Part shown: piece by piece, positions 1 to 61,224 of the stretch
Position numbering within the stretch: position 1 is the stretch's first letter
How the letters are laid out: the number at the start of each line of letters is the position of its first letter
Source: an uncultured Erysipelotrichaceae bacterium
Lineage (GTDB): Bacteria > Bacillota_I > Bacilli_A > RF39 > UBA660
Assembly (NCBI GenBank): GCA_902767245.1
Contig: CACXGO010000037.1
Span: forward strand, 1 to 61,224
Direction of reading: 5' to 3'
Length of the DNA: 61,224 nt
The notes under the pieces: model-generated
Database searches by the model: none
Told to the model about the DNA's origin: nothing
Seen by the model: only the letters and a program-made list of their open reading frames with translations
Program-made: the position numbers and the translations under genes

Positions 1-1
1 A

Positions 2-949
2 ACAAATAAGAGTGTAACATGGGCAAGTAGTAATGCAAGTGTGGCGTCAGTTGATAGTAGTGGTAATGTAAAAGGATTAAAAGCAGGAATTGCAATTGTT
101 ACTGTAACAACAAATGATGGAAAGAAAACAGCAACATGTATAATAAAAGTCGGGATGTCTTCCAATATTTCAAAAAAATATGAAGGTTCAACAATTAAAT
201 ACTATGTTGATGAGGTGGCAAGCAAATATATACTTTCATATATTTGGGTTTCAAATGCAAATAAACAATTTAAATTTGGGCATCCTAATCCAATAGGGGC
301 TGAAAAACCAGTTAAAGATATTATTGCAGATGAAATATCAAAATTTGGATTAAGTAAAAAAGCAATTATTGCAGTCAATGGAAGTGACATTTGTAATAAT
401 AGGTTTCATAGTGATTGTGTTCAAAGAAATCCAAGTTGGGAAGGCACCATAATTTCTCCATCAGTAATAATTGATGGGGAAATAAAGAGAACAGCAACTG
501 CTAGTTCATATATTCCAAATGGTTACTATGTTAACTGGGGTGTTGGTCAAAGTAATACATTAAAGTTTTATGGTGGTCGTGTAGCTGCATCTAACATGCT
601 AAGTGCTGGAATTAAAAATAATGGTTATTTTGGACCAGTCTTAATTGAAAATGGGAATATAAATACTAATTATTCTCTTTGGCCAAGCAATTCTGCTCTT
701 CGTACAGCTATTTGTCAAATGGATAGTAATAATTTTATAATATTAACCGCAAAAAGTGGTATGACAATTAAAGAGTTACAAGGCACATTTAATGCATTAG
801 GATGCACTAATGCACTTAATATTGATGGTGGAGGGAGTGTTACACTAGGGTATAAGCTTCCAAGTAATTCTGGGTTAAATCTGATTAAATATAGTGAAGG
901 CAGTTATGGGAGGTCATTAGCTGATAGTGTATATTTTTATGGAGATTAA
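2..949 (+). CDS. Surface/secreted protein, 3' part (5' end outside window): Big_2-type Ig-like domain plus phosphodiester glycosidase (NAGPA/DUF2233-like) domain
   Basis: Frame is open from base 2 (TNKSVTWASSNASVASVDSSGNVKGLKAGIAIVTVTTNDGKK, Big_2-like). C-terminal half carries CTNALNIDGGGSVTL, typical of the phosphodiester glycosidase family. Stop TAA 947-949. Confidence 0.7.
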   Translation, partial: TNKSVTWASSNASVASVDSSGNVKGLKAGIAIVTVTTNDGKKTATCIIKVGMSSNISKKYEGSTIKYYVDEVASKYILSYIWVSNANKQFKFGHPNPIGAEKPVKDIIADEISKFGLSKKAIIAVNGSDICNNRFHSDCVQRNPSWEGTIISPSVIIDGEIKRTATASSYIPNGYYVNWGVGQSNTLKFYGGRVAASNMLSAGIKNNGYFGPVLIENGNINTNYSLWPSNSALRTAICQMDSNNFIILTAKSGMTIKELQGTFNALGCTNALNIDGGGSVTLGYKLPSNSGLNLIKYSEGSYGRSLADSVYFYGD

Positions 950-951
950 AT

Positions 952-975
952 AAAGTAGCTTTTGCTACTTTTTTC
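952..975 (+). terminator. Rho-independent terminator
   Basis: Stem AAAGTAGC (952-959) / GCTACTTT (964-971), loop TTTT, then T-run. Confidence 0.7.
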
Positions 976-1166
976 ATTGGTTTAAAAGAGATATTTGTGA
1001 TCTAAATTGCTACTGCTTGGATATTTTATATATAAATAACAGAAATATTATATTTTGTTGAAAAATAAGAATATAAAAAATTCCCAAAATATATTAGTGA
1101 GTAGCTTGAAATAATCAATTAATTCTTTTTATTTAATTTTTTTTAAATTTTTAGTATAATTAAATT

Positions 1167-3035
1167 ATGAAAAGAGACAAAATAAGCATAGATAATATTA
1201 TTAGGAAATCAAAAGTTACAAATTTAAAAACTCTTAAAGAAGAAATAAGAATTAAGAAAAATTTATCATTAATTCGTTTTTTAATGCAATATTTAATTAA
1301 CATTGTTGAAGAAATTGATTATAGTAATGACCCTAATGAACTTTTGGAAAATATTAGATTTTTAAATTATTTAAAACCAGAAAATGAAAATGAGAGAAAA
1401 ATTTTAGAACATTTAATAAAAGAATTGAAAGAAAAAATTAATTTGAAGAAATCATCATTACAAAATAATAGTGTTATTTATAATGCTTTAAATGATTTTG
1501 ATGAACAAATAAGCTTATTTTTAATTGAAATACACTTTAATAAAGTTAATGACGAAGATAAAATCAATGTGCCTAAGATTGATGATAAAAAGTTAAAAAG
1601 AATTGTTTTAGACTTCGTTTTTAAATATAAAGACTATGGGCATTTAAAAATATTAATCTCTTTATATCCAAATATTTGTAATTTCAAATTAAATAATAAA
1701 ACTCTAGTTATTAAGATGCTTAAAAATTTTTTTGAGCATCCTAACGAAAGAGAATTTTTATCAAAAGTTATAACTATTTTTATCACAAATACTAATTATA
1801 TGATAAGTAAAAATGAAAAAAATGAAATTGCTTTACTATGTGACAAGTATATCAGTTTATTAGAAATAAGTGATTTGATTTTCGTTAAAGAAGTTATAAC
1901 TTCTTTAGATATTAGAAAAGAATTAGATTATGTTCAAAAATTAGAAGCATTAAAAGCACGTTTTAATCTAAAAAACTCGGAAATAGATAGTACAAAGTTA
2001 TCATATGAAATTTATCCTCAAGATTTAACCAATAGAAAAGTGATAACAATTGATAGAGCTGATACTCTTATTAGGGATGATGCATTTTCAATTGAAAAGA
2101 AAAAAGACGGAACATATGAATTAGGATTATACATTATAGATTGTTCTTCAATTAAAGCTGGGAGTGAATTGGATCGCTATGCGTATAATCATTTTTCGAC
2201 AATCTATGTTAAGAACACTTGGATACCAATGATACCTGAACCTTTGGTATATAGTTTTTCTCTGAACAAAGGATTAAGAAGAGTAATTGCTTATACTTTT
2301 ACATTTGCTCCAAATTTTGATTTAATTGGCTGTGAAATAGGACCAGCTTTAATAAATGTATCTAATAACTTAACATATTCTGAGTCAGGAGACATTTTAA
2401 AAAATGATGGTGAGTTATATACATTTTTAAAGGATGCCATTGATATATCAGAGGTAATGGGTGATAAATTAGGAACAATGACTAGATATCACCATTTAAA
2501 AGAGATAATTAGAGATTTAGGTGGAGTTTTTGAGGAAACACCTGAAAAGTATTTAGACGAACCAGGGAATAAAATAATATCAACTTTTGCAGTTTATTTA
2601 AATAATTATATAGCTTCGCTTTTTGATAAATTGAAATTGCCATTTATATATCGTATTAATGGTGTAACTAATTCTGTAGGAATAGAGACAGAATTAAGAA
2701 AATATTCACAAGATAAAGAATTATATAATATGTTAAAAACAGTTCAATGTTTGTACAAAGTATCGGAATTTTCTAGTATAAATACAGGTCATAAAGGGCT
2801 AGGACTTAATGCATATACTCAAGCAACAAATCCAGCAAGACTTTATCCATCTTTAGTCATTCAAAGAATGATTATAGATCTTTTAATTTTGAAAATCCCA
2901 GTTGAAGATTATATAAAGAAATATAAACAAGTTGCAAATTCTGCCCAAGAATTTACAAAATTGCAACAACGAAATTATAGTTTTACCACAGAATATAATA
3001 AGCTTTGTAAACGTTTGACATTAGAAGAAAGATAA
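1167..3035 (+). CDS. RNB-domain (RNase II/R family) ribonuclease with a novel ~290-aa N-terminal region; no CSD or S1 domains
   Basis: ITIDRADTLIRDDAFS (RNB motif I DxxDxxxxDDA), YELGLYIIDCSS (cf. HIADVS), IPMIPEPL (cf. IPMLPE), LTYSE, HKGLGLNAYTQATNPARLYPSLVIQR (cf. HFGL..YxHFTSPIRRYPDLxxHR). Confidence 0.75.
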   Translation: MKRDKISIDNIIRKSKVTNLKTLKEEIRIKKNLSLIRFLMQYLINIVEEIDYSNDPNELLENIRFLNYLKPENENERKILEHLIKELKEKINLKKSSLQNNSVIYNALNDFDEQISLFLIEIHFNKVNDEDKINVPKIDDKKLKRIVLDFVFKYKDYGHLKILISLYPNICNFKLNNKTLVIKMLKNFFEHPNEREFLSKVITIFITNTNYMISKNEKNEIALLCDKYISLLEISDLIFVKEVITSLDIRKELDYVQKLEALKARFNLKNSEIDSTKLSYEIYPQDLTNRKVITIDRADTLIRDDAFSIEKKKDGTYELGLYIIDCSSIKAGSELDRYAYNHFSTIYVKNTWIPMIPEPLVYSFSLNKGLRRVIAYTFTFAPNFDLIGCEIGPALINVSNNLTYSESGDILKNDGELYTFLKDAIDISEVMGDKLGTMTRYHHLKEIIRDLGGVFEETPEKYLDEPGNKIISTFAVYLNNYIASLFDKLKLPFIYRINGVTNSVGIETELRKYSQDKELYNMLKTVQCLYKVSEFSSINTGHKGLGLNAYTQATNPARLYPSLVIQRMIIDLLILKIPVEDYIKKYKQVANSAQEFTKLQQRNYSFTTEYNKLCKRLTLEER

Positions 3036-3051
3036 TATTCTTTCTTTTTTT
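3025..3051 (+). terminator. Rho-independent terminator overlapping the stop codon
   Basis: AAGAAAGA (3025-3032) / TCTTTCTT (3039-3046), loop TAATAT, T-run to 3051. Confidence 0.7.
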
Positions 3052-3095
3052 GTTCTAAAAAAATCTTATTCAAATAATATTTATTAGGTGATAAT

Positions 3096-3596
3096 GTGAT
3101 TAACAAAAAAAATATTTGGTTTTTGACTCTTTTTAGTTTGATTTTAGCATTAAGTGTATATTATGTAACAATGCCATCAGAAGTTTTATTAGATGTTTAT
3201 GGTAATGTTGATAAAAAGGAAGAAAATAAAAAAGAAGATGTGGTTGTTGAAGAAACAGACATTATTGCAGTATATCATTTAGAAGATGAAACTACTACTA
3301 CTAAGGAGTTAGATTTGTTAAAAATGAAATTAGTTGATGCCAAAACAACTATTGATGAAAAAAATAGTGTTTATGATAAAATAAAAGACATCGAAAATAA
3401 TAAAAATTTGGAAGCCAATATTGAAAAACAAATTAAAGATGAACTTAAATATAAGGCGTTTGTTAAAATTAAAGATGATACAATAATGGTTGTAATATCA
3501 TCAAAAAAGTATGATATTAGTATAGCAAATAAAGTAATGAAATTAGTTCAGAAGAACTTTAAAGAAACAAAATACATAACTGTTAAGTTTGAATAG
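3096..3596 (+). CDS. spoIIIAH: SpoIIIAH-like family protein (N-terminal TM anchor)
   Basis: N-terminus KKNIWFLTLFSLILALSVYYVTMPSE closely parallels B. subtilis SpoIIIAH (KKQTVWLLTMLSLVVVLSVYYI). GTG start preceded by AGGTGA. Size is about right. Confidence 0.6.
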   Translation: MINKKNIWFLTLFSLILALSVYYVTMPSEVLLDVYGNVDKKEENKKEDVVVEETDIIAVYHLEDETTTTKELDLLKMKLVDAKTTIDEKNSVYDKIKDIENNKNLEANIEKQIKDELKYKAFVKIKDDTIMVVISSKKYDISIANKVMKLVQKNFKETKYITVKFE

Positions 3597-3674
3597 GCTA
3601 ATTATTTCACTAAAAGAACCTTACCGCATAAAATATGATTGAGATATAAAACCACCCTAGGAAGTGAGGAAATA

Positions 3675-3881
3675 GTGAAAAAGAGTATTTTAACTAAACG
3701 TGAAAGAGAAGTTTTTAATTTGCTTATTATAAATAATACAACAACAGATATTGCTAAGAAATTAAAAATAAGCGAAAAAACTGTTAGAAATCATATATCT
3801 AATGTTATGCAAAAATTAGATGTTAAAAGTCGTGCTGTAGCAGTAGTCGAACTTTTAAAAATGGATGAATTGTCGTTATAA
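3675..3881 (+). CDS. gerE: GerE/LuxR-family single-domain HTH transcription regulator
   Basis: LTKREREVFNLL...TTDIAKKLKISEKTVRNHISNVMQKLDVKSR is a LuxR C-terminal HTH. I prefer GTG 3675 (GAGGAA 4 nt upstream) over the track start 3639, giving a GerE-sized 68-aa product. Confidence 0.7.
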   Translation: MKKSILTKREREVFNLLIINNTTTDIAKKLKISEKTVRNHISNVMQKLDVKSRAVAVVELLKMDELSL

Positions 3882-3884
3882 ATT

Positions 3885-3916
3885 AAATAGTATTAGTAAT
3901 AACTAATACTATTTTT
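3885..3916 (+). terminator. Rho-independent terminator
   Basis: 13-bp stem AAATAGTATTAGT (3885-3897) / ACTAATACTATTT (3902-3914). Confidence 0.7.
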
Positions 3917-3950
3917 AAATTTTTTACATATAATTAATCGAGGTGAAACA

Positions 3951-4883
3951 ATGTTAAAAAATATATTGAGAAAAAAATTTTTAATTTCGCTTACAGCAAT
4001 ATTTATACTTTTAGTGATATATATAACGAGTAATGAACCAGTTAAATTCAAGCAAGAATTATCATATGCCGATAATAATGTTAGTGTAAGTAGCGTTTAT
4101 TTATTAGATAGCTATGAACTTTTATCATTAGCGCCAGTTGGTTTATTAGAAGATAAAATTGAAAATAAAGCCAAAGAAATTGTCGACATATTAATTCAAG
4201 ATGGACCAGGAGAAAATAAAATCCCTAGTGGATTTAAATCAATCATTAATCAAGATGTGGTATTAAATGATATAAAGTTTAATAATGGCATTTTAAGTCT
4301 AAATTTTTCTAAAAATTTATTTGATACAAAAGAAGAATACGAAATAAAGATTATTGAAAGTTTAATTTATTCATTAACAAGCATAGATGGTGTTAAAGGG
4401 ATTGAAATATCTTTAGATGGGAAAAAATTGGAAGAATTACCAAAATCAAAATTAAAATTACCTAAAACTTTAGATAAATCATTTGGAATTAATAAAAAAT
4501 ATAATTTGTCAAGTCTTGATAATGTTAATAAAGTAACAATATATTATGTAAATAAATATAATGATAATTATTATTATGTACCTGTAACTAGATATTTAAA
4601 TAATAGTGAAGAAAAGGTAAGTATTATTGTTGAAGAATTAAAGGATAATAATTATAATTTAACTGGACTTATGAGCTTTATGAATAGTAATGCAAATTTG
4701 ATTGATATGTCAATTGAAAAAAATGAAATAACTTTAAATTTTGATAAAAATTTATATAATGATCAAAACAATAAAGAGGTTTTTAAAGAAGTAATCAATA
4801 CAATCAATCTATCTATTGAAGCTACATATGGCATAAGTTCTGTTTCTTATATTGTTGATGCTGAACCTTTAAACTTCAATTAA
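3951..4883 (+). CDS. gerM: GerM-like protein (N-terminal anchor plus two GerMN-type domains)
   Basis: TM/lipoprotein-like N-terminus and two repeated modules ending in ...GILSLNFSKNLF and ...NEITLNFDKNLY, as in GerMN domains. Confidence 0.6.
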   Translation: MLKNILRKKFLISLTAIFILLVIYITSNEPVKFKQELSYADNNVSVSSVYLLDSYELLSLAPVGLLEDKIENKAKEIVDILIQDGPGENKIPSGFKSIINQDVVLNDIKFNNGILSLNFSKNLFDTKEEYEIKIIESLIYSLTSIDGVKGIEISLDGKKLEELPKSKLKLPKTLDKSFGINKKYNLSSLDNVNKVTIYYVNKYNDNYYYVPVTRYLNNSEEKVSIIVEELKDNNYNLTGLMSFMNSNANLIDMSIEKNEITLNFDKNLYNDQNNKEVFKEVINTINLSIEATYGISSVSYIVDAEPLNFN

Positions 4884-4896
4884 TATAAAAAAACTC

Positions 4897-4925
4897 TTGA
4901 AAACTGAGCCAAACTATTGTATAAT
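4897..4925 (+). promoter_or_regulatory. Sigma-A type promoter for tRNA-Arg
   Basis: TTGAAA (4897-4902), 17-nt spacer ending in TG, TATAAT (4920-4925); about 15 nt upstream of the tRNA. Confidence 0.6.
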
Positions 4926-4940
4926 TTATTTGCTGCAACC

Positions 4941-5017
4941 GTCTCGGTAGCTCAGTTGGATAGAGCAATGCCCTTCTAAGGCAGCGGTCGGGGGTTCGAA
5001 TCCCTTCCGGGACACCA
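4941..5017 (+). tRNA. tRNA-Arg (anticodon UCU), CCA encoded
   Basis: Acceptor GTCTCGG/CCGGGAC, D arm GCTCAGTTGGATAGAGC, anticodon loop CTTCTAA, T arm GGGGGTTCGAATCCC, A73 plus CCA. Confidence 0.9.
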
Positions 5018-5028
5018 CTTTAAAAATA

Positions 5029-5057
5029 AAACTTGAACAAATTGTTCAAGTTTTTTT
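5029..5057. terminator. Bidirectional hairpin terminator (tRNA-Arg / convergent oxidoreductase gene)
   Basis: ACTTGAACAA (5031-5040) / TTGTTCAAGT (5042-5051), flanked by an A-run and a T-run. Confidence 0.7.
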
Positions 5058-6081
5058 ATCCCAATGCCCGTTTTAATTTTTCAACAAACTTTTCATTGTT
5101 TAATCCCATTTTAATAAATCTTTGACCAAAACGTGAATATAAGAGTTTGCTTGCTTTTTTTCTTTTCTCTAAGCTTTTTGCCAAATCTTTAGTTTTTTCA
5201 AAGTAAATATCACTTATATTTCTTTTACTATCTAAAGCCTCAATGATACTTAGAGCAGCATACATACCAGATTTCAAAGCATAGTATATTCCTTCGCCAC
5301 TCACTGCATCTACTAAAGCAGCAGCATCACCAACTAGAATATATTTATTATTGATAACTGATTGTTTATATATATTTTCAGAAAAAATTGGAATATGATA
5401 TCCTTTAATTTGATTTTTTTCAATTTCAAAATTAAATTTATTTGCAAATTTTATTAATGCATCAACATAATCCTTTCTTTTATAATTAAAATTTCCAAGT
5501 CCAATATTAGTATATTTCTTTTTAGGAAAAATCCAACCATAACCATTATTAATTGCCTCAAAATCAAATATAGTTTTATCAGTTAATTTATTGACATTAC
5601 ATTCTACACAAAAACCAAATTCTCTATCTTTTATGAGTCGACGACTATATCCATTAACGCCGTCTGCAAATATTAAATATTTAAAATGATATTCATTTTT
5701 TTCTGTCTTAATAGTGTTATCATTAATATCAATTATATTTTCATTTTCAAAGATGTGACATTTAACCTGCTTTAAATTATTGAAATCAAATTCAAAACGA
5801 TCAATTGTAATAATATTACTATTCAATTCAAGTTCTTTAGTAATATGTTTAGAATGAATCTCTACTTGTGTTATTTTTTTTGTATCAATTTTATCCATAT
5901 TAAAATTTAGCTTTTTAAGCATATTAACACTTTTACTAGTTAAACCTCCACCACATAGTTTTTCACGTGGAAATTTATTTTTTTCAATTATGCAGAAATT
6001 AATTTTTTTATCATCTAATGTTCTAGCAGCTGCAATACCAGCTGGGCCAGCACCAATAATTATTACATCAAAATTTTTCAC
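5056..6081 (-). CDS. FAD-dependent oxidoreductase, geranylgeranyl reductase family
   Basis: N-terminal FDVIIIGAGPAGIAAA dinucleotide-binding motif, CGGGL, and C-terminal GDAAALVDAVSGEGIYYALKSG motif. Confidence 0.75.
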   Translation of the reverse strand: MKNFDVIIIGAGPAGIAAARTLDDKKINFCIIEKNKFPREKLCGGGLTSKSVNMLKKLNFNMDKIDTKKITQVEIHSKHITKELELNSNIITIDRFEFDFNNLKQVKCHIFENENIIDINDNTIKTEKNEYHFKYLIFADGVNGYSRRLIKDREFGFCVECNVNKLTDKTIFDFEAINNGYGWIFPKKKYTNIGLGNFNYKRKDYVDALIKFANKFNFEIEKNQIKGYHIPIFSENIYKQSVINNKYILVGDAAALVDAVSGEGIYYALKSGMYAALSIIEALDSKRNISDIYFEKTKDLAKSLEKRKKASKLLYSRFGQRFIKMGLNNEKFVEKLKRALG

Positions 6082-6160
6082 ATAATCACTCCTTATAAGA
6101 ATTATAGCATATTATTTTAACATATGTATAAAAATATGTTAAAATGTTATTGGTGATTTG

Positions 6161-6874
6161 ATGAAAACATTATTTATTATTTTAATTATTGTTCTCATAT
6201 TAGTTGTATTAGCTTTAAGTTTATTTTTTATTATTCAATTAAAAGCTCGTAGATTTTTAAAAACTTATTTTAATGCATCTTCATTTAAAGATGCTTTAGA
6301 AAATAGTGAAATAGAAGCTATGGAAACGCCAAAATCGGTTTCTTCAATGGATAGTTTGTATTTGAATAAAATAGAAACTGATTTTCCTAATTTAAATATG
6401 AATGAACTTAAAAGTTCAAGTGAAAAAGCAATTATTGAAACATTAAAAGCAATTGAAAATAAAGATTTTGATGCTTTAAAAGAGTCAGAAAGAGTTAATA
6501 GTTATATTAAGTCTAGAATTGATGATTTAGGAGAAAATAATGCTTTATATAAAGACATTAAATTTCATAAAACAGTTGTCAATAAATATGAGCGAAATAG
6601 TAAAATCGCAACTATTTATCTAGCTAGTTCACTTGAATATTTTTACAAAAATGGTAGTGAAGTAGGTAAGAAAATTCAAACCAGGTATATTTGTGAATAT
6701 ATTTATATAATTGATGCAGAGAAAATTGGAAATGTTAAGGCTTTAGGACTAAATTGTCCAAATTGTGGTGCCCCAATAAAAACTTTAGGTAACAAATATT
6801 GCGAATATTGTAGTACAGGAGTTGTAGATACAATAAAGAAAAATTGGATTTTAAATAATATAAAAGAATATTAA
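6161..6874 (+). CDS. Membrane-anchored protein with C-terminal zinc ribbon (Tim44-like middle domain possible)
   Basis: N-terminal TM helix; CPNCGAPIKTLGNKYCEYCSTG near the C-terminus; ATG 6161 preceded by GGTGA. Confidence 0.6.
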   Translation: MKTLFIILIIVLILVVLALSLFFIIQLKARRFLKTYFNASSFKDALENSEIEAMETPKSVSSMDSLYLNKIETDFPNLNMNELKSSSEKAIIETLKAIENKDFDALKESERVNSYIKSRIDDLGENNALYKDIKFHKTVVNKYERNSKIATIYLASSLEYFYKNGSEVGKKIQTRYICEYIYIIDAEKIGNVKALGLNCPNCGAPIKTLGNKYCEYCSTGVVDTIKKNWILNNIKEY

Positions 6875-6904
6875 AAAAAGTGTTGAATTTCAACACTTTT
6901 TTTG
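6873..6904. terminator. Bidirectional terminator between convergent genes
   Basis: AAAAGTGTTG (6876-6885) / CAACACTTTT (6891-6900), with A-run and T-run flanks. Confidence 0.75.
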
Positions 6905-6905
6905 T

Positions 6906-8126
6906 TTATTCATATAATTTTGTTCCACAATTTCCACAGAACTTTCCAGTTACAGGAGTTCCACAATTAGGGCAGAACTTTGGAATGTTTGCTGTAACTT
7001 CTGGTTGTTGAGTTTCAACTGGTGTAACTGGCTCTTCAACATTTGCAGGACCAGCAGGAGCTGTTTCTCTTTGGAATAGAGTTCCTGGTTCAGGAGTATT
7101 TGTTTGAGGAGCATAGGCACCAGTAGGATTATTGGCTAAATTTTGATTTACAGCGCCAATTACATTAGCACCTTGATTTTGAGCCATTCCCATACCCATG
7201 AAGCCCATCATAGCACCATTTTCATTTCCTGCAGCAGTCTTCATTGCATCAGCTGTAGCAGAAGCCATTAAACCTGATTGAAGATTGGCATTTGAGAAAA
7301 TAGTTGCATCATCAATTTTATTAACACGAGCCATTGACTCATCAGTTAAGTTGATATCAGCTAAAGCTACATCAACTATTTCTAAACCATACATTTGCTT
7401 CCATGATTCATCCAAACAAACATTCATTTCATCTGATAAATCACTACCATACATACCCATATCGCCGAATGAAACTTTATGTTTACGCATAACTACTGAA
7501 ATTGCTTGAGTTAATTTTTCAACAAATTTGTTTTTTAGTTGACTTCCAACAACTTCTTCATATGTAACAGTATCTTTTGGATTAGCACCAATTACTTGAT
7601 TTACTAAGATAATTGGATCTGTTACTTTAAATGCATACTCACCAAAGAATGTAACTTCTAACATACCATATTTTTCATCTGTAATCTTTTTTGGTTGTGG
7701 AGAACCAAATTTGTTACCAGTAACAGTAAGTAAGTTAACATAGTATACTCTTTGATCTTTTGCTGTTTGTCCACCATAAGTGAAACGTTTCCCGATAGTC
7801 TTAAAAGTATCAATAATTCCTTTCCCAAGTCCACCAGAGAAAATACTTGGTTCTGATCCATTGTCATAAGTGAATGTTCCTGGTTCAGCAGTGAATTCTT
7901 TAATTTCTCCATTATCGATTATCATCATAGCCATTCCTTGTGGTACAGCAATTGCACTACCATTTGAAATAATGCCTTCTGAGAATCCAGGGTTGCCACT
8001 ACCATGATGTACTTCTCCTCTTTGAATTAATACATCTTTGTCAATTGTTGGGCAAGTGACAAACTCTTTAAATTGATCGCCTAATGAACTAGATACAGAA
8101 CTAGTTAAAGCTTTAATTAAACCCAT
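6906..8126 (-). CDS. SPFH (stomatin/prohibitin-like) domain protein with C-terminal double zinc ribbon, YdjI/COG4260-like
   Basis: N-terminus MGLIKALTSSVSSSLGDQFKEF and overall layout resemble YdjI-type SPFH proteins. A G/A/M/N/Q/P-rich linker precedes CPNCGTPVTGKFCGNCGTKL. Confidence 0.65.
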   Translation of the reverse strand: MGLIKALTSSVSSSLGDQFKEFVTCPTIDKDVLIQRGEVHHGSGNPGFSEGIISNGSAIAVPQGMAMMIIDNGEIKEFTAEPGTFTYDNGSEPSIFSGGLGKGIIDTFKTIGKRFTYGGQTAKDQRVYYVNLLTVTGNKFGSPQPKKITDEKYGMLEVTFFGEYAFKVTDPIILVNQVIGANPKDTVTYEEVVGSQLKNKFVEKLTQAISVVMRKHKVSFGDMGMYGSDLSDEMNVCLDESWKQMYGLEIVDVALADINLTDESMARVNKIDDATIFSNANLQSGLMASATADAMKTAAGNENGAMMGFMGMGMAQNQGANVIGAVNQNLANNPTGAYAPQTNTPEPGTLFQRETAPAGPANVEEPVTPVETQQPEVTANIPKFCPNCGTPVTGKFCGNCGTKLYE

Positions 8127-8154
8127 ATATTACCTCTTTTCTATTGACAAATTG

Positions 8155-8183
8155 ATTATAACATAAAAAAAAGAAAAATTCAA
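8155..8183 (-). promoter_or_regulatory. Sigma-A type promoter for the SPFH gene
   Basis: On the minus strand: TTGAAT (8183-8178), 17 nt, TATAAT (8160-8155). Confidence 0.5.
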
Positions 8184-8196
8184 CGAAAAAAGGCTT

Positions 8197-8808
8197 TTAG
8201 CCTTTAGAATATTTTTCTTTTACGAGATTATATAATTTTTTTTGATTTTCATACATAGTTTCCATATTTTTTTCATAATCAACATTTTCTTTAGCAACAG
8301 GTTTATTAGCTTTTATTTTTGGATATATTATGTCAATTTGTTCACTTATATTTTTATATAATTCTTTGAAATCAGAGTATTCATCACTTAATTCTAAAAC
8401 TGATTGATTCTTTTCTTTGTATTCATTGTAGTAAGTATCACAATCAGTTAAAACAGAATCGATATCTATACTTTTACCATTTACTCCTGTTCCATCAACG
8501 GTATACCAGAAAACAGGGTCAACACATTTATTCCACATATTGGTTACCCAATCACTAGTTTCAACTATTTTACTTTTGTTTCTTGAACGTACTCCATTAC
8601 ATGCATGAAGTAAAAGTAATATTATGATAAAAATAATGATTGCTACTATAAGGACTATAAGCCAGTACCAGCTATTTTTTTCTTCATCTTTTTTCTTTTC
8701 ATTTAAATCTTCGTTTTGCTCAAAACCATTGCTTTCATCATTATTTAAATTTGATTCAATTTCAGGTTCATTATTTAAATTTTGATTAAAATCATTTTCA
8801 TTATTCAT
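8197..8808 (-). CDS. Single-pass membrane protein, acidic N/E-rich N-terminus; function unknown
   Basis: Long ORF with one central TM helix (WYWLIVLIVAIIIFIIILLLL); AGGAGG-type RBS (GGAGGTC) upstream; own hairpin terminator at 8189-8205. Confidence 0.55.
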   Translation of the reverse strand: MNNENDFNQNLNNEPEIESNLNNDESNGFEQNEDLNEKKKDEEKNSWYWLIVLIVAIIIFIIILLLLHACNGVRSRNKSKIVETSDWVTNMWNKCVDPVFWYTVDGTGVNGKSIDIDSVLTDCDTYYNEYKEKNQSVLELSDEYSDFKELYKNISEQIDIIYPKIKANKPVAKENVDYEKNMETMYENQKKLYNLVKEKYSKG

Positions 8809-8911
8809 ATTTAGACCTCCGTACTATAAATAATTATATCACATTCTAATTAAAAATTAAATAGTTTTAAAAACTAAAAGTATTTAGTATAATATATTTG
8901 AGGTGAATTTT

Positions 8912-9796
8912 ATGACATTAGTTATAATGGCAGCAGGAATGGGCAGTAGATTTGGGGGGTTAAAGCAAATAGAACCAGTTGGACCACATGGTGAAATAAT
9001 TATTGATTATTCAATCTATGATGCTTTAATTGCTGGATTTACAAAAGTTGTTTTTATAATCAAAGAAGAAAATTATGAAGTTTTTAAAGAAATTATAGGT
9101 GATCGTATTTCAAAAAAAGTTCAAGTTGAATATGTTTTTCAAAAAAATGACAATATTTATAAATTAACAGGTGTAAAAATTGAACGTATTAAGCCATTTG
9201 GAACAGCACATGCTATTTTGTGTGCTAAAGATAAAGTGCATGAAAATTTTGCAATTATAAATGCTGACGATTTTTATGGACGTGATGCATTTATTAAAAT
9301 TGCTGATTTCTTAAAAAATACAAATTCGAATTATGGTTTAGTTGGATACCATATATGTAATACGATTACCGCAGCAGGAGCAGTAAAAAGAGGAGTATGC
9401 AAAGCAGAAAACGGGAAGATTACATCTTTAATTGAAAGTAGTGTAGATATAGTTGATGGTAAGTATATTGCTTCACCATTATCAGGGGCCTCACCATTTG
9501 AAATTAGTGCAGATCAATTAGTTTCGATGAACATGATAGGATTTACACCCAAAATTTTTGATTATTTAGAAAAAAGATTAAAAACATTTGTAGTAGAAAA
9601 AAAAGACGAACTTGATAAATGCGAGTATTTAATCCCAGAAGTTATTTGTAATCAAATTAATGATGGTGAAGTTCAAGTGGATCTTTTAGATACAAATTCA
9701 GTTTGGTATGGTATTACTTATAAAGAGGATAAAGAGCTTGTTGTAAGTGCATTAAAAAAGATGACAGACGAAGGAATATATCCTGATAAAATGTAA
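8912..9796 (+). CDS. Sugar-phosphate nucleotidyltransferase family protein
   Basis: MTLVIMAAGMGSRFGGLKQ is an N-terminal GxGxRF pyrophosphorylase signature. ATG 8912 has GAGGTG 6 nt upstream and is preferred to the track GTG 8903. Confidence 0.7.
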   Translation: MTLVIMAAGMGSRFGGLKQIEPVGPHGEIIIDYSIYDALIAGFTKVVFIIKEENYEVFKEIIGDRISKKVQVEYVFQKNDNIYKLTGVKIERIKPFGTAHAILCAKDKVHENFAIINADDFYGRDAFIKIADFLKNTNSNYGLVGYHICNTITAAGAVKRGVCKAENGKITSLIESSVDIVDGKYIASPLSGASPFEISADQLVSMNMIGFTPKIFDYLEKRLKTFVVEKKDELDKCEYLIPEVICNQINDGEVQVDLLDTNSVWYGITYKEDKELVVSALKKMTDEGIYPDKM

Positions 9797-9828
9797 AAAG
9801 AAGAAAATTAATTTTTCTTCTTTTTTTC
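9797..9828. terminator. Bidirectional terminator
   Basis: AAGAAGAAAA (9798-9807) / TTTTCTTCTT (9813-9822). Confidence 0.6.
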
Positions 9829-11709
9829 TTTTAAAAAATCATATTTTAAAGTTAAGTCATTTTTTTTAATTAAGAATTCAACATACTTATTTTTTTCTTG
9901 CAAAGCTTCTTTAGTTATTTTGCAATTATTTGCTATAGACCCATTGTCAATATAGCAATTACCATCATACCAAGAATAATCATTAAAGAAAACAATGCCA
10001 TCATATTTTCCATCTAAAGCATCAGTACCAATATAATAATTTTTAGTATACTTAATATCAAGCAAATTCAAGATGGTTGGCAGAATGTTAAGCTGCGATG
10101 TAACATCAGTTACATTTACACGTTTAAGATTCTTTTTATAAATTAAAAACGGAGTTTTATTGATTAAGTTATTATTAGTTTCTTTATAATTATCCAAAAT
10201 TTCTTTATCATTAATGGTGTATAAATAATGATCTGTAAAAATAACAAGAATAGTATTTTCATCTAAATTGTTGTCTTGTAAAGCTTGTAAAAGAAGTCCA
10301 ATCATATAATCAGTTTCTTTAGCTTGTCTTTTTATACAATCTTCTTCAGAATATAGTGAAAGGCTTTCTTTATTAATTAATCCTTCATCTAAATCTTTAT
10401 TTAAAAGTTGTTTACAAACACCACTTTTATAACTGAATGGCATATGATTAGAATAAGTTATTAAATAGTTAGCAAATTTACCTTCTTGATTAAACATTAA
10501 ATCATAAAATGTTTCATTTAAAATTAGTTCACGATCCAATTGATATTTGTCTGTTAAATATAATTCATTATCTTTTAAACCATAGTAATTATCATATCCC
10601 CAATTTTCATAATTAATGCCACGAGAATAGTATTCTCGTGAGTTCATATGAAAAGCATTAACTTTATAATTTTGATTTTTTAGAAGGTTAGCTAATGAAT
10701 ATTTGAATTCGTTACGGTTAAATGTATAAGCATTACGATTTATTGTTATAGGAGTCATAAAACCAGTATTAACAACAAATTCTGAATTAAAAGTAGAACC
10801 TCCACCATTATAAAAAGAAAAGTGATTTGTAAAGTTGATTGCATTATCTTGTAAACTATAAAGATTCGGCATTACTTCTTCCGTAAGAAGCCAAGAGTCA
10901 ATACCTTCTAATTGAACAAAAATAACATTATTATCCTTAAATAAACCAGTATAAGCATTGTTTGAACCAGCTTCTAAATTTGCATAAGTTTCGTTTAAAA
11001 ATTCAAGTTCCAAATCATCATCTGCTTCATTAGATTTGATAAAATTCATGTAGAAATTTCTCACTGAATACTCATATAAACCAGTTAAAGTAAAACTTTT
11101 ATTACTATCATTAAATCTTAAATAAACATTTTTGGCGTTCTGCCATGTGTTCCATGTTAAATTTTTGTTAGATGGACCATAAAGAATTGGCAAACATGCA
11201 TGAATTATTATGAAATAAAATATAACGATTCCTACCTTGCGAATATCACTTTTTCCATTTTTAGGGAATACTTTATATGCTTTATAAACCAAAAATATAA
11301 AAACAGCTATGGCAACAAAAATGATAATCTTAGTATTTAAGATTGTTTGCCAAAAATAAACCTTTCCTTCATTAGCAAAACTTAAAAGTGAAAAATCAAA
11401 AAAATTATTAGTAGTAGAATAATAGATCCCATTTGTAATAAATAAGACAAATGAAATTATTAGTGAAATATTATAAATAAATAAGCCGACTTTTCTATTT
11501 ACATTTAGGCATAAACTAATTATTAAGAAAAGCCAAACAGTGGTAAATAAAACAGGCATTAAAAAAAATAAAGGAAAATAAAATATTTCACTACCAATTA
11601 TTTGAAGAGTAAAATCTAAACAAAAAAAAGGTAAAATAAGATATATTACATTCTGATATTTTTTACAAAAATCTTTGATTGTTTTTAAAAAGCCTTTTTT
11701 ATTCTTCAT
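9808..11709 (-). CDS. LTA synthase / sulfatase-family membrane protein (LtaS-like phosphoglycerol transferase)
   Basis: About 5 N-terminal TM helices followed by a sulfatase-type extracellular domain (VIFVQLEGIDSW, GGSTFNSEF, SNHMPF, FTDHY). Confidence 0.75.
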   Translation of the reverse strand: MKNKKGFLKTIKDFCKKYQNVIYLILPFFCLDFTLQIIGSEIFYFPLFFLMPVLFTTVWLFLIISLCLNVNRKVGLFIYNISLIISFVLFITNGIYYSTTNNFFDFSLLSFANEGKVYFWQTILNTKIIIFVAIAVFIFLVYKAYKVFPKNGKSDIRKVGIVIFYFIIIHACLPILYGPSNKNLTWNTWQNAKNVYLRFNDSNKSFTLTGLYEYSVRNFYMNFIKSNEADDDLELEFLNETYANLEAGSNNAYTGLFKDNNVIFVQLEGIDSWLLTEEVMPNLYSLQDNAINFTNHFSFYNGGGSTFNSEFVVNTGFMTPITINRNAYTFNRNEFKYSLANLLKNQNYKVNAFHMNSREYYSRGINYENWGYDNYYGLKDNELYLTDKYQLDRELILNETFYDLMFNQEGKFANYLITYSNHMPFSYKSGVCKQLLNKDLDEGLINKESLSLYSEEDCIKRQAKETDYMIGLLLQALQDNNLDENTILVIFTDHYLYTINDKEILDNYKETNNNLINKTPFLIYKKNLKRVNVTDVTSQLNILPTILNLLDIKYTKNYYIGTDALDGKYDGIVFFNDYSWYDGNCYIDNGSIANNCKITKEALQEKNKYVEFLIKKNDLTLKYDFLKEKKKKN

Positions 11710-11842
11710 CTAATTCACCACAAACATTATATCATAATATCAATTTTTTTAAAATGTAAAACACTTTACATGATAAAATTGTAAATATAATTATTTGTTT
11801 TTTTTTAAAATTTTGTTATAATTAAGAGTAGGAGGGTTCGAT

Positions 11843-14035
11843 ATGGCAAAGAAAAAGAAAAGAAAAATTGAAAAAGTTGAACCTAAAAAAGGCTATACTA
11901 TTGAACTTTTAGGGGTCTTAATAGTATTCGCAGTGGTTATTGGTATTTGGAAAAAAGGAACTGTAGGAGAAATTATATATAAATTTGGTAGTTATTTAGC
12001 AGGATCATGGGCTGTGATTCTTTTGATTTTAATTTCTTTTATTGGACTTTATATGATTATTCATAGAAATAAACCAGAATTACTTGGAACGCGTATATTT
12101 GGTTTATATTTAGCTTTATTTGGTATTCTTATGTTTGCACATTCTAATTATGTTTCATTATCGACAACAATGGGCGATACAATTAAACTTACAATAGACG
12201 AGTTTGTTTCAACAATTGATGGTGTGAATGCCGCAACTGGAGGAGGCGTTATTGGTGCATTCTTGGCAAGTATTTTTGTTAGTTTGGTAGCTAAAGAAGG
12301 AACATATGTAATAGCAGCATTATTTATTGTTTATGGCTTTATAAAAGTAACAGGACATTCTATTATTGATGTTTTCAGAGTTTTAATTGCTCGCATTAAG
12401 AAAATGAAGAAAGGTGCAAAGGAAAAAGATCAAGCAGAAATTGAAGCGGCAGATGAGGAATATGAAAATGATAACAAGATTGTTGTTTCTTCTGTAGATG
12501 AAATAATAAATAATACTAAAGATATAAAACCTTCAAAACATGAAGAAGATTTATCAGATGTAGAAATAGTTGGAGCGGGATATACATATCCACCAATTAG
12601 TTTACTTAAAAAGCCACAAAATAAAAATAATCATGAAAATCAGGCTCAGGTAAAAGAAAATGTAGTTATTTTAGAACAAGTCTTTTCAGATTTTGGAGTT
12701 GAAGGCAAGGTTGTAGCTGTTAATATTGGTCCAGCTGTAACCCAATATGAATTAGAGATTAAAGCTGGAACAAAAGTTAGCAAAATCCTTTCTTTAAACC
12801 GTGAAATTGCTTTAGCTTTAGGTGCACGTGATGTTCGTATTCAAGCACCAATTCCAGGAAAAAGAACAGTTGGAGTTGAACTTCCAAATAAAAAAGTCTC
12901 AACTGTAACAGTTCGTGAGATTTTAGAATCTGTTCCAAAAGGTAAGGAAGATAGTAAACTATTGGCAGTTTTAGGCCGTGACATAATGGGGACACCAATT
13001 TATTTTGAAATTAATAAAACTCCACATTTACTTGTTGCTGGTACTACAGGCTCTGGTAAATCAATATGCATTAACAGTATTATTATTTCGCTTATGATGC
13101 GTACAAAACCAGATGAAGTTAAACTAGTTTTAGTAGATCCTAAAAAAGTAGAATTAAATGTTTATAATGGAGCTCCACATTTACTATGTCCAGTTGTTAC
13201 TGAGCCAAGAAAAGCAAGTATAGCACTTAAAAAGATAGTAGCCGAAATGGAACGAAGATATGAAATATTCAGTGAAAATCATGTTAAAAATATTGCTGGT
13301 TATAACATGATGGTTGAAAAGAAAAATGAAGTTTTACTTGACGAACAAAAGATGAAAAAAATGCCTTATATTGTAATTATTATAGATGAGCTTGCAGATT
13401 TAATGCTTGTTGCAGCCAAAGAAGTAGAAGATTCAATTACAAGAATTACTCAGTTGGCTCGTGCTGCTGGAATCCACTTAATTGTTGCAACTCAACGTCC
13501 AAGTACAGATGTTATTACAGGATTAATTAAGGCTAATATTCCATCAAGAATTTCATTTGCAGTATCAAATAGTATTGATTCGAGAACTGTTTTAGATATG
13601 GTTGGAGCCGAGAAATTATTAGGTAGAGGAGATATGTTATTCTTACCAATGGGTGAAAATACACCACTTCGAATTCAAGGAACATATATTTCTGAAGATG
13701 AAATTAACAGTGTTGTAAATTATACTATTTCTCAACAGAAAGCTCATTATGACAACACAATTACAATGTCTGAAGAAGAGGAGCATGCAACTTCAACAGT
13801 TGGTAATAGAGATGCAACAGAAGAACCTCTTTATAACGAGATAGTTGAATTTGTTGTAACTCAAGGTAAAGCAAGTGCATCACTTTTGCAAAGAAAATTT
13901 AGACTTGGTTATAATCGTGCTGCAAGAGCAATTGATTTGCTTGAAGAAAGAGGTATTGTCGGACCACAAAACGGTTCAAAACCACGAGAAGTTTTAGTTA
14001 AATTAGAAAACAAAAATAATTCTGAAGAAGAATAA
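11843..14035 (+). CDS. ftsK: DNA translocase FtsK/SpoIIIE
   Basis: N-terminal TM segments, HLLVAGTTGSGKS Walker A, IIIDELADLM Walker B, ATQRPS, and a C-terminal gamma winged-helix (LYNEIVEFV...ASASLLQRKFRLGYNRAARAIDLLEERGIV). Confidence 0.95.
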   Translation: MAKKKKRKIEKVEPKKGYTIELLGVLIVFAVVIGIWKKGTVGEIIYKFGSYLAGSWAVILLILISFIGLYMIIHRNKPELLGTRIFGLYLALFGILMFAHSNYVSLSTTMGDTIKLTIDEFVSTIDGVNAATGGGVIGAFLASIFVSLVAKEGTYVIAALFIVYGFIKVTGHSIIDVFRVLIARIKKMKKGAKEKDQAEIEAADEEYENDNKIVVSSVDEIINNTKDIKPSKHEEDLSDVEIVGAGYTYPPISLLKKPQNKNNHENQAQVKENVVILEQVFSDFGVEGKVVAVNIGPAVTQYELEIKAGTKVSKILSLNREIALALGARDVRIQAPIPGKRTVGVELPNKKVSTVTVREILESVPKGKEDSKLLAVLGRDIMGTPIYFEINKTPHLLVAGTTGSGKSICINSIIISLMMRTKPDEVKLVLVDPKKVELNVYNGAPHLLCPVVTEPRKASIALKKIVAEMERRYEIFSENHVKNIAGYNMMVEKKNEVLLDEQKMKKMPYIVIIIDELADLMLVAAKEVEDSITRITQLARAAGIHLIVATQRPSTDVITGLIKANIPSRISFAVSNSIDSRTVLDMVGAEKLLGRGDMLFLPMGENTPLRIQGTYISEDEINSVVNYTISQQKAHYDNTITMSEEEEHATSTVGNRDATEEPLYNEIVEFVVTQGKASASLLQRKFRLGYNRAARAIDLLEERGIVGPQNGSKPREVLVKLENKNNSEEE

Positions 14036-14064
14036 AAAAATAACATCATTTTGATGTTATTTTT
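14036..14064. terminator. Bidirectional terminator ftsK / yigZ
   Basis: ATAACATC (14040-14047) / GATGTTAT (14053-14060), with A-run and T-run flanks. Confidence 0.65.
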
Positions 14065-14636
14065 ATTTCTTTTAAATTTTTTACTTCAATATTATATTTG
14101 TTAAACAAACTATTTAATTTAACAAAGTCCTTTTTGTTTGCACATAAATGGTAATTAATTAGATTATCATAATATTTGTTTTCAACATATGTTTTTAATT
14201 CTTTTTCTAAAAAATCTTTTAGCTCATAATCAAATGAAATATCAAAAACATATCCATCAATATATTCATAAATATTTAAATGTTCCAGATTTTCAGTAAC
14301 TGATTTTGTATAAGCTCTAACTAAACCTCCAGCTCCAAGTTTAATTCCTCCAAAATATCTAACAGTTATAGTCAAAATATGATTTAAATTTTTATTTTCT
14401 AAAACATTTAAAAGAGGAATTCCTGCTGTTCCACTAGGTTCTTTATCATCACTAAAGCGTTTAGTGCTGTCAAAGATAAAAGCATAACAAAAATGGGTTG
14501 CATCTTTATGCATTTCTTTCACTTCTGTCAAAAATTTTTCAACATCTTCTTTTTTCTCTAAAACGAAAAGATAGTTAATGAACCTTGATTTATTAATAAT
14601 TATTTCATTTTTACCATTTTTTTCAATCATCAACAT
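14046..14636 (-). CDS. yigZ: YigZ / IMPACT family protein
   Basis: NKSRFI..., ATHFCYAF, DDKEPSGTAGIPLL, VRYFGGIKLGAGGLVRAY. Confidence 0.85.
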   Translation of the reverse strand: MLMIEKNGKNEIIINKSRFINYLFVLEKKEDVEKFLTEVKEMHKDATHFCYAFIFDSTKRFSDDKEPSGTAGIPLLNVLENKNLNHILTITVRYFGGIKLGAGGLVRAYTKSVTENLEHLNIYEYIDGYVFDISFDYELKDFLEKELKTYVENKYYDNLINYHLCANKKDFVKLNSLFNKYNIEVKNLKEIKITSK

Positions 14637-14720
14637 AAATAATCACAATTAAATTATATCATTAATCGCTTGTTAATTAAACTTAAAAATGATATAATTA
14701 TATCGAAAGTTGGTGAACTT

Positions 14721-14960
14721 ATGGATGAAACAAAAATATATAAAAAAGAAGAATTAGATAACCAAATAGTTGAAAAAACTATATTAGATGTTGTTGATGC
14801 ACTCAAAGCGCGTGGTTACGACCCAATAGATCAAATAGTTGGTTACTTAATAAGTGGAGATCCAGGTTATATATCTAGCTATAAAGATGCTAGAAAAAAA
14901 ATTACTTCTATAGAAAGGACTAAAATTTTAGAAATTTTAGTAAAAAAATATATAGATTAA
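14721..14960 (+). CDS. ireB: IreB family regulatory phosphoprotein (UPF0297, YrzL-like)
   Basis: ILDVVDALKARGYDPIDQIVGYLISGDPGYISSYKDARKKI. ATG 14721 (GGTGA upstream) gives a family-typical 79-aa protein. Confidence 0.85.
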   Translation: MDETKIYKKEELDNQIVEKTILDVVDALKARGYDPIDQIVGYLISGDPGYISSYKDARKKITSIERTKILEILVKKYID

Positions 14961-15385
14961 TGCGTTACTTAGGATTAGATTTAGGTACTAAAACTTTAGG
15001 TGTTTCAATAAGTGATAAAACTGGATTAATTGCAAGCGCTTATGAAACAATACGATTTAATGAAAATGATTATGAAAGTGCTTTACCAAGATTAAAAGAG
15101 ATTGTTGAAACTGAAAAAGTTGAAAAAATTGTTTTAGGATTACCTAAACATATGAACAATGATTTTGGTGAAAAAGCTGTAATTGCAACTGAGTTTGGTA
15201 AGAAGTTACAAGATTATTTAAATCTTGAAGTAATTATGCAAGATGAACGAAGAACAACAATTGAAGCAACTAATTATATGTTAGAAGCTAATGTTTCTAG
15301 AAAAAAACGAAAAGAAAAAATTGATAGTTTGGCTGCAAATATTATATTGCAAACATATTTAGATAGAAAGAAGAATGAGAAATGA
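14960..15385 (+). CDS. ruvX: Holliday junction resolvase-like RNase RuvX (YqgF/YrrK)
   Basis: MRYLGLDLGTKTLGVSISD..., IVLGLPKHMNN, DERRTT. Confidence 0.9.
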   Translation: MRYLGLDLGTKTLGVSISDKTGLIASAYETIRFNENDYESALPRLKEIVETEKVEKIVLGLPKHMNNDFGEKAVIATEFGKKLQDYLNLEVIMQDERRTTIEATNYMLEANVSRKKRKEKIDSLAANIILQTYLDRKKNEK

Positions 15386-15669
15386 ATGAAAGAATGACTT
15401 TTAAAGCAATAAATGAGAAAGGTGTAGAGGTAAATTACGAAGTACTTTTTACTTTCGAGTCTGATGAAACCAAAAAGAAATATATTGTTTACACAGATGA
15501 TACAACAGATGATAGTGGAAATGTTAAGGTTTATGCCTCTACTTATGTTGAAAACGGGGACAAATATAATTTAAGTCCAATTGAGACAGAGAAGGAATGG
15601 AAGGTAATTGAGACCATTTTGAATGAATTACAAGCAAATTTAAAACCGAAAAATGGAACAGAAGAATAA
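15382..15669 (+). CDS. DUF1292 family protein (YrzB-like)
   Basis: Small acidic protein in the conserved position between ruvX and mltG; YEVLFTFESDETKKKYIVYTDD pattern; ATGA overlap with ruvX. Confidence 0.75.
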   Translation: MNERMTFKAINEKGVEVNYEVLFTFESDETKKKYIVYTDDTTDDSGNVKVYASTYVENGDKYNLSPIETEKEWKVIETILNELQANLKPKNGTEE

Positions 15670-15671
15670 TT

Positions 15672-16727
15672 ATGAGAAAACTAATATTATGTCTACTTAT
15701 AATTGCTTTAATTATGGCTAATTTATGGGTAATATATATGAACCAATTAAAAGCAGTTGGAACAAGTAAAGAAGAAATTGAGTTTGTTGTTGAGCAAAGT
15801 GAAACATATATCTCAATTGCTTCAAAATTAAAAGAAAAAAATTTAATAAGATCAGAACTTGCTTACAAGATTTATTTAAAATTGCATCCTTTAAAAAATT
15901 TAGAAGCTGGCAAATATTATTTAAAAGATACTATGTCAGTTGAAGAGTTAGTTAATGTTCTTGGCACAAAAAGTAATTTTAATGGCAAAATTTCAAAAAT
16001 GACTTTTAAGGAAGGAAAAAATGTACGAGCTTTAGTAGCTCTAATTGTAGAAAATACAAATAATACTGAAGAAGACATTTATAACCTTTTAAAAGATGGT
16101 GAATATTTAGATAAATTAATTGAAAAATATTGGTTCTTAACAGAAGATATTAAAAATCCAGATCTTTATTACTCTTTAGAAGGATATTTATTCCCAGATA
16201 CATATGAAGTTTTAGAAAACGATTCTGTTGAAACAATTATTAATAAGATGCTTGATAATATGGAAGTAAAATTAAGACCATATCAGGAAAAAATTGAATC
16301 CTCAAGCTATTCTATTCATAAATTAATAACTCTTGCATCAATTGTTGAACTTGAGGGCGCTAGTAGTAAAGATAGAGCAGCAGTAGCTGGAGTATTTTAT
16401 AACCGCTTGAAAAGCAATTGGTTTTTAGGTAGTGATGTTACGACATATTATGCAGAAAAAAAGGATGATTGGTCTGGTCTAACTTTAGCAGAGCTTAATG
16501 CTTGTAATAAGTATAATACAAGAGGAACTTGCTTTACTGGGTTACCAGTAGGACCTATTTGTAATCCTGGACTTGATTCAATTATAGCTACCATAGAACC
16601 GGAAGAACATAATAGTTACTATTTTGTTGCTGACTGTAATGGTAAAACATATTTAAGTAAAGATTCTGGTAGTCATGATAAGACAATTAAAGAATTAAAA
16701 GCTTCCAATTTATGGTGTGAAAATTGA
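15672..16727 (+). CDS. mltG: Endolytic murein transglycosylase MltG (YceG/YrrL)
   Basis: N-terminal TM helix, LEGYLFPDTY, ASIVELE, VFYNRL, YNTRGTCFTGLPVGPICNPG. Confidence 0.9.
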   Translation: MRKLILCLLIIALIMANLWVIYMNQLKAVGTSKEEIEFVVEQSETYISIASKLKEKNLIRSELAYKIYLKLHPLKNLEAGKYYLKDTMSVEELVNVLGTKSNFNGKISKMTFKEGKNVRALVALIVENTNNTEEDIYNLLKDGEYLDKLIEKYWFLTEDIKNPDLYYSLEGYLFPDTYEVLENDSVETIINKMLDNMEVKLRPYQEKIESSSYSIHKLITLASIVELEGASSKDRAAVAGVFYNRLKSNWFLGSDVTTYYAEKKDDWSGLTLAELNACNKYNTRGTCFTGLPVGPICNPGLDSIIATIEPEEHNSYYFVADCNGKTYLSKDSGSHDKTIKELKASNLWCEN

Positions 16728-17293
16728 TAGAGGAAATCGAAAAATATGCTAAATTAAATAATATTCCAATAATGTTGCCAGATGGAATATTATTTTTAAC
16801 TAATTACATAAAAAAAAATAATATTAAAAATATTTTAGAAATTGGTTCAGCAATAGGGTATTCAGCAATTAAAATGGCTTTAATAAATCAAAGTATTCAT
16901 ATAACTACTATTGAAAGAGACCAAGAAAGGTATGAAGAGGCTTTAAAAAATATAAAAAAATTTAATTTAGAAAATCAAATTAAAATCATTTTTGATGATG
17001 CATTTAATGTAAATTTAACTGATAAATTTGATTTAGTTTTCATAGATGCTGCCAAAAGTCAGTCAATCAAATTTTTTGAAAAATTTAAAATCAATTTAAA
17101 TGAAAACGGCACTATTATAACTGATAATATTAATTTTCATGGTTTGACTAAAGAAAAAAACATAAAAAATAGAAATACTCGTCAATTAGTTAGAAAGATA
17201 AATGAATATGTTGATTTTTTGAAAAACAATCAAGAATTTGTAACTTATTTTGTTGAAGACGGAGATGGAATTTCAATAAGCAAAAGATCATAA
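16724..17293 (+). CDS. trmR: Class I SAM-dependent O-methyltransferase, YrrM/TrmR-like (tRNA mo5U34)
   Basis: ILEIGSAIGYSAI (SAM motif I), FIDAAK, plus conserved position before the two U32 genes. Confidence 0.75.
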   Translation: MIEEIEKYAKLNNIPIMLPDGILFLTNYIKKNNIKNILEIGSAIGYSAIKMALINQSIHITTIERDQERYEEALKNIKKFNLENQIKIIFDDAFNVNLTDKFDLVFIDAAKSQSIKFFEKFKINLNENGTIITDNINFHGLTKEKNIKNRNTRQLVRKINEYVDFLKNNQEFVTYFVEDGDGISISKRS

Positions 17294-17308
17294 AATATGG
17301 TCTTTTTT
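17284..17308 (+). terminator. Hairpin/T-run, possible partial terminator after trmR
   Basis: AAGATCAT (17284-17291) / ATGGTCTT (17297-17304) with one G-U pair, then TTTTTT. Confidence 0.45.
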
Positions 17309-17364
17309 AATTGATAAATAATAATTAATGTTGTATAATTACTATTGAATTTCGGAGGTATTAT

Positions 17365-18198
17365 ATGAAAAAACTTATAATTCCAAATGGTTTTGATGAA
17401 ATAGAACAATTAAAAAACTATTATGATGGTATCATTGTTGGCGTTAAGGATTTAAGCATTAATGTAAATCTTTATTTAACAGTTGATGAAATAAATAGTA
17501 TAAATTTAGATAAAGAAGTTTTTGTTGCAATAAATAAAAATCTGCATAATTCTGACTTAAGGAAACTAGAAGAAACAATGAAATCTTTAAAGAATATAAA
17601 AGGTGTTTTTTATTATGATGCAGCTGTAGTCTATTTATATGAAAAATTGAAACCTTCATATGATTTGGTATGGTCGCAAGAACACATGACAAATTCATCA
17701 GTAACATGCAATTATTGGAATACAAAAAATGTTAATTATGCTTATTTATCTGGTGATATTACTTTAGAAGAGATTTTAAATATTAAACAGAAAACAAAAA
17801 TGAAATTAATTGTGCCAATTTTTGGCTATCTTCCAATGTTTGTATCTAAAAGACATCTAATTAAAAATTATTTAGATTGTTTTAATATTAAAGATGATTC
17901 TAAAATTTATTATTTAGAAAAGGATGAAAAAAAATATCCAACTTTAGATAATGAACTTACGAGTGTTTATTCAGCTAATATTCTTGCTAGTATTTGTGCA
18001 TATCAAGAATTAGAAAAAAATGAAATTGACTATGTTACATTTAATGCATTTAATATTGAAACATCTAAATTTGAAGAAGTATTAAAAATATTTTCAAATA
18101 AAAGTAATCAAAAACTAGAAGATTTGTTTTTAAACATAGATACAGGTTTTTTATATAAAGAAACTTACTATAAAGTAAAAGGTGATAAAAATGAATAA
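17365..18198 (+). CDS. yrrN: Peptidase U32 family protein, YrrN-like (tRNA ho5U synthesis partner)
   Basis: Position and size match B. subtilis yrrN. Weak U32-like sequence without the Cys-rich catalytic region. GGAGG RBS. Confidence 0.65.
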   Translation: MKKLIIPNGFDEIEQLKNYYDGIIVGVKDLSINVNLYLTVDEINSINLDKEVFVAINKNLHNSDLRKLEETMKSLKNIKGVFYYDAAVVYLYEKLKPSYDLVWSQEHMTNSSVTCNYWNTKNVNYAYLSGDITLEEILNIKQKTKMKLIVPIFGYLPMFVSKRHLIKNYLDCFNIKDDSKIYYLEKDEKKYPTLDNELTSVYSANILASICAYQELEKNEIDYVTFNAFNIETSKFEEVLKIFSNKSNQKLEDLFLNIDTGFLYKETYYKVKGDKNE

Positions 18199-19384
18199 AC
18201 CAGAATTACTTGCTCCAGCCGGAGATTTAGAAAGATTAAAATGGGCCATTGATTATGGCGCTGATGCTGTTTATTTTGGAGGACCAGTCTTTGGACTTCG
18301 TGCTAATGCTATTAATTTTACTTTTGATGACATAGCTGAAGCAGTCAGATATGCTCATGAAAGAAATCGTAAAGTGTATGTTACTGTCAATATTGTTTTG
18401 CATGATAAAGAAGCTTTAGAATTAGAAAAGTATTTAAAAAAGCTTGAGAGTTTAAAAATTGATGCAATTATAGTAAGCGATCCAGCAATTATAAAACTTG
18501 CTCATGAAAAAACATCTTTAGAGATTCATCTTTCAACGCAGCAATCAACTTTAAATAAATATGCTGTAGAATATTTTAAAAATGAAGGTGTTTCTAGGAT
18601 TGTATTAGGTCGTGAAACTACAAAGGAAGAAATAGAAGAAATCATTAATTCCACTAGCATAGAAATTGAATGCTTTATTCATGGTGCTATGTGTGCCGGT
18701 TATAGTGGCAGGTGTGTGCTTTCAAATTTTTTAACTAAAAGAGATGCTAACCGTGGCGGATGTAGTCAAATATGTCGTTGGGATTTTAAACTTTTAGATG
18801 AAAACTTAAGTGAATTAAAAGGCAAAAGTAATTTTTCTTTTTGCACAAAAGATCTTTCATTAATTGAAAAAATACCCGAAATGATTGATATGGGAATAAA
18901 ATCATTTAAAATTGAAGGCAGAATGCGTTCAATATATTATATTGCAACAGTTGTTAGTATTTATAGAAAAGTTATTGATGAATATTGTAATAATAAAGAA
19001 AAATATGCATATAATGAAACATATAAGAAAATTCTTGATAATTGTGCAAATAGAGATTCTATAGTTCAATTTTTTGATGGAAATAGTGATTACCATTGTC
19101 AGTATTATAATAATGCCATTAGTGCTTCAAATCAGGATTTTTTAGGAGTGGTTTTAGACTATAAAGATGGATATGCCATAATTGAAGAAAGAAATCATTT
19201 TGAACCTAATACAAATGTTGAAATATTTGGACCTAAAACAGAGACTTTTTCTTTTAAAATAAAGGAAATCACTGATTTAGAAGGCAATATTAAAGATGCG
19301 GCCAGACATGCTGAAGAAGTTGTAAAAATAAAGGTTCCACAAGAAGTTTGTAGAAATGATATTATGCGCTTAAAAAGAGTTTGA
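18191..19384 (+). CDS. yrrO: Peptidase U32 family protein, YrrO-like (prephenate-dependent tRNA ho5U34 hydroxylase type)
   Basis: KPELLAPAGD, AVYFGG, STQ, HGAMCAGYSGRCVLSN, GGCSQICRW, KIEGRMRS are U32 signatures. ATG 18191 with GGTGA upstream. Confidence 0.85.
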   Translation: MNKPELLAPAGDLERLKWAIDYGADAVYFGGPVFGLRANAINFTFDDIAEAVRYAHERNRKVYVTVNIVLHDKEALELEKYLKKLESLKIDAIIVSDPAIIKLAHEKTSLEIHLSTQQSTLNKYAVEYFKNEGVSRIVLGRETTKEEIEEIINSTSIEIECFIHGAMCAGYSGRCVLSNFLTKRDANRGGCSQICRWDFKLLDENLSELKGKSNFSFCTKDLSLIEKIPEMIDMGIKSFKIEGRMRSIYYIATVVSIYRKVIDEYCNNKEKYAYNETYKKILDNCANRDSIVQFFDGNSDYHCQYYNNAISASNQDFLGVVLDYKDGYAIIEERNHFEPNTNVEIFGPKTETFSFKIKEITDLEGNIKDAARHAEEVVKIKVPQEVCRNDIMRLKRV

Positions 19385-19409
19385 CAATTAAAAAAAAATA
19401 TGCTAATAT
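19381..19409 (+). promoter_or_regulatory. Sigma-A promoter for greA (extended -10)
   Basis: TTGACA (19381-19386, containing the yrrO stop TGA), 17-nt spacer ending TGC, TAATAT (19404-19409). Confidence 0.6.
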
Positions 19410-19441
19410 GTAGCATGTTTGTGAAGAAAGGTTGAGAGAAT

Positions 19442-19912
19442 ATGAACGAAGATAAAAAAGTTTATTTAACCGAAGAAGGTATAGAAGAATTAAGAAAACA
19501 ATTGGATGAACTTAAAAATGTTAAACGTCCAGAAGTTATTCAAGCATTAAAAGAGGCACGAGCTTTAGGTGATTTATCTGAAAATGCAGAATATGATGCA
19601 GCACGAACGGAGCAAGCACTAGTTGAAGGAAAAATTGTTGAAATTGAAACAATGCTTGAAAATGCCGTTGTTATTACAGAAAAGAATACTGAAGCTGTTG
19701 ATATTGGTGCCAATGTTAAATTAAAATATGTTGATGATGATGAAACAGATACATTTACTATCTGTGGTAGTAAAGAAGTTGATCCATTCAACAATAAGAT
19801 TTCAAATGAGTCACCAATAGCACAAGCTATTATGCATCATCGTGTTGGTGATAGAGTAACAGTATTAAGTCCAAATGGACAATATGATGTTGAAATATTA
19901 GCAATTTCTTAA
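19442..19912 (+). CDS. greA: Transcription elongation factor GreA
   Basis: LTEEGIEELRKQLDELK...RPEVIQALKEARALGDLSENAEYDAA.... Confidence 0.95.
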   Translation: MNEDKKVYLTEEGIEELRKQLDELKNVKRPEVIQALKEARALGDLSENAEYDAARTEQALVEGKIVEIETMLENAVVITEKNTEAVDIGANVKLKYVDDDETDTFTICGSKEVDPFNNKISNESPIAQAIMHHRVGDRVTVLSPNGQYDVEILAIS

Positions 19913-19931
19913 GCACTTTTTGTGCTTTTTT
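19911..19931 (+). terminator. Rho-independent terminator after greA
   Basis: AAGCAC (19911-19916) / GTGCTT (19922-19927), loop TTTTT, then TTTT. Confidence 0.65.
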
Positions 19932-19933
19932 GC

Positions 19934-19962
19934 TTGCAAAATAAAACCGGTTATTATATACT
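19934..19962 (+). promoter_or_regulatory. Sigma-A promoter for tig
   Basis: TTGCAA (19934-19939), 17 nt, TATACT (19957-19962). Confidence 0.5.
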
Positions 19963-19987
19963 ATAGAGGTACCAAGGAGGAACTAAA

Positions 19988-21229
19988 GTGAATAAAAAAG
20001 AAGTTAATATAAAAATTGAAGGAAAAGAATGGGAAACAGCTTTAAATAATGCATTTGAAAAAGCAAATAGAAAAGCAAAAATTGATGGATTTCGTCCAGG
20101 TCATGCCCCAAAGGAAGTATTTTTAAAAAAATATGGCAAGGAATCATTATATATGGATGCTGCTGAGGACTCTTTACATGAAGCATATCACAAAGTAATA
20201 GATGATAACAAAGATTTAGAAATTGTTGCTGAACCAGAAATTTCAATCAAAGAAGTAAACGAGAATGGATGTGAATTTACATTTACTTTTACATTACGTC
20301 CAGAAGTTAAATTAGGTAAATATACTGATTTAGGTGTAAAAAAAGAAGAAGTAAAAGTAACTAAAAAGGAAATTGATGATCAAATAGAACATATGCGTAG
20401 TCATTATGCTGAAAATGTTCTTAAAGATGGCAAAATAGTAAAAGGTGATATTGCAATTATTGACTTTGAAGGTTTTAAAGATGGAGTAGCTTTTGAAGGT
20501 GGTAAAGGCGAGAATTACTCTTTGGAAATAGGAAGTGGAACATTTATACCTGGTTTTGAAGAACAATTAATTGGACTTAAAGCTGGTGATGAGAAAGAAG
20601 TTAATGTTACTTTTCCAGAGGATTATCATAGTGAAGAGTTAAAAGGAAAAGCTGTAACATTTAAAGTTAAAATTCATGAAGTTAAAGAAATTAAAATTCC
20701 TGAATTAAATGAAGAATTTTTTGAAGATCTTGGAATGGAAGGCGTTAATAGTAAGGAAACTTTAGAGGCAGAAGTTAAAGCTAGTATAAAAGCTAGTAAA
20801 GAACATGAAGCAGAAAATAAATATATTGATGCATTATTAGAAGCTGCTAGCAAAAATGTTAAAGTTGACATTCCTGAAGTTATGATTGACGAAGAAACTC
20901 ATCGTATGTTGAAAGAATATGAAGAACATTTAAAAATGCAAGGAATTTCATTAGAACTATTCTATAAATATACAAATTCTGATGAAAGTGCTTTAAAAGC
21001 TCAAATGAAAGATGAAGCAACAAAAAGAGTTACTTATCGTTTAATGTTAGAAGAAATTGCTAAACGTGAAAATATAAAAGTAACTGATGAAGAAGCAGAC
21101 AAAGAAGCAACTGCTTTAGCTGAAAAATATCATATGAAAAAAGAGGAATTACTTAAAAATTTTGGTGGTCTTGAAATGATAAAATATGATATGGAAATGC
21201 GTAAAACTATGGATATCTTAAAGAAATAA
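19988..21229 (+). CDS. tig: Trigger factor
   Basis: IDGFRPGHAPKEVFLKKYG, FKGF...FEGGKGENYSLEIGSGTFIPGFEEQLIGLKAGDEKEV (FKBP-type PPIase core). GTG start with AGGAGG RBS. Confidence 0.95.
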   Translation: MNKKEVNIKIEGKEWETALNNAFEKANRKAKIDGFRPGHAPKEVFLKKYGKESLYMDAAEDSLHEAYHKVIDDNKDLEIVAEPEISIKEVNENGCEFTFTFTLRPEVKLGKYTDLGVKKEEVKVTKKEIDDQIEHMRSHYAENVLKDGKIVKGDIAIIDFEGFKDGVAFEGGKGENYSLEIGSGTFIPGFEEQLIGLKAGDEKEVNVTFPEDYHSEELKGKAVTFKVKIHEVKEIKIPELNEEFFEDLGMEGVNSKETLEAEVKASIKASKEHEAENKYIDALLEAASKNVKVDIPEVMIDEETHRMLKEYEEHLKMQGISLELFYKYTNSDESALKAQMKDEATKRVTYRLMLEEIAKRENIKVTDEEADKEATALAEKYHMKKEELLKNFGGLEMIKYDMEMRKTMDILKK

Positions 21230-21248
21230 CCTTAAAGGTTATTTTTTT
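21226..21248 (+). terminator. Rho-independent terminator after tig
   Basis: ATAACCTT (21226-21233) / AAGGTTAT (21235-21242), then T7. Confidence 0.65.
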
Positions 21249-21305
21249 GTTTATTTTTTCTTAGATTAATATTATAATAATAATAGAGAATAAAAGGTGT
21301 TAAAT

Positions 21306-22169
21306 ATGGCTAGAAAAAGGAAAAAAGAATTTATTTTAACATATAAAAAAATACTAATTTTACTTGCTTCTCTTGTAATTATTGCTTTAACTATAATTGT
21401 TGTAAATCGAACTATTCCTTCAACACCAGATTATAAAATTTCATTTAACTTGAGAGAAGATGAAATGTATATAGGTGATACTAGAAAGTTTGATTATTAC
21501 ATTTTAAATGCAACAGGAAATGATAAATTGATTTGGGCAACTTCCGATAGTCGAATCGCTTCAGTTGATGCAAATGGTAAAGTAAATGCCAAATCATTTG
21601 GAGATGTTAAAATAACTGTAAGTTTAGTTAATGGAAATAGTGCTACATTAAAATTACATATAAAAAGCTACCCTGTTTCTTTAAAGTTAAATATAGATCA
21701 AACGGCTTCGCATGATTGGTTTAATAAACCAGTTAATGTAGAAATTGAGTCATTTAATATTAAAAATATTAAGTATTGCGTATCAGCTTCTGAAAAATGT
21801 AATCCCAATATAGTTTATAAAGGAAAAATAACTTTGAAAAATGGAATGTGGTACCTAAATATTAGTGGAATTGATCGTAATTTACAGGAGTTTGATTATC
21901 ATGAGCTTTTTAAAGTAGATTTAATTGCGCCTGTTTGTAATATTACAAGACTTGGAAAATTAGAAGAAGAAACAGCAACTATAATGGTTAATTGTGTCAA
22001 AGATATAAGTGGAATTTATAGTTATGAATGGTATCGTGATGGTAAACGCATTTATGTAACAAATAAAGATCAAATTAATACTAAAGAGATATATGAAGAA
22101 GGCAAACATAAATATAGTGTTAAAGTATATGATTTAGCTGGAAATTATAGTGAGATTTCAGTCAATTGA
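21306..22169 (+). CDS. Membrane-anchored surface protein with a Big_2 Ig-like domain and further Ig-like modules
   Basis: N-terminal K-rich tail plus TM helix; LIWATSDSRIASVDANGKVNAKSFGDVKITV (Big_2); C-terminal DLIAPVC... and VYDLAGNYSEISV motifs. Confidence 0.7.
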   Translation: MARKRKKEFILTYKKILILLASLVIIALTIIVVNRTIPSTPDYKISFNLREDEMYIGDTRKFDYYILNATGNDKLIWATSDSRIASVDANGKVNAKSFGDVKITVSLVNGNSATLKLHIKSYPVSLKLNIDQTASHDWFNKPVNVEIESFNIKNIKYCVSASEKCNPNIVYKGKITLKNGMWYLNISGIDRNLQEFDYHELFKVDLIAPVCNITRLGKLEEETATIMVNCVKDISGIYSYEWYRDGKRIYVTNKDQINTKEIYEEGKHKYSVKVYDLAGNYSEISVN

Positions 22170-22194
22170 CAATTTAATTATGATTTGCTATAAT
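22166..22194 (+). promoter_or_regulatory. Consensus sigma-A promoter of the T-box/tRNA-Pro/proS unit
   Basis: TTGACA (22166-22171, containing the upstream stop TGA), 17 nt, TATAAT (22189-22194). Confidence 0.7.
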
Positions 22195-22199
22195 TAACG

Positions 22200-22396
22200 C
22201 ATAAATCGATGAAAAAGGAATTTTATAGAAATTTTTATAGAAGTGAGCTTGGTACAGTGAAAACAAGTTATAAAAATCTATAAATCCGGCCTTTTGAGAG
22301 GAACTAATTATTCCCGGTCTAAAGCCGTTATTAAAATTAAGTAAATAAAGGATGGTACCGTGCTTATGCACTCCTTAAATGTGCCATCTTTTTTTC
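22200..22396 (+). promoter_or_regulatory. T-box riboswitch leader, proline-specific (candidate specifier CCG)
   Basis: GA/K-turn GATGA (22208-22212) opposite GAGA (22296-22299). Helix AAAAGG (22213-22218) / CCTTTT (22290-22295). CCG (22286-22288) plus purine immediately 5' of that helix. Distal loop GGTACAGTGAAA. F-box CCGTTA (22325-22330). T-box core AGGATGGTACCGTG (22349-22362). GATGGTAC/GTGCCATC helix followed by T7 (22389-22395). Confidence 0.8.
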
Positions 22397-22397
22397 T

Positions 22398-22474
22398 CGG
22401 AAAGTAGCTTAATTTGGTAGAGCACTTGGTTCGGGACCAAGAGGTTGTGGGTTCAAATCCCGTCTTTCCGACCA
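22398..22474 (+). tRNA. tRNA-Pro (anticodon CGG), CCA encoded
   Basis: Acceptor CGGAAAG/CTTTCCG, anticodon stem CTTGG/CCAAG with loop TTCGGGA, T loop GGTTCAAATCC, A73 plus CCA. Confidence 0.85.
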
Positions 22475-22496
22475 TTTTTTAGAAAAGAGGTATAAT

Positions 22497-23780
22497 ATGA
22501 AAGTATCAAAAATGGGTTTAAAAAGTATTAAATTAACAGAATTAGATAAGATGTATCCAGGTCAAGATATATTGCTTCAAACTGGCCAAATAAAACAATA
22601 TGGAAGTGGTTTATTTGCATATGATAATGTTGTTTTAAGAGTGCAGGATCGTATTGAAGAAATAATAAAAAAACACATGGATTCAATTGACTCAATCGAA
22701 GTTGAAATGCCTTTACTTCAACCAAGTGAGTTATGGAAATCATCTGGTAGATATGATAAATATATAAGCGATGGCGTAATGTTAACGGTTAAAAATGATA
22801 AATGTGAATATTGCTTAGCACCTACAGCAGAAGAAGCAATAACAAAATTTGCAGAGAATCGTTTAATATCATACAAACAATTACCAGTTTCTTTTTATCA
22901 AATTGGCAAGAAATTTCGTGATGAGATTCGTAATCGTGGTTACTTATATCGTGGCAAAGAATTTTTAATGTTTGATTTGTATTCATTTGATGAAAATGAG
23001 GATAACTTAAATAGTACTTATGAAAAGGTAAAACAGGCATATTTTGATACTTTTAAAGAACTTGAACTTGATTTAGTTGCAGTTGCTGCTGATAATGGTA
23101 CAATTGGTGGAACTAGATCTGAAGAAATGATGGTAATTTCTGAATCAGGCGAAGATACTATTCTTTATGATGGAAAGAATGGTCTAAATGTTGAGGTTTT
23201 AGAAAAAGATAATTACGCTGATTATTTAAAAAGAGAATATAATATTACTGATATAAATAACTTGAACAAGATGAAAGCAATTGAGCTTGGTCATATTTTT
23301 GCTCTAGGCACTAAATATTCAGAAAGTATGAATATTAAATATATTGATCAAAACAATCAAATAAAGCCATTTTATATGGGATGTTATGGTATTGGTGTCA
23401 GTCGAGTTTTAGGAGTTTTATATGAGAATAATATCATAAAAACAAATAATGAAATTGTTGGGTTTTCATTACCTTTATCAGTAGCACCATATTATTTGTA
23501 CATCATAAGTAATAACGAAAGAGAAGATGAAGCGCTAACACTTTATCATAAGCTAAATGAAGCTAATATCCCAATTATATTAGATGATACTAAAGATTCA
23601 ATTGGTAAAAAAATAAGAAATGCTAAGATATTAGGTATTCCATATATAGCAATATTAGGTGCAAGTACAGAAAACTTATTGGTAGAATTAGAATACACAA
23701 AAGATGATTCAAAAGAAGTAATGACTGTATCAAATGTTGTTAATAAATTTAAAGAAATAAAAGAAAAGTATCAAAGATAA
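22497..23780 (+). CDS. proS: Proline--tRNA ligase, bacterial-type core without the INS editing domain (427 aa)
   Basis: LQPSELWKSSGRYDKY, motif 2 FRDEIRNRGYLYRGKEFLMFDLYSF, ELGHIFALGTKYSESM, motif 3 GCYGIGVSRVLG, C-terminal anticodon-binding domain. Only about 130 aa lie between motifs 2 and 3. Confidence 0.85.
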   Translation: MKVSKMGLKSIKLTELDKMYPGQDILLQTGQIKQYGSGLFAYDNVVLRVQDRIEEIIKKHMDSIDSIEVEMPLLQPSELWKSSGRYDKYISDGVMLTVKNDKCEYCLAPTAEEAITKFAENRLISYKQLPVSFYQIGKKFRDEIRNRGYLYRGKEFLMFDLYSFDENEDNLNSTYEKVKQAYFDTFKELELDLVAVAADNGTIGGTRSEEMMVISESGEDTILYDGKNGLNVEVLEKDNYADYLKREYNITDINNLNKMKAIELGHIFALGTKYSESMNIKYIDQNNQIKPFYMGCYGIGVSRVLGVLYENNIIKTNNEIVGFSLPLSVAPYYLYIISNNEREDEALTLYHKLNEANIPIILDDTKDSIGKKIRNAKILGIPYIAILGASTENLLVELEYTKDDSKEVMTVSNVVNKFKEIKEKYQR

Positions 23781-23782
23781 TT

Positions 23783-24580
23783 ATGTATAAAACAATAAAA
23801 TATGAAATAGAATCCAATCGACAGTTAATAATTGCTCATTTTTCGGATATTCATTTCGCTAAAGTATTTAATCTTAAGAAATTTAAACAAATACTTGAAA
23901 AAATGAAAAATCTAAATCCTGATTATATATGTATAACTGGAGATATTGTTGACAATATTGGAATAACTAAAAATAATAAAATAAAATATTTAATTAATTT
24001 TTTGAATGATTTATCTAATATTAGTAAAGTATTAATTTGCTTAGGTAATCATGATACGCGCAATTATAAAAGCATGACTGATAATAAATGGTATTTAAAT
24101 TTAAATAAGAAAATAATTCTTTTAAATAACAGTAAGTATGAAGATAATAATGTTTTCTTTTATGGTTTAACAATGAATAATGATTATTATAAACATGAAA
24201 GAAAAAATGAACTTGATTTAGCTTTAAAACTTAAATCATTAAAAATGTCTTCTAACAAATTTAATATTCTTTTGTTTCATTCACCGATAAATTTTGATAA
24301 AAATAAAGTTCAAAAAGTAAATAATTTTGACCTAGTTTTGACAGGTCACACTCATAATGGAATAACACCACATTTTATTCCTGGTAATTATGGAGTTGTT
24401 GGCCCAAGTGGAAAATTATTTTTAAAGAATGCAAGAAATAGTTTTAAAAGTGGGAAGTCAACTGTTATTATAAGTGGTGGAATTACAAAATTAAGTTTAA
24501 GTACAGGTTTTTGTTTTTTAAACAATTTTTTTGCCAGTGATATAAATTATATATTCTTAAAAAAAAGTGAAAAAAATTAA
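23783..24580 (+). CDS. Metallophosphoesterase (calcineurin-like)
   Basis: IAHFSDIHF, TGDIVD, GNHD, GHTHNG. Confidence 0.8.
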   Translation: MYKTIKYEIESNRQLIIAHFSDIHFAKVFNLKKFKQILEKMKNLNPDYICITGDIVDNIGITKNNKIKYLINFLNDLSNISKVLICLGNHDTRNYKSMTDNKWYLNLNKKIILLNNSKYEDNNVFFYGLTMNNDYYKHERKNELDLALKLKSLKMSSNKFNILLFHSPINFDKNKVQKVNNFDLVLTGHTHNGITPHFIPGNYGVVGPSGKLFLKNARNSFKSGKSTVIISGGITKLSLSTGFCFLNNFFASDINYIFLKKSEKN

Positions 24581-24741
24581 TAATTTTTTGCTTTTTTTAT
24601 TGACAAATTTTTTTTAAAATATCTAAAGCAAAAAATGTTTAAAAAAACTTATAAAATAACGAAAAAAGCTTGATTTTACTACTATAATTTGCTATATTTA
24701 AAATGTAAGCAAAATAGCTTAAAAAATAGGAGGTAAAGAAA

Positions 24742-25014
24742 ATGTCAAAAGCAGATTTAGTAAATTATATTGCTGCAGAAACTGGCTTAACAAAAGCTGA
24801 CTCTACACGTGCTTTAGAAGCAGTTATGGGTGGAGTAACAAAAGGATTAAAGAAAGATAAGAAGGTTACTTTAACTGGATTCTGTACTTTCACTGCAAAG
24901 AAGAGACCATCTAAAGAAGCACGTAACCCAAGAACAGGAGCAAAAGTTGTTATTCCTGCAAGAGTTGCTGTAACTATTAAGGCTGGTTCAAAACTAAAAG
25001 AAGCTTTAAACTAA
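24742..25014 (+). CDS. hup: DNA-binding protein HU
   Basis: MSKADLVNYIAAETGLTKADSTRALEAV..., RNPRTGAKVVIPA; AGGAGG RBS. Confidence 0.95.
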   Translation: MSKADLVNYIAAETGLTKADSTRALEAVMGGVTKGLKKDKKVTLTGFCTFTAKKRPSKEARNPRTGAKVVIPARVAVTIKAGSKLKEALN

Positions 25015-25038
25015 AAGGTTTTAATTAACCTTTTTTTT
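25014..25038 (+). terminator. Rho-independent terminator after hup
   Basis: AAAGGTT (25014-25020) / AACCTTT (25027-25033), then T-run. Confidence 0.7.
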
Positions 25039-25058
25039 CTTCTAAAGGAGAGGATAAT

Positions 25059-26150
25059 TTGTTAGACATTATTAAAGAGGTATTAAATATAATTTCTGAA
25101 AAGGGATTTGATGCATATGTTGTTGGAGGTTTTGTCAGAGATCTTTACATTGGTAAAATAAGTGATGATGTGGATATTTGTACATCTGCAACTCCTAAGG
25201 ATTTAAAAGCTATTTTTGAAGACGCTATTTTACCTAAAGAAGAGTATGGTAGTGTAACACTTTACTACAATAATGTTAGATTTGAAATAACTACATTTAG
25301 AACAGAAAACAAATACATTAATAATCGAATTCCAAGTCAGATTGAATATACAAACGATTTATTATTGGATATAAAAAGAAGAGATTTTACAATCAATACG
25401 GTTTGCTTGGATAAAAATTTGAATTATATTGATTTACTAGATGGCATTAAAGATATAAAATCAAAAATCATTAAAACAGTTATAACTGCTAGTGAAAGTA
25501 TGGAATTAGATAGTTTAAGAATGCTTCGAGCAATTCGTTTTGCAACTGTACTTGATTTTGATTTAGATGAAGATTTAAAAAAAGCAATTAAAAAAAATCG
25601 CGAATTATTAGTGAATTTATCTTATTTTAGAAAAAAAAGTGAGTTAGATAAAATATTCAATAATCAGAACATAAAAAAGGGATTATCTTTAATCGAAGAA
25701 TTAGGTTTAGGTAAATACTTAGATTTAAATAATATTAATAAAATAAACACAAATGTTTTGGGTTTAGCTATATGGGCTCAATTAGATGATATTAGCAAAT
25801 ATCCTTTTAATAGTGTTGAAAAAGATCAAATTAAAAAAATTAAAACACTGATGCATGAAAGTGTTTTGGATAATTACAATTTATACTATTATGGACTTTA
25901 TATATCACAAATAGTAGGAGAATTAAAAGGAATTGATAAAAAAAATATTACCAAGGCATATAATTCTTTACAAATAAAAAGTAGGGAAGAGATTGATATA
26001 ACAATCAACGAAATATGTGAATCATTAAATAGAAAACCAGATGCTTTTTTAAAAGAAATATATTTTGATTTAGAAAGAAAAATTTTGTATAATAAATTAA
26101 GCAACAAAAAACGAATTTTAAAATCATATATAATTAAACAATATAAGTAG
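25059..26150 (+). CDS. cca: CCA-adding tRNA nucleotidyltransferase (poly(A) polymerase family)
   Basis: VVGGFVRDLYIGKISDDVDICT, RRDFTINT, LRMLRAIRFA. TTG start after GGAGAGG. Confidence 0.8.
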   Translation: MLDIIKEVLNIISEKGFDAYVVGGFVRDLYIGKISDDVDICTSATPKDLKAIFEDAILPKEEYGSVTLYYNNVRFEITTFRTENKYINNRIPSQIEYTNDLLLDIKRRDFTINTVCLDKNLNYIDLLDGIKDIKSKIIKTVITASESMELDSLRMLRAIRFATVLDFDLDEDLKKAIKKNRELLVNLSYFRKKSELDKIFNNQNIKKGLSLIEELGLGKYLDLNNINKINTNVLGLAIWAQLDDISKYPFNSVEKDQIKKIKTLMHESVLDNYNLYYYGLYISQIVGELKGIDKKNITKAYNSLQIKSREEIDITINEICESLNRKPDAFLKEIYFDLERKILYNKLSNKKRILKSYIIKQYK

Positions 26151-26159
26151 GTGAAATAG

Positions 26160-26801
26160 ATGTTAGAAAAAATAGCTTTATTGATGAAAGATAATTATGT
26201 GACTTTCCCAAAAGCATTATTAACTAATTATAGAAGTTTAAACTTAAATGAAAAAGAAACTTTGCTTTTAATCTATTTGATTAATGAAAAGAATTTGGCA
26301 TTTAATCCACAAAAAATAAGTGAAGATTTAAAAATTTCTTTTGAAGAAGTTTTAGAAATAATTAGCAATTTAACTAGTAAAGATTTAGTTGAAATAAAAA
26401 TGATAAAGGAAAATAATATTCATAGAGAATATTTATCTTTAGATAAATTATTTAAGAAATTAGCATTTTCAATTATTGATGATAATAAAAGTGAAGATAA
26501 AAAAAGTGATATTTATGGCATTTTTGAACGTGAATTTGGTCGTACATTATCACCTAATGAGACTTTAATAATTGGTCAAATGTTGGAAGAAAATTCAGAA
26601 GAGTTATTAACATGTGCATTAAATGAGGCGGTTTATAATGATGTAAGGACCCTAAGGTATATTGATCATATTTTAGCAGCATGGCGTCAAAAAGGAATTA
26701 AGAATAAAACGGATGTTGAAAATAATAAAAAAGAGTTTAAAAAAGGAAAAAAGGAAGTCAAAAAATTATTTGATTATGATTATTTAAATGAAGATGAATA
26801 A
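26160..26801 (+). CDS. dnaD: DnaD-domain replication initiation/remodelling protein
   Basis: N-terminal winged-helix region plus C-terminal DnaD domain (FEREFGRTLSPNETLIIGQMLEE...LLTCALNEAV...YIDHILAAWRQKGI); conserved dnaD-nth pairing. Confidence 0.8.
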   Translation: MLEKIALLMKDNYVTFPKALLTNYRSLNLNEKETLLLIYLINEKNLAFNPQKISEDLKISFEEVLEIISNLTSKDLVEIKMIKENNIHREYLSLDKLFKKLAFSIIDDNKSEDKKSDIYGIFEREFGRTLSPNETLIIGQMLEENSEELLTCALNEAVYNDVRTLRYIDHILAAWRQKGIKNKTDVENNKKEFKKGKKEVKKLFDYDYLNEDE

Positions 26802-27405
26802 TATTATTGAATACTTAGATGAGCTTTTTCCTAATGCTAAATGTGAATTAAATTATTCAAAAGATTATGAACTTTTAATTGCAGTAATGCTAAGTGCACA
26901 AACAACTGATAAAAAAGTAAATCAAGTAACTTCAGTTTTATTTAAAGATTATCCAAATATTGGAACGTTGGCAGCTGCTAAAATTGAAGATGTTGAAAAT
27001 ATTATTAAACCGATTGGAACATATCGGATTAAAGCAAGAAATGTTGTTGAAATTGCCAAAAAATTAAAGGAAAAGCCGATTTGTAATGATCGAAATTATT
27101 TGGAATCTTTAAATGGAGTAGGAAGAAAAACAGCAAATGTTGTTTTATCTATACTATATAATGAACCCTGTTTAGCTGTAGACACTCATATCGCAAGAGT
27201 CTCTAAAAGATTAGGGTTTGCAAAAGAAACTGATGATGTTGTAACCATTGAAAAAAAATTAATGAAATTAATTCCTAAAAATGATGTTGCGCATATTCAT
27301 CACCAATTAATATTTTTTGGAAGATACCATTGCAAAGCTATCAAACCTAATTGTCAAAATTGTAAGCTAATAGGTGATTGTAAATACAAAAGAAAAGAAA
27401 TATGA
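26788..27405 (+). CDS. nth: Endonuclease III
   Basis: LLIAVMLSAQTTDKKVN, LNGVGRKTANVVL, VDTHIARV, and 4Fe-4S cluster CKAIKPNCQNCKLIGDC. Confidence 0.92.
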   Translation: MKMNNIIEYLDELFPNAKCELNYSKDYELLIAVMLSAQTTDKKVNQVTSVLFKDYPNIGTLAAAKIEDVENIIKPIGTYRIKARNVVEIAKKLKEKPICNDRNYLESLNGVGRKTANVVLSILYNEPCLAVDTHIARVSKRLGFAKETDDVVTIEKKLMKLIPKNDVAHIHHQLIFFGRYHCKAIKPNCQNCKLIGDCKYKRKEI

Positions 27406-27423
27406 TTAACATATTTCTTTTTA
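27394..27423. terminator. Bidirectional terminator nth / PBP1A
   Basis: AAAGAAATATG (27394-27404) / CATATTTCTTT (27410-27420). Confidence 0.7.
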
Positions 27424-30400
27424 TTGTACAGTTACATATCTTTTAATTACATTTTCATAATCTTTATATCTAATTGTATATTCAATTACATATTTAGATG
27501 CAGTACTTGTATCTATTGTAGACACAATTGTAGAAGTACCAGCAATTTTTATTTCAGTTGTAATAGTAGCTAGCGAGTTAACTGTTAGTAAATTTTCTTG
27601 GACTGTAACTGGTGGATTAGGATCCGCATAGGTTTCACCAATAGCAATTTCAACATTAGCTTCTCCATTTAGATATGAAGTAATAATGTTATTTGTATTT
27701 TCAATCGTTACAGTTACTTCAGCGCCTGAACTTGCATTTTGATTGAAAATATCATATTCACTTTTTACAACATATGTTATATTCGAATAATTATAAGGAA
27801 CAGAATATGAATACGAAGTACCATATGTATATCCAACTCCTTCAAGAGAACCATCACTATGTTTACGATATATACGATATCCAACATTACCCAAAACAGT
27901 TTTATCCGCTGCAATTCGGCCGCTAATAAATTTTTCAAAGAAATCTTTATTTGTAAACAATGGTTGAAAACTAGTTCTTAAAAATGTTTCATTTAATGGA
28001 TCTGGAGTTTCAATAGGTGACCAAGCTAATGTAACTTTTCCATTTTCGTATGTACCAGTGAGGTTTTTAACATTATTTAATCTACTAAATCTTGTTGAAA
28101 CCTCAGTTGGTTGAGTTCCATTTATAAATAATTCTGTTGTTATATAACTAGATGGAGTATATTCACTAGGAAGTTTTGCAGGGTATGAATCTTTTTCAAC
28201 CTGAACGCTTATAACATTACTTGGTCTTCCCATCATATTATTTCCTGTAAATAATTTTTTACCAACAGCAATAAATAATTCTCTGTGACTTGTATTACCA
28301 CGTTTTGAATAATATTTATTACTTATTTGATGATAGCCGTACCAAACAGTTAATGTGTAGTTTTTATTAAATCCTGCATACCATAAGTCCTTTACAGCGT
28401 TAGATGATAATCCATTCGCTTTTAAAGTTGATGGTGCATAAGTTGTTGTTCCAGTTTTAGAAGCAACAGTTGCACCGTTAATACGACTTCCATATGCTTT
28501 TTGAGCAGCAGTGATTAACATGTTTGTTAACATATATGCAGTTGATGCCTTCATTGCTTTTTCTTTTGGAGTAACAACTTTAAATTCTTCATTATTTTCA
28601 ATAAAAATTATTTTTCTTACACTATGTGGTTCAATGTAATAACCACCATTTGCAATTGCTTGATAAGCTCCTGCTAATGATAGTGGACTTTCACCATTGT
28701 AACCACCTAATGAATGAGCTTCGTGTAAATCTTTTTCTGGATGCAAATGAAGATTAGTTACAAACTCTTTAATGTTTTCGCGACTTACAGATTGAAAAGT
28801 TTTAAGAGCAGGAACATTTCTAGAATCTCTTATTGCATTTCTTGTTGTTATTAAACCAACATTTTTATAGTCATAATTATAAAGAGTAGCTCCACCAGTA
28901 TATTTATAAGGTTCATCTGCAATTAAATTATAAGTTGAAATGTTGTTATATTCTAATGCTGGTCCGTAATCAAATAATGGTTTTGAAGTAGAACCTATCT
29001 GATTATTTATATCAGTTGCAGTATTGTAACCTAAAGCTACAGTTTTTCGACCTCCAGCAATTCCAATAATTTCAGCTGTCCCTGTTTGCAAAATGGCAAT
29101 TCCGGCATCTACTTCAGGGTTCTGCCATTTAAAAATATTGTCAGTATACATAAGTTCATCTAAAAACTTTTGTTTAGCAGCATCCATTGTTGAATAGATA
29201 TGCATTGCTGTATAATATGGATTTTTTCCAGTCCTTTTTTCAACTTCTTTAATAACAGTGTTAATAAATGCTAAATATTGTTTACTATCAGTTTTTTGCT
29301 TATTTTTTAAAAGAGTAGGAACTGTTAATTTGGAAGCAATTTCACGTTCTTCTTTGGTAATATATCCGTGTAATTCCATTAAGTATAAAACATCTTGACG
29401 ACGAGTTTCAGCTTTATCTGGATTAACTAGAGGATCATATAAATCAGGAGCTTGATAAAGACCGGCGATTAATGCGGCTTCAGCTAAGTTTATATCCTTA
29501 GCACTTTTACCAAAATAAGTTTGACATGCTTGTTCAACTCCATATGAACTACCACCCAAATAAAATGAGTTAGCATATATTTCAATTATTTCTTTTTTTG
29601 TATAATTTCTTTCCAATTTAAATACCGAAAGATATATATCTTGAAACTTTCTTAGAATTCCTTCAAAGCCTGATGCTTCAGTTGATGTAAATCGATTTTT
29701 ACTAATTTGCATAGTTAATGTAGAAGCACCACCAGAATTACGCCCTAGTGCTTGACCAACACTGGCTTTAGTAAAACGTAAGACATCAAATCCATTATGT
29801 TGGAAAAATCTTGAATCTTCAGTAGCAATAATAGCATTTACTAAAACTTCTGGTAGCTGTTCATAATTAATAATTTCACGTTTTTCAAAAGCTAACTCAG
29901 CAATTACATTATTATCACGATCATATATTATACTTGATTGTTGATTATATAATTTAGATACATCATATTTTGGATTAGCAGTTTTGACAACCATATAAAA
30001 GAAAATGCTAAGACCTATAAATGCTAAGATACCAAGAGTGAAAATTATAAGCAAGAAAATTTTTAATTTTTTATGCTTAATTGTTTTTTCTTTTTTAGGT
30101 TTTTCTTCTGTTTCACTTTTTTCTTTTTTTGGTTTTTTCTTAATAAATTTAGAAACGAAGTGAAAGATTACTCCAATACCTAAAACAGCACCTAAAATCA
30201 ATAAAGTTTTTTTCTTACCAATTACTAGTGAACCAACAATTAAAATAGCAACGATTAAAATAATAAATGCAAGAATAGTTATAATAGCTTTATTGTTGAG
30301 CTTTATTTTTCTTTCATTATTTTTTTTGCTACTAGTACTTTTTTCTTCTTCTTTTGATAAATTTTTATTAATTTTTACCGTTTCTTCTTTTTTCTTAGGT

Positions 30401-30429
30401 TGCACCGTTCTTTTAACTCTTTTTTTCAT
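27421..30429 (-). CDS. ponA: Class A penicillin-binding protein (PBP1A type: GT51 transglycosylase + transpeptidase) with extended N- and C-termini
   Basis: ATEDSRFFQHNGFD, GGASTLTMQ, RKxQD/EIYANS (GT51); IGSTSKP (SxxK), SRN, KTGTT (transpeptidase). C-terminal FN3-like and Ig-like modules. Conserved ponA-recU pairing. Confidence 0.92.
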   Translation of the reverse strand: MKKRVKRTVQPKKKEETVKINKNLSKEEEKSTSSKKNNERKIKLNNKAIITILAFIILIVAILIVGSLVIGKKKTLLILGAVLGIGVIFHFVSKFIKKKPKKEKSETEEKPKKEKTIKHKKLKIFLLIIFTLGILAFIGLSIFFYMVVKTANPKYDVSKLYNQQSSIIYDRDNNVIAELAFEKREIINYEQLPEVLVNAIIATEDSRFFQHNGFDVLRFTKASVGQALGRNSGGASTLTMQISKNRFTSTEASGFEGILRKFQDIYLSVFKLERNYTKKEIIEIYANSFYLGGSSYGVEQACQTYFGKSAKDINLAEAALIAGLYQAPDLYDPLVNPDKAETRRQDVLYLMELHGYITKEEREIASKLTVPTLLKNKQKTDSKQYLAFINTVIKEVEKRTGKNPYYTAMHIYSTMDAAKQKFLDELMYTDNIFKWQNPEVDAGIAILQTGTAEIIGIAGGRKTVALGYNTATDINNQIGSTSKPLFDYGPALEYNNISTYNLIADEPYKYTGGATLYNYDYKNVGLITTRNAIRDSRNVPALKTFQSVSRENIKEFVTNLHLHPEKDLHEAHSLGGYNGESPLSLAGAYQAIANGGYYIEPHSVRKIIFIENNEEFKVVTPKEKAMKASTAYMLTNMLITAAQKAYGSRINGATVASKTGTTTYAPSTLKANGLSSNAVKDLWYAGFNKNYTLTVWYGYHQISNKYYSKRGNTSHRELFIAVGKKLFTGNNMMGRPSNVISVQVEKDSYPAKLPSEYTPSSYITTELFINGTQPTEVSTRFSRLNNVKNLTGTYENGKVTLAWSPIETPDPLNETFLRTSFQPLFTNKDFFEKFISGRIAADKTVLGNVGYRIYRKHSDGSLEGVGYTYGTSYSYSVPYNYSNITYVVKSEYDIFNQNASSGAEVTVTIENTNNIITSYLNGEANVEIAIGETYADPNPPVTVQENLLTVNSLATITTEIKIAGTSTIVSTIDTSTASKYVIEYTIRYKDYENVIKRYVTVQ

Positions 30430-30998
30430 AATTTATTCTCCTTTAAATAAATATCATCAATAATGCTAATATAATCAACACGAGGATTATACTTTTCCTT
30501 GATTAAATGTCCATTTGTGATAAAAAAATCATGTGGAATAAAACTTTTTTTAAAATTATTTAAGTAATATATCAAATCTTTAATATCTAAAAAATAAGTT
30601 TCATTTAATGATGTAAATCGAACTATTAAAAAAGCAATAGCACCATGTTCATAGACTTTTCTTAAATGCTCAATTTGATGTGCATGTATATTTATGAGTG
30701 GAAATTTAATAAGTTTTGTTTCCTTGGCCTCAAAGTCAATATACTTTCCTTTATAAATGCCATTATAATCAGTGGTTGAAGGAACTCTAAAATAAGCTTC
30801 TTTAATTACTTTTTCATGATTAGAATTAAATTCAACTTTTGAAATTGTAATTGGGGTTGGCTTTTTATATATAATAGCACGATTTTCTTCACGATAAAAT
30901 TCATTTGTAGAATTTAAATCATCTTCTAAAGTCATACCTCGATTTTTGTAATTTATAACTGGTTTATAGATAGCATTTGCTTTTCCAGGGTATTTCAT
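30426..30998 (-). CDS. recU: Holliday junction resolvase RecU
   Basis: NRGMTLEDDLNSTNEFY, DYNGIYKGKYIDFEAKET, AHQIEHL. Overlaps the ponA start by 4 nt. Confidence 0.9.
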   Translation of the reverse strand: MKYPGKANAIYKPVINYKNRGMTLEDDLNSTNEFYREENRAIIYKKPTPITISKVEFNSNHEKVIKEAYFRVPSTTDYNGIYKGKYIDFEAKETKLIKFPLINIHAHQIEHLRKVYEHGAIAFLIVRFTSLNETYFLDIKDLIYYLNNFKKSFIPHDFFITNGHLIKEKYNPRVDYISIIDDIYLKENKL

Positions 30999-31223
30999 AA
31001 ATTCACCTATATAATTATACTATATATATGTCAAAAATTCTACATGATTTTTGTAACTTATTAGCTATTTTTGTCGAAATTAATGCAAATCTAATTTTAA
31101 AGTGCTATATTTCATGTGGTGATGATATGAAACAAAAGAAGAAAAATTCAGATGTATTTAATGATATGATTGATAATATAAAATATGCAAAGCGGTTAAT
31201 GTATATTAATTATTATTCAACTT

Positions 31224-31252
31224 TTGACAAAAAGAAATAATTATTATATAAT
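31224..31252 (+). promoter_or_regulatory. Consensus sigma-A promoter upstream of gpsB
   Basis: TTGACA (31224-31229), 17 nt, TATAAT (31247-31252). Confidence 0.6.
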
Positions 31253-31323
31253 ATTCAAGCTTAAATTAATTGACAAAACCACTTTTTTTTGAGAAAATTG
31301 ATTTATAATAGAGGTGGTTTGAA

Positions 31324-31653
31324 TTGATTAACGGAGAAATAGAATTAACAAGTCAAGATATTTTAAGTAAAGATTTTAAAATTGATACAAGAGGTTATCG
31401 CCCTCAAGAAGTTGACAAGTTTTTAGATGTTATTATTCGCGATTATGACACATTTAATCGTCTTTTAAAGAATATGTCTATTGAAAAACAAGAACTAGTT
31501 GAAGAAAACATAAACTTAAAACAAGAAATTAGAAGTTTGAAAGCAAAAGTTGAAGTTTTAAGTAGTAATACTGATAATGGAACTAGTACTGCTGATGTTT
31601 TGAGAAGATTGTCAAATCTTGAAAAAATAGTTTACGATAACGAAAAAGAATAA
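31324..31653 (+). CDS. gpsB: Cell-cycle protein GpsB (DivIVA-domain)
   Basis: LTSQDILSKDFKIDTRGYRPQEVDKFLDVIIRDYDTF plus coiled coil. TTG start 6 nt after GAGGTGG. Confidence 0.88.
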   Translation: MINGEIELTSQDILSKDFKIDTRGYRPQEVDKFLDVIIRDYDTFNRLLKNMSIEKQELVEENINLKQEIRSLKAKVEVLSSNTDNGTSTADVLRRLSNLEKIVYDNEKE

Positions 31654-31987
31654 TACAAGGCAAACGCTGCATTTTATGTAGAGGAAAGTCCATGCTCGCA
31701 CCATCTGTGATGATGGTAGTGTTCGTGCATAGGGAAAAAATAACCTATGGTAGTTTTTAACTAACGGCATCGAATTAACCGTTTAGGTTATATTAGATAT
31801 AAAAGTGCTATAGTGACGATTTGATTTAGAAATAAATCAGGTGAGACGACGTAAACCCCACGAGCGAGAAACCCAAATTATGGTAGGGGAGCTAAAAAGA
31901 AGGAATAAAACTTCAATTTGGATCGAAAGATAGATAAATGTTTGCCAGCCTTCAACGGCTACAGGACATGGCTTATTAGTATTATTA
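31649..31987 (+). ncRNA. rnpB: RNase P RNA (bacterial type B)
   Basis: GAGGAAAGTCCATGCTCGCAC (P4 5' strand), GTAAACCCCACGAGCGAGAAACCCAAAT...GGTAGGGGA, ACAGGACATGGCTTA (P4 3' strand). P1 AATAATAC (31649-31656) / GTATTATT (31979-31986). P2 GGCAAAC (31659-31665) / GTTTGCC (31940-31946). Ends are approximate. Confidence 0.92.
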
Positions 31988-32009
31988 TTTTTTAAGGAGG
32001 TTCTTTTGC

Positions 32010-32426
32010 TTGAAAGATATTGGGGCAAAATTAAAGGAAGCTCGTGAAAGTATAGATATTTCGGTTGAGGAAGCTGCATCAGATTTGAAGGTTTCTAAAA
32101 GCCAAATTGCAAATATGGAAGCGGGTAATTTAGAAGCTTTTCAAGATATTTTTTATTTGAAATATTTTATTCGTGATTATGCAAAATATTTAGGGTTAAA
32201 TTATGATGAATTAGTTGATGAATTTAATGAGTACTTGTTTGACTATACATCAAAAATTTCTTTAACAGATATTGAGAAAGCAACAAAAAAGGAAGAAGAA
32301 AAAGAAGATAAAATAAAGTCTCCATATACAATTGATTACTATAGGAAGACTAGTCATTTAAAAATTATCTTTTTGTTTTTATTTTTAATAATTATAACAA
32401 CAGTTTTAATTTTAGTATTTAAATAG
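32010..32426 (+). CDS. rodZ: RodZ-like HTH (XRE-type) membrane protein, short form
   Basis: IGAKLKEARESIDISVEEAASDLKVSKSQIANMEAGN...YLKYFIRDYAKYLGL, with a C-terminal TM helix. TTG start 9 nt after AGGAGG. Position upstream of pgsA as in B. subtilis ymfM. Confidence 0.75.
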   Translation: MKDIGAKLKEARESIDISVEEAASDLKVSKSQIANMEAGNLEAFQDIFYLKYFIRDYAKYLGLNYDELVDEFNEYLFDYTSKISLTDIEKATKKEEEKEDKIKSPYTIDYYRKTSHLKIIFLFLFLIIITTVLILVFK

Positions 32427-32435
32427 GAGGCTTTT

Positions 32436-33035
32436 ATGAATTTACCTAATAAATTGACAATGTCAAGAATTATAATAACAATTCTCATAATTATTTTATT
32501 ACTCTTACCTTTTGATACATTTGGGATAACTTTTCCTCAATTATTTATAAATGAATTATTAAAAGTTGACTCAAAGTATATGATTGCTGGAGTTCTATTT
32601 GTTGCTGCATCACTAACAGATTTGTTTGATGGCAAAATAGCAAGAAAGAAAAATTTAGTGACTGATTTTGGAAAGATGCTTGATGCTATTGCTGATAAAG
32701 TTTTAGTTAATTCCGTATTAATAATTTTAGCGGCTCAAGGATTTATAAGTGCAATTATTCCAGTAGTTATTATTTTTAGAGATACAATAGTGGATTCGAT
32801 TAAAATGATTGCTGGCAATAAGGGAAAGGTTGTTGCTGCAAGTAAATTAGGTAAAATCAAATCTGCTTGTATGATGACAGGAGTTTCTTTGACACTATTT
32901 AACAATTTGCCATTTGAATTATGGAATTTATATGTATCTGATTTATTAATTATAATTGCGTGTATTTTATCAATTATTTCCGGAATACAATACTATAATG
33001 ATAATAAAGAGTATTTATTAAAATCAGGAAAGTAA
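32436..33035 (+). CDS. pgsA: CDP-diacylglycerol--glycerol-3-phosphate 3-phosphatidyltransferase
   Basis: NLPNKLTMSRI, DLFDGKIARKKNLVTDFGKMLDAIADK (CDP-alcohol phosphatidyltransferase motif). Confidence 0.92.
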   Translation: MNLPNKLTMSRIIITILIIILLLLPFDTFGITFPQLFINELLKVDSKYMIAGVLFVAASLTDLFDGKIARKKNLVTDFGKMLDAIADKVLVNSVLIILAAQGFISAIIPVVIIFRDTIVDSIKMIAGNKGKVVAASKLGKIKSACMMTGVSLTLFNNLPFELWNLYVSDLLIIIACILSIISGIQYYNDNKEYLLKSGK

Positions 33036-33037
33036 GA

Positions 33038-33066
33038 AAAGATATTTCAATAAATATCTTTTTTTA
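33038..33066 (+). terminator. Rho-independent terminator after pgsA
   Basis: AAAGATATTT (33038-33047) / AAATATCTTT (33052-33061), then TTTT. Confidence 0.7.
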
Positions 33067-33117
33067 TGGAAAATTTAAAGAAAATTGCAACTTCTTTTGA
33101 ACAAAAATCTAAAAATA

Positions 33118-33131
33118 AAAACAAATGTTCG
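33118..33131 (+). promoter_or_regulatory. Weak candidate LexA (Cheo) box upstream of recA
   Basis: AAAACAAATGTTCG versus consensus CGAACnnnnGTTCG. The right half is perfect and the left half has 2 mismatches. It lies 10 nt upstream of the -35. Confidence 0.3.
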
Positions 33132-33140
33132 CCAAAAGTA

Positions 33141-33169
33141 TTGACAACCTTTTTTAAATGAAATATAAT
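33141..33169 (+). promoter_or_regulatory. Consensus sigma-A promoter of recA
   Basis: TTGACA (33141-33146), 17 nt, TATAAT (33164-33169). Confidence 0.7.
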
Positions 33170-33196
33170 TTAAATGTAACGTTAGGAGGAACATAA

Positions 33197-34216
33197 ATGG
33201 TAAAAGCAACTAATAGTGATAAAACACTAGATCAAGTTTTAGCTGATATAGAAAAACAATTTGGGAAAGGCGCTGTTATGAAACTAGGCGACCATCCTAA
33301 TCAACATATAGATGTAATTTCGAGTGGGTCAATTTCTTTGGACATTGCACTTGGAATCGGTGGTTATCCAAAAGGCAGAATAATTGAAATATATGGACCA
33401 GAATCAAGTGGAAAAACAACATTTGCTCTTCATGCAATTGCCGAAGCTCAAAAAGCTGGAGGGCGTGCGGCATTTATAGACGCTGAACACTCACTTGACC
33501 CAAATTACGCAGCTAATTTAGGGGTAAATACTGATGAACTTTTACTTTCACAACCTGATAATGGGGAACAAGCTTTAGAAATTTGCGAAGCATTAGTTAG
33601 AAGTGGGGCAATTAGCATTATAGTTATTGATTCGGTAGCTGCTTTAGTACCACAAGCTGAAATTGAAGGAGAAATGGGTGATTCTCATGTTGGCTTACAA
33701 GCAAGATTAATGAGCCAAGCTTTGCGTAAATTATCTGGAGTTATTAGTAAGACTAATACTATTGCAATTTTTATAAATCAATTGCGTGAAAAAGTTGGGA
33801 TAATGTTTGGAAATCCTGAGACTACTCCTGGAGGGCGTGCTTTAAAATTTTATTCATCTGTTCGCTTAGAGATTAGAAAAGGTGAGCAAATTAAAAATGG
33901 TGAAAATGTAGTAGGTAATAAAACAAATATTAAAGTTGTAAAAAATAAAATGGCACCACCATTTAAAAATTGTACTGTTGATATTACTTATGGTCATGGA
34001 GTATCAAAAGAAGGCGAAATTGTTGATTTGGCAAGTGAAGCAAATATTGTTGAAAAAACAGGAGCATGGTATTCATATAAAGGTGAAAAATTGGGTCAAG
34101 GTAAAGAAAATGTTAAAGAATTGCTTTTGAAAAATTTGGAATTAAGTCAAGAAATAGAAGCAAAAGTAAGAGATTATTATGGCATTTCTAATCACATCCA
34201 AGAAAAGCAAAAATAG
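33197..34216 (+). CDS. recA: Recombinase RecA
   Basis: [47 protein letters not shown]. Confidence 0.98.
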
Positions 34217-34223
34217 AATTGTA

Positions 34224-34248
34224 GCAGAATTTATAATTCTGCTTTTTT
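34224..34248 (+). terminator. Rho-independent terminator after recA
   Basis: GCAGAATT (34224-34231) / AATTCTGC (34235-34242), then T6. Confidence 0.75.
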
Positions 34249-34249
34249 C

Positions 34250-34278
34250 TTGACTTATGTTGAATTAACATTTACAAT
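34250..34278 (+). promoter_or_regulatory. Sigma-A promoter of rny
   Basis: TTGACT (34250-34255), 17 nt, TACAAT (34273-34278). Confidence 0.6.
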
Positions 34279-34350
34279 AATAGTAGTGTGGTAGATTTCA
34301 CACAAAAAAGATATAACATAAATTTTAAAAGTGATTTGGAGGGATAATTT

Positions 34351-35901
34351 ATGGAATGGTCTTCCTTATTACTTGGACTCTTAATTGGTCTTATAATCGG
34401 TGTATCAGTTATCATAATTTTTAATTATATAAAAAATTCTAATGAAACAAAAAAAGCCGAAAATGTTTTGGATAAAGCTCAAAAAGAAGCAGAAAAGATA
34501 AAAAAAGATTATCTATTTGAAGCAAAAGAAGAAGCTCATAAATTGAAAATTGAAACAGATGAATATGTAAAAGAAAGAAAAAATGAAATTAAAGAAAACG
34601 AAGATCGTTTGCTTGCTCGTGAAAACAATATTGATAGACGTGATCAAACGATTCAAAATCGTGAAAATCAATTAGAGCAAAAAGAGCAAAATTTAATCGA
34701 AAAGCAAAATGAGATACAATCAGAACAAGTAAAAATTGAAGAAATTAAAAAAGAACAGTTAGATTTATTAGAAAAAATATCAGGTTTTTCTAAAAATCAA
34801 GCGCGTGAAATGGTAATGCAAAAATATGAAGAGATGATGAATCTTGAAATTGTTAATTACATTCACGAAAGGGAAACAGAAGCTCAATTAGAAGCTGACA
34901 AAAAATCAAAAGAATTACTAGTTGAGGCAATGCAAAAATATTCGAGTGAGGTTGCAAATGAACAAACTATTACAGTTGTAACTTTACCTAATGATGAAAT
35001 GAAGGGTCGTATTATTGGTCGTGAAGGCCGAAATATCAGAACATTAGAGTCAGTTACAGGAGTTGATTTAATAATTGATGATACTCCAGAAGCTATTGTT
35101 CTTTCATCGTTTGATCCATATCGTCGTGAAATTGCAAGAATTACAATTGAAAATTTAATAAAAGATGGTAGAATTCATCCAACACGTATTGAAGAATTAT
35201 ATGATAAAACAGTTAAAGACATGAAAGTAAAAGTACGCGATATTGGTGAAACAGCACTATTTGAACTTGGAATAACGAGAGTAGATCCTGAATTAGTAGA
35301 AATATTAGGACGCTTACAATTCAGAACAAGCTATGGTCAGAATGCTTTACAGCATTCAATAGAAGTCGCTAATTTATCTGGTTTAATAGCTGGAGAATTA
35401 GGTGAAAATGTAATGATTGCTAAAAGAGCAGGATTATTTCACGATATAGGGAAAGCTGTAGATCATGAAATTGAAGGGTCTCATGTTGAGATAGGTGCCG
35501 AACTTGCTAAAAAATATCGTGAAGGCAAAGAGGTTATTAATGCGATTGAATCACATCATGGCGATGTGCCAGCAACAAGTGTAATTTCATCAATTGTTGC
35601 AATTGCTGATGCCTTATCAGCATCACGTCCAGGAGCAAGAAATGACTCTTTAGAAAACTATGTAAAACGTCTTGAAGATTTAGAAAATATAGCTTCAGAT
35701 ATTAAAGGCATAGATAAAACATATGCTGTTCAAGCTGGTCGCGAAATACGTGTAATTGTTAAACCAGAAGAAATTGATGATATTGGTAGTTTTAAAGTGG
35801 CACGTGAAATAAAGGAAAAAATTGAAAATGAATTACAATATCCAGGAACAATTAAAGTTACTGTAATTCGTGAAACAAGAGCAACAGAAGAAGCAAAATA
35901 G
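34351..35901 (+). CDS. rny: Ribonuclease Y
   Basis: N-terminal TM helix, coiled coil, KH domain ([15 protein letters not shown]), HD domain ([12 protein letters not shown]...HH). Confidence 0.97.
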
Positions 35902-35912
35902 GAGGAATATTT

Positions 35913-36275
35913 ATGATACTTAATGCATGCCCTGAAAATATGGGGGAGTATATTGCTGCTTGTGCAGATGTATGTATTCCTAGCGATTTAGCCAAATTAA
36001 CCACTTTAGTATATAACATTATTAGAATTGTTGTTCCACTTGTTTTAATTATAATTGGAATGGTTGATATGGCTCGTGCCATGATTGCAAAAAATCAAGA
36101 TGAGGTAAAAAAAGCACAGCAATTACTTGTCAAAAAAGCAATCGCAGGCGCAATTGTATTCCTTTTACTCTCATTAATATTGTGGAGTGTTGATATCTTA
36201 AGTTCGACTAGTGAAACAGACAAAGATAAAGGAATTGTTGAGTGTATTAATGCTCTTTTCAATAATGGAGATTAA
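35913..36275 (+). CDS. Small two-TM membrane protein with VirB2/TrbC-like (pilin-like) topology; function unknown
   Basis: AGGAGG 8 nt upstream. Cys-containing N-terminus, TM1 LVYNIIRIVVPLVLIIIGMVDMARAMI, charged loop AKNQDEVKKAQQLLVKKA, TM2 IAGAIVFLLLSLILWSV. No terminator between rny and this ORF. Confidence 0.6.
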   Translation: MILNACPENMGEYIAACADVCIPSDLAKLTTLVYNIIRIVVPLVLIIIGMVDMARAMIAKNQDEVKKAQQLLVKKAIAGAIVFLLLSLILWSVDILSSTSETDKDKGIVECINALFNNGD

Positions 36276-36278
36276 TAA

Positions 36279-36304
36279 AAAAGGTGATGTCATCACCTTT
36301 TTTA
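36279..36304 (+). terminator. Rho-independent terminator
   Basis: AAAGGTGATG (36280-36289) / CATCACCTTT (36291-36300), then TTTT. Confidence 0.75.
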
Positions 36305-36350
36305 TTGAAAAAAATTAAAAATAAAGATATAATTAAAATAGGTGATAGTC

Positions 36351-38441
36351 GTGATTAATAAGAAGGGTTTTACACTTATAGAAGTTATTAGCGTTCTAGT
36401 TATATTAGGTCTTATTGCAACACTTGTAGTAACACAATACTCTAATATAATAAAAGATAGTCGTAAACAATTAAACGACGAACAAAAATCACGATTAGTT
36501 GAAGTTGCTAAAAATGTATCACTTAATAATAAAGAATGTTTACAAATTGCTAAAGATAATGAAGCCGGTTCAAAAATAACTATAGATCAAATGAAAAAAA
36601 ATGGTTATATTGCTAACACAGATTTAAAAGATTTAGAAAAAAATTCGAACCTTGATGCTTGTGTAATTATTAATTGGGATTCTATCTATCAAAAATTTAA
36701 TTATCAATATTCTGAAGAATGTAATGTTCCAAAAAATTGTATTATTACAGCAGAATCCGAAAAAGTAATTATAAGTAGCTTTAATTTTGAAGGCGGAAAT
36801 TATACGAATCAGCAAAGTATTACATATAATTTACAATATAGTGCAAGAATTAGTGCTGACTATTGTATTACATTAGAAAATGAAGCAAGTTGTAATTGGA
36901 AAAAACTAAACAGCAATTTAACAAGTTTATCAGGTAATATTAATATTACAAAAAATGAAAACATTGTTCATCTTTATGTCAGAAATAGTAATAAAAATAT
37001 AATAAATTCAATAGATAGAACAATTTATTATGATACAGTACCACCAACATGTGTTTGGCAAAGTGCCAAAGATAATTATATTAAAAATGGTGGATCTACA
37101 GAAATTGTTTTAAGCTGTAATGATCCTGCTGGAATAGATAATGTCACTTTATTATCATCTACAATTAGCTATAATAATTCACTTATTTCATTAAGTGATG
37201 CTATTGTTACAGAAAATGCTAATGGAAAGGATTACAAATTTTCAATTTTAGGATTAACGGGAAATGGAGAAGTAACCTTGTCATTAAATTCAGGTGTTTT
37301 GAAAGATAAGGCCGGTAATGCTATTAATACTACCCTTACGAGTAGTTCAATAGTAGTTGATAATATTTCGCCTACAGCAGATATAAAAATTAATGAGTCT
37401 AATTACACAAATAGTGAGTTTGTAACATTATATTTTTCTAATGCGTCTGATGTTGACAAAATGTGTATAAGCAATACTTCTGGGGGAAATTGTTCTTTTG
37501 TTGCCTATGCTAGTTCTTATCCATGGACTTTAAGTACAAGTGATGGAACTAAGACTGTTTATGTGACATTTAGAGATAGAGCAGGAAATGAAGCAACTAA
37601 AACAGCATCAATTGTGCTTGATAAGACAGCACCAATTTGTACTAGTAGTGCATCTAGTTCTATTAATAGCATAAAAGAAAATGCGTATGTTGATTATACA
37701 ATTAATTGTGTGGATGATAATTTTGAGACTAGACCTCAAATAACAACAGATATGCTTCTTATAGATAACCCTAATTTGGCTGATATTGAAGTTTTAGGTA
37801 CTAATACAAGTGGTACTAAAATTCGTGTAACTGCTAAAAATGGTAATGGGAACATGGCAGTCTATTTAACTCCTTCAATTGAAGATAAAGCTAAAAATAA
37901 AAATATACAAAAACAATTATTTAGTATCAATATTGATAATACACCACCATCAAATAATAGTATTTCGTTTAAATATGACAAAATGACTATAACTAATTTA
38001 AACTATGTGAATTTGGTTTTATCAAGTGATTTACTTCCAAATGAAGGTTATTATTGTTTAAAATTGGAGGATGATATTAGTAAATGCACTAATTCTAATT
38101 GGGAAGTTTATAAAACAAATGTGATTTTTGATGTAAGTCATACGGATGGGACATATAATATTTATGTATTTTTTAAAGATATAGCAGGAAATGTTTCTCC
38201 AAATTCAGTTTCAAAGTCTATAAAAATAAATCATAATGCTATTCAATGCGAATTAAAATTAGAAGATGACAGGTTATTTATTAATTCAACATCAAATAAC
38301 CTAGCTGCAACTCCATATTTTATAAATGGTGAATGGACAACACAAAACTATATTCCAATAGCGAATAATCAAACGCATTATTTTGCCTATATAAAAGATA
38401 ATAATAATGAAATAAATTATTGTGAATATGATAACACTTAA
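36351..38441 (+). CDS. Large modular type IV pilin-like protein (prepilin N-terminal cleavage/methylation motif plus ~5 Ig-like modules)
   Basis: (M)INKKG/FTLIEVISVLVILGLIATLVV is a class III signal peptide with Glu at +5. The C-terminal ~600 aa has recurring ...D.AGN...(I/V)xxDxxxPxC... module boundaries. GTG 36351 lies 5 nt after AGGTGA. Confidence 0.75.
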   Translation: MINKKGFTLIEVISVLVILGLIATLVVTQYSNIIKDSRKQLNDEQKSRLVEVAKNVSLNNKECLQIAKDNEAGSKITIDQMKKNGYIANTDLKDLEKNSNLDACVIINWDSIYQKFNYQYSEECNVPKNCIITAESEKVIISSFNFEGGNYTNQQSITYNLQYSARISADYCITLENEASCNWKKLNSNLTSLSGNINITKNENIVHLYVRNSNKNIINSIDRTIYYDTVPPTCVWQSAKDNYIKNGGSTEIVLSCNDPAGIDNVTLLSSTISYNNSLISLSDAIVTENANGKDYKFSILGLTGNGEVTLSLNSGVLKDKAGNAINTTLTSSSIVVDNISPTADIKINESNYTNSEFVTLYFSNASDVDKMCISNTSGGNCSFVAYASSYPWTLSTSDGTKTVYVTFRDRAGNEATKTASIVLDKTAPICTSSASSSINSIKENAYVDYTINCVDDNFETRPQITTDMLLIDNPNLADIEVLGTNTSGTKIRVTAKNGNGNMAVYLTPSIEDKAKNKNIQKQLFSINIDNTPPSNNSISFKYDKMTITNLNYVNLVLSSDLLPNEGYYCLKLEDDISKCTNSNWEVYKTNVIFDVSHTDGTYNIYVFFKDIAGNVSPNSVSKSIKINHNAIQCELKLEDDRLFINSTSNNLAATPYFINGEWTTQNYIPIANNQTHYFAYIKDNNNEINYCEYDNT

Positions 38442-38476
38442 AAAAGATTTTATGAAACCTTTCATAAAATCTTTTT
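38442..38476. terminator. Bidirectional 16-bp hairpin terminator
   Basis: AAAAGATTTTATGAAA (38442-38457) / TTTCATAAAATCTTTT (38460-38475). Confidence 0.8.
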
Positions 38477-38666
38477 ATATTATTTGATAGTTATTCATCA
38501 TATTTGAATTTAAATTTTGTCCATTTAAATTAGCTTCTAATATAGATAATCTTTTTTCAATATTTGTAATTCTTTGTTCAATATTATTGGTTTCTTGTGT
38601 AAGAGGCATCATTGGCATCATTGGTTGATAAGGATACATCATTCCACAATTTCGATCTATTTGCAT
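38475..38666 (-). CDS. Small Met/Pro/Asn-rich protein with a coiled-coil segment; function unknown
   Basis: AAGGAGA RBS about 7 nt upstream of the ATG on the minus strand, and its own terminator. MMYPYQPMMPMMP... then NNIEQRITNIEKRLSILEANL. Confidence 0.5.
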   Translation of the reverse strand: MQIDRNCGMMYPYQPMMPMMPLTQETNNIEQRITNIEKRLSILEANLNGQNLNSNMMNNYQII

Positions 38667-38746
38667 AAAACATCTCCTTCGTTTATTTCACTAACATTAT
38701 ATGCATTTTATCTAGTTTGGTGTATAATGAAATTGGTGAATAATAG

Positions 38747-39379
38747 ATGCGTTTAAAAAATATTAAAGGAGCAAAAGAAAGAATAAGCTTATCTCCTTAT
38801 CTAATAAAAGATACATTTGGTTTTAAAGGTAATTATTTAAAACTATTTAAAAATAATAATCCCATTCATTTAGAAATAGGAGTAGGTAAAGGCGATTTTT
38901 TAATAAAAATGGCAGAACAAAATCCAAACATAAATTTTATTGGAATTGAAAAATATGATAGTGTTTTAATCAGAGCTATTGAAAAGATTGATGAAAAACA
39001 ACTTGAGAATATCTATTTTATTCGTGAAGACGCAATTTTGATTGATAAAATCTTTGACCATGAAATAGATAAATTATATTTAAATTTTTCAGATCCTTGG
39101 CCGAAAGAAAGACATGCTAAAAGAAGATTAACAAGTCCTGTCTTTTTAGAAAAATATGATTTTATTTTTAAGGGCAAAAAAGTAATCCAAATGAAAACTG
39201 ACAATCGTAAACTATTTGAGTATTCCTTAATTTCAGCAAATGAAAATGGTTATAAAATATCAGAAATTAGTTTGAATTTATATGCGGATGATTTAAGTGG
39301 TAATGTTGCTACCGAATATGAAACCAAATTTGTTAATGCCGGGGAAAATATATATCGTGGAGTTTTTATAAAGGATTAG
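38747..39379 (+). CDS. trmB: tRNA (guanine46-N7)-methyltransferase
   Basis: LEIGVGKGDFL, GIE, YLNFSDPWPKERHAKRRL, KTDN. Confidence 0.92.
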   Translation: MRLKNIKGAKERISLSPYLIKDTFGFKGNYLKLFKNNNPIHLEIGVGKGDFLIKMAEQNPNINFIGIEKYDSVLIRAIEKIDEKQLENIYFIREDAILIDKIFDHEIDKLYLNFSDPWPKERHAKRRLTSPVFLEKYDFIFKGKKVIQMKTDNRKLFEYSLISANENGYKISEISLNLYADDLSGNVATEYETKFVNAGENIYRGVFIKD

Positions 39380-39459
39380 ACACTTTGTTTACTGTAAATA
39401 GTCAAAAAAGTTTGTAAAAATTGAATAATTTGGTATACTTATAGTAAGTGTGGTGGAAT

Positions 39460-40074
39460 ATGAAAAAATATTTTCTATTGTTATTGTTACTTTTTTTCGT
39501 AACAGGTTGCACTGTTGTTAGAATTAACACTAAAAGTATAGATAACATTGTATCAGTTATACTGTCAAAAGAAAATACTCTTTATAATACAATTGGTAAA
39601 GGATATAAATATTATGTTCCTAGAGGAGTAGTTTATATTGATAGTAATGAGTATAATGAAAAATTATATTGTAATGGTGATTATTATTATTTGTATTTAG
39701 ATATCATTAGTTATTACTATAAAAAGTCCTTTACTTATAATGAAAATGAAAATTTGTATTACTCTAAAAGTATAGATATTAATAACAAAAAAGGCTATTT
39801 AGAAATTACTAAAATGGATGATAAATATTATTTAGTAGAATTTATGTATAATTATGCTAAAATTGAGGCTTTAGTTACAGAAGATAAAATAAACGAAGTT
39901 GTTCTAAATGCCACGTATATACTTTCAACCATAAAATATAATGATAATGTTATAAAAATTATTTTAGATGAAGACTATTTTGTAAATAAAGAAGAAAAAT
40001 ATGATATATTTAAATCAACAAATAATTCAACAAGTTTTGAACTTGAATTTAATGAAATAGAGGAAGAGGAGTGA
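39460..40074 (+). CDS. Putative lipoprotein, Y/N-rich; function unknown
   Basis: MKKYFLLLLLLFFVTGC is a signal peptide with lipobox VTGC. ATG 39460 is preferred to the track GTG 39448. Confidence 0.6.
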   Translation: MKKYFLLLLLLFFVTGCTVVRINTKSIDNIVSVILSKENTLYNTIGKGYKYYVPRGVVYIDSNEYNEKLYCNGDYYYLYLDIISYYYKKSFTYNENENLYYSKSIDINNKKGYLEITKMDDKYYLVEFMYNYAKIEALVTEDKINEVVLNATYILSTIKYNDNVIKIILDEDYFVNKEEKYDIFKSTNNSTSFELEFNEIEEEE

Positions 40075-40078
40075 TAAT

Positions 40079-40831
40079 GTGGGTATATTTGACAAATTAA
40101 AAAACATGTTCACAGAAGAAGATTATGAAGAAGAAAAAGAGCCTATCAAAAAAGAAGTATTTCAAGTAGAAATACCAGCTCCAAAAATTGAAGAGAAGAA
40201 AGAAGAAATAAAAGAAGAACCAAAAAAAGAAGAAAAATTTGTTTTTCCAGTATATTTTGATGATTCTGATTTTGAAAGTGATGATAAAAAACCTTCACCA
40301 AAAACAAATAGTTCTCGAAACAGAGAAATTGAACCAGCTATTTATAAACAAACTCAATCAAAAGAAGAACCAAGAAAAAGGTTTAAGTTGTCGCCAGTAA
40401 TCTCGCCAGTATATGGAATTCTTGATAAAAATTATAAAAAAGAGGATATAATAGAAACTAAAAAACAACCAGAAGATTATTTTGGTTATAAAGGAGATAG
40501 TGCTTCAAGAGTTGATCGTGTAAGAAAAAAAGCTTTTGGGACATTGGAAGATGAATTAGAAAATTCTTTAGATCATGTTGATGTGAAAGAATATGAAGTA
40601 GAACAAACAGTAACTAATGAAGTTAAAGAAGATTTAGAAAAAGAAGCTACTCAAGATGCTGAACTTGAAGATATGTTTTTTGATAAAGATATGACCTTAG
40701 AAGAAGCTATAAATAAATATGAAGCAAAAGAAAAAGAAGAAATAAAAGAAAAAGATGATTTAATTGAAAGTGATTTATTTAATTTAATTGATTCAATGTA
40801 TGATAAAGAAACTAAGGAGGATGAAGAATGA
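40079..40831 (+). CDS. Highly acidic E/K-rich, probably disordered protein with an N-terminal amphipathic helix; function unknown
   Basis: MGIFDKLKNMF resembles membrane-targeting helices of SepF-type proteins. Central conserved-looking RFKLSPVISPVYGILD. No recognisable folded domain. Confidence 0.5.
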   Translation: MGIFDKLKNMFTEEDYEEEKEPIKKEVFQVEIPAPKIEEKKEEIKEEPKKEEKFVFPVYFDDSDFESDDKKPSPKTNSSRNREIEPAIYKQTQSKEEPRKRFKLSPVISPVYGILDKNYKKEDIIETKKQPEDYFGYKGDSASRVDRVRKKAFGTLEDELENSLDHVDVKEYEVEQTVTNEVKEDLEKEATQDAELEDMFFDKDMTLEEAINKYEAKEKEEIKEKDDLIESDLFNLIDSMYDKETKEDEE

Positions 40832-41109
40832 CAGACACATTATTAATCATAATTTATAGTTTAATTGCTATACTATTATTAGTACTAATTATATTTATAA
40901 TAAGACTATTTAGTACTTTATCTAAATTAAATCAAACATTAGATGATGTAAATTCAAAAATTGAAAAATTAAATGGCTTATTTAATATTATTGGGAATAC
41001 AACTGATTATATATCAGTTATTGGTGATAAATTTATTGATAAGATAACAGGATTAGTTGATAATTTATTTACCAAAAAGAAAAAGGAAGGAGAAATTGAA
41101 GATGAGTAA
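40828..41109 (+). CDS. DUF948-type small membrane protein
   Basis: N-terminal TM helix followed by a coiled region (LSKLNQTLDDVNSKIEKLNGLFN); ATGA overlap with the upstream ORF. Confidence 0.6.
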   Translation: MTDTLLIIIYSLIAILLLVLIIFIIRLFSTLSKLNQTLDDVNSKIEKLNGLFNIIGNTTDYISVIGDKFIDKITGLVDNLFTKKKKEGEIEDE

Positions 41110-41566
41110 AAAAGGTTTTGGAAAAATAATGGCAGGAGTTGGAATTGGCTTAGGCTTAGGATTCTTGTTCGCTCCAAAGAGTGGTGAAACAACTAGAAAA
41201 GAGTTAAAAGAAAAGTTAGAAGAAATGATTAAACGTGTAAAAAACATGGATTCTAAAGAAGTAAAAGCTCAAATCGAAAATAAGGTAAATGGTTTAAAAG
41301 AAGATTTAGCAAATTTAGATAAAGAAAAAGTTTTAGAAGTTGCTAAAAAAAAAGCAGCAGAAATTCAAGACAAAGCAAGTGATTTAGTTGAATATGCTGT
41401 TGATAAAGGGACTCCAATTTTAGAAAAGTTAGCAAATTCTATAAGAGAAAAAACTTTAGTTGTTACAAAAGAGGTTGTTAAAAAGTTAGAAAAAGAAGAA
41501 CCAGAAAAAGCAACTCCAATTGAAGAAGTAGAAGAAAAAGTAACAAAAGCCAAAAAAACAAAATAA
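41102..41566 (+). CDS. YtxH domain general-stress-like protein
   Basis: KGFGKIMAGVGIGLGLGFLFAPKSGETTRKELKEKL is a YtxH signature. ATG 41102 after GGAGA; the track start 41057 would overlap the DUF948 gene. Confidence 0.75.
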   Translation: MSKKGFGKIMAGVGIGLGLGFLFAPKSGETTRKELKEKLEEMIKRVKNMDSKEVKAQIENKVNGLKEDLANLDKEKVLEVAKKKAAEIQDKASDLVEYAVDKGTPILEKLANSIREKTLVVTKEVVKKLEKEEPEKATPIEEVEEKVTKAKKTK

Positions 41567-41590
41567 AAAATCACAAATTGTGATTTTTTT
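41565..41590. terminator. Bidirectional terminator ytxH-like / rnj
   Basis: AAAATCACAA (41567-41576) / TTGTGATTTT (41579-41588). Confidence 0.75.
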
Positions 41591-43274
41591 ATTTGCTTTT
41601 CTTTTTAACTTCCATTATAACTGGTAAAACAATAGGTTTTCTACCAGTTTTTTCAAATGCATAAGGTGTTATAGTAGCAATGATTTCAGATTTAAGATCA
41701 GCATAATTAACATTTTTAGTTAATTTTTGCTCAATTGCTTTTTCTGCCATATCTTCAATCTCATTTAATAGTTCTTCATTTTCATTAACTAAAACAAATC
41801 CTCTAGTTGAAATAATTGGTTTATTAATTAGTTTATTTTTATTAACATCTAAATTTATTATTACAACAATAATTCCATCATTAGCCATAATTTGGCGCTC
41901 TTTAATGATAGATGCTCTAATATCACCAATACGATTACCATCAACATAAACATCTCCAGCTGAAATCTTTTCATCAGAAAGTATTATTTTTTCATTCTTC
42001 ATTACCAAAACATCACCATTTTTTAAAACAAATGTGTTATTCTTTGGAATGTCACAATTGTTAGCAATCTTTGCATGTTGTTTAAGCATTCGATATTCAC
42101 CATGGCAAGGCATGAAATATTTTGGTCTTATTAATCTTATCATAAGTTTTAATTCTTCTTCATTTCCATGACCAGAAGTATGAATATCATTTAATGACGT
42201 ATTGGTATATACTTCGACGCCGCGCATATAAAGTTTATTAATAATTCTTGATATATTTACAGCATTCCCCGGTATAGTTGAAGATGACATAATTACCAAG
42301 TCATTATCACGTAATTTTATATGTTTATGAGTACCGTCAGCAATTCTTGATAAAGCAGCTAATGGTTCGCCTTGAGTTCCAGTACATAACAAGCAAACTT
42401 TTCCATCAGGAAGTTTATTGGCTTCTTCAGGTGAAACAAAAACATCTTTATGTTTTATATATCCACCTTGAATTGAAATATCAATATTTGTTTCCATACT
42501 ACGACCAAATATTGCAATTTTTCTTTTGTTTTTTTTACAAGTATCAACAATATGTTTCAACCTATAAATGTTAGATGCAAATGTTGCAATTATAATGCGC
42601 CCATTTTTATGTTTTAAAAATATTTCTCCTAAAGCCTCATCTACTTTTGATTCGCTAGTTGAAAAACCACTATTTAAAGCATTGGTACTTTCACTTACTA
42701 AAAGAGTTGGGTGACTACCACCGATGTTTGCCATTTTTTCCAAATTCGCCATTGGCCCTATTGGAGTTAAATCAAATTTAAAATCGCCCGTAAATACTAC
42801 TGATCCTTCAGGAGTTTTAACATAAATTCCGTGAGAATCAGGAATTGAATGCGTGGTTTGAAAAAACTCAACCGTTATATTTTTAAATTTTATTTTCTGG
42901 TTTTGATTATAAACAAACAAATTTTTAAAGTTAATATTTCGTTCTTCAAATTTTTTCTTTATTAATCCAACAGCTTGATTAGGAGCGTATATAGCTGGTA
43001 TTTGTACAGTTTGAACCAAAAAAGGAATAGAACCAATATGATCCTCGTGACCATGAGTTATAAATAAACCTTTGATTTTTCTTTCATTTCTTTTTAAAAA
43101 TGAAAAATCCGGAATAATATAGTCAATACCAAGTAAATCATCTTCAGGGAATATAACTCCAGCATCAACAATAATAATTTCATCTCCATGCATTACACAA
43201 TACATGTTTTTACCAATTTCACACAAGCCACCTAAAGCAAAAATTTTAGTTGATGTATCTTTAAATAATTTCAT
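41589..43274 (-). CDS. rnj: Ribonuclease J (metallo-beta-lactamase / beta-CASP)
   Basis: IFALGGLCEIGKNMY, ITHGHEDHIGSIPF, TGDFKFD, HTSGHG, PCHGEYRML. Confidence 0.95.
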   Translation of the reverse strand: MKLFKDTSTKIFALGGLCEIGKNMYCVMHGDEIIIVDAGVIFPEDDLLGIDYIIPDFSFLKRNERKIKGLFITHGHEDHIGSIPFLVQTVQIPAIYAPNQAVGLIKKKFEERNINFKNLFVYNQNQKIKFKNITVEFFQTTHSIPDSHGIYVKTPEGSVVFTGDFKFDLTPIGPMANLEKMANIGGSHPTLLVSESTNALNSGFSTSESKVDEALGEIFLKHKNGRIIIATFASNIYRLKHIVDTCKKNKRKIAIFGRSMETNIDISIQGGYIKHKDVFVSPEEANKLPDGKVCLLCTGTQGEPLAALSRIADGTHKHIKLRDNDLVIMSSSTIPGNAVNISRIINKLYMRGVEVYTNTSLNDIHTSGHGNEEELKLMIRLIRPKYFMPCHGEYRMLKQHAKIANNCDIPKNNTFVLKNGDVLVMKNEKIILSDEKISAGDVYVDGNRIGDIRASIIKERQIMANDGIIVVIINLDVNKNKLINKPIISTRGFVLVNENEELLNEIEDMAEKAIEQKLTKNVNYADLKSEIIATITPYAFEKTGRKPIVLPVIMEVKKKSK

Positions 43275-43401
43275 AAAAATCCTCCTTTCATTTAATTTTT
43301 TTAATGATACAATTATACGCTAAAAAAAATAAGTTGTCTAGTTTACAAGTATTGTAATTTTTTATCTAATAGTGTAAAATTAATATGATAGGTGATTATA
43401 A

Positions 43402-44388
43402 ATGGGGATTTTTGGATTTTTTAAAAATTTTAAAGCAAAAACAGATAAAGAAAAAGAAGAAATAGCTTTATATGATAATGGTTTGAAAAAAACTAGTGAA
43501 CATTTATCAAATAAGTTTTCTTTGTTAAATACAAAATATAAGAAAGTAAATGATGAATACTTTGATGAATTAGAAGAAGCACTTATTATGGCAGATGTTG
43601 GAGTAGATACAGTTGTCAAACTTATTGAAAAGCTAAAGTCACGTGTAAAACACGAAAACATAGAAAATGTTAAAGACTTAAATGAAATTGTAATTGATGA
43701 ATTATTTGTTATTTATGTTAATAATGATATTATTGTTAATAAAATAAATTTTAGTGAAAGTAATCCTACCGTAATTTTATTCGTTGGGGTAAATGGTGTA
43801 GGGAAAACAACAACAATTGGTAAACTAGCAAACGATTTAAAAAATAAAGGCAAAAAAGTTTTACTTGTAGCTGGTGATACTTTTCGAGCAGGTGCTATTG
43901 AGCAATTAAAAGAATGGGGTAAAAGGGTTGATGCACCAGTTGTATCAAATGAAAGTGCAGATCCTGCAAGCGTGGTCTATGATGGCTTAAAAAGGGCGAT
44001 TGATGAAAATTATGATGTAGTTTTAATTGACACTGCAGGGCGTTTACAAAATAAAACAAATTTAATGAATGAGCTTGAAAAAATAAATAGAGTAATTGGA
44101 AATATTGTTCCAAATGCCCCACATGAAACATTACTTGTTTTAGATGCAACAACTGGCCAAAATGGAATTTCACAAGCTAAAAGCTTTAAAGAAATTACAA
44201 AAATAACAGGAATTGTGTTAACTAAACTTGATGGAACAGCTAAAGGCGGAATTGTATTAGCAATCAAAGAAGCTGTAGGTATTCCCGTTAAATACATTGG
44301 TTTAGGTGAAAGAAAAGAAGACTTAAAAGTATTTGATATTGAAAAATATATTCATGGAATTTTTAAAGGATTGATTGATAGTGAATAA
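43402..44388 (+). CDS. ftsY: Signal recognition particle receptor FtsY
   Basis: LFVGVNGVGKTTTIGKLA, VAGDTFRAGAIEQL, IDTAGRL, LTKLDGTAKGG. Confidence 0.97.
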   Translation: MGIFGFFKNFKAKTDKEKEEIALYDNGLKKTSEHLSNKFSLLNTKYKKVNDEYFDELEEALIMADVGVDTVVKLIEKLKSRVKHENIENVKDLNEIVIDELFVIYVNNDIIVNKINFSESNPTVILFVGVNGVGKTTTIGKLANDLKNKGKKVLLVAGDTFRAGAIEQLKEWGKRVDAPVVSNESADPASVVYDGLKRAIDENYDVVLIDTAGRLQNKTNLMNELEKINRVIGNIVPNAPHETLLVLDATTGQNGISQAKSFKEITKITGIVLTKLDGTAKGGIVLAIKEAVGIPVKYIGLGERKEDLKVFDIEKYIHGIFKGLIDSE

Positions 44389-44629
44389 TAAAAAAATAAA
44401 AATTATTTTAGATGTTCAAGTAATAGTTATGATTGTATTTTTGATTTTTATAATAATGTCATTTTTTATAAAAGCATTAGCTGATTTTAGAGAAATTGCT
44501 TTGGGTTTAATACTTTTAATGATGGCATACACAAATAAAAAAGTATATCCTAAAAACAAGATGACATTTTTATATATTGTATTTGGACTTTTACTTATAA
44601 TTCCAAATATAGTGAGGTTGGTAAGTTAA
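44375..44629 (+). CDS. Small hydrophobic (about 3 TM) protein; function unknown
   Basis: ORF overlaps the ftsY 3' end (TTG 44375 or GTG 44381) and is hydrophobic throughout. No homology recognised. Confidence 0.4.
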   Translation: MIVNNKKIKIILDVQVIVMIVFLIFIIMSFFIKALADFREIALGLILLMMAYTNKKVYPKNKMTFLYIVFGLLLIIPNIVRLVS

Positions 44630-44920
44630 ATGGAGAATACTGTATATTTGACCATTTTATATGACTATTACAAAAATTTATTAACTGAGAAACAATGCTT
44701 ATATTTTGAAGATTATTATTTTTACAATTTGTCTTTAAGCGAAATGGCAGAAAGTTACCACATAAGTAGAAGTGCTGTTAATAAGCAATTAAATCTGACA
44801 ATCAATAAGTTGTATGAGTATGAATCAAAATTAAATTTATACGAAAATGGTTTAAAAATAAAAAAACTAATTGAAAAATTACCTGAAAAAACAAAAGAAG
44901 AAATTGAAAAATTAATATAG
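44630..44920 (+). CDS. ylxM: YlxM-type putative DNA-binding protein (UPF0122, SRP-operon associated)
   Basis: YLTILYDYYKNLLTEKQCLYFEDYYFYNLSLSEMAESYHISRSAVNKQL parallels B. subtilis YlxM ([43 protein letters not shown]). Position after ftsY. Confidence 0.85.
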   Translation: MENTVYLTILYDYYKNLLTEKQCLYFEDYYFYNLSLSEMAESYHISRSAVNKQLNLTINKLYEYESKLNLYENGLKIKKLIEKLPEKTKEEIEKLI

Positions 44921-44932
44921 GGGTTGATTTAT

Positions 44933-46687
44933 ATGTTTGAAAAAATTATATATCTGAGTGATAACATGGCACATGTTTCTTTATCACCTAATGTACCATT
45001 GTCTTTTAATATCATGAATATGCATGTAGTATTTCAAGATTCTGAAAAATGCATATTGGGTGAAATTGAAGACATTGATGAAAAAGTTGTCAAAATTCGT
45101 TTTTTGGGCGAATTTAATAATCAAGAATTCATAAGTGGTACTATTAGAAAACCGCTTTTAAATGCAACAATAAGGCTTATAAATAAAGAAGAAATACCAT
45201 ATATAATGGGAGAAAATAATAACAACAATGTTTTTATTGGAACTTCGCCACTTTATAATAATTTTCCAATTTTTAGTTCAATAAATGATTTGTTTAGTAA
45301 TCATATGGCTATATTCGGAAATACCGGTAGTGGTAAATCATATGGAGTAGCTAGGCTTTTACAAAATGTTTTTGAAAATCCAAAATTGCAACCATTCAAA
45401 GCTATTTTTTGGATATTTGATGCTTATGGTGAGTATCATAGCGCTTTTAAAGATATTAATAAAATAAATCCTAATTACAATTTCAAATTTTATTCAACTA
45501 ATGAAGAAACTGGTGGTGAAAAATTAAGAATACCACCTTGGCTTTTAACAGTGGATGATCTAGCTTTATTGCTTCGTGCAGATAGTCATACTCAAATTCC
45601 AATATTAGAAAAGACTTTGAGACTAGTAAGAATATTTTCGCAAAATGATAATGCTTCTTATGCATGTAAGGATTATTTAATTGCAAAAGCAATCGTTAAT
45701 ATAATGTATAATAATCAAACAGCGATGAATAAACGTAATGACATTTTTACAATTTTAAATACTTGTCAGACTCCAAATTTTGGAATCGAAACACTTGTTC
45801 ATGGAATAGGATATACAAGAAGACTTCGTGAGTGTTTTGAAATAGATTTAAATGGCAATTTTGCGGAAACAGTTTTATTAAATACATATTTATCTAATTT
45901 TTTAAATGCTGAAGCTGATAATTATATACCTCAAACATTGAGACCATATTCATTAAAAGATATTGAAAGTGCACTTGATTTTGCTCTTATATCTGATGGA
46001 GTTTTAAATAATCCAAAATCTTATGGCGATGCTATAACTCTAAAAGTAAGACTTCATAGTATTGTAAATAGTGAAAATTCAAGATTTTTTGATTATAATT
46101 TAAGTGAATACATAAATTTAGAAAAATTTATAGCATCTCTAGTTTCTAAAGAAGGAAAAAGAGCACAAATAATAAATTTTAATTTAGAAGATATAGATGA
46201 TGCACTTGCAAAAGTGTTGACAAAAGTATTTTCACGTATGCTTTTTGAATTTACAAAGAATTTGGAAGATAGAGCAACCATTCCATTTAATGTGTTTTTA
46301 GAGGAAGCTCATCGATATGTTCAAAATGATAATGATGTTTATTTGTTAGGATATAATATTTTTGAACGTATTGCTAAGGAAGGAAGAAAATATGGGCTTA
46401 TTTATAATTTAATTTCGCAAAGACCAGTAGAACTTTCAGAAACTGTAATTTCTCAGTGTACTAATTTCTTCATTTTCAAAATGAGTCATCCACGTGACAT
46501 TGATTTTATTAAAAAAATGTTACCAAATATTAATAATGAAATTGTTGAAAAACAAAAAAGTTTACAACCAGGAACTTGTGTAGCCTTTGGTCGCGCATTT
46601 AAAGTTCCTCAAATTATTAAAATGCCACTTCCAAGTCCAGCACCATCAAGTAATAGCTGTGATATTGTGAATAGGTGGAGAGCATGA
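44933..46687 (+). CDS. HerA-like (DUF87) P-loop ATPase of the FtsK-HerA superfamily
   Basis: N-terminal beta-rich, HAS-barrel-like region (ILGEIEDIDEKVVKIRFLGEF), Walker A FGNTGSGKS, long helical insert, Walker B-like PFNVFLEEAHRY, GRKYGLIYNLISQRPVELSETVISQCTNFFIFKM. ATG 44933 is 9 nt after AGGGG. Confidence 0.8.
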   Translation: MFEKIIYLSDNMAHVSLSPNVPLSFNIMNMHVVFQDSEKCILGEIEDIDEKVVKIRFLGEFNNQEFISGTIRKPLLNATIRLINKEEIPYIMGENNNNNVFIGTSPLYNNFPIFSSINDLFSNHMAIFGNTGSGKSYGVARLLQNVFENPKLQPFKAIFWIFDAYGEYHSAFKDINKINPNYNFKFYSTNEETGGEKLRIPPWLLTVDDLALLLRADSHTQIPILEKTLRLVRIFSQNDNASYACKDYLIAKAIVNIMYNNQTAMNKRNDIFTILNTCQTPNFGIETLVHGIGYTRRLRECFEIDLNGNFAETVLLNTYLSNFLNAEADNYIPQTLRPYSLKDIESALDFALISDGVLNNPKSYGDAITLKVRLHSIVNSENSRFFDYNLSEYINLEKFIASLVSKEGKRAQIINFNLEDIDDALAKVLTKVFSRMLFEFTKNLEDRATIPFNVFLEEAHRYVQNDNDVYLLGYNIFERIAKEGRKYGLIYNLISQRPVELSETVISQCTNFFIFKMSHPRDIDFIKKMLPNINNEIVEKQKSLQPGTCVAFGRAFKVPQIIKMPLPSPAPSSNSCDIVNRWRA

Positions 46688-47463
46688 AAAAAGATTTAAC
46701 TAATCCATTAGTTATTATTTCTTTAATATTAGTTATATTAGTAATAGCAATCTTTATTAAGTATTATTTTGTTAAACCATTATTTAAAGAAGCAAGTAAA
46801 ATTGAAGTTTCAGCAGAAGAAAAACTAGATTTGAAACTTTTGACAAAAGCTTATTTAAATCAAAACAAAAATATAGCAATTCAAAAAAAGCTTTTTGGTT
46901 CAAATAATATAAATGAATTTGCAGTTGCTGCCAATTACTATTATTTAAAAAAGGGAATTGATCATTTAAATGAATATGATTCAATTCTTAAAGTTGGGAG
47001 AAAAATATTTAACAATAAGAGTTTAAATTTTTCTAATTTTGAGGTTAACATTGATGAAAAATCATGCGGTAAAGAAAAATATACGACATTAGAAGGAATA
47101 ATTTATAATGATGAATGTGATAAAGAACTTTTAATCTATGAAATAGGTGACATTTACAAGCAAGGAAATAATTATGTTGTTGAGTTTTATGCTTCAAAAG
47201 CTGTTCAAAAATTAATTTCTTCAAACAAGGAATGTGATAATTATGAAAAGTCAGTTGCATATAATTTAACATTAACTGATTTAGAAAATAATGAATTTTT
47301 TAATGAATTATATTCAAGGTGTTGTTTAGATAATTGCTTGGTAGAAGGAATCGATTCATTAAAGGATGATATTTTAAAGCAAATGAAAATGCACAATCAC
47401 ATCTATAAATTAGTTTTTCAAAAAAATGAAAATGATTTTGTATATGATAAGCTAAAAAAATAA
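46684..47463 (+). CDS. N-terminally membrane-anchored protein with a six-cysteine C-terminal domain; function unknown; translationally coupled to the HerA-like ATPase
   Basis: ATGA start/stop overlap at 46684-46687. TM helix LVIISLILVILVIAIFI. Cys in SCG, ECD, ECD, RCC and NC contexts. Terminator follows. Confidence 0.65.
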   Translation: MKKDLTNPLVIISLILVILVIAIFIKYYFVKPLFKEASKIEVSAEEKLDLKLLTKAYLNQNKNIAIQKKLFGSNNINEFAVAANYYYLKKGIDHLNEYDSILKVGRKIFNNKSLNFSNFEVNIDEKSCGKEKYTTLEGIIYNDECDKELLIYEIGDIYKQGNNYVVEFYASKAVQKLISSNKECDNYEKSVAYNLTLTDLENNEFFNELYSRCCLDNCLVEGIDSLKDDILKQMKMHNHIYKLVFQKNENDFVYDKLKK

Positions 47464-47483
47464 GCATTATTGCTTATTTTTTT
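47459..47483 (+). terminator. Rho-independent terminator ending the ftsY...HerA unit
   Basis: AATAAGCA (47459-47466) / TGCTTATT (47471-47478), then T-run. Confidence 0.75.
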
Positions 47484-47484
47484 A

Positions 47485-47513
47485 TTGATAACATTATTTT
47501 TTTAAGATATAAT
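47485..47513 (+). promoter_or_regulatory. Sigma-A promoter of the AI-2E transporter gene
   Basis: TTGATA (47485-47490), 17 nt, TATAAT (47508-47513). Confidence 0.6.
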
Positions 47514-47531
47514 TATAATGAGGTGTTTAAT

Positions 47532-48659
47532 ATGAATAATAAAGATCTTAATTACAAAAAATTGAATGAAGTCATTTCTTTATCAAGCAAATTATTAAAA
47601 ATATTTTACTTTTTAATAATTGTTGTTGGTATTTATGCATGTACTTTGATTGCAAAAGAATGGACAATATTTAAAACAATTGGGACAATTATAGGACTAT
47701 TGACACCACTTTTTATTGGACTTATATTTTCTTGGTTACTTAAACCTTTGGTTAACTATTTAGAAACTAAAAAAGTAAGACGATGGATTACAATAGTTGC
47801 CATTTATGTTGTTATATTAGCTTTATTATATTTATTGTTATCAACACTTATTCCTGTTTTATATGAACAAGTTAGTGAATTAGCTAAATTATTACCATCA
47901 ATATTTTCGGATTTAAAAGTATCAATAAACAAATTTATTGATGGTATTAATGGAACAATGGGAGTTGATTTTTCAGCAGCTAAAGATAATATTTTTATGA
48001 AAATTGAGGAATGGGCAATGACATTGGTTCAAGATTTACCAAATACTTTAATTTCTTTTGGCAGTTCGATTATATCAGGCGTTGGTACATTTATAATAGG
48101 CTTAATAATTGGAGCATTTTTGTTAATTAAACCAAAAAAAGAAATATCGTTGGTAAAGCTTTTACCTAAAAAATATCAGTTTGATACAGAATTATTATTA
48201 TCCGAAATAAATTCAATATTTAGAAGTTTTGTTAACGGAACTCTTGCACTTGCAACTTTAGTATTTGCTTTATGTGCAATCGGTTTTTCAATTGCGGATT
48301 TAAAAGGTGCAATTCTATTTGCATTCTTCTGCGGAATAACTAATATTATTCCATATATTGGACCATATATAGGGGCTGCTCCAGCATTAGTTGTTGCGTT
48401 TTCGCAAGGAACTGGAGTTGGTATAGCAGTTTTAATTGTTATTTTGATTGTTCAAGGTTTAGAAGGGAATTTATTACAACCAATTGTTATGAGTCGTACA
48501 ATGAAATTAAGTCCAGTAACAGTTATAATTGCATTATTGGTATTTGGTCATTTCTGGGGAGTTATAGGTATGATTTTATCTACTCCAATAATTGCAACAC
48601 TTAAATCTCTATTCGTATTTTTAAATAAAAAATTTAATGTAATAAAATATAACATCTAA
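47532..48659 (+). CDS. AI-2E family transporter (PerM/YtvI-like permease)
   Basis: Polytopic membrane protein with the family-typical C-terminal region (ITNIIPYIGPYIGAAPALVVA...LLQPIVMSRTMKLSPVTVIIALLVFGHFWGVIGMILSTPI). Confidence 0.8.
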   Translation: MNNKDLNYKKLNEVISLSSKLLKIFYFLIIVVGIYACTLIAKEWTIFKTIGTIIGLLTPLFIGLIFSWLLKPLVNYLETKKVRRWITIVAIYVVILALLYLLLSTLIPVLYEQVSELAKLLPSIFSDLKVSINKFIDGINGTMGVDFSAAKDNIFMKIEEWAMTLVQDLPNTLISFGSSIISGVGTFIIGLIIGAFLLIKPKKEISLVKLLPKKYQFDTELLLSEINSIFRSFVNGTLALATLVFALCAIGFSIADLKGAILFAFFCGITNIIPYIGPYIGAAPALVVAFSQGTGVGIAVLIVILIVQGLEGNLLQPIVMSRTMKLSPVTVIIALLVFGHFWGVIGMILSTPIIATLKSLFVFLNKKFNVIKYNI

Positions 48660-48682
48660 AAACCACTTAAAGTGGTTTTCTT
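48659..48682 (+). terminator. Rho-independent terminator
   Basis: AAACCACT (48660-48667) / AGTGGTTT (48671-48678), then TCTT. Confidence 0.65.
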
Positions 48683-48698
48683 ATAATAAGGAGCTAAT

Positions 48699-49244
48699 AT
48701 GGAATTTAATAAAAAAGAAATAAAACTATTTATTTTGTCTGGAAAATCAGGAAGTGGGAAAGATACTACTTATTCAATTATTGAAAAATTTTATAAAGAT
48801 AAAAAAGTAATAGGAATATCATTTGCATATTATATCAAAGATTATGCTAAACGTGTAAGTAATTGGGATGGTAGTGAAGAGACAAAACCACGAGAACTTT
48901 TACAAAATATTGGGATTGAATTAGTAAAAGAAAAAATTGATGATCGACTTTTTATTAGAAGAGTATTAGAAGATATTGAAATATTTTCCTATTTTTATGA
49001 TATAATAGTCGTTACTGATGCAAGATTAGTTGAAGAAGTAGAAGAATTGAAGAAGAAATATCCAAATTCAATAAGCATTAGATTAAAAAGAGATGTTCAA
49101 AATAAACTTTCTCAAGAAGAAAAAAAGCATTTAACTGAAGTAGGATTAGATAATTATGATAATTTTGATTATGTAATTGAAAATAATGATAATCTGTTAA
49201 AAGAGAAAGTTGAAAAAGTTTTAAAAGAGGTAAATCATGAATAA
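48699..49244 (+). CDS. P-loop kinase resembling phage-type deoxynucleoside monophosphate (dNMP) kinases
   Basis: LFILSGKSGSGKDTT P-loop (cf. T4 gp1 FLSGVKRSGKDT); size about 180 aa. Confidence 0.55.
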   Translation: MEFNKKEIKLFILSGKSGSGKDTTYSIIEKFYKDKKVIGISFAYYIKDYAKRVSNWDGSEETKPRELLQNIGIELVKEKIDDRLFIRRVLEDIEIFSYFYDIIVVTDARLVEEVEELKKKYPNSISIRLKRDVQNKLSQEEKKHLTEVGLDNYDNFDYVIENNDNLLKEKVEKVLKEVNHE

Positions 49245-49788
49245 AATAATCGCAATAGTAGGAATGTGTGGGGTTGGAAAGTCAGTGGCCAGTGAATATT
49301 TAGAAAATTTAGGGTATAAAAAAGTATATTTTGGTGGTATTACATATGACAAATTGAAAGAGGCTGGAATTGAGCGTACACCAGAATCAGAAAAGAAAAT
49401 GCGTGAAGGGTTAAGAAAAGAGTATGGAATGGCTTGTTACGCAATTTTATCTCTACCAAAAATAAAAGAATATTACAAAAATAGTAATGTAGTTATTGAT
49501 GATTTATATAGTTGGTCAGAATATAAAACTTTGATAAACGAATTTGGTAATAATGTAGTTTTAATAGGTGTTATTGCAGATAAAGAAATTCGTTATTCAA
49601 GGATTGCAATTCGACCTGGAAGAAGTTATAATTGTGCTGAAGCGATTGATCGTGATTTAAGTGAAATTGAAAATTTAGAAAAAGGTGGTCCAATAGCTTA
49701 TGCAGATTATTTCATATTTAATAATGGAACAATTTCTGAATATCATAAAAGATTAGATGAAATACTAAAACAAATTGAAGGTGAATAA
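49237..49788 (+). CDS. P-loop nucleotide/nucleoside kinase-like protein (UPF0200 / dephospho-CoA-kinase-like AAA ATPase type)
   Basis: IIAIVGMCGVGKSVASEYLENLGY P-loop, RxxxR lid-like IRYSRIAIRPGR, C-terminal ADYFIFNNGT. Confidence 0.55.
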   Translation: MNKIIAIVGMCGVGKSVASEYLENLGYKKVYFGGITYDKLKEAGIERTPESEKKMREGLRKEYGMACYAILSLPKIKEYYKNSNVVIDDLYSWSEYKTLINEFGNNVVLIGVIADKEIRYSRIAIRPGRSYNCAEAIDRDLSEIENLEKGGPIAYADYFIFNNGTISEYHKRLDEILKQIEGE

Positions 49789-49790
49789 AA

Positions 49791-51539
49791 ATGAATTTGA
49801 AAGATTTATATATTGATTTTTTTGTAAGCAAAGGACATGTGCAAATTCCAAGTGCTCCAGTAGTGCCTGAAAATGATCCAAGTGTACTATTTAATACAGC
49901 AGGGATGCAACCTTTAATTCCATATCTAATGGGCCAAAAACATCCTTATGGTACAAGACTATGTGATTATCAAAAATGTGTTCGAACTAATGATTTGGAT
50001 AATATTGGAGATACTTATCATCATACTTTTTTTGAAATGTTAGGTAATTGGAGTTTAGGAGATTATTTTAAAAAAGAAGCTATTACTTGGAGTTTTGAAT
50101 TTTTAACTAAAGTCTTAAATATCCCAGTTGAGAGACTTGCTGTTACAGTTTTTGCTGGTAATGATATTATTTCAAAAGACGAAGAGGCAATTGCTATATG
50201 GAAGAGTCTTGGAATAAAAGATGAAAGAATTTGTCCAACTGCTAATGATAATTTTTGGATTGCCGGTGAAACCGGACCATGTGGACCAGATACCGAAATG
50301 TTTTATTTTAGAAGTAATGATCCTATTCCAGAAAAATTTGATCCTGAAGATAATCGTTGGGTTGAAATTTGGAATGATGTTTTTATGCAATATAACAAAG
50401 ATGCAAGTGGCAGTGTAACTGAACTTCCACATAAAAATGTTGATACTGGTATGGGAGTTGAAAGAACAACCGCTATTTTAGAAGGAGTTAATGATAATTA
50501 TTTATCATCAATTTGGTCTGATGTTATCGCATTAATCGAAAAAATATCTGGATTAAAATATGCTGGTCATGAAAAAGAGATGCGTATTATTGCTGATCAT
50601 ATGCGTACAGCAGTATTTATTTCGGCTGATCCAGCAGGAATAAAGCCATCAAATACAGATCAAGGATATATTTTAAGAAGACTCATCAGAAGAACAATAA
50701 GATATGCTAAAAAATTAGATATTGATATTAATTCTGATTGGGAAAAAGAAATTGCTGAATTGATTATTTCAAAGTATGATAATTATTATTCGGAATTAAA
50801 AACAAACCATGAAGTTGTTTTAAATGTCTTAAATTCTGAAAAAGTTAAATTTAACCGTACATTAGAAAAAGGATTGAAAGAGTTTAATAAAATCGTGAGT
50901 GCCTTAACTGATAAAGTTTTAAACAAAGACCTAGCATTTAAACTTTATGATACCTATGGATTTCCTATTGAACTTACAGTTGAACTTGCAAATGAGCAAG
51001 GAATTACAGTTGATGAAGAAGGTTTTAAAGAAAAATTTAAAGCTCATCAAGAATTATCTAGAACTGCATCAGCAGGTAAGTTTAAAGGTGGTTTAGCTGG
51101 TAACAATGAAATTGAAACACGTTATCATACAGCAACTCATTTGCTTAACGCCGCTTTAAAGAAAGTTATAAATAATGATGTTCATCAAAAGGGATCAAAT
51201 ATTACAGATGAAAGAATGCGTTTTGATTTCTCGTGTGATCATAAATTAACTCCAGAAGAAATTGAACAAGCAGAAAAATTAGTTAATGAATACATAAAAG
51301 AAGGATTAGATGTAACGGTTGAGTCAATGCCAAAAGAAGAAGCTATTAAGTCTGGAGCAGAATGTATGTTCATTGAAAAATATCCTGATATTGTAACAGT
51401 TTATTCAATTGGAGATGTTTCAAAAGAATTATGTGGTGGACCTCATGTAAAAAATACACGTGAGCTTGGTGAATTTAAAATAATTAAAGAAGAAGCATCA
51501 TCGGCAGGTGTAAGAAGAATAAAAGCTATTTTAAAATAG
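49791..51539 (+). CDS. alaS: Alanine--tRNA ligase, short form (582 aa): catalytic and tRNA-recognition domains plus a minimal editing core; no C-Ala domain
   Basis: FFVSKGH, DPSVLFTNAGM-like DPSVLFNTAGMQP, QKCVRTNDLDNIG, HHTFFEMLGNWSLGDYFK, GPCGPDTEMF, WNDVFMQYN, VDTGMGVERT, HTATHLLNAAL (HxxxH), CGGPHV, GVRRIKAILK then stop. Confidence 0.85.
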   Translation: MNLKDLYIDFFVSKGHVQIPSAPVVPENDPSVLFNTAGMQPLIPYLMGQKHPYGTRLCDYQKCVRTNDLDNIGDTYHHTFFEMLGNWSLGDYFKKEAITWSFEFLTKVLNIPVERLAVTVFAGNDIISKDEEAIAIWKSLGIKDERICPTANDNFWIAGETGPCGPDTEMFYFRSNDPIPEKFDPEDNRWVEIWNDVFMQYNKDASGSVTELPHKNVDTGMGVERTTAILEGVNDNYLSSIWSDVIALIEKISGLKYAGHEKEMRIIADHMRTAVFISADPAGIKPSNTDQGYILRRLIRRTIRYAKKLDIDINSDWEKEIAELIISKYDNYYSELKTNHEVVLNVLNSEKVKFNRTLEKGLKEFNKIVSALTDKVLNKDLAFKLYDTYGFPIELTVELANEQGITVDEEGFKEKFKAHQELSRTASAGKFKGGLAGNNEIETRYHTATHLLNAALKKVINNDVHQKGSNITDERMRFDFSCDHKLTPEEIEQAEKLVNEYIKEGLDVTVESMPKEEAIKSGAECMFIEKYPDIVTVYSIGDVSKELCGGPHVKNTRELGEFKIIKEEASSAGVRRIKAILK

Positions 51540-51548
51540 CTTTTTTTG
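51522..51548 (+). terminator. Rho-independent terminator overlapping the alaS stop
   Basis: AAAGCTATTTT (51522-51532) / AAAATAGCTTT (51533-51543) perfect palindrome, then T-run. Confidence 0.7.
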
Positions 51549-51614
51549 TTTGAATTTAAAATGATTATGTGATATATTATAGATAGAGTAAAAAATAGGG
51601 AAAAGGGGAGAATT

Positions 51615-53078
51615 ATGAAGAAAATTTTATTAGCAATTTTATTAACTATTTTATTACCATTCACAGTAAATGCGGAAGAACCAATATTTAAACTTCAATG
51701 TCCAACGGGAGGAGTAATTAATAGTACACTTAAATGTGAACTTTCAGTAATAACTGAGAGAACAGTTAACGAAGTTTCATTAGAATATGATTTTGAGGAT
51801 AAATTTACGTATGAATCATTTGTACCAGCTTCAAATTTTACATCTGAATCGGCTACATCAAGTGGATTCACTATAAAGAATGCTACTGGAATGACTGGGG
51901 AATTTGAAATAGGCGTATTATCAGTTAAATTTTTACAAGCTGGTAATATGGGTTTAAAAAATATCAAAATAGTTGACAACACGCCATCCACTTTTACAGC
52001 ACCTTCAATTGCCCAACCAATTGCAGCATTATCTGGGGATAATACTTTAAAAACTTTAACATTTTCAAGTGGTGAGTTATCACCAAAATTTGATGCAAGT
52101 ATTACAAATTATAAATTAGAAGTAGAAGAATCATCTATAACAATTACTGCGACTGCTAATGATACAAAAGCCAAAGTTAGTGGAACAGGTAAAAAAAATC
52201 TTGCATATGGGGATAACATTATTAATGTAGTAGTAGTAAGTGAAAGTGGAAGCAAAAAAACTTATAAAATTACTGTAACACGCAAAGATAATCGAAATGC
52301 AAACAATAATATTAAATCATTAACTTTATCAATCGGAACATTTAGTTTTACACCAGAAACAACTTCATATATAATTCCGGTACAAAAAGATGTTGAAAAA
52401 GTACAAATAACTGCAGAATTAGAAGATTCAAAAGCCTCGTTTGTAAAAAATTATGGTCCGAGAGAAATTCAAATAAGTGGTGAAAAAACGGTAGCAGAAT
52501 TAAAGGTAAAAAGTGAATCTGAAGTAGTTAAAGTATACACATTGACATTTGTAAAAACAGATAAAGTATTATCGGATGATAATACAATCAAAGAACTTAC
52601 AATTGAAGGTTATGAAATTGATTTTAAATCAGAAGTTACAACTTATGAATTAAAAGTAAAAGAAAATGACACACTTAAATTTAAAATTTTATTAAATAGT
52701 GAAAACGCAAAATATGAACTTATAAATAGTGATTTAAAAGATGGAAATACGGTAATTATAAAAGTAACTGCTGAAAACGGAGATATTCGTGAATACAAAT
52801 TTAATTTGGTTCAAGAAAAATCAGAAATTAAATCTATTAAAGAAGATTTGGTTTGTAATGATAATTCAATAATTTATTATTTGATATTCTTTGTTTTAGG
52901 TCTAATCATTGCAACTATTATTTCTAATATTGTTTATAACAAAAAGATAAAAAAAATAGAGAAAAAATATCGTTCTGAAATAAATCAAAATTATATACCA
53001 AATAAAAATAATGAAGAAGTTTTATTTTATGATGATTATGATCAAAATATTTATCGTAATAATGGGAATAGTAATTAA
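51615..53078 (+). CDS. Secreted, C-terminally membrane-anchored surface protein with three cadherin-like beta-sandwich repeats
   Basis: Signal peptide MKKILLAILLTILLPFTVNAEE. Repeats start DNTLKTLTFSSGELSPKFDASITNYKLEV, NNNIKSLTLSIGTFSFTPETTSYIIPV and DNTIKELTIEGYEIDFKSEVTTYELKV. TM helix IIYYLIFFVLGLIIATIISNIV near the C-terminus. Confidence 0.7.
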   Translation: MKKILLAILLTILLPFTVNAEEPIFKLQCPTGGVINSTLKCELSVITERTVNEVSLEYDFEDKFTYESFVPASNFTSESATSSGFTIKNATGMTGEFEIGVLSVKFLQAGNMGLKNIKIVDNTPSTFTAPSIAQPIAALSGDNTLKTLTFSSGELSPKFDASITNYKLEVEESSITITATANDTKAKVSGTGKKNLAYGDNIINVVVVSESGSKKTYKITVTRKDNRNANNNIKSLTLSIGTFSFTPETTSYIIPVQKDVEKVQITAELEDSKASFVKNYGPREIQISGEKTVAELKVKSESEVVKVYTLTFVKTDKVLSDDNTIKELTIEGYEIDFKSEVTTYELKVKENDTLKFKILLNSENAKYELINSDLKDGNTVIIKVTAENGDIREYKFNLVQEKSEIKSIKEDLVCNDNSIIYYLIFFVLGLIIATIISNIVYNKKIKKIEKKYRSEINQNYIPNKNNEEVLFYDDYDQNIYRNNGNSN

Positions 53079-53104
53079 AAATAACACATATGTGTTATTT
53101 TTTG
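53079..53104 (+). terminator. Rho-independent terminator
   Basis: AATAACACA (53080-53088) / TGTGTTATT (53091-53099), then TTTT. Confidence 0.75.
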
Positions 53105-53147
53105 TCAAAACACAAATTAATTTGTTATAATTAAATAGGTGATATGA

Positions 53148-54935
53148 GTGATTAAAGAAAAGTTAAGTTTAGTACCTAATTTACCTGGTTGTTATCAAAT
53201 GAAAAATAAAGATGGAACGATTATTTATGTTGGGAAAGCCAAAAAATTAAAAAATCGTTTAAGCTCTTATTTTAGAGGAAATCATACTGGTAAAACTGCA
53301 AAATTAGTAAGTGAAATTGTTGACTTTGATTATGTTGTAGTCGGAAGTGAAAAAGAATCTTTAATTTTAGAACTCAATTTAATTAAAAAGTTTGACCCTA
53401 AATATAACATTTTACTTCGTGATGATAAAAGTTATCCATATATTGAACTTACAAATGAAAAAATACCAAAATTGGTTGTTGTTAGAAATATTAATTTAAA
53501 GAAAAATCACTCAAATTTATATGGACCATATCCAAATGTTACAGCAGCTAGAGATACTGTAAATATGTTAAATCGCATTTATCCTCTTCGAAAATGCAAA
53601 ACTATGCCTAAAAAGCCATGCCTTTATTACCATATTGGAGAATGTTTGGGTTATTGCATGAACAATGTTGATGAGGAAAAAATAAAGTCGATGAAATTTG
53701 AAATTGTTCGTTTTTTAAAAGGTGATACTGATTTAATTACTAAAAAGATAAGTCAAGAAATGAACTATTATAGTGCTAATTTAAACTATGAAAAAGCTAA
53801 AGAACTAAAAGATTTATTGGATAATATCAATATTACAGTTGATCACCAAAAAGTTGAGATAAATGATTCAAGAGAACTTGATGTTTTTGGTTATTATTTT
53901 GATAAAGGTTATTTAAGTATACAAGTATTCTTTATTAGGAATGGTAAAATTGTTGGTAAACATAGTAAAATCCTTCCAACAATTGAAGAATATAACGAAG
54001 AAATTAATCGTTATATTGCTGACTTTTATAGTAAAGATGTTTTAAAACCAAAAGAAATATTAGTACCTGATATATGTGATAAAAATTTGCTTGAAGAATT
54101 TTTGGAAATTAATGTATTAATACCACAAAAAGGTACTAAAAAACAAATTGTAGAGATGGCAAATATAAATGCTAAAGAAAACCTAACACGCGAATTTGAG
54201 CTTATAAACCGCAACGAAGAACGCACAATAAAAGCTAATGAAGAATTAAAAGAAGTATTAAAACTTGATAAATTAGATCGCATTGAAATATTTGATAATT
54301 CAAATTTGTTTGGAAATTTTAATGTTTCGGGAATGGTTGTTTTTGAAAATGGAATGCCTTTAAAATCAGGATATCGTAAATTTAAAATCAGTTTTGATAA
54401 AAATGATGATTTTAATACAATGAAAGAAGCTATTTATCGTAGATATTTTAAAGTGCTTAAAGATAATTTGATTGCACCTGATCTAATAATAGTTGATGGT
54501 GGTATCACTCAAATACATGCTGCACGTGAAATAATTAATAGCTTAAATTTGAATATAATGGTTGTTGGGCTAAAAAAAGATGCAAAACATAGTACTAATG
54601 CTTTACTTGCTTTTGATCCAATTGAAGAAATAAACATTGATAAAACTAGTAATTTATTTTATCTACTTGAAAGGATGCAAGATGAAGTTCATAATTTTAC
54701 AATTAGTTATCATAAAAAACTTAGAAGTAAAGGAATGATATCTAGTTTTTTAGATAATATTGAGGGAATAGGAAATAAAAGAAAAAATGAACTTATGAAG
54801 AAATATAGTAGTATTACTAAGATAAATGAAGCGACAATCGAAGAATTATCAAGCATAATACCTTTAAATGTTGCAAGAAATTTAAAAGAATTTGTAAAAG
54901 AATATAAGGAGGAAAAAAATGACACCACACATTAA
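53148..54935 (+). CDS. uvrC: Excinuclease ABC subunit C
   Basis: GIY-YIG (PGCYQMKNKDGTIIYVGKAKKLKNRLSSY), UvrBC-binding region, endonuclease V-like domain (IEIFDNSN), C-terminal (HhH)2 (IEGIGNKRKNELMKKY). Confidence 0.95.
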   Translation: MIKEKLSLVPNLPGCYQMKNKDGTIIYVGKAKKLKNRLSSYFRGNHTGKTAKLVSEIVDFDYVVVGSEKESLILELNLIKKFDPKYNILLRDDKSYPYIELTNEKIPKLVVVRNINLKKNHSNLYGPYPNVTAARDTVNMLNRIYPLRKCKTMPKKPCLYYHIGECLGYCMNNVDEEKIKSMKFEIVRFLKGDTDLITKKISQEMNYYSANLNYEKAKELKDLLDNINITVDHQKVEINDSRELDVFGYYFDKGYLSIQVFFIRNGKIVGKHSKILPTIEEYNEEINRYIADFYSKDVLKPKEILVPDICDKNLLEEFLEINVLIPQKGTKKQIVEMANINAKENLTREFELINRNEERTIKANEELKEVLKLDKLDRIEIFDNSNLFGNFNVSGMVVFENGMPLKSGYRKFKISFDKNDDFNTMKEAIYRRYFKVLKDNLIAPDLIIVDGGITQIHAAREIINSLNLNIMVVGLKKDAKHSTNALLAFDPIEEINIDKTSNLFYLLERMQDEVHNFTISYHKKLRSKGMISSFLDNIEGIGNKRKNELMKKYSSITKINEATIEELSSIIPLNVARNLKEFVKEYKEEKNDTTH

Positions 54936-55617
54936 TGCCGAGTTAGAAGATGTTGCTAAAATTGTTTTAATGCCAGGGGATCCATTAAGAGCAAAATATA
55001 TAGCTCAAAAGTATTTGAAGAACTACAAAACTATTAATACTATTCGTAATATTCTTGGGTATACAGGATATTATAATGATAAAAGGGTAACAGTAATGGC
55101 TTCAGGAATTGGAATTCCAAGCATGGGGATTTATTCATATGAGCTTTTTAAATTTTATAATGTTGATAAAATTATCAGAATAGGGACTGCTGGTTCATTT
55201 AAGCAAGATTTAAAACCTAATGATGTTGTAATAGCAACAAGTTCTTATTCGGAATCCAGTTATGCTAGAACTCAAGACAATACTAAAGATAAGATTTTAT
55301 ATGCAAATAAAAATTTATCTGAAGAAATAAAAAAGTCAGCAGAAAAAATGGATGTTAATTTAAGAGAAATCAGAGTATTATCAACAGAAGCTTTTTATAA
55401 TGAAACTGAGATTCCTACTTTAATGGTAGAAAAATATGGATGTGAAGCAGTTGAGATGGAATCTTTTGCTCTTTTTCAAAATGCCAATTATTTAAATAAA
55501 AAAGCTGCGTGTTTACTAACTATTTCAGATAATTTGATTACCGGAGATGAAATATCAAGTAAAGAACGTGAAACAAAATTGGATCAAATGATAAAAATTG
55601 CCTTAGAAGTAGTATAA
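54919..55617 (+). CDS. deoD: Purine nucleoside phosphorylase, DeoD type
   Basis: MTPHINAELEDVAKIVLMPGDPLRAKYIA, GIGIPSMGIYSYEL, IRIGTAGS, VEMESFALF. Confidence 0.92.
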   Translation: MTPHINAELEDVAKIVLMPGDPLRAKYIAQKYLKNYKTINTIRNILGYTGYYNDKRVTVMASGIGIPSMGIYSYELFKFYNVDKIIRIGTAGSFKQDLKPNDVVIATSSYSESSYARTQDNTKDKILYANKNLSEEIKKSAEKMDVNLREIRVLSTEAFYNETEIPTLMVEKYGCEAVEMESFALFQNANYLNKKAACLLTISDNLITGDEISSKERETKLDQMIKIALEVV

Positions 55618-55631
55618 GGAGGTGATTTTAA

Positions 55632-56849
55632 ATGGCAAATAAAAATGTTCATTTAATAAAAGATAGAATATTTAAAAAAAATATTTTAAAAATCAACTTT
55701 GAAAGAAAAACTGATAGAAGTGAAATTACTAAATTGAATTTTCTTACTCATATACTTTTTCTTTCATCAAATAAATACAAAACTGAAAGGAAGATGCTTA
55801 CTAGAGCTCAAGAGTTATATGATGTTGGTCAAGAATCATTTGTAAATATCTATGCTAATGCTACAATATTGTGTTTTCGTTTTACATTTTTAAAAGACCA
55901 ATACACAGAACCTAATAATAGTAAGGCGGTAATGGATTTTATTAATGAAATTTTGTTTAATCCTAATGTAAAAAACAATAAATTTAATAAAAAGGCTTTT
56001 GAAATTGCTAAAAAAGAAGTTGTAGATGAAATAAAAACTTATTTTGAAAATAAAAATACATATAGTCGTTTAAAAATGATTGAATATATGGATAAGGATT
56101 CCCCAGCAGCAATTGAAGTAGTAGGGACATTAGATGAGATAGAGAAAATTACAAGAGAAAATTTATACGAATTTTATCTAAATGTTATAAATACATCTTT
56201 AATTGATATATTTGCTTTTGGTGATTTTAAAGAAAAGGATTTGAGCTTTTTAAGTAAACGAGGTGCAAATCCAAAAATTGAATATTTTTATAAAACCAAA
56301 GAGCATGAAGTTAGAACTTATATTGAAAGAGATAACATTAGTCAGAGTAAATTAGTGATGGGATATAATTTAATTGATGTTAGTCCAAAAGAAGCTGAAT
56401 ATGCAATGCAAATATATTTGTATTTATTAGGGTTGGGGCCGACTTCAAAGTTATTTGTGAATGTTCGTGAAAAAGCCTCACTTTGTTATTCAATTTCAGT
56501 TACAACAAGATCAATTAATTCGTTTATGATGATAAATGCTGGAATTGCTGCTGCTAATTTTGACAAAACAGTTGAACTAATATCAAAACAAGTAGATGAA
56601 ATGCGAAAAGGAAATTTCAAAGAAAAAGATATTGAATCTGCTAAACTTACTATAAAATCAAGTTATCAAGAAATACTAGAAAATCCTTACTCAATTATTA
56701 ATTCTTATGAAGCAGTTAATTATTTAGGTTATGATTTGATTAAAACAAGAATCAAAAAAATAGATTTAGTTACTAAAGAAGATATAATTAACTTTGCAAA
56801 TAAAATAAAATTAAATACTATATTTTTGTTAGAAGGTAAGAAAAAATGA
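55632..56849 (+). CDS. M16-family (insulinase-like) peptidase subunit lacking the HxxEH motif, YmfF-like
   Basis: M16 fold-length protein directly upstream of, and overlapping, an HxxEH-containing M16 partner. No zinc motif seen. Confidence 0.7.
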   Translation: MANKNVHLIKDRIFKKNILKINFERKTDRSEITKLNFLTHILFLSSNKYKTERKMLTRAQELYDVGQESFVNIYANATILCFRFTFLKDQYTEPNNSKAVMDFINEILFNPNVKNNKFNKKAFEIAKKEVVDEIKTYFENKNTYSRLKMIEYMDKDSPAAIEVVGTLDEIEKITRENLYEFYLNVINTSLIDIFAFGDFKEKDLSFLSKRGANPKIEYFYKTKEHEVRTYIERDNISQSKLVMGYNLIDVSPKEAEYAMQIYLYLLGLGPTSKLFVNVREKASLCYSISVTTRSINSFMMINAGIAAANFDKTVELISKQVDEMRKGNFKEKDIESAKLTIKSSYQEILENPYSIINSYEAVNYLGYDLIKTRIKKIDLVTKEDIINFANKIKLNTIFLLEGKKK

Positions 56850-58120
56850 AAATGTTTGAATATAAAAATATTGGCATAAAAATATATAAACATGTTTGTA
56901 AAAACGGGTTAGAAGTTTATTTGGCCCCTAATAAAAATATTAAAAGCTTTTATGTAACTTTAAATGTTAAATATGGTTCGGATATAACAAAATTTAAAAT
57001 AGGCGATAAATTATTTAAAGTTCCAAATGGTTCGGCTCATTTTCTTGAACATAAAATGTTTGAACAAGAAGATGGTATAACACCTTTTGATTTCTACTCA
57101 AATTTAGGTCTTGATTGTAATGCTAGCACTAATAATATTAGAACAGATTATGTTTTTTCTGGTAGTAATCATTTTGAAGAAGGCCTTAATTTTTTGCTAG
57201 ATTATGTTGCTACACCATACTTTACAAATGAAAATGTAGAAAAAGAAAAAGGAATTATTAAGCAAGAAATTCTAATGTATGAAGATGAACCTAGTCAAAA
57301 GTTATATGATATATCATTTTTTAATGCTTATTTTAAGAATCAAATAAGATATCAAATTGGTGGTAAAGTAACTGATATCATAGAAATTACCAAAGAAGAT
57401 CTATATAATATTTATGAAGCTTTTTATCAACCCCAAAATATGTTTTTAGTAATTACAGGGAATGTTGATTTAAAAAATACCATTAAATTAATAGAAAATA
57501 ATCAATCCAAGAAAAAATTTTCAAATAAAAAAGTGGAAATTATTCGTGAGGATGAACCACTTAAAATTAGAAAAAATTATGAAGAAGTAGAAGGTAATGT
57601 TTTTATTTCAAAATTTGCGATTAATATAAAATTTAATAATGTCAAATTAAAAGAAAAAGTACCTGATTATTTAAAGTATATATCATTTTTCCTTGATTCA
57701 GTTTTGGGATCAACTTCAAAACTAAAGGAAGAATTAATCAAAAAAAATTTGATAACTTATGGTTTTGCTACAGATATTGTTAGTGCAAATGACTATACTT
57801 CAATTTTGATAACTGGAGAAACTGATAATTATAAAGAAGTAATTAATTATATTATGAAAGCATTAAAAGAATATAGTTTTAAACTTAAAGACTTTAAAAC
57901 AAATAGTAAATTGTTAAAAAGTTATTATGTTTATATGAGTGATAATATTTATTCAATTAATTCATTTATTGCAAGTCAACTTATAAATCGTGGTAAAATA
58001 AATGAAAATATTTATTTAGATGTTGATAAAATGAATAGAAAAGAGTATAATTATGTCATGTCGCAGATTGATTTGAATAATTACGGAGTTGTTATTATCA
58101 AACCAAAACTAAAAAAATAG
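56846..58120 (+). CDS. M16-family zinc peptidase, YmfH-like
   Basis: GSAHFLEHKMFE (inverted zinc motif HxxEH); 4-nt overlap with the upstream M16 gene. Confidence 0.8.
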   Translation: MKMFEYKNIGIKIYKHVCKNGLEVYLAPNKNIKSFYVTLNVKYGSDITKFKIGDKLFKVPNGSAHFLEHKMFEQEDGITPFDFYSNLGLDCNASTNNIRTDYVFSGSNHFEEGLNFLLDYVATPYFTNENVEKEKGIIKQEILMYEDEPSQKLYDISFFNAYFKNQIRYQIGGKVTDIIEITKEDLYNIYEAFYQPQNMFLVITGNVDLKNTIKLIENNQSKKKFSNKKVEIIREDEPLKIRKNYEEVEGNVFISKFAINIKFNNVKLKEKVPDYLKYISFFLDSVLGSTSKLKEELIKKNLITYGFATDIVSANDYTSILITGETDNYKEVINYIMKALKEYSFKLKDFKTNSKLLKSYYVYMSDNIYSINSFIASQLINRGKINENIYLDVDKMNRKEYNYVMSQIDLNNYGVVIIKPKLKK

Positions 58121-58128
58121 GAGGGCTT

Positions 58129-58341
58129 ATGGAAATTGTATTAATTGTTGTTTCAATTTTATTAATAGCTGTTGTATTATTACAAAGTGGTAAAGCTGAA
58201 AGCGCATCTGGTGCTATAACCGGAGCTAATGATTCGCTTTTTGCTAATCGTAAAGAAAGAGGAAGCGAACTATTTATAAGTCGTTTAACTTTAGCTTTAG
58301 GAATTGTTTTCTTTACAATTTGTTTAATATTAGGATTTTAA
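58129..58341 (+). CDS. secG: Preprotein translocase subunit SecG
   Basis: IVLIVVSILLIAVVLLQSGKAESASGAITGA..., second TM helix at the C-terminus, 70 aa. Confidence 0.85.
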   Translation: MEIVLIVVSILLIAVVLLQSGKAESASGAITGANDSLFANRKERGSELFISRLTLALGIVFFTICLILGF

Positions 58342-58451
58342 TATATATGGAAGATTTTAAAACACTTTTGTTGACAAATAAATATTATTGTGTTAATATT
58401 TATCTAGACACACAGAAGTGTTTTTATTTTGAAAAAAAGGAGAAATGTTTC

Positions 58452-58631
58452 TTGAAAAAAATATTTGGATTTTTTAAAAATGTATTTAAGGAAATGAAGA
58501 ATGTAAGATGGCCAAATAAAAAGGAAATGGCACTATATTCAGCAGCAACATTTGCATCTATAATTTTATTTGCATTATACTTTACTTTAATTGACGCTAT
58601 AATTGCTGTAGTTAAGATGGTACTTGTTTAA
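58452..58631 (+). CDS. secE: Preprotein translocase subunit SecE
   Basis: (M)KKIFGFFKNVFKEMKNVRWPNKKEM... parallels B. subtilis MKFFKDVGKEMKKVSWPKGKEL. In-frame TTG 58452 lies 9 nt after AAGGAG and gives 59 aa. The track start 58320 adds an implausible extension. Confidence 0.8.
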   Translation: MKKIFGFFKNVFKEMKNVRWPNKKEMALYSAATFASIILFALYFTLIDAIIAVVKMVLV

Positions 58632-59167
58632 TGGAAAAAGAATGGTATGTAGTTAATACTTATTCTGGACATGAGAATAAGGTAAAAGAAAAACTTTTAA
58701 TGAGAGCTAATACGATGGGAATGGAAGATTATATATTTCGCGTAATAGTTCCGGAACAAACAGAAGTAGAAATAAAAGATGGCGTTAGAAAAGAAAAAGT
58801 AAAAAAAATGTTTCCTGGATATATATTAGTTGAAATGATTATGACTGATGAAGCTTGGTTTATTGTTCGTAATACTCCAGGGGTAACAGGATTTATCGGT
58901 TCTTCTGGAAAAGGTGCAAAACCATTTCCACTTACTTTAGAAGAAGTAGATCGTATTCTTGGCAGTATGGGAATGAGTCGTTTAGAAATTGCAACTGAAC
59001 TTGAAGAAGGAACACCAGTTAAAGTTATAAATGGACCATTTGCTAATATGTTTGGTAAGGTAAAAGCCGTTGATATGGCCAATCAAAAAGTTGAGGTTAT
59101 TATCGATTTGTTCGGTCAAGAAACAGTTGTCGAACTTGGTCTTACAGATATTACCATAAATAGTTGA
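58631..59167 (+). CDS. nusG: Transcription termination/antitermination factor NusG
   Basis: WYVVNTYSGHENKVKE, FPGYILVEM, VRNTPGVTGFIG, and a KOW motif (GTPVKVINGPFANMFGKV). Confidence 0.97.
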   Translation: MEKEWYVVNTYSGHENKVKEKLLMRANTMGMEDYIFRVIVPEQTEVEIKDGVRKEKVKKMFPGYILVEMIMTDEAWFIVRNTPGVTGFIGSSGKGAKPFPLTLEEVDRILGSMGMSRLEIATELEEGTPVKVINGPFANMFGKVKAVDMANQKVEVIIDLFGQETVVELGLTDITINS

Positions 59168-59192
59168 CAAAAAAATTTTAAAATGTTAATAT
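59164..59192 (+). promoter_or_regulatory. Sigma-A promoter (extended -10) upstream of rplK
   Basis: TTGACA (59164-59169, containing the nusG stop TGA), 17-nt spacer ending TGT, TAATAT (59187-59192). Confidence 0.6.
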
Positions 59193-59319
59193 TACAAGCG
59201 ATACATTTCGTTTGAAATGTAGTATAATTAATTTGCTATATATTTTATATATAGATTAAAAGTGGGAGATGCGGGAATCACTTGAACCACTCATCTAAAA
59301 ATTATAGGAGGTGTTATTC

Positions 59320-59745
59320 GTGGCTAAGAAAAAAGTTACAAAAATGATTAAATTGCAAATTCCAGCAGGAAAAGCAACACCAGCACCACCTGTCGGAACA
59401 GTACTTGGACCTGCAGGTATTAATCTAGGAGACTTCTGTACAAAATATAACGAAGCAACTAGAGACAAAATGGGAGATATCTTACCAGTTGAAATTAGCA
59501 TTTATGAAGATCGTTCATTTGACTTTGTAATCAAAACTCCACCAGCAGCATTCTTAATTAAGAAATATGCTAAAGTAAAAGCTGGTTCAGCAAAAGGTTC
59601 AAAGGAAATGGTTGGATCATTAACAAAAGAACAATTAAAAGAAATCGCAGAAATAAAATTACCAGATTTGAATTGCTATACTGTTGAAGAAGCTATGAAA
59701 ATAGTTGAAGGTACAGCTAAAAATATGGGAATTGAAATAAAGTAA
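59320..59745 (+). CDS. rplK: 50S ribosomal protein L11
   Basis: (M)[34 protein letters not shown].... GTG 59320 lies 8 nt after AGGAGG. Confidence 0.97.
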
Positions 59746-59816
59746 TTATTAAAACATATAGGCTTTGCCTATGTGGGAGGAATTATCCGCAAATTACCAC
59801 ATAAGGAGGAGAAAAA

Positions 59817-60512
59817 ATGAAGAAAGGTAAAAAATTAGTTGAGGCTTTAAAACTTGTTGATCGTTCTAAGGTTTATACAGTTGAAGAAGCTGTTGCATTA
59901 GTTAAGAAAACTGCAATTGCTAAATTTGATTCAAGCGTTGAAATTGCAATGCACTTAAATTTAGACACTAAAAAAGCTGATCAACAATTAAGAGGAGCTG
60001 TTCTTTTACCTAATGGAACAGGTAAAACTAAAAGAGTTTTAGTTTTAACAAAAGGAGATCAAGCTAATGCTGCTAAAGAAGCAGGAGCTGATTTTGTTGG
60101 AGATTTAAACTTAATTGAAAAAATTGAAAAAGAAAATTGGTTTGATTATGATGTAATCATCGCAACTCCAGATATGATGCCTGCTTTAGGTAAAATTGGT
60201 AAGGTTTTAGGTCCAAAAGGATTAATGCCAAACCCAAAAACAGGTACAGTTACAACTGATGTTGCAAAAGCTGTATCAGAAGTTAAAAAAGGTCGTGTTG
60301 AATATCGTACTGACAGTTTTGCAAATGTACATGCGCTTGTTGGTAAAGTATCATTCACTGATGAAGCTTTAGTAGAAAATATTAAAGCATTTGTAAGCTT
60401 AATCATTAAATCAAAACCAGCAACAGTTAAAGGAAAATACATTAAAAATGTATCAATTTCATCAACAATGGGACCTGGAATTAAACTTGATTTAACAAGC
60501 TTTGACAATTAA
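59817..60512 (+). CDS. rplA: 50S ribosomal protein L1
   Basis: [14 protein letters not shown]..., [39 protein letters not shown]. Confidence 0.97.
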
Positions 60513-60530
60513 TAATTAACATGTTATAAT
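60502..60530 (+). promoter_or_regulatory. Consensus extended -10 sigma-A promoter of rplJL
   Basis: TTGACA (60502-60507, inside the last rplA codons), 17-nt spacer ending TGT, TATAAT (60525-60530). Confidence 0.7.
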
Positions 60531-60536
60531 ACATGC

Positions 60537-60669
60537 ATAACGCCGTAGACAGTAGGTGCTTTAAAGCTTAATTTCCTACCGAGGATATAAAGAAATGAGA
60601 TTCTTGACTCCTACGGTAAGTAGGAGTTTTATTATACGGCTTTTAAAATTAAAGGAGGAGGTACTTTTA
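60537..60669 (+). promoter_or_regulatory. Ribosomal protein L10 leader with an intrinsic attenuator
   Basis: GCCGTAGACAGTAGG...CCTACCGAGG helix typical of the Firmicute L10 leader. Attenuator hairpin ACTCCTAC (60607-60614) / GTAGGAGT (60620-60627) followed by TTTTATT. CCTAC occurs twice, which allows alternative pairing. Confidence 0.7.
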
Positions 60670-61161
60670 ATGGCAAATCAAAAAATATTAGATCAAAAAG
60701 CATTAGTTGTTAATGAAATAGCTGATAAAGTTAAAAATGCTGCAACATTTGTAGTGTTTAACAATAATGGTCTAAATGTAGCTGAACTTACCGAACTTAG
60801 AAGAAAGTTAAAAGAAACAGGTTCAGAAGTTAAAATTTACAAGAATACACTTGTAAAAAGAGCTTTGAAACCATTGAAAATTGAATTAGATGATGAATTC
60901 AATGGACCAAAAGCAATTGCATTTGGTAGTGATGCTTTAGCACCAATTAAAGTTGTTAATGAATTTGCTAAAGAACATCCAGCTTTAGAAATAAAAGTAG
61001 GATATACTGATGGTGAAATAATTGACATCAAGAAGTTACAAGCATTAGCTGCTGTACCAGGAAGACAAGAATTACTTACTATGCTTGCTGGCGCTTTGAT
61101 GGGACAAGTAAGAAACTTATCAATAGCATTAAATATGTATCAAGAAAAATTAGAAAAATAA
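60670..61161 (+). CDS. rplJ: 50S ribosomal protein L10
   Basis: MANQKILDQKALVVNEIADKVKNAATFVVFNNNGLNVAELTELRRKL.... ATG 60670 follows GGAGGAGG; the track start 60595 lies inside the leader. Confidence 0.95.
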   Translation: MANQKILDQKALVVNEIADKVKNAATFVVFNNNGLNVAELTELRRKLKETGSEVKIYKNTLVKRALKPLKIELDDEFNGPKAIAFGSDALAPIKVVNEFAKEHPALEIKVGYTDGEIIDIKKLQALAAVPGRQELLTMLAGALMGQVRNLSIALNMYQEKLEK

Positions 61162-61174
61162 GGAGGAATATAAA

Positions 61175-61224
61175 ATGGCAAAATTTACAAAAGATGAATT
61201 TATCGCTGGCTTAAAAGAAATGAC
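61175..61224 (+). CDS. rplL: 50S ribosomal protein L7/L12, 5' fragment (continues beyond window)
   Basis: AGGAGG then ATG 61175: MAKFTKDEFIAGLKEM.... Position after rplJ. Confidence 0.85.
   Translation, partial: MAKFTKDEFIAGLKEM

What the first reader, a model, noticed from the sequence alone, without database searches (positions are those of the whole stretch)
22166..22496. Proline T-box whose first regulated product is its own cognate tRNA-Pro(CGG)
Seen: a consensus promoter (TTGACA-17-TATAAT) drives a leader that carries all the T-box landmarks. These are the GA/K-turn, the distal loop AGTGAAA, the F-box CCGTTA, the T-box core GGATGGTACCGTG, and a terminator helix plus T7. The codon-position triplet immediately 5' of the Stem I basal helix is CCG (22286-22288), followed by a purine. 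Only 2 nt after the terminator T-run a complete tRNA-Pro gene begins. Its anticodon CGG is the exact Watson-Crick complement of that specifier. Its discriminator A73 matches the variable base of the T-box bulge (UGGU pairs with ACCA). I see no plausible -35/-10 between the terminator and the tRNA. Transcription of the tRNA, and of proS 22 nt further on, therefore seems to require T-box readthrough. Inference: uncharged tRNA-Pro(CGG) would induce its own synthesis together with its synthetase. T-box leaders classically control aaRS, biosynthesis and transporter genes, so a tRNA gene as the first cistron is unusual.
Basis: partly seen in the sequence, partly recalled or inferred. Interest (0 to 1): 0.62.

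Follow-up and report, generated by a model that had tools for sequence, protein, structure and literature searches.

The report
Proline T-box controlling its own tRNA
A tRNA-sensing RNA switch (T-box) for proline is followed first by the gene for the rare proline tRNA whose anticodon matches its sensing codon, and only then by the prolyl-tRNA synthetase gene, so the sensed tRNA probably controls its own production, a layout I could not find in the literature.

Summary
A 12/12 consensus promoter (22166-22194) precedes a divergent T-box leader (22200-22395). The leader scores 53.5 bits against Rfam, below the gathering score of 93, with local E = 4.8e-11. The covariance model places CCG-G (22286-22289) at the specifier. 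Helices are supported by covariation. Terminator and U7 end 2 nt before tRNA-Pro(CGG) (22398-22474), and proS starts 22 nt later.

The layout is kept in all four species of the genus and in seven metagenome contigs. Sister genera have a homologous Pro T-box directly before proS, with specifier CCU and no tRNA. CCG is 5% of Pro codons, and few sister genera carry a tRNA-Pro(CGG).

The tRNA lacks the proximal promoter that 18 of 20 other lead tRNA genes in this genome have, so it probably sits inside the T-box/proS transcription unit.

tRNA-Pro(UGG) probably also reads the switch, because it must read the CCU T-boxes of relatives.

T-box followed by cognate tRNA and then synthetase also occurs for Asn and Phe in related uncultured Bacilli. 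I rate this a new variant of a known kind, interest about 0.6.

The parts
22166..22194 (+). Sigma-A type promoter: -35 TTGACA (22166-22171), 17-nt spacer with TG at 22186-22187, -10 TATAAT (22189-22194). The inferred transcription start is near 22201.
   Evidence: matches 12 of 12 positions, TG present. The -35, -10 and TG are invariant in 4 genomes (alignment A1) and are kept in the metagenome copies. The start site is inferred, not mapped.
22213..22295 (+). T-box Stem I. The basal helix is 22213-22218 paired with 22290-22295. The AG bulge AGUGA is at 22242-22246 and the distal loop GGUACAGUGAAAAC at 22251-22264.
   Evidence: Rfam alignment and minimum-free-energy fold. On 7 homologous leaders 85.9% of cells pair, against 37-53% when partners are slid. 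18 pairs change on both sides, and 0 of 500 shuffles reach the observed score.
22286..22289 (+). Specifier CCG (22286-22288) followed by the conserved purine G22289, directly 5' of the basal helix.
   Evidence: Sequence and the covariance-model alignment, which places it in the 8-nt specifier-loop segment. It is invariant in the 4 genus genomes. Of the 7 metagenome copies, 6 have CCG-G and 1 has CCU-A. Homologous leaders without the tRNA have CCU-A.
22303..22330 (+). Short Stem II hairpin, then the Stem IIA/B region with F-box CCGUUA (22325-22330). There is no Stem III.
   Evidence: Rfam alignment. Helices 4 and 5 are 100% and 92.9% paired, with double changes in helix 4.
22349..22375 (+). Antiterminator. 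Helix A1 is AGGA (22349-22352) paired with UCCU (22372-22375). The 7-nt bulge UGGUACC (22353-22359) has a UGGU that pairs with the ACCA-3' of an A73 tRNA. Helix A2 is GUGC (22360-22363) paired with GCAC (22368-22371).
   Evidence: Rfam alignment with high posterior probability. The same fold is found in all 7 homologous leaders, at -2.9 to -7.6 kcal/mol.
22347..22395 (+). Intrinsic terminator. AAAGGAUGGUAC (22347-22358) pairs with GUGCCAUCUUU (22381-22391) and encloses the A2 hairpin. It ends in U7 (22389-22395). It sequesters the T-box bulge and so excludes the antiterminator.
   Evidence: RNAfold gives -17.8 kcal/mol. The equivalent hairpin plus U6-8 is present in all 7 leaders (-13.9 to -21.4 kcal/mol), with different 3' strands that all keep pairing. 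It was not flagged by the simple scan because the loop exceeds 8 nt.
22398..22474 (+). tRNA-Pro(CGG) gene. The anticodon is at 22432-22434. It has C1-G72, A73 and an encoded CCA, and it starts 2 nt after the U-run.
   Evidence: ARAGORN and Rfam tRNA at 67.8 bits. It is conserved in 4 genomes, with a compensatory U-A to C-G change in the anticodon stem. Its proximal promoter score is 6/13, which is background. By contrast, 18 of 20 other lead tRNA genes of this genome score 8-12.
22485..23780 (+). Shine-Dalgarno AAGAGG (22485-22490) and proS (22497-23780). The product is 427 aa, a bacterial-type ProRS without the INS editing domain.
   Evidence: ORF list. NCBIfam TIGR00409 scores 374 bits against a cut-off of 306.7, and the protein aligns end to end with the 437-aa PRK12325 type. 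It is the only ProRS hit in the genome.
23783..24580 (+). A 265-aa metallophosphoesterase-like ORF that starts 2 nt after the proS stop. It is probably the last gene of the same transcription unit.
   Evidence: ORF list. It has only weak LpxG/YaeI-type phosphodiesterase matches, E about 1e-12 and below cut-offs. Co-transcription is inferred from the spacing alone.

Best explanation
This is a working, transcription-attenuating proline T-box. Its regulated unit reads tRNA-Pro(CGG), then proS, then probably a small phosphoesterase gene.

RNA polymerase starts near 22201. Stem I presents CCG to the anticodon of a proline tRNA and stacks on the tRNA elbow. If the tRNA is uncharged, its ACCA end pairs with the UGGU of the bulge and holds the weak antiterminator. 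Otherwise the much stronger terminator, which swallows the T-box sequence itself, stops transcription in the U7 run, 2 nt before the tRNA gene.

Readthrough transcripts carry the tRNA. RNase P and 3' trimming would release it, and the remainder is the proS mRNA. tRNA-Pro(CGG) is therefore made, wholly or mainly, only when the switch is open.

The specifier has been retuned from the CCU of related leaders to CCG, which gives three Watson-Crick pairs with the tRNA encoded in cis. The result is a loop in which a minor isoacceptor helps switch on both its own gene (positive feedback on the ligand) and the enzyme that charges it (negative feedback).

tRNA-Pro(UGG), which reads the CCU T-boxes of relatives, most likely also reads CCG by U-G wobble. 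That would keep the essential proS from being locked off.

Shown here: the anatomy, its conservation, helix covariation, the absence of a promoter-like site, and the co-occurrence of specifier and tRNA. Inferred: transcription start and stop, co-transcription, processing, and which tRNA is the ligand.
For: - T-box identity: full-length match to RF00230 at 53.5 bits, E = 4.8e-11, with CCG-G at the specifier position.
- Structure: across 7 homologous leaders, Stem I and Stem II/IIA-B pair in 85.9% of cells against 37-53% for slid controls. 18 pairs show double changes, and 0 of 500 shuffles reach the observed score.
- Switch: all 7 leaders have the same pair of alternative folds. The antiterminator is -3 to -8 kcal/mol, and the terminator is -14 to -21 kcal/mol followed by U6-8.
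- Conservation: the order promoter, T-box, 0-2 nt, tRNA-Pro(CGG), about 20 nt, proS is present in all 4 species of the genus and in 7 metagenome contigs.
- No independent promoter: no promoter-like site of at least 9/12 lies between 22195 and 23067 on the + strand. The best proximal promoter for the tRNA scores 6/13, as for tRNAs inside clusters. In contrast, 18 of 20 lead tRNA genes of the same genome score 8-12.
- proS depends on the T-box: proS has only 22 nt and a Shine-Dalgarno sequence after the tRNA. In other genera (G024, G011, G072) the homologous T-box sits directly before proS. The intact T-box can therefore only reach proS by transcribing through the tRNA.
- Specifier and tRNA co-occur: 10 of 11 leaders with the tRNA have CCG. 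All 3 leaders without it have CCU, including G072, which carries a tRNA-Pro(CGG) elsewhere.
- CCG is an odd choice otherwise. It is 5.2% of Pro codons. The other 11 T-boxes of this genome use ordinary specifiers: AAC, UUC, GAC, GAA, AUG, GUA, AUC, UCU, UGG, UAC, GGA.
- The same design elsewhere: T-boxes of 128-142 bits are directly followed by 2-4 tRNA-Asn genes and then gatC or asnS. T-box(UUC) is followed by tRNA-Phe and then pheS. At least 8 of 141 genera of this family have the Asn version.
Against: - There are no expression data: no transcription start, 3' end or readthrough measurement.
- The Rfam score is below the gathering cut-off. The leader lacks Stem III and the usual AGUA/GAA S-turn motif of the specifier loop.
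- Relatives that have only tRNA-Pro(UGG) run on a CCU specifier. A Watson-Crick third pair is therefore not needed, and UGG may be the main ligand here too.
- One variant (L178) carries the tRNA but keeps CCU, so the coupling is not obligatory.
- All CCG-plus-tRNA copies belong to one genus. The association therefore rests on one or two evolutionary events, not 10 independent ones.
- A weak or unconventional promoter inside the leader cannot be excluded from sequence alone.
Confidence: 0.7

Rival explanations
1. Passenger tRNA. The T-box is functional, but as in sister genera it is driven mainly by the abundant tRNA-Pro(UGG), which reads CCG by U-G wobble. The tRNA-Pro(CGG) gene merely landed in the leader-proS spacer and is co-expressed with proS. 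The CCU-to-CCG change would be near-neutral.
For: G024 and G011 have only tRNA-Pro(UGG) yet use a CCU specifier, so UGG reads Pro T-boxes in this family without a Watson-Crick third pair. L178 combines the tRNA with CCU. Both tRNAs have A73, which fits UGGU. [quoted passage not shown]
Against: 10 of 11 leaders with the tRNA have CCG, and 0 of 3 without it do. CCG is invariant across the diverged species of the genus while flanking loop bases vary. CCG is the only non-obligatory NNG specifier among the 12 T-boxes of the genome.
Confidence: 0.2
2. Independent tRNA gene. tRNA-Pro(CGG), and perhaps proS, is transcribed from an unrecognised promoter inside the leader. T-box readthrough would then not be required for the tRNA.
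For: The region is AT-rich, so weak -10-like hexamers exist, for example TTAAAT at 22374-22379. Another tRNA near a T-box operon in this genome, tRNA-Glu(CUC) after gltX, does have its own terminator and promoter.
Against: No site of at least 9/12 lies between the T-box promoter and proS. The proximal promoter score is 6/13, which is background, whereas 18 of 20 lead tRNA genes score 8-12. TTAAAT is not conserved in the other species, which read TTGTAT-C. The 0-2 nt spacing between U-run and tRNA is conserved.
Confidence: 0.07
3. Decayed switch. The leader is a relic that no longer responds to tRNA, so the unit is expressed constitutively by leaky termination.
For: The Rfam score is sub-threshold, Stem III and the S-turn motif are absent, and the G000 terminator has a bulged G.
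Against: Helices covary. The T-box core, bulge, specifier and F-box are invariant across species of the genus that differ at about 15% of leader positions. The terminator/antiterminator pair is kept through different 3' strands.
Confidence: 0.03

Closest known systems
Transcriptional T-box leaders of aminoacyl-tRNA synthetase genes (Rfam RF00230; for example Bacillus subtilis tyrS and glyQS; Pro-specific proBA/proI leaders with a CCU specifier, PMC3858371)
   Same: - Promoter, then Stem I with a codon plus purine in the specifier loop, and distal platform motifs.
- F-box, and a T-box sequence with a UGGN bulge.
- Competing antiterminator and terminator, with a U-run.
- A synthetase gene as target.
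   Different: - The first transcribed product after the terminator is the cognate tRNA gene itself.
- The specifier is the rare CCG, matched to that minor isoacceptor.
- The terminator pairs with the T-box sequence itself rather than with the 3' half of the antiterminator.
- There is no Stem III and no AGUA/GAA S-turn motif.
- The score is below the Rfam gathering cut-off.
Homologous Pro T-box leaders of sister genera (G024, G011, G072; loci L017, L034, L167)
   Same: The leader family is clearly the same. It has the same Stem I top (AGUGAGCUUGGUAUAGUGAAAAC), F-box, GGAUGGNACCG core and terminator design, and it sits in front of proS.
   Different: These leaders have specifier CCU-A and proS directly after the terminator, with no tRNA gene. 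Two of these genomes have only tRNA-Pro(UGG).
T-box followed by cognate tRNA genes and then the synthetase or amidotransferase, in uncultured gut Bacilli/'Tenericutes' MAGs. Earlier scan notes are e1-4464185 and e1-4492492.
   Same: A T-box terminator is followed within tens of nucleotides by the tRNA it specifies, and then by the charging enzyme.
   Different: Those amino acids have a single anticodon, so no choice of isoacceptor is involved. The Asn leaders score above the Rfam cut-off, carry 2-4 tRNA copies, and some lack a U-run. The Pro case is the one in which the specifier changed together with the arrival of the tRNA.
S. aureus glyS T-box, which reads several tRNA-Gly isoacceptors (PMC4574755)
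   Same: One T-box can be opened by isoacceptors that differ at anticodon position 34. This is the likely situation for CGG and UGG here.
   Different: The S. aureus tRNA genes are not part of the T-box-controlled transcript.
Mixed tRNA-mRNA operons such as E. coli thrU-tyrU-glyT-thrT-tufB (from my own knowledge, not checked here)
   Same: tRNA genes are transcribed together with, and upstream of, a translation-factor mRNA and are released by RNase P and 3' processing.
   Different: No riboswitch is involved, and the tRNA is not the regulatory ligand.

Membership tests
T-box leader (RF00230) | Score at or above the Rfam gathering cut-off (93 bits) | tested here: not met
   The score is 53.5 bits, a full-length match with E = 4.8e-11 in the local search. 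It is absent from the gathering scan and from the own-genome T-box search.
T-box leader (RF00230) | Stem I with a specifier loop holding a codon followed by a purine, next to the basal helix | tested here: met
   CCG-G lies at 22286-22289 before helix CCUUUU. The model alignment places it in the specifier segment. Stem I is supported by covariation.
T-box leader (RF00230) | Stem I distal platform motifs (AG bulge and distal loop) for the tRNA elbow | tested here: met
   AGUGA (22242-22246) and GGUACAGUGAAAAC (22251-22264) align to the model's AGAGA and GGUGaaA positions with high posterior probability. They are nearly invariant in 7 leaders.
T-box leader (RF00230) | S-turn motif (AGUA / GAA) in the specifier loop | tested here: not met
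   The loop reads GGAAUUUUAUAG ... CUAUAAAU-CCG-G. The model's AGUA and GAA positions are not matched. The same holds for the homologous leaders. The motif is typical of the family rather than strictly defining.
T-box leader (RF00230) | T-box sequence forming an antiterminator with a 7-nt UGGN-ACC bulge | tested here: met
   The core is GGAUGGUACCGUG at 22350-22362. Helix A1 has 4 bp, the bulge is UGGUACC, and helix A2 has 4 bp.
T-box leader (RF00230) | Mutually exclusive intrinsic terminator with a U-run (transcriptional class) | tested here: met
   The hairpin 22347-22391 is -17.8 kcal/mol and includes the T-box bulge. It is followed by U7. The same design is found in 7 leaders.
T-box leader (RF00230) | Discriminator pairing: the bulge UGGN is complementary to N73-CCA of the cognate tRNA | tested here: met
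   UGGU pairs with A73-CCA. Both tRNA-Pro(CGG) and tRNA-Pro(UGG) end in GACCA.
T-box leader (RF00230) | Readthrough induced by uncharged cognate tRNA | not testable with these tools
   This needs in vitro transcription or a reporter assay.
Bacterial elongator tRNA-Pro | Cloverleaf with anticodon NGG, G37, C1-G72 and A73 | tested here: met
   ARAGORN calls Pro(CGG) and Rfam tRNA scores 67.8 bits against a cut-off of 29. The sequence reads CGGAAAG...UUCGGGA...CUUUCCG-A-CCA. The role of G72/A73 as ProRS identity elements is from my own knowledge.
Bacterial-type prolyl-tRNA synthetase (TIGR00409 / PRK12325 type) | Family score above the curated cut-off; presence of the INS editing domain | tested here: inconclusive
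   TIGR00409 scores 374 bits against a cut-off of 306.7, so that criterion is met. The match falls in two stretches, and the 427-aa protein aligns end to end with the 437-aa INS-less PRK12325 type at 328 bits, below that model's cut-off of 550. It is a ProRS without INS.

The most novel reading that the evidence does not exclude
In this genus, tRNA-Pro(CGG) may be kept mainly as a dedicated sensor tRNA rather than for decoding. The two pattern searches found this tRNA in only about 6 of the 121-141 sister genera sampled (an undercount), so tRNA-Pro(UGG) evidently reads CCG there. Here the tRNA has been moved behind the proS T-box, and the specifier has been retuned to it. The riboswitch would then control the amount of its own RNA ligand. 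Positive feedback through the tRNA combined with negative feedback through ProRS would give a self-scaling or switch-like set point for prolyl-tRNA charging. This topology is not described for any riboswitch class.
Probability: 0.2. Interest if true: 0.8.

Novelty: new variant of a known kind. Interest (0 to 1): 0.6.

Why it matters
Riboswitches normally control the genes that make, import or consume their ligand. T-boxes control the enzymes that charge theirs. Here the ligand's own gene is the first thing the switch releases, which adds a positive loop to a textbook negative-feedback device.

The Pro case is especially informative because nature has run the specifier-swap experiment. Related leaders without the tRNA read CCU. 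Leaders with the cis-encoded tRNA-Pro(CGG) read the rare CCG.

The case also gives a compact system of about 330 nt. With it one could test how T-boxes choose among isoacceptors, how feedback on ligand abundance shapes the response, and how tRNA processing generates the synthetase mRNA.

Finally, it shows that annotation by the Rfam cut-off misses a whole family of Pro T-boxes in small-genome gut Bacilli.

Tried and rejected
- Exact-protein look-up of ProRS: nothing on record. The organism was therefore not named. It is a MAG of 1.08 Mb, 26.8% GC and 76% completeness, from a family of about 1-Mb gut Bacilli.
- Rfam at default thresholds: it misses this T-box, as does the whole-genome T-box search. 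Only the small-region E-value search finds it.
- Literature: six full-text searches found no report of a T-box directly preceding a tRNA gene. The two main comparative surveys (Vitreschak 2008, Gutierrez-Preciado 2009) are not held, so prior mention cannot be excluded.
About 40% of the 120 loci were false positives, mostly because the anticodon loop of tRNA-Pro(UGG) (U-UGG-G-A-CC) mimics the T-box bulge motif, and some from tRNA-Phe and tRNA-Gln. Counts of T-box-plus-tRNA loci are therefore lower bounds.
- Origin of the tRNA: the identity matrix of CGG and UGG tRNAs is flat at 60-67 of 77 positions. It does not show whether the gene was relocated from the tRNA cluster or duplicated.
- gltX / tRNA-Glu(CUC) in the same genome as a second example: rejected. 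A terminator and a TG-extended -10 lie between gltX and the tRNA, and the specifier is GAA, not GAG.
- Alternative specifier frames UCC (Ser) and CGG (Arg): rejected. proS is the downstream gene, and homologous leaders have CCU in the same column.
Full report
**What is there**

The window is contig C37 of a 1.08-Mb MAG with 26.8% GC and 76% completeness.

A perfect sigma-A-type promoter lies at 22166-22194: TTGACA, 17 nt, TATAAT, with an extended-10 TG. It is the only promoter-like site of at least 9/12 on the + strand between 21994 and 23068.

Downstream, Rfam's T-box model (RF00230) matches 22200-22378 over its whole length at 53.5 bits, E = 4.8e-11 for the local search. This is under the gathering score of 93. 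The default window scan, a 65-kb multi-locus scan and the whole-genome T-box search all miss it.

The model alignment places AAAU-CCG-G in the specifier-loop segment, directly before the basal helix CCUUUU (22290-22295). It aligns the following with high posterior probability:
- the AG bulge AGUGA;
- the distal loop GGUACAGUGAAAAC;
- the F-box CCGUUA;
- the core GGAUGGUACCGUG.

Stem III and the usual AGUA/GAA S-turn motif are missing.

The terminator is unusual. Its 5' strand is the T-box sequence itself (AAAGGAUGGUAC, 22347-22358). That strand pairs with GUGCCAUCUUU (22381-22391) and encloses the small A2 hairpin. It is -17.8 kcal/mol and ends in U7. The simple terminator scan did not list it because of the long loop.

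Two nucleotides after the U-run, ARAGORN and Rfam call tRNA-Pro(CGG) at 22398-22474. It scores 67.8 bits and has C1-G72, A73 and an encoded CCA.

Twenty-two nucleotides later, behind AAGAGG, proS begins (22497-23780). The product is a 427-aa bacterial-type ProRS without the INS editing domain. It is the only ProRS in the genome. A 265-aa phosphoesterase-like ORF follows 2 nt after the proS stop.

**Is the leader a real, selected structure?**

ProRS searches in 40 relatives brought in the three other species of the genus (ProRS 80-83% identical). All three have the same order: promoter, leader, tRNA-Pro(CGG), proS.

A pattern scan of metagenome contigs added seven more copies.

Three other genera of the family (G024, G011, G072) have a clearly homologous leader directly before proS.

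On an alignment of seven leaders, the Stem I, Stem II and IIA/B helices gave these counts:
- 85.9% of cells pair, against 37-53% when the partners are slid by 1-3 columns.
- 18 of 35 pairs change on both sides.
- No shuffle out of 500 reaches the observed covariation.

Each of the seven folds into the same two alternatives. One is a weak antiterminator (-2.9 to -7.6 kcal/mol) with the 7-nt UGGNACC bulge. The other is a strong terminator (-13.9 to -21.4 kcal/mol) followed by U6-8. The terminators have different 3' strands that all keep pairing with the conserved T-box sequence. So this is a genuine but divergent T-box family.

**Is the tRNA inside the T-box transcription unit?**

Three lines of evidence say yes.

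First, there is no promoter-like site between the T-box promoter and proS.

Second, I scored the best -35/-10 within 20 nt upstream of every tRNA gene in the genome:
- 18 of 20 genes that lead a tRNA unit score 8-12 of 13, typically TTGnnA, 17 nt, TATAAT ending about 11 nt upstream.
- tRNA-Pro(CGG) scores 6, the same as tRNAs inside clusters.

The place where its promoter would be is occupied by the terminator 3' strand and the U-run.

Third, proS has only a 22-nt spacer after the tRNA. In sister genera proS is fed directly by the homologous T-box. An intact, conserved T-box in this genus can therefore only regulate proS by transcription through the tRNA gene.

The 0-2-nt spacing between the U-run and tRNA position +1 is kept in all 11 copies.

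**Specifier and anticodon**

The genome also has tRNA-Pro(UGG), the last gene of a Leu-Ser-Met-Asp-Phe-Arg-Pro cluster. It too has A73. The same tRNA is 100% identical in two other species of the genus.

CCG accounts for 5.2% of proline codons (349 of 6752 in 680 long ORFs), and proS itself has none.

The other 11 T-boxes of the genome carry ordinary specifiers: AAC, UUC, GAC, GAA, AUG, GUA, AUC, UCU, UGG, UAC, GGA (read by eye).

The homologous Pro leaders that lack the tRNA all have CCU-A (G024, G011, G072). G024 and G011 possess only tRNA-Pro(UGG). G072 has a tRNA-Pro(CGG) elsewhere, after gltX.

Of the 11 leaders followed by tRNA-Pro(CGG), 10 have CCG-G. One, metagenome contig L178, still has CCU-A.

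The specifier change thus goes together with the arrival of the tRNA, and L178 looks like the intermediate. All of these copies belong to one genus, however, so the association is one or two evolutionary events, not ten.

Two patterns found tRNA-Pro(CGG) in only about 6 of 121-141 sampled genera. It lies either next to tRNA-Pro(UGG) in the cluster or standing alone, and never at proS outside this genus. This is an undercount, because each pattern missed some copies.

**Mechanism and its consequence**

The best reading is a classical transcription-attenuating T-box whose output is, in order, its own cognate tRNA and the synthetase.

Relatives run a CCU specifier with only a UGG anticodon. [quoted passage not shown] CCU is also the Pro specifier in Bacillus proBA/proI (PMC3858371). 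I therefore expect tRNA-Pro(UGG) to open this switch as well, by U-G wobble.

The CCU-to-CCG change would then add the cis-encoded tRNA as a ligand, since C34 cannot pair with U. It would not replace UGG.

That also resolves a design problem. A switch that depended only on a ligand it controls could lock an essential gene off.

The alternatives I weigh are:
- a passenger tRNA with UGG as the real ligand (0.2);
- an unrecognised independent promoter (0.07);
- a decayed switch (0.03).

**How it compares with what is known**

I found no paper describing a T-box directly in front of a tRNA gene. TBDB pairs T-boxes with tRNAs but, in the passages I read, treats downstream genes by protein ontology. 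The two large comparative surveys are not held, so prior mention cannot be ruled out.

Earlier notes of this scan reported the same layout for Arg and Asn. I tested the Asn claim.
- at least 22 of T-box followed by tRNA-Asn;
- 2 of T-box(UUC), tRNA-Phe, pheS;
- 1 of an Ala T-box followed by an interrupted tRNA-like element and alaS.

Four Asn leaders score 128-142 bits. They are directly followed by 2-4 tRNA-Asn genes and then gatC or asnS.

Within this family, 8 of 141 genera have the Asn version, and only this genus has the Pro version.

The design is therefore recurrent in uncultured small-genome Bacilli and arose more than once. The Pro case is the one that shows the specifier co-adapting to a chosen minor isoacceptor.

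**Verdict**

- It is a new variant of a known kind, with interest about 0.6.
- Confidence is about 0.95 that it is a real T-box.
- Confidence is about 0.85 that the tRNA lies in the T-box/proS transcription unit.
- Confidence is about 0.55 that tRNA-Pro(CGG) is a principal ligand.

Noticed in passing
G000 contig C29:34006-35982 (locus L004), not in the window: A T-box with specifier GAA precedes gltX. tRNA-Glu(CUC) follows 42 nt after the gltX stop on the same strand. However, a terminator-like hairpin with a T-run and a TG-extended -10 (TATTAT) lie between them. This tRNA therefore looks like an independent unit, and its anticodon does not match the specifier.
   Followed up: partly
L037:1670-2140 (Ruminococcus sp. 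MAG, JAFVFL010000016.1): A T-box with an apparent GCU (Ala) specifier is followed, after its terminator, by a 131-nt tRNA-like element and then by alaS. The element scores 41.7 bits against Rfam tRNA but is not called by ARAGORN. It has normal acceptor, D and T arms but about 55 extra nucleotides in the anticodon region, G3-C70 rather than G3-U70, and no CCA.
   Followed up: no
L101:5990-6330 and L118:6040-6360 (uncultured Firmicutes/Tenericutes MAGs): A T-box with specifier UUC is followed by a terminator, tRNA-Phe(GAA), a conserved spacer of about 100 nt, and (in L118) pheS; the ORF after the L101 spacer was not identified. These leaders also fall below the Rfam gathering score.
   Followed up: partly
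L044, L048, L059, L064, L092, L097, L102, L109, L130 (uncultured Bacilli MAGs): In a subset of the Asn T-box plus tRNA-Asn loci, the hairpin after the T-box core (UUCGUCCC...GGACGAA) is followed by A-rich sequence, not a U-run. These may not be ordinary intrinsic terminators.
   Followed up: no
L178:1000-1332 (metagenome contig Ga0247608_10414938): This is a variant of the present locus. It keeps the CCU-A specifier (basal helix GAAGA/UCUUC) although tRNA-Pro(CGG) follows the terminator. It is a likely evolutionary intermediate.
   Followed up: partly
L180:2540-2815 (metagenome contig OIYG01012365.1): This copy of the leader has the 5' strand of the Stem I basal helix and the usual promoter replaced by unrelated sequence. 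It is either a rearranged allele or an assembly chimera.
   Followed up: no
window 22497-23780: ProRS is only 427 aa and lacks the INS editing domain. No check was made for a free-standing YbaK/ProX-type editing protein.
   Followed up: no
L017:1420-1440 (G024): The homologous Pro T-box of G024 has the bulge UGGC, which would pair with G73. Whether its tRNA-Pro(UGG) carries A73, as expected from its 91% identity to the A73 tRNA-Pro(UGG) here, was not read.
   Followed up: no
genome-wide (G000), for example C2:46060, C2:59366, C21:15256, C21:60042, C28:6956, C28:16457, C29:34006, C42:21114: Despite 26.8% GC, the genome keeps a broad set of C34 tRNAs: Thr CGU, Ser CGA, Gln CUG, Gly CCC, Arg CCU, Lys CUU, Glu CUC, Leu CAA and Pro CGG. 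The seven of them that could be scored (Leu CAA lies too near a contig end) are single-gene units with a proximal promoter score of 8-11 of 13; tRNA-Pro(CGG) is the exception.
   Followed up: partly
G000 contig C28:3217-3290: tRNA-Thr(GGU) is the only other lead tRNA gene without a recognisable proximal promoter (score 5 of 13). Its upstream context was not examined.
   Followed up: no
many loci (for example L038, L045, L073): The anticodon loop and stem of tRNA-Pro(UGG) (U-UGG-G-A-CC) reproduce the T-box bulge motif UGGNACC. This produces systematic false positives in motif scans for T-boxes next to tRNA genes.
   Followed up: yes
window 31652-31980 and 60525-60641: RNase P RNA class B (256 bits) and a ribosomal protein L10 leader (71.8 bits) are present. 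Both are ordinary.
   Followed up: no

What the first reader, a model, noticed from the sequence alone, without database searches (positions are those of the whole stretch)
35913..38441. Orphan giant modular type IV prepilin next to a VirB2/TrbC-like two-TM protein, tucked behind rny
Seen: the 696-aa ORF begins with a textbook class III signal peptide, (M)INKKG/FTLIEV with Glu+5 and a hydrophobic helix. It then continues for about 600 aa through roughly five Ig-like modules with recurring boundaries: D.AGN ... I..D...P.C. Examples are YDTVPPTC, LDKTAPIC, VDNISPT and IDNTPPS. Directly upstream, and apparently co-transcribed with RNase Y (strong AGGAGG, no intervening terminator), is a 120-aa protein. 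Its two hydrophobic helices flank a short K/E/Q loop (IIIGMVDMARAMIAKNQDEVKKAQQLLVKKAIAGAIVF), which mimics the topology of conjugative VirB2/TrbC-type pilins. No PilB/PilC/PilD/ComG genes, VirB4/VirD4 or relaxase genes are in the window. Established: type IV pilins are normally 100-200 aa and are encoded with their assembly machinery. Modular pilins carrying extra adhesion domains are known but rare. Inference: this could be a pilus-tip adhesin or a pseudopilus-displayed surface protein that depends on machinery encoded elsewhere. Two different pilin-like proteins side by side is unexplained.
Basis: partly seen in the sequence, partly recalled or inferred. Interest (0 to 1): 0.66.

Follow-up and report, generated by a model that had tools for sequence, protein, structure and literature searches.

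The report
Orphan modular pilin beside VirB2-like protein
A fast-evolving 696-residue surface protein with a genuine type IV pilin head and six Ig-like modules sits beside, but is transcribed separately from, a small two-helix membrane protein whose relatives occupy the pilin slot of secretion-system clusters; both belong to kinds already known, and nothing shows that they work together.

Summary
ORF 36351-38441 encodes a 696-aa protein with a class III (prepilin) signal peptide, MINKKG|FTLIEV. N_methyl and TIGR02532 score above their curated cut-offs. The AlphaFold2 model (pLDDT 86) shows a pilin module followed by six beta-sandwich modules arranged A-B-A-B-A-C. It is a modular type IV pilin, a class already known to be widespread.

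ORF 35913-36275 encodes a two-TM hairpin protein from a very large family (6667 clusters). Some members sit in arrays next to VirB6/VirB3/VirB4 genes in other gut Bacilli. Sequence homology to VirB2/T4SS_pilin is not demonstrated.

The two genes are separate transcription units. The small gene starts 11 nt after rny. A terminator and a conserved promoter then precede the pilin gene in all four lineages examined.

Adjacency is conserved only as part of a fully collinear housekeeping block. Both genes are its fastest-evolving members (44-52% identity against 56-94% for the neighbours).

No pilus or T4SS machinery lies in the 61-kb window. The rest of the genome could not be searched.

Verdict: a new member of a known kind, of moderate interest. 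The most novel lead is a VirB2-like family in cell-walled Bacilli.

The parts
34351..35901 (+). rny (RNase Y), first gene of the transcription unit that carries the 120-aa gene
   Evidence: The 516-aa ORF is 88-94% identical to orthologs that carry RNase_Y_N/KH/HD domains.
35900..35905 (+). AGGAGG ribosome-binding site of the 120-aa gene, overlapping the rny stop codon
   Evidence: Read from the sequence. The gap from the rny stop to the next start is 9-11 nt in all four lineages.
35913..36275 (+). 120-aa two-TM hairpin membrane protein with predicted N-out/C-out topology and extracytoplasmic Cys17 and Cys111. Member of a very large VirB2-like-by-context family.
   Evidence: Exhaustive profile search: 6667 clusters. 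Cys17, Pro42, Gly49 and Cys111 are invariant in A4 and A5. AF2 model: helices 24-58 and 62-99.
36272..36308 (+). Intrinsic terminator ending the rny-120aa unit. GC core GGTGAT/ATCACC at 36283-36297, then a U-tract.
   Evidence: -17.7 kcal/mol, z = -5.74. Equivalent hairpins with U-tracts follow the orthologous gene in L001, L003 and L081.
36305..36333 (+). Sigma-A-type promoter of the prepilin gene (TTGAAA-17-TATAAT)
   Evidence: 11 of 12 consensus matches. The block TTTTTATTGAAAAAA...ATATAAT...TAGGTGATA is nearly invariant in four orthologous loci, including L081, where the upstream neighbour is different (A6).
36340..36345 (+). AGGTGA ribosome-binding site of the prepilin gene
36351..36368 (+). 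[quoted passage not shown]
36369..36740 (+). Pilin module: FTLIEV..., alpha-1 helix (residues 9-58) and a small beta head with invariant Cys63, Cys104, Cys124 and Cys130
   Evidence: AF2 model and A2 invariants. It aligns with stand-alone 118-121-aa pilins of a Bacilli MAG (L006). Matches to solved pilins cover mainly alpha-1; the MshA match runs to residue 110.
36741..37034 (+). Beta-sandwich module M1 (type A), residues 131-228
37035..37361 (+). Beta-sandwich module M2 (type B), residues 229-337
   Evidence: M2~M4 at 98.5%.
37362..37622 (+). Beta-sandwich module M3 (type A, Big_13), residues 338-424
   Evidence: M3~M5 at 96.7%.
37623..37937 (+). Beta-sandwich module M4 (type B), residues 425-529. 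The least conserved module (34% to orthologs).
37938..38231 (+). Beta-sandwich module M5 (type A), residues 530-627
38232..38441 (+). C-terminal small beta module M6, residues 628-696, plus the stop codon
   Evidence: 39% to orthologs.
38441..38476 (.). Hairpin terminator shared by the prepilin gene and the convergent small gene
   Evidence: -15.1 kcal/mol, z = -7.8.

Best explanation
These are two neighbouring but separately transcribed genes for fast-evolving envelope proteins. They lie in the core chromosome of an uncultured, low-GC (about 27%) Bacilli bacterium that has a cell wall and sporulation genes.

(1) The 696-aa protein is a modular type IV pilin. Shown:
- a canonical class III signal peptide;
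- a long alpha-1 helix and a small pilin head;
- six Ig-like beta-sandwich modules in the order A-B-A-B-A-C;
- its own conserved promoter and terminator.

Inferred: a prepilin peptidase encoded outside the window removes the six-residue leader. The alpha-1 helix then lets a type IV filament machine (Com-like or T4P) take up the protein as a low-abundance, probably tip-located subunit. The Ig-like stalk (roughly 20 nm by my estimate, not computed) holds the most variable distal modules, M4 and M6, away from the cell as an adhesin.

(2) The 120-aa protein is co-transcribed with rny. Shown: it is a two-helix membrane hairpin. Inferred: the basic loop lies in the cytoplasm, both tails lie outside, and a Cys17-Cys111 disulfide clamps the tails together. 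It belongs to a very large family of gut and rumen Bacilli. In that family the module stands alone or anchors variable Cys-rich, LysM or Ig-like ectodomains. In some genomes it sits in arrays at the VirB2 position of T4SS-like clusters. The window copy is the bare module. It most likely acts as a small surface-exposed membrane protein, independent of a local T4SS.

(3) No functional coupling between the two proteins is shown. Their adjacency is inherited with a fully collinear block.
For: Pilin identity: N_methyl and TIGR02532 score above their cut-offs. The motif is far beyond chance. FTLIEVI is invariant in 19 orthologs. The AF2 model has pLDDT 86 with helix 9-58.

Modules.

Own transcription unit. 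SSPI lies in between in L081.

Conservation gradient: alpha-1N 73%, head 60%, M4 34%, M6 39%. This fits a constrained assembly interface and a diversifying distal end.

Orphan pilins are usual in related Bacilli. Modular pilins are an established class and are proposed to be tip-exposed (PMC8179133).

Small protein:
- topology from charge and hydropathy and the AF2 hairpin;
- 43 of 150 relatives carry the module at the C-terminal end behind an N-terminal extension, and 11 of the 12 extensions printed begin with a Sec-type signal peptide followed by a Cys-rich region, which puts the module's N-side outside;
- both Cys residues are invariant;
- family size;
- T4SS-cluster context of relatives;
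- tight 9-11-nt coupling to rny in all four lineages.
Against: - No prepilin peptidase, assembly ATPase, platform protein or major pilin lies in the 61-kb window. The remainder of the genome (a contig of about 875 kb) could not be read. Processing and filament incorporation are therefore pure inference.
- No specific ComG or Gsp equivalog is reached (best is ComGE, 34 against 49 bits).
- For the small protein, PF18895 is sub-threshold. At family level it is matched by 24 of 150 members, against 27 of 150 for the unrelated DUF621.
- NCBIfam Mbov_0395 'pilin-like' is matched by 1 of 75 members.
- Foldseek and PDB sequence searches found nothing.
- The AF2 model of the small protein is only moderate (pLDDT 71.5).
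Confidence: 0.6

Rival explanations
1. The class III signal peptide is used only as a membrane anchor. The 696-aa protein stays in the cytoplasmic membrane as a type II-oriented stalk of Ig-like modules that crosses the thin wall. It is never polymerised into a filament, and the genome may even lack a complete pilus machine.
For: No machinery lies within 61 kb. Every modular pilin examined in related Bacilli is likewise isolated among housekeeping genes. The gene has its own constitutive-looking sigma-A promoter. Six rigid Ig modules would be a bulky cargo for a filament.
Against: The cleavage and assembly motif is invariant (G-1 in 18 of 19 orthologs, F+1 and E+5 in all), and alpha-1N is the most conserved part, although the rest of the protein diverges to 34-50%. 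A mere anchor would not need Glu+5. Related genomes carry several small classical pilins, which implies a machine exists in the group.
Confidence: 0.25
2. The two genes form a functional pair. The VirB2-like hairpin protein and the modular type IV pilin cooperate, for example as a membrane partner or nucleator for the pilin, or as two components of one hybrid surface appendage.
For: Adjacency holds in four lineages that have diverged to 46-52% in the pilin. Both are the two fastest-evolving genes of the block, with similar divergence of 44-52%. In relatives, T4SS-like clusters combine a T2SSE-family ATPase module with arrays of the hairpin protein.
Against: Separate transcription units, with a terminator and a conserved promoter, occur in all four lineages. 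An opposite-strand SSPI gene lies between them in L081. The whole 20-kb block is collinear, so adjacency carries no extra information. In 1.28 Mb of prepilin-centred loci the hairpin module appears next to a prepilin only in the orthologous loci. Its paralog arrays lie beside recD2 or VirB genes without class III prepilins. Similar divergence is expected for any two exposed proteins.
Confidence: 0.12
3. The 120-aa protein has nothing to do with pili. It is a generic small two-TM membrane module, an anchor for variable ectodomains or a membrane-organising or stress protein. Its occurrence in T4SS-like clusters is one of many contexts.
For: Sequence matches to T4SS_pilin are as weak as those to an unrelated TM family. 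NCBIfam gives no consistent hit. There is no structural match. Most contexts seen are not T4SS: next to rny, or arrays between sortase/capsule genes and recD2. The gene is co-transcribed with a housekeeping RNase.
Against: In three loci from different samples, four family members sit between a VirB11-like ATPase module and the VirB6-like, VirB3-like and VirB4 genes; one of them lies directly upstream of the VirB6-like gene. This is the position VirB2 arrays hold in Patescibacteria. Size, hairpin topology, N-out/C-out orientation, a Sec leader in many members and tandem divergent arrays all parallel VirB2.
Confidence: 0.3

Closest known systems
Modular type IV pilins (Streptococcus sanguinis PilB with a vWA module and PilC with a lectin module; ETEC CofB)
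   Same: A class III signal peptide and a small pilin module are fused to non-pilin modules. These proteins are proposed to be tip-exposed adhesins. Multi-repeat examples are known (an 860-aa protein with 12 repeats) (PMC8179133).
   Different: Here the cargo is six Ig-like modules of two alternating types plus a terminal module. The gene is monocistronic and sits in a housekeeping block, far from any pil or com genes, whereas the S. sanguinis genes lie in the pil locus (from my own knowledge). No ligand-binding domain is recognisable.
Com (ComG) pseudopilus minor pilins and T2SS pseudopilins
   Same: The N-terminal 60-90 residues give the best NCBIfam matches: ComGE 1.9e-8, GspG 1e-6, ComGF, ComGD and ComGC.
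   Different: All are below the equivalog cut-offs. The matches cover only alpha-1 and adjacent residues. Those proteins are 80-170 aa and are encoded in operons.
VirB2/TrbC and Pfam T4SS_pilin (PF18895), including the divergent VirB2-like arrays of Patescibacteria
   Same: A protein of about 100-150 aa forming a two-helix hairpin with a basic cytoplasmic loop and both ends outside. Many family members have Sec leaders. Relatives form tandem arrays of divergent copies next to VirB6, VirB3 and VirB4.
   Different: The window protein scores 18.1 bits against a cut-off of 26.6 and has no signal peptide and no T4SS neighbours. The family has a conserved Cys pair. I suggest this pair could replace the head-to-tail cyclisation known for T-pilin and TrbC (that cyclisation is from my own knowledge, and the suggestion is an inference). 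Many members carry large ectodomains.
Mycoplasma ICE 'Mbov_0395 family pilin-like conjugal transfer protein' with Mbov_0396 and Mbov_0397 (VirB4)
   Same: The VirB4 and VirB6-like proteins of the relatives' clusters match the Mbov_0397 and Mbov_0396 models best (2.6e-103 and 1.1e-10). The window protein has a faint Mbov_0395 hit (0.018).
   Different: Only 1 of 75 family members reaches E < 1e-3 on Mbov_0395. The organisms here have cell walls. No relaxase or integrase is seen in the 20-kb loci.

Membership tests
Type IV pilin (class III signal peptide proteins) | Short basic leader ending in Gly(-1), hydrophobic +1 residue (Phe) and Glu at +5 | tested here: met
   MINKKG|FTLIEV. N_methyl 24.8 bits (cut-off 21.2) and TIGR02532 27.1 bits (cut-off 16.3). 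Invariant in 19 orthologs. One match against 0.01 expected by chance.
Type IV pilin (class III signal peptide proteins) | Extended N-terminal alpha-1 helix followed by a globular beta head | tested here: met
   AF2 model: helix 9-58, helix 61-69 and strands 74-121. Conserved Cys63, Cys104, Cys124 and Cys130.
Type IV pilin (class III signal peptide proteins) | Cognate prepilin peptidase (A24) and assembly ATPase and platform protein in the same genome | not testable with these tools
   None in the 61-kb window. The window protein is not on record in the contig index.
Type IV pilin (class III signal peptide proteins) | Leader cleavage, N-methylation and incorporation into a filament | not testable with these tools
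   Needs an experiment.
Modular pilins (sensu Raynaud et al. 2021) | A pilin module fused by a short linker to one or more domains not specific to type IV filaments | tested here: met
   Big_13 35.8 bits (cut-off 27). Six beta-sandwich modules. Foldseek returns multi-Ig chains.
ComG competence pilins (ComGC/GD/GE/GF equivalogs) | Score above the NCBIfam equivalog cut-off | tested here: not met
   ComGE 34.3 against 49; ComGF 20.3 against 80; ComGD 19.6 against 70; ComGC 18.9 against 75.
VirB2/TrbC-type T4SS pilin (PF04956, PF18895) | Profile match above the gathering threshold | tested here: not met
   PF18895 18.1 bits against 26.6, and no PF04956 hit. 24 of 150 relatives reach E < 1e-3, but 27 of 150 also hit the unrelated DUF621.
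VirB2/TrbC-type T4SS pilin (PF04956, PF18895) | Small two-TM hairpin with a cytoplasmic basic loop and both termini outside | tested here: met
   Hydropathy and charge. AF2 helices 24-58 and 62-99. Relatives have a Sec leader and an ectodomain before the module. This is prediction only.
VirB2/TrbC-type T4SS pilin (PF04956, PF18895) | Encoded with VirB4, VirB6 and VirB3 in a T4SS cluster | tested here: not met
   There is no T4SS gene in the window. The DUF87 protein at 44924-46687 is HerA-like, not VirB4. The feature is met only by paralogous relatives in L086, L087 and L090.
VirB2/TrbC-type T4SS pilin (PF04956, PF18895) | Structural similarity to solved VirB2, TraA or TrbC pilins | tested here: inconclusive
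   Foldseek against PDB gave no significant hit, but a bare helical hairpin is a poor query. The PDB profile search gave 0 hits.
Holins | Match to a holin family and a lysis-cassette context | tested here: not met
   No holin hit for the 120-aa protein in Pfam or PHROGs. tblastn found no match in phage genomes. The neighbours are rny and trmB.

The most novel reading that the evidence does not exclude
The 120-aa protein represents a very large, unnamed family of VirB2-like pilins in cell-walled gut and rumen Bacilli (at least 6667 clusters at 50% identity). Arrays of divergent copies sit beside VirB6, VirB3 and VirB4, as in Patescibacteria. Monoderm T4SS pili would then not be a Patescibacteria-only exception. 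The rny-linked copy, together with the neighbouring modular type IV pilin, would be a conserved, rapidly diversifying pair of surface-appendage subunits kept at a core locus.
Probability: 0.3. Interest if true: 0.7.

Novelty: new member of a known kind. Interest (0 to 1): 0.42.

Why it matters
The pilin adds one more modular type IV pilin architecture: alternating Ig-like modules on a minimal pilin head. It comes from a poorly known group of small-genome gut and rumen Bacilli, where it is probably a host- or particle-binding adhesin. Its distal modules diverge fast, which makes it a candidate for strain-level surface variation.

The small protein matters more through its family. A 2025 review states that VirB2 is not found in Gram-positive T4SSs except in Patescibacteria (PMC12857230). 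The arrays beside VirB6, VirB3 and VirB4 found here in Bacilli contigs suggest that this exception may be wider. That idea could be tested directly by structure determination and genetics.

Tried and rejected
It returned unrelated prepilins from many phyla and none of the true orthologs.
- The look-up of encoding contigs does not hold the window genome, so the search for PilD, PilB, PilC or VirB4 elsewhere in the genome could not be done.
- tblastn of the 120-aa protein against plasmids and phages gave no match.
- A PDB profile search and Foldseek for the hairpin found nothing.
- Foldseek for the pilin returned only generic multi-Ig chains.
- The PHROGs holin test was negative.
- The listing of cluster members gave no names.
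- I considered that the DUF87 ATPase at 44924-46687 might be a VirB4. I rejected this because it matches HerA models and shares only P-loop-region similarity with the VirB4 of L086.
- I considered that PF18895 hits among relatives prove homology. I rejected this as insufficient because DUF621 hits are equally frequent.
- I considered a two-gene pilin operon. I rejected this on the terminator and conserved promoter evidence.
Full report
**Setting**

The window is a low-GC stretch (about 24-33% GC per 2-kb window) of core chromosome. Its genes are housekeeping or sporulation-related:
- RNase R, SpoIIIAH-like, GerM, FtsK, RuvX, MltG, GreA, trigger factor and ProS;
- CCA-adding enzyme, DnaD, PBP1, RecU, DivIVA, PgsA, RecA and RNase Y;
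- TrmB, RNase J, FtsY, AlaS, UvrC and L1.

The nearest labelled relatives are MAGs called 'Bacilli bacterium' or 'Erysipelotrichaceae bacterium'. Related contigs come from rumen and gut metagenomes. Peptidoglycan and spore genes in a small genome fit the Erysipelotrichales, RF39 and RFN20 group described in PMC10868615. I could not place the organism more precisely.

**The large protein**

The maximal ORF is 36342-38441. The real start is GTG 36351. It follows AGGTGA (36340-36345) and aligns with the start codons of three orthologous loci.

MINKKG|FTLIEV is a canonical class III signal peptide:
- N_methyl and TIGR02532 exceed their curated cut-offs.
- The back-translated motif occurs once against 0.01 expected.
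- It is the only such motif in six frames of the window.

Nineteen full-length orthologs (42-54% identity) keep F+1, T, L, I, E+5, V and I invariant.

AlphaFold2 with this alignment gives a confident model (pLDDT 86.3). It shows:
- an alpha-1 helix at 9-58;
- a small head ending near residue 125, with four invariant cysteines;
- six beta-sandwich modules.

Profile-profile comparison of the modules shows two alternating types, so the architecture is pilin-A-B-A-B-A-C:

| Module pair | hhalign probability |
|---|---|
| M2 ~ M4 | 98.5% |
| M3 ~ M5 | 96.7% |
| M1 ~ M3 and M1 ~ M5 | about 70% |

Type A is Big_13-like. Foldseek finds only generic chains of Ig-like domains. No ligand-binding domain is recognisable.

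The head region aligns with stand-alone 118-121-aa pilins that lie next to rny in a more distant Bacilli MAG (L006). It is therefore a complete small pilin module with cargo grafted on. This is the definition of a modular pilin. That class is documented as widespread: more than 1,200 proteins in 264 architectures, including multi-repeat examples (PMC8179133).

**The small protein**

ORF 35913-36275 starts 11 nt after the rny stop codon. Its AGGAGG overlaps that stop. It has two hydrophobic helices around a net +4 loop, and both tails are acidic. AlphaFold2 gives a helical hairpin at moderate confidence.

The word-indexed search found only three relatives. An exhaustive HMMER search with their profile found 6667 clusters at E <= 1e-3 and 1652 at E <= 1e-10.

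Among the best 150 hits:
- 60 are stand-alone modules;
- 44 have the module at the N-terminus with a C-terminal extension;
- 43 have the module at the C-terminal end behind an N-terminal extension, and 11 of the 12 extensions printed begin with a Sec-type signal peptide followed by a Cys-rich region.

This fixes the predicted orientation as N-out/C-out. One Cys before TM1 and one after TM2 are invariant. I infer an extracytoplasmic disulfide that ties the two tails together.

The direct orthologs next to rny carry C-terminal extensions: 210 aa and 231 aa (both Cys-rich) and 330 aa (weak LysM hit). The window copy is the bare module.

**Is the small protein VirB2-like?**

By sequence this is unproven:
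- PF18895 scores 18.1 bits against a cut-off of 26.6.
- 24 of 150 relatives reach E < 1e-3, but 27 of 150 also hit DUF621, an unrelated TM family.
- NCBIfam's Mbov_0395 'pilin-like' model is reached by 1 of 75 members.
- PDB and Foldseek searches are empty.

By context the case is better. In L086, L087 and L090, four family members (three with Sec leaders) lie within a T4SS-like cluster. They sit downstream of a VirB11/TadA-like ATPase module and upstream of these genes:
- a VirB6-like protein (TrbL_4, Mbov_0396-like);
- a 106-aa VirB3-like protein;
- a split VirB4 (Mbov_0397 model, 2.6e-103).

This is the layout reported for the VirB2 arrays of Patescibacteria. A recent review calls those arrays the only VirB2 homologues in monoderm T4SSs (PMC12857230).

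Other family members form arrays of four or five genes between a sortase/capsule cluster and recD2, with no T4SS gene within 10 kb. The window holds a single copy and no T4SS gene. The DUF87 ATPase at 44924-46687 is HerA-like, not VirB4.

**Relation between the two genes**

The order rny, hairpin gene, pilin gene, trmB recurs in three further lineages (L001/L002, L003, L081/L082). Three facts argue against a functional unit.

1. A strong terminator follows the hairpin gene in the window (-17.7 kcal/mol, z = -5.7) and in the three other lineages.
2. The pilin gene has its own promoter. The block TTGAAA-17-TATAAT-AGGTGA-start is almost invariant in the four loci. It persists in L081, where an SSPI gene on the opposite strand separates the two genes. 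The pilin gene also has its own terminator.
3. The entire block from PBP1 to FtsY is collinear in these genomes. Adjacency therefore says no more than it does for trmB.

The two genes do share one property: their rate of change.

| Gene | Identity to orthologs |
|---|---|
| hairpin protein | 44-49% |
| pilin | 46-52% |
| all flanking genes | 56-94% |
| rny | 88-94% |
| recA | 89-94% |

Within the pilin, conservation falls from alpha-1N (73%) and the head (60%) to M4 (34%) and M6 (39%). This pattern fits exposed proteins with a constrained assembly end and a diversifying distal end.

**Machinery**

No PilB, PilC, PilD or ComG gene, no second pilin and no T4SS or relaxase gene lies in the window.

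Circumstantially, the group does use type IV pilins. Related Bacilli MAGs carry several classical small pilins and other modular pilins, and these too are scattered among housekeeping genes:
- after dnaJ and after rmuC;
- beside recU and der;
- beside uvrC;
- beside pyrG.

Orphan placement is therefore the local norm, not an anomaly.

**Conclusion**

- The large protein is a new member of the known class of modular type IV pilins. Its processing and display are inferred, not shown.
- The small protein is a member of a very large unnamed two-TM family that behaves like VirB2 by context in some genomes, but it fails the sequence membership test.
- The two genes are neighbours in separate transcription units, and there is no evidence of cooperation.
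- The most interesting lead, the VirB2-like arrays in cell-walled Bacilli, lies outside the window.

Noticed in passing
L086 4173-18009, L087 and L090 (related metagenome contigs): T4SS-like clusters in gut Bacilli contigs. Gene order: T2SSE-family (VirB11/TadA-like) ATPase, two unannotated proteins of about 300 and 263 aa, several small proteins with hydrophobic N-termini, four copies of the two-TM hairpin family, a VirB6-like protein, a VirB3-like protein, a split VirB4, and a VanY hydrolase in L090. No relaxase is seen within 20 kb. This resembles the Patescibacteria T4SS with VirB2 arrays.
   Followed up: partly
L080, L083-L085 and L089 (about 8.7-11.9 kb in each locus): Tandem arrays of divergent hairpin-family genes (102-163 aa) lie just upstream of recD2: four or five copies in L083-L085 and L089, two in L080, which is cut at the contig end. 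In L083-L085 and L089 they follow a Wzz/CpsD/CpsB-sortase cluster. The window genome has no such array within the 61 kb.
   Followed up: partly
window 44924-47463 (+): A HerA-like DUF87 ATPase (587 aa; best NCBIfam hits are 'anti-phage-associated helicase HerA', far below cut-off) overlaps by 13 nt a 262-aa protein with no family match. The pair sits downstream of ftsY, and the ATPase is conserved in L081 (76%). It may be a HerA-partner repair or defence pair.
   Followed up: partly
window 38475-38666 (-): A 63-aa ORF converges on the pilin gene and is a real conserved gene. The motifs DRNCG...YQPxMPM...NIEQRIxNIEKRLSILExNLN...NYQII are shared with 86-aa and 76-aa ORFs at the same position in L003 and L081. 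No gene is called at that position in L001. It matches no family.
   Followed up: partly
L081 9675-9899 (-): A small acid-soluble spore protein gene (SSPI, PF14098) is inserted between the hairpin gene and the pilin gene in one lineage. Together with SpoIIIAH (window 3096-3596) and GerM (window 3951-4883), this suggests the group sporulates.
   Followed up: no
L006 1083-3487: In a more distant Bacilli MAG, two tandem classical pilins (118 and 121 aa), similar to the N-terminal module of the 696-aa protein, lie immediately upstream of rny (71% identical to the window's). Pilin genes near rny may be an old feature of this group.
   Followed up: partly
window 49791-51539 (+): The alanyl-tRNA synthetase ORF is only 582 aa (catalytic and SAD domains). 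From my own knowledge this is shorter than the roughly 870 aa usual in bacteria, which would mean the C-terminal domain is missing.
   Followed up: no
window 21297-22169 (+) and 51615-53078 (+): Two further predicted surface proteins with Ig-like folds: a Big_2 protein (290 aa) and a Cadherin-like protein (487 aa). The orthologous blocks L001, L003 and L081 also carry a 646-668-aa Bact_surface_Ig-like protein between ytxH and rnj that is absent from the window.
   Followed up: no

What the first reader, a model, noticed from the sequence alone, without database searches (positions are those of the whole stretch)
44933..47483. HerA/FtsK-superfamily ATPase coupled to an uncharacterised membrane-anchored Cys-rich protein, occupying the slot where ffh normally follows ftsY-ylxM
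Seen: a 584-aa ORF has the defining HerA/DUF87 layout. This comprises a beta-rich HAS-barrel-like N-terminus, Walker A GNTGSGKS, a long helical insert, a Walker B-like FLEEAHRY, and ISQRP...CTNFFIFKM. Its TGA overlaps the ATG of the next ORF (ATGA, 46684-46687). That next ORF is a 259-aa protein with one N-terminal TM helix and six cysteines in its C-terminal domain, and I recognise no family for it. Only 12 nt separate the ylxM stop from the ATPase start. The first terminator in the region comes after the second gene, so the pair appears co-transcribed with ftsY, a small TM ORF and ylxM. Established: in Bacillus-type genomes ylxM is followed by ffh, and bacterial HerA proteins usually pair with NurA nuclease or with SIR2 or DUF4297 effectors in anti-phage systems. 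None of these, and no ffh, is present here. Inference: this is a HerA module with a new, membrane-bound partner. It could be a novel defence/abortive-infection pair or a membrane-tethered nucleic-acid or protein translocase.
Basis: partly seen in the sequence, partly recalled or inferred. Interest (0 to 1): 0.72.

Follow-up and report, generated by a model that had tools for sequence, protein, structure and literature searches.

The report
Stand-alone HerA ATPase beside unrelated membrane protein
The ATPase is a genuine, intact HerA-type ring motor from an uncharacterised chromosomal clade of uncultured gut Bacilli, but the Cys-rich membrane protein behind it is only a lineage-specific neighbour, not a partner, and ffh has merely been displaced, so this is not a new two-gene defence or translocation system.

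Summary
The interpretation does not hold.

- **ATPase.** It is a full-length, catalytically intact HerA (Foldseek TM 0.6-0.7 to HerA structures; the R-finger R485/K486 aligns with R455/K456 of 8xau). It belongs to a clade found in at least 597 reference species of uncultured Bacilli. The clade sits in housekeeping contexts, is absent from phages, plasmids and viral contigs, and diverges almost as slowly as FtsY and RNase J.
- **No fixed partner.** Among 90 loci the downstream gene varies: Ffh, LDH, TatD, gpsA, a response regulator and others.
- **The 259-aa protein.** It is a tiny orphan family (14 representatives in 1.84 billion proteins). It evolves fast, and its distant members lie between def and smc with no HerA.
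- **ffh.** In several relatives it lies directly behind herA (ftsY-ylxM-herA-ffh), so it was displaced here rather than replaced.

The most likely function is a hexameric dsDNA translocase in chromosome maintenance working with partners encoded elsewhere; this is inferred. Interest is modest.

The parts
43402..44388 (+). ftsY (SRP receptor), first gene of the co-directional string
   Evidence: Pfam SRP54 1.8e-79 and SRP54_N 2.8e-15.
44375..44629 (+). Small conserved membrane protein (82-84 aa, three hydrophobic segments, 'AYNN..Y.R/K..T..Y' motif). The start is TTG 44375 or GTG 44381 and overlaps the end of ftsY.
   Evidence: ORF. Alignment of 20 homologues. Local HMM finds it in 27 of 37 ftsY-ylxM-herA loci and in no other herA context. 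No Pfam, NCBIfam or PHROG hit.
44630..44920 (+). ylxM (UPF0122 / p13-like HTH protein)
   Evidence: Pfam PF04297 1.5e-22; NCBIfam YlxM 1.6e-22, 79.4 bits against a cutoff of 80.
44919..44923 (+). AGGGG ribosome-binding site, 9 nt upstream of the herA ATG, inside the 12-nt ylxM-herA spacer
   Evidence: Read directly from the sequence.
44933..46687 (+). HerA-clade ATPase, 584 aa. HAS-barrel aa 1-116; RecA-like core; helix-bundle insert about aa 207-404; C-terminal hook about aa 565-584.
   Evidence: Pfam DUF87 2.2e-22; PADLOC HerA PDLC04102 1e-108. AF2 model pLDDT 76.9. Foldseek TM 0.59-0.71 to full-length HerA chains 8yhx, 8xav, 9c1m, 8sub, 4d2i.
45317..45340 (+). Walker A GNTGSGKS (aa 129-136, K135)
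   Evidence: G129, N130 and G132-S136 are invariant and T131 is nearly invariant in alignment A1. Aligns to the Walker A of 9c1m and 8xau.
46295..46318 (+). Walker B region FLEEAHRY (aa 455-462; acidic pair E457/E458)
   Evidence: F455, L456, E457, E458, H460, R461 and Y462 are invariant in A1. Aligns to 'CEEAHNY' and 'YEEAHKY' of the solved HerAs.
46385..46390 (+). Trans-acting arginine finger R485/K486 within AKEGRKYG
   Evidence: Aligns residue for residue with R455/K456 of 8xau, which PMC11291478 identifies as the R-finger. Changed to T-K in the degenerate L104 copy.
46684..46687 (+). ATGA overlap of the herA stop and the start of the next ORF (translational coupling), preceded by GGTGGAG
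   Evidence: Read directly from the sequence.
46684..47463 (+). Orphan-family bitopic protein, 259 aa. TM helix about aa 8-30; small helical region; beta-sheet domain with six Cys (C128, C145, C184 and C213 invariant). Judged a neighbour, not a partner.
   Evidence: No Pfam, NCBIfam, PADLOC or PHROG family. AF2 pLDDT 84.6. No Foldseek match in PDB or BFVD. Only 14 representatives among 1.84e9 proteins. Distant members lie next to def and smc.
47453..47484 (+). Intrinsic-terminator-like A/U-rich hairpin plus U-run that closes the ftsY...259-aa string
   Evidence: -13.5 kcal/mol, z -6.56, 0 of 200 shuffles as stable.
47485..47513 (+). Promoter-like site (TTGATA-17-TATAAT) for the next gene, an AI-2E family transporter
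   Evidence: 11 of 12 consensus matches. Pfam AI-2E_transport 1.8e-58 for 47523-48656.

Best explanation
The 584-aa gene encodes a catalytically intact HerA-clade ATPase of the FtsK-HerA superfamily. It has a HAS-barrel, a RecA-like core with Walker A K135, Walker B E457/E458 and a trans R-finger R485/K486, a helix-bundle insert and a C-terminal hook.

It belongs to an uncharacterised chromosomal clade spread through uncultured, low-G+C gut Bacilli (MAGs labelled Bacilli, Tenericutes or Mollicutes). This clade has no fixed gene neighbour and no adjacent effector.

In one subclade, which includes this window, the gene sits directly after ylxM in the string ftsY-(small membrane protein)-ylxM-herA(-ffh) and is probably co-transcribed with it. 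In the window's lineage ffh has been moved elsewhere and a fast-evolving orphan gene follows herA with a 4-nt overlap. That gene encodes an N-terminally anchored Cys-rich protein. The juxtaposition is a lineage-specific operon accident, not a two-component system.

Inferred mechanism: the protein forms a hexameric ring that uses ATP to translocate double-stranded DNA through its pore, as solved HerAs do. It probably serves chromosome or DNA maintenance (end processing, recombination or DNA uptake) together with partners encoded elsewhere.

Shown here: family, fold, motif integrity, distribution, lack of a conserved partner, and separability of the 259-aa family. Inferred: hexamer formation, DNA substrate and cellular role.
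For: **Family and fold.** Pfam DUF87 and PADLOC HerA at 1e-108. PDB profile hits to HerA of HerA-DUF4297, SIR2-HerA and Sulfolobus HerA. Foldseek gives full-length matches at TM 0.59-0.71. The R-finger and Walker motifs align to 8xau and 9c1m, and all are invariant in 12 homologues.

**Distribution.** More than 8000 database relatives. At least 597 reference species genomes, all uncultured Bacilli-type MAGs among the best 80.

**No fixed partner.** Clustering neighbours over 90 loci gives three recurrent but different housekeeping contexts: ftsY-ylxM; gatA-gatB...ThiF-gpsA-rarA-xerC/D; yqeG-yqeH. No universal neighbour appears. Genes immediately downstream are Ffh, LDH, TatD, an acyltransferase, a zinc-ribbon protein and unknowns, with no effector domains.

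**Constraint.** Mean identity to the window over 37 syntenic loci is 61 % for HerA, against 70 % for FtsY, 70 % for RNase J and 55 % for YlxM.

**Not mobile.** Best phage hit 28 %, best plasmid hit 31 % (a SIR2-HerA pair), viral contigs at most 38 %.

**ffh.** Pfam-confirmed Ffh lies 5-75 nt behind herA in L018, L024, L027, L030, L031, L036, L044, L119, L127 and L137.

**Partner separable.**
Against: - The nearest sequence and structure relatives are defence-system HerAs rather than repair HerAs.
- In an FtsY-anchored, unbiased sample only 26 of 59 informative loci carry herA after ylxM. The gene is therefore not fixed at this site, and I could not show that genomes lacking it there carry it elsewhere.
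- One close relative (L104) has a HerA that lost the R-finger and the SQRP motif, so the gene can be dispensable.
- Two paralogous lineages can coexist on one contig (L029).
- No DNA-repair partner (NurA, RecJ, Mre11/Rad50) was seen nearby.
- The DNA substrate and the role are inferred from homology only.
Confidence: 0.6

Rival explanations
1. One reading: HerA and the 259-aa membrane protein form a new two-component system, either a defence/abortive-infection pair or a membrane-tethered translocase. The ATPase would sense or pump, and the membrane protein would act as effector or anchor.
For: The two genes overlap by 4 nt and share a terminator. The overlap and gene order are kept in the close clade (L008-L010, L101, L103-L105). 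The closest characterised HerAs are defence ATPases that always work with a second protein. The second protein has no known family or fold.
Against: - Distant members of the 259-aa family lie between def and smc without HerA.
- HerA orthologues outside the close clade have unrelated downstream genes.
- The 259-aa protein is 48 % identical where HerA, FtsY and RNase J are 89-90 %.
- In L104 the 259-aa gene is equally well kept although HerA has lost its R-finger.
- If the N-terminus faces the cytoplasm, as its charges suggest, only about 8 residues are available to touch a cytoplasmic ATPase (read from the sequence).
- The locus is not a defence island or mobile element.
- NCBIfam anti-phage HerA equivalogs score 155-164 bits against cutoffs of 800-850.
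Confidence: 0.06
2. An 'orphan' or modular defence HerA. The clade would be an immune ATPase whose effector is encoded elsewhere or is swapped, with the variable gene or tail downstream of herA as the effector module.
For: The nearest relatives are SIR2-HerA and DUF4297-HerA ATPases, and PADLOC HerA models are the best profile hits. Occupancy of the ylxM site is patchy. L104 shows decay, and paralogues exist. The downstream gene and the C-terminal tails are highly variable.
Against: - No effector-type domain (SIR2, nuclease, TIR, protease) occurs in the coupled downstream genes. They are LDH, TatD, an acyltransferase, Ffh, gpsA and unknowns.
- The C-terminal tails are low-complexity, not domains.
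- All contexts are housekeeping.
- The clade is absent from phages, plasmids and viral contigs.
- Sequence conservation is close to that of FtsY and RNase J over the same genome pairs, unlike arms-race genes.
Confidence: 0.12
3. An SRP-linked motor. The ATPase has been recruited to the ftsY-ylxM-ffh operon because it works with the signal-recognition-particle pathway or membrane-protein biogenesis, for example together with the small conserved membrane protein encoded between ftsY and ylxM.
For: herA lies between ylxM and ffh with a median spacing of 11 nt from ylxM in a monophyletic subclade of 37 loci. A conserved small membrane protein shares the operon in 27 of them. Other members of the FtsK-HerA superfamily translocate proteins (established knowledge: T7SS EssC, T4SS VirB4/VirD4).
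Against: - Sister and deeper clades of the same ATPase lie in unrelated contexts (gatAB...rarA; yqeG-yqeH) with no SRP gene within 10 kb.
- 10 of 37 operon copies lack the small membrane protein.
- Genes after ylxM are highly variable in this group, so position there carries little information.
- Divergently oriented RNase J is just as syntenic.
- The ATPase has no membrane segment, and its closest relatives act on DNA.
Confidence: 0.05

Closest known systems
HerA of the DUF4297-HerA anti-phage system (PDB 9c1m, 8xau, 8ziq; PMC11291478; bioRxiv 10.1101/2024.10.24.620088)
   Same: Best sequence match among solved structures (profile E 2.8e-52). Full-length structural match at TM about 0.63. [quoted passage not shown] Identical 'ERIAKEGRKYG...SQRP...SQC' block including the R-finger.
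   Different: Only about 21 % identity over the fold alignment. No DUF4297 gene is adjacent. The setting is chromosomal and housekeeping rather than a defence island or plasmid. NCBIfam anti-phage HerA equivalogs are far below cutoff.
HerA of SIR2-HerA (Nezha) systems (PDB 8j4u, 8sub, 8wld; PMC11514289)
   Same: Same fold (TM 0.62-0.67). The nearest plasmid relative (31 % identity, Enterococcus innesii pEIDB1) is a SIR2-HerA pair.
   Different: No SIR2 gene in the window or in any of the 90 related loci next to herA. This clade is not on plasmids or phages.
Archaeal and bacterial HerA-NurA DNA-end-resection motor (PDB 4d2i, 9x1m; PMC9960219, PMC3326311)
   Same: Same superfamily and fold. A hexameric dsDNA translocase is the mechanism I infer. 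Chromosomal and housekeeping in character.
   Different: No NurA (or Mre11/Rad50) neighbour. NCBIfam repair-type HerA equivalogs score 91-111 bits against cutoffs of 800-970. Sequence is closer to the defence-type HerAs.
Thermus thermophilus HepA (PMC5448004)
   Same: A bacterial HerA homologue conserved throughout a lineage, with DNA-dependent ATPase activity and roles in competence, DNA donation and UV/heat tolerance (abstract read). This is a precedent for a lineage-wide, non-defence bacterial HerA.
   Different: Different phylum. No direct sequence comparison was made here. No phenotype is known for the present clade.
Bacillus-type ftsY / ylxM-ffh gene string
   Same: ftsY and ylxM are present and adjacent. 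The canonical ftsY-ylxM-ffh order exists in relatives L126, L128 and L135.
   Different: In the window's subclade herA is inserted between ylxM and ffh. In the window's own lineage ffh is no longer within about 14 kb downstream in the window, nor within 10 kb beyond either end.

Membership tests
HerA clade of the FtsK-HerA superfamily | N-terminal HAS-barrel domain | tested here: met
   The AF2 model has seven or more beta-strands in aa 1-116. Foldseek alignments to HerA chains span the full length, 600-650 columns.
HerA clade of the FtsK-HerA superfamily | RecA-like core with Walker A and Walker B; match to the Pfam DUF87 (HerA central domain) profile above cutoff | tested here: met
   DUF87 scores 80.7 bits against a cutoff of 23.2. 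GNTGSGKS and FLEE are conserved.
HerA clade of the FtsK-HerA superfamily | Trans-acting arginine finger | tested here: met
   R485/K486 align with R455/K456 of 8xau, which are defined as the R-finger in PMC11291478.
HerA clade of the FtsK-HerA superfamily | Helix-bundle insertion and C-terminal hook or brace to the neighbouring subunit | tested here: met
   Helices at aa 207-404 in the model. The C-terminal 'LPSPAPSSNSCDIVNRW' aligns to 'LPNPEPRSQSIKFHKKW' of 9c1m.
HerA clade of the FtsK-HerA superfamily | Hexameric ring with ATP-driven DNA translocation | not testable with these tools
   Needs biochemistry or cryo-EM. No multimer prediction tool was available.
SIR2-HerA / DUF4297-HerA anti-phage systems | Adjacent SIR2 or DUF4297 effector gene | tested here: not met
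   Neighbours are ylxM and an orphan protein with no Pfam or PADLOC family. No such neighbour appears in 90 related loci.
SIR2-HerA / DUF4297-HerA anti-phage systems | Score above the NCBIfam equivalog cutoffs for anti-phage HerA | tested here: not met
   HerA_antiphage_2 scores 163.8 against 850; HerA_antiphage scores 155.5 against 800.
SIR2-HerA / DUF4297-HerA anti-phage systems | Location in defence islands or mobile elements, with sporadic distribution | tested here: not met
   Housekeeping neighbours. No clade member in phages, plasmids or IMG/VR. Caveat: occupancy of the ylxM site is patchy.
SIR2-HerA / DUF4297-HerA anti-phage systems | Protection against phage | not testable with these tools
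   Needs an experiment.
HerA-NurA end-resection complex | Adjacent NurA nuclease; score above the repair-type HerA equivalog cutoffs | tested here: not met
   No NurA-like neighbour. HerA_Thermprot scores 110.7 against 800; helicase_HerA scores 91.3 against 970.
FtsK/SpoIIIE | FtsK_SpoIIIE motor profile above cutoff, gamma domain, membrane or linker region | tested here: not met
   PF01580 scores 16.2 against a cutoff of 24. A separate complete FtsK (alpha, motor, gamma) is encoded at window 11843-14035.
T4SS coupling protein / VirB4 with a VirB8-like bitopic partner | TrwB/VirD4 or VirB4 profile above cutoff for the ATPase; NTF2-like VirB8 fold for the partner | tested here: not met
   TrwB_AAD_bind scores 17.7 against 20.5. 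The partner's best VirB8-like match (TraE, 5i97) has Foldseek probability 0.13 and TM 0.17-0.27, which is not significant.
ftsY-ylxM-ffh operon | ffh immediately downstream of ylxM | tested here: not met
   herA follows ylxM here. There is no ffh in the window or within 10 kb beyond either end. In relatives ffh follows herA.

The most novel reading that the evidence does not exclude
This partnerless HerA clade is a lineage-specific housekeeping motor of genome-reduced gut Bacilli. It was recruited into the SRP operon because it acts at the membrane with FtsY, YlxM, Ffh and the small 'AYNN' membrane protein, as a new nucleic-acid or polypeptide translocation function. Its variable anchored downstream proteins, including the 259-aa Cys-rich one, would be clade-specific accessories.
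Probability: 0.05. Interest if true: 0.8.

Novelty: new variant of a known kind. Interest (0 to 1): 0.3.

Why it matters
Characterised bacterial HerA ATPases work as one half of a pair, with NurA in repair or with SIR2 or DUF4297 in anti-phage defence. This clade is well conserved, chromosomal and effector-less, and it is widespread in an abundant but uncultured group of gut Bacilli.

If it is a housekeeping DNA motor, it would show what HerA does outside those pairs, and might indicate from what the defence HerAs were recruited.

For annotation, the practical lesson is twofold. A strong PADLOC 'HerA' hit plus an overlapping unknown gene is not evidence of a defence system. In these rearranged small genomes, operon position after ylxM carries little functional information.

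The 259-aa protein remains a small orphan family with a confident predicted fold that matches nothing solved. That is of minor interest on its own.

Tried and rejected
1. **HerA as a substitute for a missing FtsK.** Rejected: the window encodes a complete FtsK/SpoIIIE at 11843-14035.

2. **Loss of ffh from the lineage.** Rejected for the lineage: Ffh sits right behind herA in many relatives. For this genome I could only show it is absent from the window plus or minus 10 kb.

3. **The long HerA ORFs (700-1010 aa) in relatives as HerA-partner fusions.** Rejected: the extensions are low-complexity N/Q/S/T/P tails with no similarity to the 259-aa protein and no TM segment.

4. **TGA read-through (genetic code 4) joining the two ORFs.** Rejected: TGA ends 12 of 51 long ORFs, and orthologues end at the same C-terminal ...NRW motif.

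5. **The small ftsY-ylxM membrane ORF as the real membrane partner.** Not supported: it is absent from 10 of 37 operon copies and from all other herA contexts.

6. **Fold assignment for the 259-aa protein.** Foldseek against PDB and BFVD gave nothing with E below 0.04. The weak VirB8-like and SnoaL-like hits are not significant.

7. **Literature.** No paper links HerA with ylxM. Papers that mention HerA together with ffh and ftsY do so incidentally.

8. **One look-up failed.** The last window ORF (60595-61161) is not on record. One Pfam call failed because I gave wrong coordinates.


Full report
**Observation.** The window is about 26 % G+C and carries a co-directional string on the + strand:
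- ftsY, 43402-44388.
- An 82-84-aa hydrophobic ORF, 44375/44381-44629.
- ylxM, 44630-44920.
- A 584-aa ORF, 44933-46687.
- A 259-aa ORF, 46684-47463.

Twelve nucleotides containing an AGGGG ribosome-binding site separate the ylxM stop from the ATPase ATG. The ATPase TGA overlaps the next ATG (ATGA, 46684-46687). The motifs GNTGSGKS, FLEEAHRY and ISQRP...CTNFFIFKM are present. The 259-aa protein has one N-terminal helix and six cysteines. The generic terminator scan missed the A/U-rich terminator. Folding shows a hairpin plus U-run at 47453-47484 (-13.5 kcal/mol, z -6.6), and there is no structure at the internal junctions. A near-consensus promoter-like site follows at 47485-47513. Co-transcription of the five genes is therefore plausible but was not tested.

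**The ATPase is a genuine, intact HerA.** The profile hits are:
- Pfam DUF87 at 2.2e-22.
- PADLOC HerA model PDLC04102 at 1e-108 over nearly the full length.
- PDB profile hits to the HerA subunits of HerA-DUF4297 (9c1m, 2.8e-52; 8xau; 8ziq), of SIR2-HerA (8wiv, 8j4u) and to Sulfolobus HerA (4d2i).

An AlphaFold model (pLDDT 76.9) matches full-length HerA chains at TM 0.59-0.71. It has an N-terminal beta-barrel, a RecA-like core, a helical insert of about 200 aa and a C-terminal tail. The 'AKEGRKYG' motif aligns residue for residue with R455/K456 of 8xau, which is the trans R-finger defined in PMC11291478. All catalytic residues are invariant in twelve homologues at 60-90 % identity.

The protein is not an equivalog of any named HerA. 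NCBIfam anti-phage and repair HerA models score 91-164 bits against cutoffs of 800-970. The FtsK and TrwB profiles are below cutoff.

**Distribution and context of the ATPase clade.** The word-index search returned more than 8000 relatives, of which the best 120 are 60-100 % identical. The best 80 are all uncultured 'Bacilli', 'Tenericutes' or 'Mollicutes' MAGs, plus Coprobacillus sp. CAG:605, Ca. Onthousia and Ca. Coprosoma.

I called ORFs in 90 loci and classified the neighbours. Three different recurrent contexts appear, and all are housekeeping:
- (A) (RNase J)-ftsY-[small membrane ORF]-ylxM-herA, in 37 loci.
- (B) gatA-gatB...herA...ThiF-like, gpsA, rarA, xerC/D-like, in 13 loci.
- (C) yqeG-yqeH-herA, in 9 loci.

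No neighbour is universal. A neighbour-joining tree makes A monophyletic, with B as its sister and C deeper. One contig (L029) carries both an A-type and a C-type copy, so paralogous lineages exist.

No member of the clade occurs in phage genomes (best 28 %), in plasmids or in IMG/VR contigs (at most 38 %). The best plasmid hit, at 31 %, is a SIR2-HerA pair on an Enterococcus plasmid.

Over the 37 syntenic loci, mean identity to the window is 61 % for HerA, 70 % for FtsY, 70 % for RNase J and 55 % for YlxM. This constraint is close to that of essential genes.

**ffh.** A Pfam-confirmed Ffh (SRP54_N, SRP54, SRP_SPB) lies 5-75 nt behind herA in L018, L024, L027, L030, L031, L036 and L044, and 0.4-6 kb behind it in seven more loci. 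The FtsY-anchored metagenome sample adds L119, L127 and L137 with ftsY-ylxM-herA-ffh, and L126, L128 and L135 with the canonical ftsY-ylxM-ffh. So herA sits between ylxM and ffh; it does not replace ffh.

In the window's own lineage ffh is not within the window or within 10 kb beyond either end. I could not search the rest of the 875-kb contig.

What follows ylxM differs widely among relatives: a glycosyltransferase, DnaD-like genes, kinases and surface proteins. The 'slot' therefore has little functional meaning.

**The 259-aa protein is not a HerA partner.** Six lines of evidence point the same way.
- It has no Pfam, NCBIfam, PADLOC or PHROG family.
- It has a confident predicted structure (pLDDT 84.6): a TM helix, three helices and a beta-sheet domain. 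Nothing in PDB or BFVD matches it significantly.
- An exhaustive profile search of 1.84 billion representatives found only 14 proteins.
- It is 37-53 % identical among genomes whose HerA is 84-90 % identical.
- Three distant members (P0136, P0137, P0139) are confirmed homologues with the same Cys pattern. They are encoded between peptide deformylase and a convergent smc, with no HerA.
- Conversely, HerA orthologues outside the close clade are followed by a response regulator, gpsA, LDH, TatD, an acyltransferase, a zinc-ribbon protein, Ffh or unrelated small anchored proteins. None has an effector-type domain.

The long HerA ORFs in some genomes carry low-complexity tails, not a fused partner.

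L104 is a close relative (FtsY 80 % identical) with identical synteny through alaS. Its HerA has diverged to 58 % and has lost the R-finger (R485T) and the SQRP motif. The 259-aa gene is nonetheless as well kept as in genomes with an intact HerA.

The overlap reflects operon packing in one lineage.

**Caveats on 'housekeeping'.** The FtsY-anchored sample is unbiased with respect to herA. In it, only 26 of 59 informative loci have herA after ylxM. I cannot tell whether the others carry it elsewhere, as contexts B and C suggest, or lack it. L104 shows that the ATPase can decay. So the gene is strongly constrained in most lineages but is probably not universally essential.

**Mechanism.** What is shown is the fold, the motifs and the distribution. 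What is inferred is that the protein forms a hexameric ring that translocates dsDNA using ATP, as in the solved HerAs (PMC11291478; 4d2i). I infer that it acts in chromosome or DNA maintenance with trans-encoded partners. Thermus HepA is a precedent for a lineage-wide, non-defence bacterial HerA that affects competence, DNA donation and UV/heat tolerance (PMC5448004).

It does not replace FtsK, because a complete FtsK is encoded at 11843-14035.

The rivals, with my probabilities, are:
- A modular or orphan defence HerA, 0.12.
- An SRP-linked motor, 0.05.

**Verdict.** This is a new, effector-less chromosomal variant of the known HerA kind, sitting next to an unrelated orphan membrane protein. 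Interest is 0.3.

Noticed in passing
window 44375/44381-44629: A small membrane protein (82-84 aa, three hydrophobic segments) encoded between ftsY and ylxM is a real conserved family with an 'AYNN..Y.R/K..T..Y' motif. It is present in 27 of 37 ftsY-ylxM-herA loci and has no Pfam, NCBIfam or PHROG hit.
   Followed up: partly
L104:7512-9215: A close relative with identical synteny (FtsY 80 % identical) has a HerA only 58 % identical to the window's. It has lost the R-finger (AKEGRKYG to AKEGTKYG) and changed SQRP to SSIP. This looks like relaxed constraint or a pseudo-enzyme in an otherwise intact ORF.
   Followed up: partly
L022, L024, L026-L028, L030, L031, L034, L037, L044, L065, L090 (3' ends of herA): Some orthologues carry 100-435-aa low-complexity N/Q/S/T/P-rich C-terminal tails. 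Several end in a short hydrophobic-acidic tip, for example ...PLIDLTLDDDDDDDDNSFD...TLVDLNLDDKDDDPNDFA and ...GIPLVALSDE. These resemble tethering peptides such as SSB or FtsZ C-terminal tips.
   Followed up: no
L029:352-2139 and L029:10001-11749: Two HerA paralogues of this family, one A-type and one C-type, lie 8 kb apart on one contig.
   Followed up: partly
window 11843-14035: A complete FtsK/SpoIIIE of 730 aa with alpha, motor and gamma domains is encoded 31 kb upstream of herA.
   Followed up: yes
window 49791-51539: The alanyl-tRNA synthetase is only 582 aa (tRNA-synt_2c plus tRNA_SAD). To my knowledge typical bacterial AlaRS is about 870 aa, so the C-terminal part appears to be missing. 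The start of the same gene is seen in L104.
   Followed up: no
window 48699-49788: Two overlapping small P-loop kinase genes: one DNMK-like (the deoxynucleotide monophosphate kinase family, 2.7e-11) and one AAA_18. The pair is conserved downstream of the AI-2E transporter in L104, and at least the first gene is conserved in L105.
   Followed up: no
window 36342-38441; clusters near herA in L015, L029, L032, L051, L052, L054, L059, L081, L089: A 699-aa protein has a pilin-type N-terminal methylation motif plus an Ig-like domain. Short pseudopilin-like genes recur within 5 kb of herA in nine loci. This is probably inherited synteny, but it is notable given the competence phenotype of Thermus HepA.
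   Followed up: no
L011:4460-4906, L012:4549-4956, L019:5667-6044 (approximate, directly after herA): A second, unrelated family of small N-terminally anchored beta-rich proteins (125-148 aa, about 33 % identical to each other) is translationally coupled to herA in three loci. It has no Pfam hit.
   Followed up: partly
L100-L179 (FtsY-anchored loci): The gene following ylxM is highly variable among FtsY relatives at 62-73 % identity. The ylxM-ffh linkage has been broken repeatedly in this group.
   Followed up: partly
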